Origin: Eledone cirrhosa
Taxonomy: Eukaryota
Length of the DNA stretch: 64,000 bases
Assembly (NCBI GenBank): GCA_964016885.1
Contig: OZ024752.1
Coordinates: 23,870,001 to 23,934,000 of the forward strand
Direction of reading: 5' to 3'
The position numbers were made by a program, and so were the translations under genes. This document shows, piece by piece, positions 1-64,000 of the stretch. Under the pieces are notes generated by a model. That model was not told the DNA's origin, did not search any database, and saw only the letters and a list, made by a program, of their open reading frames with translations. How positions within the stretch are numbered: the first letter of the stretch is position 1; every line of letters begins with the position of its first letter.

Positions 1-34846: not shown

Positions 34847-37800
34847 GTGAATATAGACATAGAATATTCGAAAATATTCTGTATGTTTATAATAAACATT
34901 TTGAAGACCTAATCGCTATAGAATAGAATACGTCATGTATTACAATTAGATTCTCGATAAAAGCAAGGGAAGTAATCTACGCGTTTCATTCTTATTAGAA
35001 ATCTTCAGGACTACATATCCAGTGCTTTTATCGAGAATGACACAGCTAGAGACTTATAGAATACTTAGCTGTGTACAGGAACTGGTTTGAAAGAGCGGTT
35101 GCCGGTCCGGCAGAAATTAGAAATTGGAATATATGCTCTGAAATAGCGATATATATGTGAATATAGACATAGAATATTCGAAAATATTCTGTATGTTTAT
35201 AATAAACGTTTTGAAGACCTAATCGCTATAGAATAGAATACGTCATGTATTACAATTAGATTCTCGATAAAAGCAAGGGAAGTAATCTACGCGTTTCATT
35301 CTTATTAGAAATCTTCAGGACTACATATCCAGTGCTTTTATCGAGAATGACACAGCTAGAGACTTATAGAATACTTAGCTGTGTACAGGAACTGGTTTGA
35401 AAGAGCGGTTGCCGGTCCGGCAGAAATTAGAAATTGGAATATATGCTCTGAAATAGCGATATATATGTGAATATAGACATAGAATATTCGAAAATATTCT
35501 GTATGTTTATAATAAACATTTTGAAGACCTAATCGCTATAGAATAGAATACGTCATGTATTACAATTAGATTCTCGATAAAAGCAAGGGAAGTAATCTAC
35601 GCGTTTCATTCTTATTAGAAATCTTCAGGACTACATATCCAGTGCTTTTATCGAGAATGACACAGCTAGAGACTTATAGAATACTTAGCTGTGTACAGGA
35701 ACTGGTTTGAAAGAGCGGTTGCCGGTCCGGCAGAAATTAGAAATTGGAATATATGCTCTGAAATAGCGATATATATGTGAATATAGACATAGAATATTCG
35801 AAAATATTCTGTATGTTTATAATAAACATTTTGAAGACCTAATCGCTATAGAATAGAATACGTCATGTATTACAATTAGATTCTCGATAAAAGCAAGGGA
35901 AGTAATCTACGCGTTTCATTCTTATTAGAAATCTTCAGGACTACATATCCAGTGCTTTTATCGAGAATGACACAGCTAGAGACTTATAGAATACTTAGCT
36001 GTGTACAGGAACTGGTTTGAAAGAGCGGTTGCCGGTCCGGCAGAAATTAGAAATTGGAATATATGCTCTGAAATAGCGATATATATGTGAATATAGACAT
36101 AGAATATTCGAAAATATTCTGTATGTTTATAATAAACGTTTTGAAGACCTAATCGCTATAGAATAGAATACGTCATGTATTACAATTAGATTCTCGATAA
36201 AAGCAAGGGAAGTAATCTACGCGTTTCATTCTTATTAGAAATCTTCAGGACTACATATCCAGTGCTTTTATCGAGAATGACACAGCTAGAGACTTATAGA
36301 ATACTTAGCTGTGTACAGGAACTGGTTTGAAAGAGCGGTTGCCGGTCCGGCAGAAATTAGAAATTGGAATATATGCTCTGAAATAGCGATATATATGTGA
36401 ATATAGACATAGAATATTCGAAAATATTCTGTATGTTTATAATAAACATTTTGAAGACCTAATCGCTATAGAATAGAATACGTCATGTATTACAATTAGA
36501 TTCTCGATAAAAGCAAGGGAAGTAATCTACGCGTTTCATTCTTATTAGAAATCTTCAGGACTACATATCCAGTGCTTTTATCGAGAATGACACAGCTAGA
36601 GACTTATAGAATACTTAGCTGTGTACAGGAACTGGTTTGAAAGAGCGGTTGCCGGTCCGGCAGAAATTAGAAATTGGAATATATGCTCTGAAATAGCGAT
36701 ATATATGTGAATATAGACATAGAATATTCGAAAATATTCTGTATGTTTATAATAAACATTTTGAAGACCTAATCGCTATAGAATAGAATACGTCATGTAT
36801 TACAATTAGATTCTCGATAAAAGCAAGGGAAGTAATCTACGCGTTTCATTCTTATTAGAAATCTTCAGGACTACATATCCAGTGCTTTTATCGAGAATGA
36901 CACAGCTAGAGACTTATAGAATACTTAGCTGTGTACAGGAACTGGTTTGAAAGAGCGGTTGCCGGTCCGGCAGAAATTAGAAATTGGAATATATGCTCTG
37001 AAATAGCGATATATATGTGAATATAGACATAGAATATTCGAAAATATTCTGTATGTTTATAATAAACATTTTGAAGACCTAATCGCTATAGAATAGAATA
37101 CGTCATGTATTACAATTGATTCTCGATAAAAGCAAGGGAAGTAATCTACGCGTTTCATTCTTATTAGAAATCTTCAGGACTACATATCCAGTGCTTTTAT
37201 CGAGAATGACACAGCTAGAGACTTATAGAATACTTAGCTGTGTACAGGAACTGGTTTGAAAGAGCGGTTGCCGGTCCGGCAGAAATTAGAAATTGGAATA
37301 TATGCTCTGAAATAGCGATATATATGTGAATATAGACATAGAATATTCGAAAATATTCTGTATGTTTATAATAAACATTTTGAAGACCTAATCGCTATAG
37401 AATAGAATACGTCATGTATTACAATTAGATTCTCGATAAAAGCAAGGGAAGTAATCTACGCGTTTCATTCTTATTAGAAATCTTCAGGACTACATATCCA
37501 GTGCTTTTATCGAGAATGACACAGCTAGAGACTTATAGAATACTTAGCTGTGTACAGGAACTGGTTTGAAAGAGCGGTTGCCGGTCCGGCAGAAATTAGA
37601 AATTGGAATATATGCTCTGAAATAGCGATATATATGTGAATATAGACATAGAATATTCGAAAATATTCTGTATGTTTATAATAAACATTTTGAAGACCTA
37701 ATCGCTATAGAATAGAATACGTCATGTATTACAATTAGATTCTCGATAAAAGCAAGGGAAGTAATCTACGCGTTTCATTCTTATTAGAAATCTTCAGGAC

Positions 37801-40800
37801 TACATATCCAGTGCTTTTATCGAGAATGACACAGCTAGAGACTTATAGAATACTTAGCTGTGTACAGGAACTGGTTTGAAAGAGCGGTTGCCGGTCCGGC
37901 AGAAATTAGAAATTGGAATATATGCTCTGAAATAGCGATATATATGTGAATATAGACATAGAATATTCGAAAATATTCTGTATGTTTATAATAAACATTT
38001 TGAAGACCTAATCGCTATAGAATAGAATACGTCATGTATTACAATTAGATTCTCGATAAAAGCAAGGGAAGTAATCTACGCGTTTCATTCTTATTAGAAA
38101 TCTTCAGGACTACATATCCAGTGCTTTTATCGAGAATGACACAGCTAGAGACTTATAGAATACTTAGCTGTGTACAGGAACTGGTTTGAAAGAGCGGTTG
38201 CCGGTCCGGCAGAAATTAGAAATTGGAATATATGCTCTGAAATAGCGATATATATGTGAATATAGACATAGAATATTCGAAAATATTCTGTATGTTTATA
38301 ATAAACATTTTGAAGACCTAATCGCTATAGAATAGAATACGTCATGTATTACAATTAGATTCTCGATAAAAGCAAGGGAAGTAATCTACGCGTTTCATTC
38401 TTATTAGAAATCTTCAGGACTACATATCCAGTGCTTTTATCGAGAATGACACAGCTAGAGACTTATAGAATACTTAGCTGTGTACAGGAACTGGTTTGAA
38501 AGAGCGGTTGCCGGTCCGGCAGAAATTAGAAATTGGAATATATGCTCTGAAATAGCGATATATATGTGAATATAGACATAGAATATTCGAAAATATTCTG
38601 TATGTTTATAATAAACATTTTGAAGACCTAATCGCTATAGAATAGAATACGTCATGTATTACAATTAGATTCTCGATAAAAGCAAGGGAAGTAATCTACG
38701 CGTTTCATTCTTATTAGAAATCTTCAGGACTACATATCCAGTGCTTTTATCGAGAATGACACAGCTAGAGACTTATAGAATACTTAGCTGTGTACAGGAA
38801 CTGGTTTGAAAGAGCGGTTGCCGGTCCGGCAGAAATTAGAAATTGGAATATATGCTCTGAAATAGCGATATATATGTGAATATAGACATAGAATATTCGA
38901 AAATATTCTGTATGTTTATAATAAACATTTTGAAGACCTAATCGCTATAGAATAGAATACGTCATGTATTACAATTAGATTCTCGATAAAAGCAAGGGAA
39001 GTAATCTACGCGTTTCATTCTTATTAGAAATCTTCAGGACTACATATCCAGTGCTTTTATCGAGAATGACACAGCTAGAGACTTATAGAATACTTAGCTG
39101 TGTACAGGAACTGGTTTGAAAGAGCGGTTGCCGGTCCGGCAGAAATTAGAAATTGGAATATATGCTCTGAAATAGCGATATATATGTGAATATAGACATA
39201 GAATATTCGAAAATATTCTGTATGTTTATAATAAACATTTTGAAGACCTAATCGCTATAGAATAGAATACGTCATGTATTACAATTAGGTTCTCGATAAA
39301 AGCAAGGGAAGTAATCTACGCGTTTCATTCTTATTAGAAATCTTCAGGACTACATATCCAGTGCTTTTATCGAGAATGACACAGCTAGAGACTTATAGAA
39401 TACTTAGCTGTGTACAGGAACTGGTTTGAAAGAGCGGTTGCCGGTCCGGCAGAAATTAGAAATTGGAATATATGCTCTGAAATAGCGATATATATGTGAA
39501 TATAGACATAGAATATTCGAAAATATTCTGTATGTTTATAATAAACATTTTGAAGACCTAATCGCTATAGAATAGAATACGTCATGTATTACAATTAGAT
39601 TCTCGATAAAAGCAAGGGAAGTAATCTACGCGTTTCATTCTTATTAGAAATCTTCAGGACTACATATCCAGTGCTTTTATCGAGAATGACACAGCTAGAG
39701 ACTTATAGAATACTTAGCTGTGTACAGGAACTGGTTTGAAAGAGCGGTTGCCGGTCCGGCAGAAATTAGAAATTGGAATATATGCTCTGAAATAGCGATA
39801 TATATGTGAATATAGACATAGAATATTCGAAAATATTCTGTATGTTTATAATAAACATTTTGAAGACCTAATCGCTATAGAATAGAATACGTCATGTATT
39901 ACAATTAGATTCTCGATAAAAGCAAGGGAAGTAATCTACGCGTTTCATTCTTATTAGAAATCTTCAGGACTACATATCCAGTGCTTTTATCGAGAATGAC
40001 ACAGCTAGAGACTTATAGAATACTTAGCTGTGTACAGGAACTGGTTTGAAAGAGCGGTTGCCGGTCCGGCAGAAATTAGAAATTGGAATATATGCTCTGA
40101 AATAGCGATATATATGTGAATATAGACATAGAATATTCGAAAATATTCTGTATGTTTATAATAAACATTTTGAAGACCTAATCGCTATAGAATAGAATAC
40201 GTCATGTATTACAATTAGATTCTCGATAAAAGCAAGGGAAGTAATATACGCGTTTCATTCTTATTAGAAATCTTCAGGACTACATATCCAGTGCTTTTAT
40301 CGAGAATGACACAGCTAGAGACTTATAGAATACTTAGCTGTGTACAGGAACTGGTTTGAAAGAGCGGTTGCCGGTCCGGCAGAAATTAGAAATTGGAATA
40401 TATGCTCTGAAATAGCGATATATATGTGAATATAGACATAGAATATTCGAAAATATTCTGTATGTTTATAATAAACATTTTGAAGACCTAATCGCTATAG
40501 AATAGAATACGTCATGTATTACAATTAGATTCTCGATAAAAGCAAGGGAAGTAATCTACGCGTTTCATTCTTATTAGAAATCTTCAGGACTACATATCCA
40601 GTGCTTTTATCGAGAATGACACAGCTAGAGACTTATAGAATACTTAGCTGTGTACAGGAACTGGTTTGAAAGAGCGGTTGCCAGTCCGGCAGAAATTAGA
40701 AATTGGAATATATGCTCTGAAATAGCGATATATATGTGAATATAGACATAGAATATTCGAAAATATTCTGTATGTTTATAATAAACATTTTGAAGACCTA

Positions 40801-41218
40801 ATCGCTATAGAATAGAATACGTCATGTATTACAATTAGATTCTCGATAAAAGCAAGGGAAGTAATCTACGCGTTTCATTCTTATTAGAAATCTTCAGGAC
40901 TACATATCCAGTGCTTTTATCGAGAATGACACAGCTAGAGACTTATAGAATACTTAGCTGTGTACAGGAACTGGTTTGAAAGAGCGGTTGCCGGTCCGGC
41001 AGAAATTAGAAATTGGAATATATGCTCTGAAATAGCGATATATATGTGAATATAGACATAGAATATTCGAAAATATTCTGTATGTTTATAATAAACATTT
41101 TGAAGACCTAATCGCTATAGAATAGAATACGTCATGTATTACAATTAGATTCTCGATAAAAGCAAGGGAAGTAATCTACGCGTTTCATTCTTATTAGAAA
41201 TCTTCAGGACTACATATC
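34847..41218 (-). mobile_element. 310-bp tandem array, ~20.5 near-identical units, HHR on minus strand (non-LTR retrozyme-like), left arm
   Basis: gtgaatatagacat recurs every 310 bp from 34847; each unit has gtaatc-tac-gc-gtttc..tcttcag-gactac. Confidence 0.93.
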
Positions 41219-41227
41219 TAATTATAC

Positions 41228-43169
41228 AGAATCTAATTGTAATACATGACGTATTCTATTCTATAGCGATTAGGTCTTCAAAATGTTTATTATAAACATA
41301 CAGAATATTTTCGAATATTCTATGTCTATATTCACATATATATCGCTATTTCAGAGCATATATTCCAATTTCTAATTTCTGCCGGACCGGCAACCGCTCT
41401 TTCAAACCAGTTCCTGTACACAGCTAAGTATTCTATAAGTCTCTAGCTGTGTCATTCTCGATAAAAGCACTGGATATGTAGTCCTGAAGATTTCTAATAA
41501 GAATGAAACGCGTAGATTACTTCCCTTGCTTTTATCGAGAATCTAATTGTAATACATGACGTATTCTATTCTATAGCGATTAGGTCTTCAAAATGTTTAT
41601 TATAAACATACAGAATATTTTCGAATATTCTATGTCTATATTCACATATATATCGCTATTTCAGAGCATATATTCCAATTTCTAATTTCTGCCGGACCGG
41701 CAACCGCTCTTTCAAACCAGTTCCTGTACACAGCTAAGTATTCTATAAGTCTCTAGCTGTGTCATTCTCGATAAAAGCACTGGATATGTAGTCCTGAAGA
41801 TTTCTAATAAGAATGAAACGCGTAGATTACTTCCCTTGCTTTTATCGAGAATCTAATTGTAATACATGACGTATTCTATTCTATAGCGATTAGGTCTTCA
41901 AAATGTTTATTATAAACATACAGAATATTTTCGAATATTCTATGTCTATATTCACATATATATCGCTATTTCAGAGCATATATTCCAATTTCTAATTTCT
42001 GCCGGACCGGCAACCGCTCTTTCAAACCAGTTCCTGTACACAGCTAAGTATTCTATAAGTCTCTAGCTGTGTCATTCTCGATAAAAGCACTGGATATGTA
42101 GTCCTGAAGATTTCTAATAAGAATGAAACGCGTAGATTACTTCCCTTGCTTTTATCGAGAACCTAATTGTAATACATGACGTATTCTATTCTATAGCGAT
42201 TAGGTCTTCAAAATGTTTATTATAAACATACAGAATATTTTCGAATATTCTATGTCTATATTCACATATATATCGCTATTTCAGAGCATATATTCCAATT
42301 TCTAATTTCTGCCGGACCGGCAACCGCGATAAAAGCACTGGATATGTAGTCCTGAAGATTTCTAATAAGAATGAAACGCGTAGATTACTTCCCTTGCTTT
42401 TATCGAGAATCTAATTGTAATACATGACGTATTCTATTCTATAGCGATTAGGTCTTCAAAATGTTTATTATAAACATACAGAATATTTTCGAATATTCTA
42501 TGTCTATATTCACATATATATCGCTATTTCAGAGCATATATTCCAATTTCTAATTTCTGCCGGACCGGCAACCGCTCTTTCAAACCAGTTCCTGTACACA
42601 GCTAAGTATTCTATAAGTCTCTAGCTGTGTCATTCTCGATAAAAGCACTGGATATGTAGTCCTGAAGATTTCTAATAAGAATGAAACGCGTAGATTACTT
42701 CCCTTGCTTTTATCGAGAATCTAATTGTAATACATGACGTATTCTATTCTATAGCGATTAGGTCTTCAAAATGTTTATTATAAACATACAGAATATTTTC
42801 GAATATTCTATGTCTATATTCACATATATATCGCTATTTCAGAGCATATATTCCAATTTCTAATTTCTGCCGGACCGGCAACCGCTCTTTCAAACCAGTT
42901 CCTGTACACAGCTAAGTATTCTATAAGTCTCTAGCTGTGTCATTCTCGATAAAAGCACTGGATATGTAGTCCTGAAGATTTCTAATAAGAATGAAACGCG
43001 TAGATTACTTCCCTTGCTTTTATCGAGAATCTAATTGTAATACATGACGTATTCTATTCTATAGCGATTAGGTCTTCAAAATGTTTATTATAAACATACA
43101 GAATATTTTCGAATATTCTATGTCTATATTCACATATATATCGCTATTTCAGAGCATATATTCCAATTT
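41228..43169 (+). mobile_element. Inverted right arm of the 310-bp array, ~6.5 units, one with a 62-bp deletion near 42327
   Basis: Reverse complement of the unit; 9-nt filler at junction 41219-41227; one period of 248 bp. Confidence 0.93.
41478..41520 (+). ncRNA. Minimal type I hammerhead ribozyme (one per 310-bp unit; first left-arm copy 34972-35014 on minus strand)
   Basis: GUAGUC-CUGAAGA-UUUCUAAUAAGAAU-GAAAC-GC-GUA-GAUUAC; stem I 6 bp; stem III is the palindrome ACGCGU. Confidence 0.88.
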
Positions 43170-43341
43170 ATAATATATATATATATATAACATATATATA
43201 TATATATAATATATATATATATATAACATATATATATATATAATATATATATATATATATTATATATATATATATATAATATATATATATATATTATATA
43301 TATATATAATATATATATATATATAACATATATATATATAT

Positions 43342-43373
<32 letters not shown>

Positions 43374-43435
43374 ATAATATATATATTATATATATATATA
43401 TATATTATATATATATATAATATATATATATATGT

Positions 43436-43467
<32 letters not shown>

Positions 43468-43533
43468 ATAATATATATATATATATAACATATATATATA
43501 TTATATATATATATATATATTATATATATATAT

Positions 43534-43565
<32 letters not shown>

Positions 43566-43586
43566 ATATATATTATATATATATAT

Positions 43587-43618
<32 letters not shown>

Positions 43619-43690
43619 ATAACATATATATATATATATTATATATATATATATATATTATATATATATATAACATATATATATATATAT

Positions 43691-43745
<55 letters not shown>

Positions 43746-43817
43746 ATAACATATATATATATATATTATATATATATATATATATTATATATATATATAA
43801 CATATATATATATATAT

Positions 43818-43872
<55 letters not shown>

Positions 43873-43877
43873 ATAAC

Positions 43878-43908
<31 letters not shown>

Positions 43909-43919
43909 ATATATATATA
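43170..43919. repeat. (TA)n tract
   Basis: Direct reading. Confidence 0.97.
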
Positions 43920-44435
43920 CTAGCAGTAAAGCCCGGCGTTGCTCGGGGTCGCTCAGTAGCTGTGTTAAAGTTACAATGTTAAGTTTCTTTTTTGGCTTAA
44001 AAACTGTAGGTTCTACTGTGCAGACTTGCATGTGGTGTTTTTGATTAATATTCCCTCAACCAACAATATGCCTTATGAAGTTAAGAAAACATAACGATAA
44101 CCCGAATGTTATAACAAAAGAGGATGCTGGGGATAAAAACTGCACTGGTTATTTATTAACAAAGACTGAGAAAGCCAGCGTAATTTTTTACGTAAGACGC
44201 TCAATGTAAACAGAACAAAGGGAAATAACTGATAACTTACGCTCAAAAATCGATACATTATATTCGATTTCGTCACATAGGGTGGGTCAATTTGAAATTT
44301 TTTTTTTCCGATGTCTTCGCTAGGGCTGAATGTACAAGTCTCGCAATTTCGGTGCAATTCCGTGAGAGATTCTAAGAGGAGATGTGTGCCAAAAATCGAT
44401 AGACAGACAGACAACCACAGTTTTATATATATAGA
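43920..44435 (-). mobile_element. Non-autonomous Helitron, 516 bp
   Basis: Minus strand A|TC...CTAG|T termini; subterminal GC hairpin cccgagcaacgccggg; (GTCT)n near 5' end. Confidence 0.8.
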
Positions 44436-44436
44436 T

Positions 44437-44491
<55 letters not shown>

Positions 44492-44493
44492 AT

Positions 44494-44551
<58 letters not shown>

Positions 44552-44790
44552 ATATATAACATATATATATATATATATATATAACATATATATATAACAT
44601 ATATATATATATATATATATAACATATATATATATATATATATAACATATATATATATATATATATAACATATATATATATATAACATATATATATATAT
44701 ATATAACATATATATATATATATATAACATATATATATATATATATATAACATATATATATATATATATATATAACATACATATATATAT
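44436..44790. repeat. (TA)n tract
   Basis: Direct reading. Confidence 0.97.
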
Positions 44791-45995
44791 ATAATAAACA
44801 ATACAATATAATTACCTCATTACCAGAGGTTTCCCGAATAAGACGAATACAAGAAACGTCCTCATTCGTTCGTCAGACTATGCGTGTGAGCATGCATGTG
44901 TGTGTATGCGTGTTTGTATATGTATACGAATGCATTCGTATGTGCGCGTGTGTGTGTATATGTGTTTTTATATCTGTTTTTTGCATACTTATATATATAT
45001 GTGTGTGTGTATATGTATATGTATATATATATGTATATATGTATGTGTATATATATATAGTCGCGTGCGTGCGTGTGATTAGATGTACATGTACGTATAT
45101 ATATATATGTGCTTCGTGTGTATGTATGCGCGCCTTTGTATGTGTGTACGCATGTATGTGCTTTTGTCTGTACGTATTTATATATATATATTTATATATA
45201 TATATGTGTATGTTTTCTATTTTTTCTAGTGTAACTTTATAATTGAGAAGCTCTCCCTCTCACTTTCTCTTTGATTTAATTTTTTTATTCTCATATATTT
45301 TTTTTATTTTTTTATTTTTTCATTTTTTCATTTTCATATTATATATATGTATCGACCTTCAGCCTGACACTGCTTTGACTGATACACTCCCTTCCCTGTA
45401 TATATCACTTGCATGTACGTGGTTGCGCGTGTGTGTGTGTTTATACGCGTGCTTCCATACTTGTATGTGTATATATTTCAATCCTTAGTACCTGAGTCTG
45501 TATGTACGTTAACTCTATTATCTTACAATTTCTTTTTTCAACATATATTATATACGTATTTGTGGTCACACATACACTGATATGCTTGCCCTCATGTATG
45601 TACTTGCGCACACATTTTTTCACTATACACATGCATTAGTACATACACACATATGTACATTTGTGAGTGCATATACACACATTTATACACATACCCTAAC
45701 TATATATCCTTATTTTATTTTTATATATCTCTTGCATTACTTTTATTTATATATTTTTTTGCCCGTTAAACTTTTGCCTTTCTTGAGATTTTTCAAATAT
45801 TTCACTGTTTTAAATTGCCTTGTCTGACGAACGAATGAGGACATTTCTTGTATTCGTCTTATTCGGGAAACCTCTGGTAATGAGGTAATTATATTGTATT
45901 GTTTATTATACATTATACATTAAACTCTGGTACTTACTTAGAGCACTCTTCACTCCTATGACTTTTTCAATTTTCAACGGAAACTTAAATACTTA
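44791..45995 (+). mobile_element. ORF-less PLE-type element (family D): pLTR with HHR and short inverted copy
   Basis: 44791-44878 is the reverse complement of ~45822-45909; (TG/TA)-rich interior; ends in short (TA)n. Confidence 0.78.
45817..45886 (+). ncRNA. Type I hammerhead ribozyme
   Basis: GCCUUGU-CUGACGA-[CGAAUGAG..CUUAUUCG]-GAAAC-CUCUG-GUA-AUGAGGU. Confidence 0.78.
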
Positions 45996-46003
45996 TATAT
46001 ATG

Positions 46004-46035
46004 CGACTACAATAACAGCAACAGCACCATTGTCT

Positions 46036-46070
<35 letters not shown>

Positions 46071-46720
46071 GAAATGAAGATCAACAACAACGGCAGAAGC
46101 AGCAACAACAACAGCAACTACAACTACAACAGCGACAGCAACAACAACAACAGCAACAACACCACTGTCTGTGTTGAATATGTGTGTATGTATGTTATTA
46201 TAGTCGCAACAGCACCACCACCATCGTCTGCAGCAGCAGCATCAGTGAAATGAAGAACAACAACGGCAGCAGCAGCAACAACAACAACAATAACAACGAC
46301 AGCAACAACAACTTTCACCACCATCACTGACACTACCCACCATACTGACACCACCCTCCACCTTCACCACCACCACAACCATCACCATCACCATCACTGG
46401 CACCATCCACCACCACCGCCATCACCACCATCACTAACACCATCCAGCAACACAACAACCACCACCACCATCACTCGCACCATCCACCACCACCGCCATC
46501 ACCACCACCATCCACCACCTTCACCACCACCACTACTACCACCGCCACCATCACTGGCACCATACACCACCACCACCATCGCCACCATCAGTCAACATCC
46601 ACCACCATCACCATCACTGACACCATCCACCCCCTCCACCACTACCACCACCATCACTGACACATCCACCACCATCACCATCACTAACACCATCCACCAT
46701 CACCACCATCACTGACACCA
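46004..46720. repeat. Compound (CAG/CAA/CAC/CAT)n simple repeat
   Basis: Direct reading. Confidence 0.92.
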
Positions 46721-49713
46721 GGTAGATCTGCTGAAATAGCGGAGATGCTGGAGAGAAGGCATGTGGATGTGTGCTGCGTGCAAGAGGTGAGATGGAGAGG
46801 TGCCTCTGCGAGACTAGTCGTAGGCAAACATCTTAACTATAAGCTTATCTGTGTAGGTAAGGATAATGGGTTAGGGGGAGTAGGCATTTTCCTGGCTGAG
46901 AGATGGATCAATAAGACAATAGAGGTAGTTCGAGTTAGTAATCGAATAATTAAGGTTAGATTAGTTGTAAGCAGGAGACTACTGACAATCATCTCTGCCT
47001 ATGCTCCCCAAGCAGGCCTAGGCAAAGATGAGAAAGACTGGTTTTACGAGCAACTTTTACAAACAACTGCAATGACAGAGGACGGAGACATCGTTATGCT
47101 AGTAGGGGACTTCAATGGTCATGTTGGACAGCTACAGGATGGTTACACTGGGGTACATGGTGGGCACGGTTACGGCTCAAGAAATGAAGAAGGAGTGAGA
47201 CTTCTTGAATTTTGTGATGCAGGTACACTGACTATTTGCAACACAAACTTCCAGAAACCTGCCAATCACCTAATAACCTACAAATCTGGTGAGCACATAA
47301 GCCAGATTGACTTCTTATTAGTTAGGCAGCGGGACAGGCAGATAGTGTCTAATACCAAGGCATACCCTGGGGAAGAATGTACCCCTCAGCATAGGTTAGT
47401 CGTTAGTGATATCTCAGTAAGCAAGAGTTGGAATGAGACATACAGGAAGGTGTGGAGAAGAAAGGTCTGGAAGCTAAAAGACCTTTCACTAAAATACAAA
47501 TTTAGGAAAGCCCTTCAAGATGTGTATGACTAAAAGAAAGACGATTTAGAGACGTATGACATAGGTAATAACTGGAATTTCTTAAGTGACAACTTACTGC
47601 AGGCTACTGATGAAACTTGTGGCTGGAGCAGAGCTCCAACCAGACAGAGAGTGACCTGGTGGTGGAACAGCACAGTAAATAAGGTCATTAGAGACAAAAG
47701 ACTACCATGGAAGGCTTGGAAAAAGGGTGGATGTAGGGGAAAATATACAGCCGCTAAGAGAGAAGCTAGACGTCAGGTGTAGTTAGCACGCAGGGAGGCT
47801 GAGAGTAGGAGGTTTGCCAATGTTCTGCGACGGGAAGATCAGAGGCGTTCGGTGTTCCACATTGCAAGGCAGTCTGTCAATGCAAATCAGGATGTTGTTG
47901 GAGATAAATGTGTCCGGAACGATGCCGGTGTACTTAGTGTCACGAATGATCAGAAAAAGCAGGCCTGGAAATGTCATTATGAGAGACTGGTGAATGTGTA
48001 GAATGAATGGGAGGGAGAGAAATTACCCTCAGTAGATCCGACAGAGGGACCAGCTATTGAGATTGACGAATATAGGGTCCAAGAGGCGATTAAGGAAATG
48101 AAAAATGGTACGGCTGCTGGACCATCGGGAATAGTTGCTGAGATGCTGAAGGCATCAGGGGACGTAGGTACTAAACTGGTTGCACGCATTATCAATCAGG
48201 CTATATGTGGTGATGTCATATCCAAAGACTGGTGCAGCAGTATTCTCATAAATTGCTACAAAGGTAAAGGAGAGGGGTATACAACAGGTGGGTCAGGTTA
48301 TGAAAGTAGCAGAAAGGATATTAGCACAACTAATTAGAGAAAGGGTCAAACTAGATGAGATGCAGTTTGGTTTTGTGCCTGGGAAAAGTAAAACACATGC
48401 CTTCTTCTTGGTGAGACAATTGCAAGAGTGTTTCTTTGAGGAAAATAAGCCACTATACTTAGCCTTTGTTGACCTAGAGAAGGCCTTTGATAGGGTACCC
48501 CGATCTGCCATCTGGTGGTCCGTAAGGAAACTAGGTGTTGAGGAATGGCTTGTGAGGACAGTGCAAAATTTGTACAGAAGTACTGTCAGTAAAGTCAGGG
48601 CAGGAATGGAGTTTAGTGAGGAATTCCAGATACAAGTAGGAGTACATCAAGGTTCGGTCCTCAGCCCGCTCTTGTTCATTATAGTCCTCCAAGCCATAAC
48701 AGAGGAGTTTAAGACTGGCTGTCCATGGGAACTTCTCTATGCTGACGATCTGGTTCTTATAGCAGAATCAGTAGAGGAGCTAGAGAATAAATTCTGACTA
48801 TGGAAACAGCAGTTGGAAGCAAGAGGACTGAGAGTGAACCTAGCTAAGACAAAAGTGTTGATGAGTAGAAAAGAGGACAAAACTCTGATTCCGTCAAGGA
48901 AATGGCAATGTTCGATATGCAGAAAAGGAACTGTCATAAATTCTATAAAATGCACACGATGCAGATCCTGGGTACACAAGAGATGTAGCGGAATAGCAGG
49001 CAAATTAATAGGTAGGGATAAATATATATGCAGTAGATATACATGGAAATTAGACAGTAGAAGTCGCATTGATAGACACATTTTTCAAATACAAGCGGGT
49101 GCTATAGAAGTGGCTTCCGGTACCCATGAGATCAGATTAGCATGGGAGGGGGTGTTCCGAGGCTATAGTATCTAGAATAAGGACGGGTTGGAAGAGCTGC
49201 TTCCTCTGCTGACGAAGAAGGTTTTCTCCCTGCGTACGAAAGGCCGGTTATATGATGCCTGTTGAGGAGCACAATGTTGCATGATAGTGAGACATGGGTA
49301 GCAACTGCAGAGGATATGCGACGGCTGGAGAGAAATGAGGCAAGCATGCTCCGTTGGATGTGCAATGTCAATGTGCGTGAACAACCCAGCATGAATGTGT
49401 TGAGAGAGAAACTGTGCCTGGGAGGGATAGAATGTAGTGTGCAAGAGAGGAGACTGAGGTGGCATGGACATGTGATGCGCATGGAGGATGACCTATGGGT
49501 GAAGAAGTGCCAGGAAATGCCAGTTGAAGGAAGACGTGGTAGAGGTAGACCACGATAAACATAGGCGGAGGTGGTGAGAACAGACCTCAGATCGCTGAAG
49601 CTCACGGTGGAGATGACGAAGGACCGTGACAAGTGGAGAGATGCTGAGCTGAACAAGACCCGTCCCACCCTTGCAAGCAGGGTAGAGCGGATGTAAAATG
49701 ATGATGATGATGA
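46721..49713 (+). mobile_element. Decayed near-complete RTE-clade LINE (APE endonuclease + RT + PHD-like finger), (ATG)n tail
   Basis: CVQEVRW, SAYAPQ, GDFNGH, IDF, QHRLV (APE); QFGF, FVDLEKAFD, GVHQGSVLSP, YADD (RT); multiple stops and frameshifts. Confidence 0.93.
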
Positions 49714-49761
49714 TATATATAACATATATATATATATATGTGTTATATATATATATATATA

Positions 49762-49797
<36 letters not shown>

Positions 49798-49798
49798 C

Positions 49799-49829
<31 letters not shown>

Positions 49830-49878
49830 ACATTTATATATATATATATATATAACATTTATATATATATATATATAT

Positions 49879-49917
<39 letters not shown>

Positions 49918-49997
49918 CATATATATATATATATATAACATATATATATATATATATATAATGTATATATATATAATATATTTATATATATATATAT

Positions 49998-50030
<33 letters not shown>

Positions 50031-50267
50031 CATATATATATATATATATATATAACATATATATATATATATATATAATGTATATATATATAATATATTT
50101 ATATATATATATATAACATATTTATATATATAATATATATATAACATATTTATATATATAATATATATATAACATATATATATATATATATATATAACAT
50201 ATTTATATATATATATATATAACATTTATATATATATATATATAACATTCATATATATATATATATA
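49714..50267. repeat. (TA)n tract
   Basis: Direct reading. Confidence 0.97.
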
Positions 50268-50751
50268 TAAGAATTAAAATACTACAGTGTGTTGGAGTTA
50301 AACACCCTCTTCATATTATATTAATGACAGTAAAGATATAGCTCAATGTAATTAAACAGAGCCGAAGAATTATGAAAATAAACCAAAGAAGCCTTCAATA
50401 CATCAAAAGTCTTTATTAGCCAACAATGTTTCGTCCTATTAAGGACTCATCAGGGCAAGTAAAGCTATAAGAAGCACTATCGGCCAATATAAGCCAAAAA
50501 CTCAGAAGAATATGGAGTATACATACATTAAAGCATAGGAAAATTATCAATTAAAAAATTATCAAGTAAAAAATTGCTAAGGAAGTGAATAACATTTTGA
50601 ACCCATATTACAAATATAGTACAATGCAAAAACTAAAACTAAACACAAGTGGTGATATAAAGCGAGAATTACAGTACGATATATAATATAATATAATATC
50701 ATAATTGATAATGATAATAACAATAATATTAAAAGGCCCAATATACATACT

Positions 50752-50787
<36 letters not shown>

Positions 50788-52120
50788 TATCAATAAACAT
50801 ATCCATCAATACAAACACAAACTAACACTTATTAAGAGTTTAAATATAAATATAATACATATATTATTTACAGTATAAAATGATAAAGAAATGAATAAAA
50901 ATAAAAATATAATATATAATATACTATATAATTTATAATCTCCGGTCAATTTGCACAAATAATATAAATATTACAATAACACTATAATAACAATATTATA
51001 ATATATATATTGGCATATAACTTAACAAATCATATAAAGTTACACACGGTGAGAAAAAAATATCATACAGAACTGAATTGTGTTGAAAAAATTGTGCTGG
51101 AAAAATATCTATACCGTTGTAACAAAATAGACGGGGGTCGAGTTTTTATACAATTGGTATAAATAAATATTATCTAAACATTATAAAAAATTATAAAAAT
51201 ATAAACATATTACAGAATTTACAAAATTTAACATAAGGGTACATCGAATAATCGGTAAATATTTAAGATCTATAGTACGATTACATAAAGTGATATGATA
51301 TAACAACTTCAATATCAAATAACAAACATAGTATAGTATACATAATTACATGGTTGGTAGACGGACATATGTGAATAAGTGAATAAGAACCAGACAGAAA
51401 CTACGCACGGTAGTAAAAAAAATATAAATAAAATCAACCGGAAATCGAAAAACAAAAACAAATATATTTACTTAGGTGTCACAAGCAGTTAAGTAAAAAA
51501 ATTAGGAATCAAACCCGGATAAATGACTAGAAAACCTTATTAAATTAATTAATATTGAAAGTATTTAAAATACATAATAAGTCAATACAAAATTAGCTAT
51601 GGTTTAAGTTATCAAAATCTCTAAAGTTTAAGATATCTCAATAAAAATATCCGGAATAGAATGAAATATTCTACTTTCAGTTGAATAACGTTATCTAATA
51701 AAAGGACCTTAAATAGAACTATGGTAGGCCAATGGGAACAGAAAAAAGAAAAAAGAAAGGTATGAAGGATAGGAAGGAGCATAAAATCATAATCAATATA
51801 CTGTATAATACAATAGAAAGGAGCATAAAAGGGAATTGAATATAATTATAGTATAATTGAAGGGGCGAATGACAAGTGTGTGGGGGGGTAGAGGGGGAGG
51901 GGGTTAATTATCTAAATGAGAATCCAAATAAAATATATAATCAGATATAAACTCATAAGGTGTTAATAGTGAAAATATAATATTTAAGAAGATAGATATG
52001 GTATGGTAGCCAAGGGACTATGAAAGCTAGATCGAAAAGCTGTTAAAAACCAATAATAATAATGATAATGATGGTGGTAAACAAAATGAACCAAACAAAA
52101 AAGATAAGGGAATATAGCAG

Positions 52121-53074
52121 CTAATGGATACAATTTACATTACCAGAACTTTTAGGTTTATAATAAAAGTAAGAATTAGAAATGGCGTGGGGGCAGGAAG
52201 AAAATATCTCAGACTTTCTATTAAGTAAGAGTTCCTTGGAGAAAATTATAGAGTGGGTCTCAAGGATACAGAGATTACAGAATTTAGTGTGTGTTGATAG
52301 GTTATTAGAGCGTGCTACTAATCGCCAATTAAGACTATATGGTATATTAGCCCCCTTAAGATCCCAGATATGGTGTGCTAAAGAAGTAGAATTCTTAAAC
52401 TTAACATGTTTAAAATTAGAGATATGAGAATTAAACCTAGTCTTAAAAGTGTTAGATGTTGAGCCTATATATGTGCTATTAGAGGAATTAGTTTTAACTA
52501 CACAAGCATAAACAATGTTCCTAGAGAGGCAGTTACCGTTTAAAGGGCAGTTAACACTCACTCTACAGTTACACTTCCGGGTGCTATTGATCGGCTGAAG
52601 TAGTGATGCATCACTCGTAGGGTTACTATGAGATAAGGTCTGCTCAGGTGGTAAGGCATTTATGGATCTATCCAGACTAGTAGTACGCAAAGAGGAGTAG
52701 CCGTCCCTAATTTTCCTATTGTTAGTGCTAGCTAAATGAGAACTAATATTAGGGGTGGTAGAGAATGATAGTTTAATTACATTTTTATTAAAAATACCAT
52801 GGTATTTATTAGTAGGAGGGAAATTTTTCTCTAAGATAGAAAAGAAAGACCTAGGGATGTTAGTTAATACTTCCTGATCATATGGCGGGTTAAAATAAGT
52901 ATTGAGTCTCCTTCTATTTCTATCCTTACCAACTCTACCGTTGTCTAATATCCCATTATTAAGATCTGGGTTACTACGAGGACCAGTTGAAACCACATTA
53001 TTAGAATCAGCCGAAACCCCATTGAGTCTCCTTCTGTTTCTACCTTTAGTATATCTACTGCTATCTGGAATCAT
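52121..53074 (-). CDS. PLE linker + Cys motif + GIY-YIG endonuclease (5'-truncated)
   Basis: YFNPPY, CNCRVSVNCPLNGNC, NIVYAC, TYIGST..FKTRFNSH, CNLCILE, LLNRKSE. Confidence 0.9.
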   Translation of the reverse strand: MIPDSSRYTKGRNRRRLNGVSADSNNVVSTGPRSNPDLNNGILDNGRVGKDRNRRRLNTYFNPPYDQEVLTNIPRSFFSILEKNFPPTNKYHGIFNKNVIKLSFSTTPNISSHLASTNNRKIRDGYSSLRTTSLDRSINALPPEQTLSHSNPTSDASLLQPINSTRKCNCRVSVNCPLNGNCLSRNIVYACVVKTNSSNSTYIGSTSNTFKTRFNSHISNFKHVKFKNSTSLAHHIWDLKGANIPYSLNWRLVARSNNLSTHTKFCNLCILETHSIIFSKELLLNRKSEIFSSCPHAISNSYFYYKPKSSGNVNCIH

Positions 53075-53365
53075 ATCAATAGGATTAGGGCTACTAATAG
53101 GATCAGTAGAAACAACACTATTAGTATATTATATTATATTATATTATATTATATTATATATCGTACTGTAATTCTCGCTTTATATCACCACTTGTGTTTA
53201 GTTTTAGTTTTTGAATTGTACTATATTTGTAATATGGGTTCAAAATGTTATTCACTTCCTTAGCAATTTTTTACTTGATAATTTCCTATGCTTTAATGTA
53301 TGTATACTCCATATTCTTCTGAGTGTTTGGCTTGTATTGGCCGATAGTGCTTCTTATAGCTTTAC

Positions 53366-53407
53366 TGGCCCTGATGAGTCCTTAATAGGACGAAACATTG
53401 TTGGCTA
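53366..53407 (+). ncRNA. Minimal type I hammerhead ribozyme (mirror copy 50417-50458 on minus strand)
   Basis: UGGCC-CUGAUGA-GUCCU-UAAU-AGGAC-GAAAC-AUU-GUU-GGCUA. Confidence 0.85.
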
Positions 53408-53453
53408 ATAAAGACTTTTGATGTATTGAAGGCTTCTTTGGTTTATTTTCATA

Positions 53454-53454
<1 letters not shown>

Positions 53455-53491
<37 letters not shown>

Positions 53492-53606
53492 ATATATATA
53501 ACATATATATATATATATAACATATTTATATATATATATAACATATTTATATATATATATAACATATTTATATATATATATAACATATTTATATATATAT
53601 ATAACA

Positions 53607-53653
<47 letters not shown>

Positions 53654-54271
53654 CATATTTCTATATATATATATAACATATATGTATATATAACATATAT
53701 ATATATATAACATATATATATATATAACATATATATATATATAACATATATATATATATATAACATATATATATATATATAACATATTTATATATATATA
53801 TATAACATATATATATATATAACATATACATATATATATAACATATTTATATATATATATATAACATATATATATATATAACATATACATATATATAACA
53901 TATTTATATATATATATATATATAACATATATATATATATAACATATTTATATATATATATATATAACATATTTATATATATATATATATAACATATATA
54001 TATATAACATATTTATATATATATATATATAACATATTTATATATATATATAACATATTTATATATATATATAACATATTTATATATATATATATAACAT
54101 ATATATATATATAACATATTTATATATATATATATATATAACATATATATATATATAACATATTTATATATATATATATATAACATATTTATATATATAT
54201 ATATATATAACATATTTATATATATATATATATATACAACATACATATTTATATATATATATATATATACA

Positions 54272-54323
<52 letters not shown>

Positions 54324-54422
54324 CATACATATATATATAACATATATATATATATATATATAACATACATATATATATAACATATATATATATATATATA
54401 TAACATATATATATATATATGT

Positions 54423-54490
<68 letters not shown>
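53455..54490. repeat. (TA)n tract with ATAACATATTT variants
   Basis: Direct reading. Confidence 0.97.
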
Positions 54491-54492
<2 letters not shown>

Positions 54493-56420
54493 GTAGGAGG
54501 TGAGTTTTGTTGTAGCACAATAAAGCAATGCAAATATTGGATAAGTAGCACTCAACAGTTTACAGGACTGGAGTATAAATAATATAAAATCAAAAGATGG
54601 TTAAAAGAGTTCCATGTATTTTATTTTGTGCATTTCAAAAACAAATATCGTCATGGGATGATATTTGAGTTCTCATCAGATAAAATAGGGAGACATGATA
54701 TGAAGCTTAAAAAACACTTGCGAGCAGTGAAGTGTTAAATCAACATATGAAAAATAAAATAAGATGGATATATGAGATTGGGAAAAAGGAAAAGAAGGGG
54801 GGAGGGAAAAGGTAAGGAAGAGGAAGAACGAATATAGATAGAAGAAAAAAATTTAATAATAAGGAAAGGATGACGGATGTGGAGTATAAGAAGGAAGGAT
54901 GAGAGAAGAGGAGAAAATGGGTGAGAGAGAGAGAGATATATAACCTTTAATATTGAGAAACACTGTCTCACAGAGAAAAATAAAAAAAAACGTAAGATAA
55001 TACATAATTTAAAAAATTAAGAAATTAAAAGTTAATGAGGTTTATGAATGGTGATGCTTATGATTAAAGAAAAAGGAATTAAGAATACTATTTAAGGTTT
55101 ATATATTGAAGGGTTTAATAAGATGTGCGAAAAGGAATTTATTAAAATGTATTATTAAAATAAAATATATTAAAAAGATAAGTTGAATGAAGATAAGGTT
55201 AAATGAATTATAAACTTAGAGGAATTAATTAGGGTCCAAGTTTGTTTCTATATATTGTAATAGGAAAAAGTAAATAATAGATTTAATACGAGCATGGAAG
55301 GAGAGAAGAAAGAAAAAATTCAAGAATCTCAAATCTATCTTCTAATAAACTTATATTTGACGCTAAAGCCAATTATTACAACAATGCGCTTTCCAGAGCG
55401 CATCTTAAAAATTTAATATGGATTACCTTCGTGAGGATGAAAATATTAAGTCTTCTTTCTCATGTTTGCAAATACTTTAAATGTGATTTTATAAATTATA
55501 TATGATAGTATACTTTAATAATAATATAGATATTTATAAACTTTTATAGCCTGAAATATTATACATTTTGATTAATTCATTATTCTGAACTAACATATAT
55601 GATTTGAAATTTAACGGTCAGCCAGATACGTTTGGATATATATAGTGTATATAATTAATTGTTAGTATATTTCTAATTAACTAAGGACTCGAAATTAAAC
55701 CCTTATAATTACACCCAGATATATTTAATATTTAGATTGATGGATACTTCTAGATAATTCAATAATTCAAAGATTCGAGTTTACTCTTTCACAAAGCTAT
55801 GCCCAAATGTATATTCATGTGTTTGTATAGATATATATAATTTTTGCATTATCTAATCATACCCTATTCATCCACGACAATACAAACCTCCCTCCCTATG
55901 CTTTATACTATAAACATTATTCCTCCTTGTCTCTCTATCCTTGATCAATTCTCTTTTGCTTTCTATACTTCTAGTAATTATATTTTCTCCTCATCTGTTT
56001 CTCTCTGTCTTTCTTCTTTCTTCAATAATTTAAATTATTTGAATCTCTAACAGTTATGTATTTTTAAGCTTTCTCACACGCATCCTCTGTATTATATGTA
56101 AATTTGTTCATGTCTTAATCTTAAGGTATATAAATATTGAGTTTTGTCATATCTTATTCACTACCATGACTGAATCTTAACCATCTACTATGTCAGGGTA
56201 TGTCATGCATCATCTTATTTTATCTGATGAGGACGTACTGTTGAAGTTAGCTCAGTACCTCTGAAATATGTATAATAAAATATACTTGATTACACGAATG
56301 TCTATTTTTGTTAATATTTTGAATTAATATTAATAACTCCGGAAAACCATATTTGTTGAGTGCTTCCAATATATTGTAAAACTCATTCTTTCATTTATTC
56401 ATTGAACCTTGTTTAACCTT

Positions 56421-56425
<5 letters not shown>
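54491..56425. mobile_element. Two diverged PLE 3' ends joined head-to-head, with a short RT-thumb remnant at 55323-55400
   Basis: Degenerate HHR on minus strand 54617-54687, intact HHR on plus strand; remnant translates RISNLSSNKLIFDAKANYYNNALSRA; (TA)n flanks. Confidence 0.75.
56216..56282 (+). ncRNA. Type I hammerhead ribozyme
   Basis: UAUUUUAU-CUGAUGA-[GGACGUACUG..CAGUACCUCU]-GAAA-UAUGU-AUA-AUAAAAUA; 8-bp stem I. Confidence 0.85.
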
Positions 56426-56478
<53 letters not shown>

Positions 56479-56479
<1 letters not shown>

Positions 56480-57912
56480 GGGATAACAGATTATTTTTAT
56501 AGGTAGTCCACAAAGGTGTAGTCCAGTTAGGGTACTCCGATTAGTGGATTGTATCAACGCTTGTCTAAGTTTGACTCAACAAGGCGTTTTCATAGTGATG
56601 CTGCGAGTACGCGGTGATTTCTATGTTGTTTACACTTGGAGTAATGACAAATCAAGAAAGAAGAGTGACACGCCTGTTTTCGCGTCAATCGATCACCAAT
56701 ACACAGTTGTAACCTGTCAATTCATCAGAGCTAGCGAGAATATAAAATATATATATATAGGAAAAGGTATGACCCCGACGGCAGAGCTCAAGCCGTTTCG
56801 ATGGCTATTTCTGGACTAAATTAGAAATTTTTAGCCTGGTAAATAAATAGCCGAACTTGTCAAAAGGTATTTCCTTATATGGGAAGATTGTAGTTGCTAA
56901 GAGGATTGGTCAAAATTTGTTGTAAACACAAATAAATCTATCATGGCATTTGTTGGGAGGTAGGGGTGGCTGAACTTGCCTGTAGAACAATGAGGGAGTG
57001 AGTAAAGCCAGTCAGGCGTTGAAAGTGAAATCTATACAGCAGATTCTAAGGGTAGTGTATGAAAAGTCGAAAAATTGTTCTGGAGAAAAAGGAGGGGAGT
57101 TTAAAGAATAGGTAAGTCAAATGAGAGTAGGAGACAATGAAAATAAAAAAAAATATATATAAAAAATTAGATAGTGAGAAATGAATAAAAAAACAAAAAC
57201 AGTAGAGTCTAGAAACAGCTGCTATAATTAGTAGGTGTTGCTTGTACGGCAAATCTATAGGAGAGTTTAATAAGTTGAGAATGGGAAAATACTAAATGAG
57301 AAATTGTAGAAGTGGGTAGTGAAAAATATAAAGCAAACTTTTCAGGGGGTCTAACACAGCTGTTATAAATAGTTAGTAAAGCGTAATCCGCCAATGCTAT
57401 CTTACAATTACAGGTTAATAAGTTGAGAATAGAAAATACTAAATAAAAAATTTTGAAATTGTAGAATTGCAGTAGTAACAAAAAAGATACAAAATTACAG
57501 GGGTCTAACACATCTGCTATAAATAGTTAGTAAAGCGTAATCGGCCAATTCTATCTTAAAATTACAGGGGTGGGGGTACTGAAGCTACAGAGGACCGATG
57601 GGCTGCATCGGCGTAGGCGAAAGGGGAAAAACAGACGAGGAAGAAGATCGGGGGTGGAAGGGAGTGATAGGATGAGACGGGTGGAAGAAGAAAACAAGGA
57701 CCAACTACTAAACAAGAAAGACGAACTGGTAACCGCATGCATACACAGATTGCGTAGGACTTACTTCGCCCTCAAACCCCATAACCACCCGGGTGGGTAG
57801 ACAAGGGCTGATACCTCCACTTGCCGAATAAGTAAGGGGAAACCCAGCTTACATAGGTAGACGTACCTCTTTTCTTTTCCTCTATGTTTTCTTCTTCCCC
57901 ACGTCTCATCCT
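56479..57912. mobile_element. Family-A-related PLE remnant: minus-strand pLTR joined at ~57699 to a plus-strand ORF C-terminus
   Basis: DQLLNKKDELVTACIHRLRRTYFALKP at 57700-57780 matches 9961-10041; ~57884-57912 is inverted to ~57669-57697. Confidence 0.82.
56772..56868 (-). ncRNA. Type I hammerhead ribozyme, U3-A8 variant, homologous to 11168-11261
   Basis: ACCUU-UUGACAA-[..GGCUAUUU..AAAUAGCC..]-GAAAC-GGCUUGAGCUCUGCC-GUC-GGGGU. Confidence 0.7.
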
Positions 57913-60363
57913 TTGGAATACCTAACATATATATAAAATATATAACTATATATATAAATATAATTTTTATGGCTTTTTTCGTGGCATATATTTTTTAACG
58001 TTAAATTATTAATAACAACATACCGTGTTTGCCGCCCTTCTGGGCGCCCCTTTGCATAAGACGTTGCATTTTTAAAACTATATTTTACGTTATACTTTGA
58101 CGTTTATAGACCACGTCCAATATTAGCAGTTTTTCACTCTTCGCGGGTGCTCTAGGAACATAAACACCGTGAATACTGGGGACAACTGTGTATATATATA
58201 TATTGAAAAATTATCGGTAAAACGTATGTGGACAAGTGTCAACAAACGAAAAACAAAATAGAGACCCCGGCATCAGCAATTTATCGAATATTTTCATAGT
58301 TTCGACGCCAATATTAAATACGATTAAAAGAAACATTTTACAATAAAGTATCATTTATTTATTAACAACAAAAGATTAAAAGAAATCTGAATGGTCACGA
58401 CACATAATCTTCTTGTCTGCTACATTAAAAATGACAGTGAAATATCACGTGATTGATAAGTGCGGAGTAAAATCAATGCCTAATAAATTTATATATTTCT
58501 CTATTATTTAAAAAAAATCATCTAAATGATTAACAATTTATAGGTACTGTTGTTATTTTATATTCTCCCAAGCTTTGAGAATTTAATATTTAGGTTTGAT
58601 TTTTTTTTATTTCAAACCTCAGCCGATATAAATATTCAGATGCGTACACATTAAAAAGTATTACTAACTTAATAATATTCTTTTCTTTCTGTGAAAACAA
58701 AAATTATTTAAAAATCATAATAAATAATGATAACAGCTGAAGATGTTCTTTTTTGAATTTATTTTTAAATGTTTTTGACCGGAAGTGCTTGTGCTGAAGG
58801 TCACAGAAACGGAGAAATCATTGAAGGAGATCTATTCCTGTCTTTTTTCGTTTCCAGTTAACTTCATCGAAACCAAGATGCTTGCCCGAGTCTTACCCAT
58901 CGCTAATACATTGAGGATGACAGCTCGTAAGTACCATAATAGAAATAGTTTTAGTTTTTTTCTCCATCTCTTTTTGAAACAGTTTCTACTTTATAATTTT
59001 ATAAATTGACTTTCTCTTTATAGTCTCTTTATATCACACATACACTCTTTCATGTCAAAGTTACCTTGGTTTTTCCTTGACACTAGTATATATCAGGTTG
59101 GGCGTGCGACAAAATGCTTTATTTCTTCAAATCCGGTTCATACACATATAGAATATATAGTTTATATTAAAGTTCATACACTTAACGTATGCGCGACCTT
59201 AGGTTTCGAGGTCCAGTTATGGCTACCACTGTATAGTGGAGTAACGGTTTTAAAACTGGTCTTGCCAGGCGCAAGGACAAATTGTATGAACTTTGATATA
59301 AACTATATAAGCTCTCTTGTACTAGATTGATCATTTTTTCCTTTGCCTTTCATTTACAGATATCCTGCATACACACACACAGGGTGTCCCCCCCAAAATG
59401 TATACACATTTTGATTACCTGAATGCTGTTGAAGTGTGTATATTTCTTCATTGTACAGCGGAAGACCTTATACCCTATAGTCGTATACTATGTATGTATA
59501 TATATTTTAAAAGGGGTGGTTACGACGAGCTCGCACGGGACAACTGATGCTAAGCAACCACCATAGTCGAACAGACGTATGGCACGTAAGTTGTTTAACC
59601 ATAACACCTTGATCAAAGGCGTTCCATGCGTAACCATCCAGTACTTTAGTGGGTATCTACTATTAGATTCTCTAGTGCATCCTTCCCCACCCCTCTATTT
59701 TTTTTCTTTTCAGTCGGTGGAATGTAGTTTGAATGCTATTTCTAGTTTTTCGTACGATCACATAGAGGCTTCTTTGCTAGCACTCATATAGACGGTTGTT
59801 CAGGTCAACCTTAATTGAGCCGGTGGCCTATGAGGAGGTTTTATTTTATTGTGTGTAGACAATATTTTCTTCCCCCTTTTAAGTCGTTTGTAATTTGTGG
59901 GGCATAACTACAATTAAGCCCCACATCATACCTCGACAAAAGTAAAAATTCAAAAATAGAAGCAACACCTGATTTCATGGCAATTTTGGTTACAGTCCAT
60001 TGCCGAATTATCCGTTTTGGTCATATAAACAGGTGATGTATAATTCAGATTACATTCATAAGAAACTGCTGCTACAGTATTAAAGACTTTGGTTAAATCT
60101 TATTTTAGGTCGCAAAACAAGTGAAAGTAACTAACTGGAATTAGTGTTATTATACACCAGTGGGACCTGTGGAAATTCCACGGACAGAATAATTAAGAGG
60201 AGCTATTTAAAAAAAAAGGATGATTTGCATATAAATCTTATTGTTGTTTGTGCAATAAATATTCAAAAACAATCTGTACAATACTTGATACACGTCATGC
60301 TTTAGTATTTAATTCTATTGAAACTGCAAGATTAATATATATAATAGGATATTCTTAAATACG

Positions 60364-60620
60364 CATCATCATCGTTTTTCGTCCATTCTTCCACGCTAGC
60401 ATGGGTTAGGCGGGTTGTCCTGTTGTGGGCAATGCCAGGTCGGGTGACCATGTCTTGTTCATACGGGAACTGATTTTGGCTTGATTTCTATAGCTGGATG
60501 CTCTTCTTAACACCAACCTCATTTACAGTGAGTACTGGATGCTTTTTTTCCGTTGCGCCTACACGACCACTTACAGTGTGGACTGAGTGCTTTTTTTGTG
60601 ACACCACGACCTCTTTGCAG
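60364..60620 (-). mobile_element. RTE 3'-UTR fragment or RTE-derived SINE nested in the Helitron
   Basis: Similar to 63023-63250 and to the reverse complement of 1200-1373; (CAT)n tail. Confidence 0.75.
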
Positions 60621-60829
60621 TGGGAGAGGGTGGCGGCATGTTTATATGCTTCAGCTTCGGCTTGTACACTGGGAAGTCGACCCTAATTCTGTATTATTGC
60701 GTAACGCCAGATGTCTCGGCCTTTATAATTACTTTACATTATATACAAATACAAAATGATATAGAGAATATATACAAACTTTTTATTTACCTGATTAGTT
60801 TCAGTTCTATTGCAACTTGCAATTGGCTC

Positions 60830-62000
60830 AGAATTATCTTAATAACTTTGCATACAATGTTCTTTGTCACAGTTTTATTACCTCGCCTTCCTTGCTTATT
60901 AGTGTTCAATACTTTAATTTTTACATCTGTGAACTCTTGAAAAGCGACATACAGTTGCCCATGGCTAAATATGTTTGATCCTGTCTTTTGTTGATTGTAA
61001 TTGCTTACGACAGTCTTAATGGAAACTAGGTTCTTTCCAAAGAAAAGGGATGTTTGCATATCTGGGAGCTAACGTCAGTCTTGGGATCAAAACACACCTG
61101 CCCATCAAAGAACCATTGATTTGAGAAGCTTTGATAAAATGTTGATTCATTCCTACTACTTCTAATCTTGTGCCATTGCATAGTCTGTTCTGGATCAAAA
61201 TATTCGTAGAAGCATTATTAGGTTCATCAGCAAGCACTCTATCTGTTCTGTAATAAGTATGGCTGTTACCAGGGAGTTATCTGAGAACCTCTTCATTGAT
61301 TAATAGGCAATTAGCATTGGGAGATAAAATGACACGTGTTCTTTTCTCTTGTTGCGTTGTATCGCTGAAAATGTGTTTCACTAAACAGTCATCTACACAT
61401 GATAATGAAGGAACATCAACTTCATCTTCATTCATTTCAATTGGAGGTGTTCTTCCATTACCCAGATGTAGCTGCCACTTTGCAAACTCTTTCTCATCTT
61501 CTCTTACTCTGACATTATTGCTTAATGTAAAATGTTGAAAGAAGTACCACAGATGGGAGTTTTTAAGGCACATTTCTAATGTGGCTTCACAGGTACTCCT
61601 TGGTAATATTGGCAGCAGTTGCCTGAAATCACCTCCCAAAAGCAAAACCTTTCCCCAAAAAACTTCATTGACACCAGTGATGTCTTGAAGGCACTTGTGA
61701 ATGGTATGAATTGCATGCTAGAATCATAGAAGCCTTGTCCAGTATTGTGAGATCCAGGTTCTGTAAGTAATTAGCATGAGCCATACACATTACATACACT
61801 GGTCTCTGTTAGTGGAACAGGTAGTTTGAATAAATTGTGCACAGTTCTACCTCCCAGCAGCAGTGTAGATGCTATGACAGTCCAAGCACCACAACATAGC
61901 TGATAGTTATTTATCTAGAAGTGAAAAATCAGTGTATTGAATAGGTATGTTTTGCCACAACCTCCAGGTGCATCTGCATAGAAGCTGGTATGTGCTGGCT
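60830..62000 (-). pseudogene. Pif1-family (SF1B) helicase pseudogene, Helitron RepHel C-terminal part
   Basis: APGGCGKT (Walker A), LLGGDFRQLLP, LCNGTRL, FSHGQLYVA in different frames. Confidence 0.88.
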
Positions 62001-63022
62001 TTTCACCCTTTTCTTTGTTGAACAGTATCACTTGCCATTTGTTGCTCTTCAGTAAGAGAATCAATATCAGGGTGGTAGATGTCAACTTGAGGATCAGTTT
62101 GAAGCATCTCAATGGGATGAGGTGGACCCAGTTGTGAATATGGAGTTATTTCCACGAACAATTATTAGGATCTAAGGAAAATTCCACGAATGAAAGGGGT
62201 ACACTGTATACCTTGCAACTGTGGTCATTATCTATATCTTCTTACACACATATACTAACACAGCCACAGATCTGCACAATAATTATTACATACACAGCGT
62301 TCTATGTATGAGTTACATGCAAGCATACTCACACATAAATATAAACATGTAAACACATAGTTGCACACACATATACTAACACAGCGTTTCACCACCCATT
62401 CCTTGCTCAGTCATTACATAGATACATACACAGCAATGTGTTCTAGGAATCTGTGTGTATACTTCTGTTTGTGTATCTGTTTATGTATTTACATGTAAAT
62501 GTGTGTGTATGTAACTTGCGTAACATACGTTACGAACGAAACAAGCAGGATTATAATATGATGTTCACATACTGCGTACTAAGTCATACCGTTACATATT
62601 ATATTCCATCTCTGTTTAACTAAGGAATAGGCTATGAAGCCGGTCCCAATAAAATAGACTCACAGGCTATGTAGCCGGTAAGAGTGTCAGACACCATGAG
62701 TTGTGGCCTTTTACGGTCTAAGTTAAGACAATTTGAAATCTTTTCCACCATCAATTGTTTTAAAACTAAAATCATTTAGTCGTCCTTTCGTAATGTACGT
62801 TAAGCTTTAGTTACACACACATATACATGTAAATACATAAACCGATGCAGACAACAGAAGTGCAACCCACACATCTACTTATACATATTCAAAGACACAT
62901 TATATAGAATAATTATTACATACACACACACATCTATGAATGATTGAGGAAGGAAGGGGCTGGTCAAACACTATAGCGATATGTGGGTTGCGTCCCTTTG
63001 AGGTTTACTGGCTACAGTTTTT

Positions 63023-64000
63023 TCATCATCATCTTCGTTTAACGTCCATCTTCCACGTTAGCATGGGTTAGACGGGAGTTGTCCCACTTGAGGCAAGGCT
63101 GGTCAGGTGACCGTGTCTCGCTCTTATAGGACTATCTGGCAGGTTTTCTACGGCTGGATGCCCTTCCTAACACCAACCACATTTACAGTGTGGAACTAGG
63201 AACTTTTTACCGTGTTGCCTACACGGCCACATTACAGCGTGGACTGTGTGTGTTTTTGTTGTGACTCCTACATGACCTCGATCTCATCTCATTTATTTTG
63301 ACTGGATGTTGTGGTACCAACTTTACAGAGAGAGGTTGGTGGGAGTGGGAGGATAGGGTTGTGGATTGGGGTGTATATTTGGTTAAGAGGTGCCTACTGA
63401 CTGTAGGTTTCGCTTTGTACATAGGCAAGGCGGGTCTTCTGTATTACTGCGTAGCGCCAAAGATCTCAGTCCAGTGACATTGTCTTAGATAGGTGCGAGT
63501 GTGTAAGGTCGGAATTTATCAGATCGTCCTGGGTTTTTCTGGGTCTACCTACTCCGTAACTACCATCAATTTTGATCGCCCTGCACTTTTTTATACAGCT
63601 GTCGTCTTTCATGCGCATCACGTGGCCATACCAATTTAGTTTTCTCTCAAGTAAACAGCATCTGATCCCTATGAGCGTTAGATCATCTGCGTATAGGAGT
63701 TCCCATGAGCAGCCGGTCTTGAACTCCTCTGTTATAGCCTGAAGGGCAATAATAAATAGGAGGGGGCTAAGGACTGAGCCTTGATGAACGCCAACTTTTA
63801 CACTAAATTCTTCACAATATTCATTGTTAATTCTAACCTTACTGACTGTTTCATTATACATAGCTTGTATAGCTCTCACAAGCCATTCATCTACACCTAG
63901 TTTTCTAAGAGCCCACCAGATAATGGAGCGGGGGACTCTGTCAAAGGCTTTCTCCAGGTCTACAAAAGCTAAGTAGAGGGGTTTACTTTTAGCTAGGTAC
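63023..64000 (-). mobile_element. RTE-clade LINE 3' part, same family as 1-1373, with 684-bp internal deletion; runs off the window
   Basis: DLEKAFD, GVHQGSVLSP, YADDLTLI fused to GIRCCLL; homologous 3' UTR and (CAT)n tail. Confidence 0.92.

Follow-up and report, generated by a model that had tools for sequence, protein, structure and literature searches.

Discussion of animal retrozymes turns on two questions: which enzyme moves them, and whether their arrays arise from copying of circles or from satellite expansion. A 2020 paper (PMC7229834) and a 2020 review name Penelope-like elements (PLEs) only as strong or likely candidates for the moving enzyme. The locus described here, in a 64,000-nt stretch of the Eledone cirrhosa genome (the window), combines a hammerhead tandem repeat with the integration footprint of PLEs, and a family that is a candidate partner is found close by. 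The array spans ~8.3 kb and comprises 27 near-identical 310-nt units, with a hammerhead motif in each unit. The retrozyme class itself is already known, as are hammerheads in a cephalopod genome, with 235 Rfam hits in giant squid. The array adds a member to the animal non-LTR retrozymes, and was most likely inserted by PLE machinery.

A preliminary description presented the array as 27 copies of a 310-nt unit with a single period. The unit is recovered by TRF at 99% match, but there is no single head-to-tail period, since the array consists of two inverted arms, with 21 of the 27 hammerhead cores on the minus strand and six on the plus strand. Arm A (34839..41218), with the ribozyme on the minus strand, contains 20.6 tandem units and runs from monomer position 269 at its 5' end to position 139 at its 3' end, where an internal AUAUAUAU ends and (TA)n begins. 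Arm B (41228..43169), with the ribozyme on the plus strand, contains ~6.4 units and runs from monomer position 24 to position 167, again followed by (TA)n. The arms are opposed 5'-to-5' (head-to-head), both 3' ends enter (TA)n, and the end of arm B lies 28 nt past that of arm A. This head-to-head inversion with offset ends, absent from the preliminary description, is the most informative feature of the locus. Arm A lacks 1 nt near 37117, and one unit of arm B has lost 62 nt (junction at 42327) and with them the ACACAGCUA hairpin.

Between the arms, 5' end to 5' end, lies a 9-nt spacer (41219..41227). It may consist of two short pieces of the unit, copied from monomer 27-34 and 94-102 and joined via microhomology, a match that could also have arisen by chance. 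Arm B was also considered as a mirror fold-back of arm A and rejected, as the variants do not run in mirrored order and the longer arm, arm A, is not the one whose 3' end extends further.

On both sides, the array is embedded in (TA)n-like microsatellite, the apparent target (left, 33732..34838; right, 43170..43919). A check for a target-site duplication returned, as the longest string common to the two TA-repeat flanks, pure microsatellite. PLEs leave an inverted 5'-truncated copy, a 30-40-bp tail, and a TA bias (PMC8557442), and in biochemical work both strands are cut and extended, with two internal start sites yielding the tail and a start site that lacks homology to the cut DNA (PMC11167929). 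The array has an inverted 5'-truncated arm in a microsatellite target and an end offset of 28 nt, compared with the 30-40 nt of the published tail; the end of arm A has TA microhomology, unlike the start site in PMC11167929. The TA target and the inverted arm match the published PLE footprint, and the offset ends resemble it. The array is probably a non-coding, non-autonomous retrozyme that was inserted once, by the reverse transcriptase (RT) and GIY-YIG endonuclease of a TA-targeting PLE. The earlier suggestion of a recent, (TA)n-flanked, retrotransposed insertion is supported.

The candidate partner of the array is the family of a Hydra-clade-like PLE at 11965..17335 (minus strand). This element carries an inverted 3' arm, is flanked by (TA)n on each side, and has ends offset by 89 nt. 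Its RT (14519-15886) and GIY-YIG-like part (13670-14323) are separated by an interruption of the frame, and it displays RWR and DKT motifs, a C-terminal endonuclease, and CxCx5C. Pfam returned no family for four of the eight proteins, left the Hydra-like RT unrecognized, and found GIY-YIG weakly in one protein; because the RT was missed, its assignment is based on motifs and on homologues. The Hydra-clade PLEs of Craig et al. 2021 (PMC8557442) share with the array a (TA)n target, an inverted 5'-truncated copy, an end offset, and a hammerhead, and carry RWK, compared with RWR in the neighboring element. Unlike them, the array has no protein, no detectable local pLTR similarity, and another ribozyme type. 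The monomer showed no similarity to 10 pLTR or repeat segments of the window, the best score being equaled in 20 of 200 shuffles.

Beside the array is a short palindromic PLE insert (33278..33731), which is TA-flanked, has an 87-nt end offset, and carries hammerheads at 33464 (minus strand) and 33632 (plus strand). Among the other inserts of the window, which were picked from a self-alignment and are not a random sample, the termini are inverted in all seven that were measured, and polarity is head-to-head in all six that could be oriented by ORF or ribozyme. The footprint of TA target, inverted arm, and offset ends is shared by six PLE-type neighbors, the Hydra-clade element among them. End offsets are 82-143 nt in six of the seven measured inserts and 5 nt in the seventh. 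Because the 28-nt offset of the array is unlike the 82-143 nt of the six, the Hydra-clade partner stays a candidate. An Rfam E-value scan of 1900-6000 returned only chance AT-rich matches. The window also holds a 200-N gap and a 1.5-kb segment that is present twice with two differences.

Each unit carries a type I hammerhead, represented here by the copy at 41478..41520 (plus strand), with cleavage predicted after A41514, in agreement with the position given earlier. Helix I has 6 bp and is followed by the core CUGAAGA; helix II has a U.U and 3-4 bp with a UAAUAA loop and is followed by GAAA; and helix III has 2 bp with a GC loop, forming the palindrome ACGCGU. The core conforms to CUGANGA...GAAA...UH with helices I and II, the complete 43-nt ribozyme is intact in 26 of the 27 units, and none of 20,000 shuffled monomers contained a hammerhead by chance (at least 6 bp in stem I and 4 bp in stem II, either strand). 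The U.U at the base of helix II, in place of the G10.1-C11.1 pair, weakens the ribozyme. Rfam gave no hits at gathering level in the 64-kb window; the best match is the hammerhead family HH9, aligned over the whole model, at 17 bits (E 0.26) against a threshold of 52. No ribozyme was found on the opposite strand of the unit. Around the ribozyme, an extended helix I (41453..41542, plus strand) adds internal loop 1, a short stem, and a perfect 16-bp distal helix. This distal helix matches 34950-34965/35023-35038 of arm A, where the 16-bp helix named in the preliminary description is indeed a perfect reverse complement.

Minimal PLE-type hammerheads have a helix II of 7-8 bp, a helix I of 4-5 bp with a poor loop 1, an extra base ahead of helix II, and a G-C closing pair (PMC4209133). 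The array ribozyme had been assigned to this minimal type, but it has instead the canonical metazoan layout (6-bp helix I with loop 1 and a long distal helix, 4-bp helix II, 2-bp helix III). Its proposed dependence on dimers, by contrast, agrees with the modeled structures: left unconstrained, two ribozymes reach their minimum energy as a double hammerhead, predicted at -111.4 kcal/mol versus -106.5 kcal/mol for two single folds. In the circle, helix I has a probability of 0.78-1.0, and the single-hammerhead state has one of 0.02, a value that would keep the circle from self-cutting.

The RNA predicted to be released is represented by a reference monomer running from cleavage site to cleavage site (41515..41824, plus strand). 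It has a GC content of 33.5%, its longest stop-free frame on the circle, with both polarities considered, is 59 codons, and it contains no tRNA (ARAGORN) and no B box. Folded as a circle, the monomer is branched and scores z = -5.0 against 150 dinucleotide shuffles, but the claim that it is highly base-paired holds only modestly, with a paired fraction of 59% versus a shuffle mean of 55% and a shuffle maximum of 65%. The four further stems named in the preliminary description are all present in the monomer; the pair atcgctat/atagcgat exists as complementary arms, which the minimum-energy fold distributes among other stems.

Assignment to the non-LTR retrozymes is supported. Like the metazoan members of this class (PMC7229834), the array consists of tandem non-coding units within 150-450 nt, with GC below 50% and a single type I hammerhead each; the predicted fold is branched and stable with the ribozyme unblocked, and a dimer fold is predicted, as in members whose helix III is weak; no LTR, PBS, or PPT was seen; and PLEs occur in the same genome. 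Published units measure 220-240 nt in coral, 350-390 nt in mussel, and 330/350 nt in axolotl, and coral arrays reach 62-mers (PMC7229834). The axolotl HHR_Amex2 shares both the U.U at the helix II base and the 2-bp helix III; its cleavage is 22% in the monomer and improves in the dimer (PMC7229834). Unlike these retrozymes, the array has another sequence, a helix III loop of just 2 nt, and a layout of two inverted arms set in (TA)n, their ends offset. Such a layout for retrozymes was not found described in main texts, and supplements may list cephalopod retrozymes or inverted arrays. The vertebrate PLE-derived non-autonomous retrozymes of Li, Clavereau and Pollet (bioRxiv 10.64898/2026.07.22.740005) likewise have tandem type I hammerhead units and co-occur with PLEs; the evidence there is co-occurrence and pLTR homology, whereas here it is insertion anatomy, with no pLTR homology within the window. 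The same preprint reports insect units with a mean of 313 bp in arrays of up to 300 units, and found one of nine predicted Xenopus retrozyme dimers to cleave in vitro, the other eight being inactive.

If the array was inserted by a PLE, the cycle would begin with transcription of a donor array, in which adjacent ribozymes would pair via ACGCGU into the double hammerhead computed above. Cutting after GUA would presumably release 310-nt monomers, and a host ligase could close them into circles, by analogy with coral, mussel, and axolotl. A PLE protein would then nick both (TA)n strands, the anatomy of this step being visible in the array and the enzyme putative. From each nick, cDNA would start at one of two nearby internal RNA sites, monomer about 131-139 and 167, and pass through several consecutive units of a template that is either a circle or an uncut multimer, after which the 5'-truncated ends of both products would be joined over the 9-nt patch to give head-to-head arms. 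The array thus offers concrete start sites, at monomer about 139 and 167. It is possible, though on balance doubtful, that a Hydra-clade Penelope enzyme made the whole array in one event, reverse-transcribing one 310-nt circle from starts 28 nt apart over ~20 rounds in one direction and 6 in the other and then joining the products. If true, this would be direct genomic evidence that PLEs mobilize animal retrozymes in trans, by reverse transcription of the rolling-circle type. It would also identify the partner clade and the start sites, and allow the cycle to be rebuilt in the in vitro PLE assay that already exists. That the circle moves between hosts as well is much less likely still.

Variation among the units bears on how the copies arose. 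Of the 25 full monomers that run from cleavage site to cleavage site, 18 show no difference from the reference monomer, and private variants are present among the units. Two variants are common to separate units: T28C occurs twice, once per arm, and T80C twice, three units apart (P about 8e-5 for this sharing, assuming independent and uniform variants). These shared variants argue against one pure uninterrupted rolling-circle copy of one circle, and must stem from copying at the DNA level, from template switching or a multimeric template, or from polishing of the assembly; within the proposed cycle, some DNA-level copying or template switching would produce them.

The same two variants also favor an alternative in which a short PLE-type insertion, with one or a few units per arm and possibly descended from a terminal repeat of some unseen PLE family, later grew locally into a satellite through slippage or unequal crossover, with the ribozyme as a passenger and circles uninvolved. 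The very unequal arm lengths fit this alternative, as do the proposal of Li et al. of a pLTR origin followed by local amplification and their finding that eight of nine tested elements were inactive (bioRxiv 10.64898/2026.07.22.740005). However, both arms are multimeric and share one common haplotype, the variants show no higher-order period, and no pLTR similarity was found in the window. The ribozyme is, moreover, canonical and not PLE-minimal, and all its constrained positions are conserved across variants in sequencing runs. We therefore regard later expansion as unlikely, noting that it can be combined with insertion of a retrozyme by a PLE, from which it differs only in the timing of the copies.

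Four of six matching sequencing runs (X1, X4, X5, and X6, of unspecified type) were compared with the part of the array that comprises the junction and arm B, and the 310-nt unit was found in all four. The search that gave these runs listed none of RNA, a result that carries no information on expression. Their summed depth is not a copy number, and stretches of arm B without coverage reflect reads assigned to other copies. In X1, the 665 contigs fall at identities of 99% or more (304), 95-99% (187), 90-95% (99), and below 90% (75). Among the 13 X1 joints listed, 12 are other head-to-head junctions; six of these 12 are near-symmetric fold-backs, where 0.8 would be expected, and these could also be explained as library chimeras. 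At least eight X1 contigs break off from the unit at position 139 and continue as an AT run, much as arm A does, whereas the end at monomer 167 is not among the 8 of 43 X1 loose ends listed and was seen once, in arm B. The many variants, joints, and TA ends in X1, a run of unspecified type, would fit a dispersed family.

That the copy number, homogeneity, or inversion is an artefact of assembly, through a fold-back read or a collapsed or polished repeat, is very unlikely. The gap and the duplicated segment in the window give some reason for caution, as does the capacity of polishing to homogenize arrays, and the 41218/41228 junction is not among the X1 joints listed. Against this, the arms differ in end monomer position and flanks, they meet asymmetrically (269/24) across a 9-nt insert, some units have private variants, and the unit is present in four of four runs, with the same layout recurring in unrelated neighbors.

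Hammerhead viroids and viroid-like satellite RNAs are non-coding, have ~300 nt, a hammerhead, and a predicted stable circle, and carry ribozymes in both polarities. The array resembles them in size, lack of coding, hammerhead, and predicted stable circle, but its ribozyme is type I, in one polarity, and not sequestered in a rod, and it is genome-integrated with retrotransposon marks. The label "viroid-like" is not retained, given the ribozyme on one polarity only and the branched fold. X5 and X6, which carry other organism labels, each contain a 340-nt contig (310 + 30, a closed loop in the 31-mer graph) with the differences seen in X1 and almost no further variants. These contigs could suggest that a viroid-like circular RNA, able to replicate autonomously and to pass between hosts, left an endogenized copy, but this is highly improbable, as tandem DNA gives a closed loop equally in runs of unspecified type, contamination, diet, or a related species would account for low-depth runs, the opposite strand has no ribozyme, the fold is branched, and pattern scans for the unit gave no match in viral contigs or, twice, in metagenome contigs.

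The family in X1 is diverse and very deep, whereas the array is near-clonal; a young, diverse, high-copy family would offer many natural replicates. Arms A and B carry identical alleles at the five sites at which they differ from the runs. Three of these five differences lie within the ribozyme, at N7 and at two positions of loop II, all of which tolerate change.

Tandem Repeats Finder reports the array (34839-43169) as separate blocks with a 310-nt period and a 99% match, bearing out the unit of the preliminary description. The single uniform run of 27 copies given there is replaced by two arms of opposed orientation (20.6 and ~6.4 units), recognized by mapping unit 20-mers along the window. 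Arm A (34839-41218) has the ribozyme on the minus strand, with 21 cores, and lacks 1 nt near 37117. In arm B (41228-43169) the ribozyme is on the plus strand, with 6 cores, and 62 nt are missing from one unit at 42327. The arms meet 5' to 5' with 9 nt between them, and a TA microsatellite directly abuts the 3' end of each. In a monomer numbered from cleavage site to cleavage site (41515 being position 1), arm A starts at position 269 and stops at 139, directly past an internal AUAUAUAU, and arm B starts at 24 and stops at 167. Eighteen of the 25 full monomers are identical, the variants being C184T, G1T, T28C (twice, once per arm), T80C (twice), and deletions of 1 and 62 nt.

The ribozyme combines CUGAAGA and GAAA with three helices: helix I has 6 bp, helix II starts with U.U and ends in a UAAUAA loop, and helix III has 2 bp and a GC loop. 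Cleavage of the reference copy is predicted after GUA, at 41514. We presume that loop 1 could contact loop 2, through a loop 1 U and the final loop 2 A. The motif is intact in 26 of 27 copies, the other being disrupted by G1T, and 0 of 20,000 shuffled monomers contained a comparable one. Rfam gave no match at curated thresholds; the top weak match was hammerhead HH9, with the full model covered (17 bits vs a threshold of 52, E 0.26). By the definitions in the available text of PMC4209133, under which helices I and II have 6 and 4 bp and helix III has 1-2 bp and a small palindromic loop, the sequence is that of a canonical metazoan hammerhead. These helix lengths rule out the minimal PLE (Penelope-like element) type first assigned to it, while one hammerhead per unit stands.

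The U.U pair is shared with axolotl HHR_Amex2, which is described as cleaving weakly as a monomer and well as a dimer (PMC7229834). For a two-ribozyme stretch of the array, the predicted unconstrained minimum-energy fold is a double hammerhead (-111.4 kcal/mol vs -106.5 as two single folds), which supports the proposed dimer dependence, and a single active ribozyme fold in the circular monomer has a probability of ~0.02. These modeled energetics agree with cutting in multimers and stability once circular. Activity is nevertheless not assured, because 8 of 9 Xenopus retrozyme dimers showed no cleavage in the accessible part of a preprint (bioRxiv 10.64898/2026.07.22.740005). The 16-bp helix and four other stems named previously are all found in the unit. 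Its circular fold is more stable than those of shuffles (z -5.0), although "highly base-paired" overstates a branched architecture with 59% of bases paired vs 55% in shuffles. A viroid-like character is not upheld: the fold is branched and the ribozyme occurs in one polarity only, a search of the opposite strand finding none. The unit contains no open reading frame above 59 codons, no B box, and no tRNA.

PLE-bearing TA microsatellites fill the window, and many of these PLEs have their own hammerheads as opposed pairs. The element at 11965-17335 is Hydra-clade-like, with a reverse transcriptase (RT) followed by a GIY-YIG-like domain; its frame is interrupted, and RWR, DKT, and CxCx5C motifs are present (RWK, DKT, and CxCX5C in the Hydra clade; PMC8557442). 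A Pfam search did not recognize its RT, whose best named homologs are from Argonauta hians (41-42% identity), which points weakly to an octopod host. The element is nearly full, with a hammerhead in its 3' repeat and an inverted arm of 1.2 kb at 99.7% identity, and is therefore a young insertion.

According to the available text of PMC8557442, almost all Hydra-clade families target (TA)n, the PLE footprint comprises a 5'-truncated copy lying inverted at the 5' end and, at one end, a tail of 30-40 bp, and target-site duplications are masked where the target is a microsatellite. In vitro, a PLE protein is reported to cleave and extend both strands of AT-rich DNA, the tail arising from two adjacent internal RNA start sites (PMC11167929). 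The end offset is 28 nt in the array and 82, 89, 87, 128, 5, 100, and 143 nt in seven other inserts, which were selected for inverted ends in self-alignment. Head-to-head polarity, read from the reading frame or ribozyme, is found in six of these seven, as in the array; the TA-flanked inserts 1960-4165 and 54490-56425 lack an inverted arm.

One PLE hammerhead family, at 12152 (-), 17999 (+), 33464 (-), 33632 (+), and 56224 (+), is marked by a helix II that is long and interrupted and, in the helix III region, by the palindrome AUAUAU or AUAUGU. At 44797-45908, opposed hammerheads at 44876 (-) and 45824 (+), each with a 9-bp helix II, flank a microsatellite-rich core, with an offset of only 5 nt. 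A compact textbook hammerhead (53371-53412) lies within the inverted arm of the PLE 50271-53453.

The array anatomy, intact motif, favorable dimer fold, PLE-type ends, and family variation are the observed basis for a mechanism, and insertion of the array as a retrozyme (a non-coding, hammerhead-bearing retroelement) by PLE machinery is probably the best explanation. An array transcript would be cleaved by its ribozymes and the cut monomers ligated into a circle; a PLE protein would then mobilize this RNA, priming at both nicked strands, copy several units in each direction, and join the 5' ends. We favor the circle as template because a transcript carrying 20 active ribozymes would be expected to be short-lived. 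An uncut multimer is also possible as template, since uncut RNA is described as the main substrate of one PLE (PMC11167929). That a Hydra-clade PLE copied one 310-nt circle from two start sites in a single event is a tentative, somewhat doubtful proposal. The two shared variants (T28C and T80C) have P ~8e-5 under uniform independent mutation; they must be explained by copying at the DNA level, template switching, inheritance as a multimer, or polishing errors. Arm B is not accounted for by simple fold-back copying of arm A, which is at odds with the order of the variants. The partner PLE is uncertain, because the array offset differs from those of local Hydra elements and no similarity of the unit to PLE terminal repeats in the window was detected.

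Six sequencing runs contain 53-73% of sampled array words, and contigs of four were compared with 40880-43185; these contigs may be DNA or RNA, and may come from other individuals or species. Run X1 has 665 contigs on this interval, at identities from 99+% down to <90%, with a summed word depth (not equivalent to copy number) near 2e5 across the unit vs 3-27 per joint. Of 13 listed X1 joints, 12 connect arm A with arm B and so represent further head-to-head junctions, whose positions differ from that in the window; this set is incomplete, two joints appearing in a side table alone, so tail-to-tail joints cannot be counted. Half of the 12 fold back almost symmetrically, against 0.8 expected, and might stem from self-priming or from library chimeras; the other six are asymmetric, resembling the window's own junction. 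An X1 loose end at monomer 139 (8 contigs) runs into AT and matches the arm A end; an end at 167 is not among the 8 of 43 loose ends listed. One X1 contig (depth 2.65) joins 41514 to 41250 exactly at the predicted cleavage site, a single observation of the pattern that a template jump onto a cut monomer end would give.

Runs X5 and X6 each have one 340-nt contig (310 + 30) forming a closed loop, a form that a circle and tandem DNA would equally produce. The runs have five differences in common relative to the window (core N7, two loop II sites, a site in a hairpin loop, and a weakly paired site), and none of these is present in the window's 27 units, in either arm; the family is thus diverse and the array near-clonal. 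The ribozyme changes spare constrained positions, in a small sample of five changes. Scans of metagenome and viral contigs for the unit pattern gave no match.

We place the array among the animal non-LTR retrozymes as a new member, in which the traces of PLE integration are unusually clear. Arrays of up to 62 units are described in coral (PMC7229834) and hammerhead arrays of up to 300 units in Ophonus (bioRxiv 10.64898/2026.07.22.740005), and molluscs are represented by a mussel example. The accessible part of the giant squid genome paper gives 235 hammerhead loci; the main text of the Octopus vulgaris repeat paper does not mention ribozymes or retrozymes. The literature searched yielded no cephalopod retrozyme, though subscription papers and retrozyme supplements may contain cases, and no inverted, TA-targeted, offset-ended retrozyme arrays (the preprint and PMC7761336 included), of which subscription papers or supplements may have some.

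A non-coding, TA-flanked tandem (4288-5810 and 5922-7446; period ~571 nt, ~2.3 copies) has an inverted arm of 142 nt and an end offset of 128 nt. No hammerhead was identified in it, and it could be a PLE passenger that lacks a ribozyme. Two copies of the entire insert are present, with 2 differences between them, reflecting either a recent duplication or an assembly artifact. Between TA tracts, 1960-4165 comprises three pyrimidine-rich tandem copies of ~713 nt, with a CUGAUGA half-core close to every unit end and no complete hammerhead in the scan; these are possibly PLE terminal repeats. The pair 43920-44420 and 61277-61717, which includes a PIF1-like helicase fragment (Pfam E 7e-16), probably represents Helitron pieces, its CTAG-starting end with a GC hairpin being one that we take to resemble Helitron termini. 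LINE fragments at 1-975, 46688-49175, and 63037-64000, with AP endonuclease and RT Pfam matches, are presumably RTE-like. Identical 154-nt segments (26151-26304 and 31289-31442) flank a TA tract and a 200-N gap (31089-31288), which suggests local mis-assembly.
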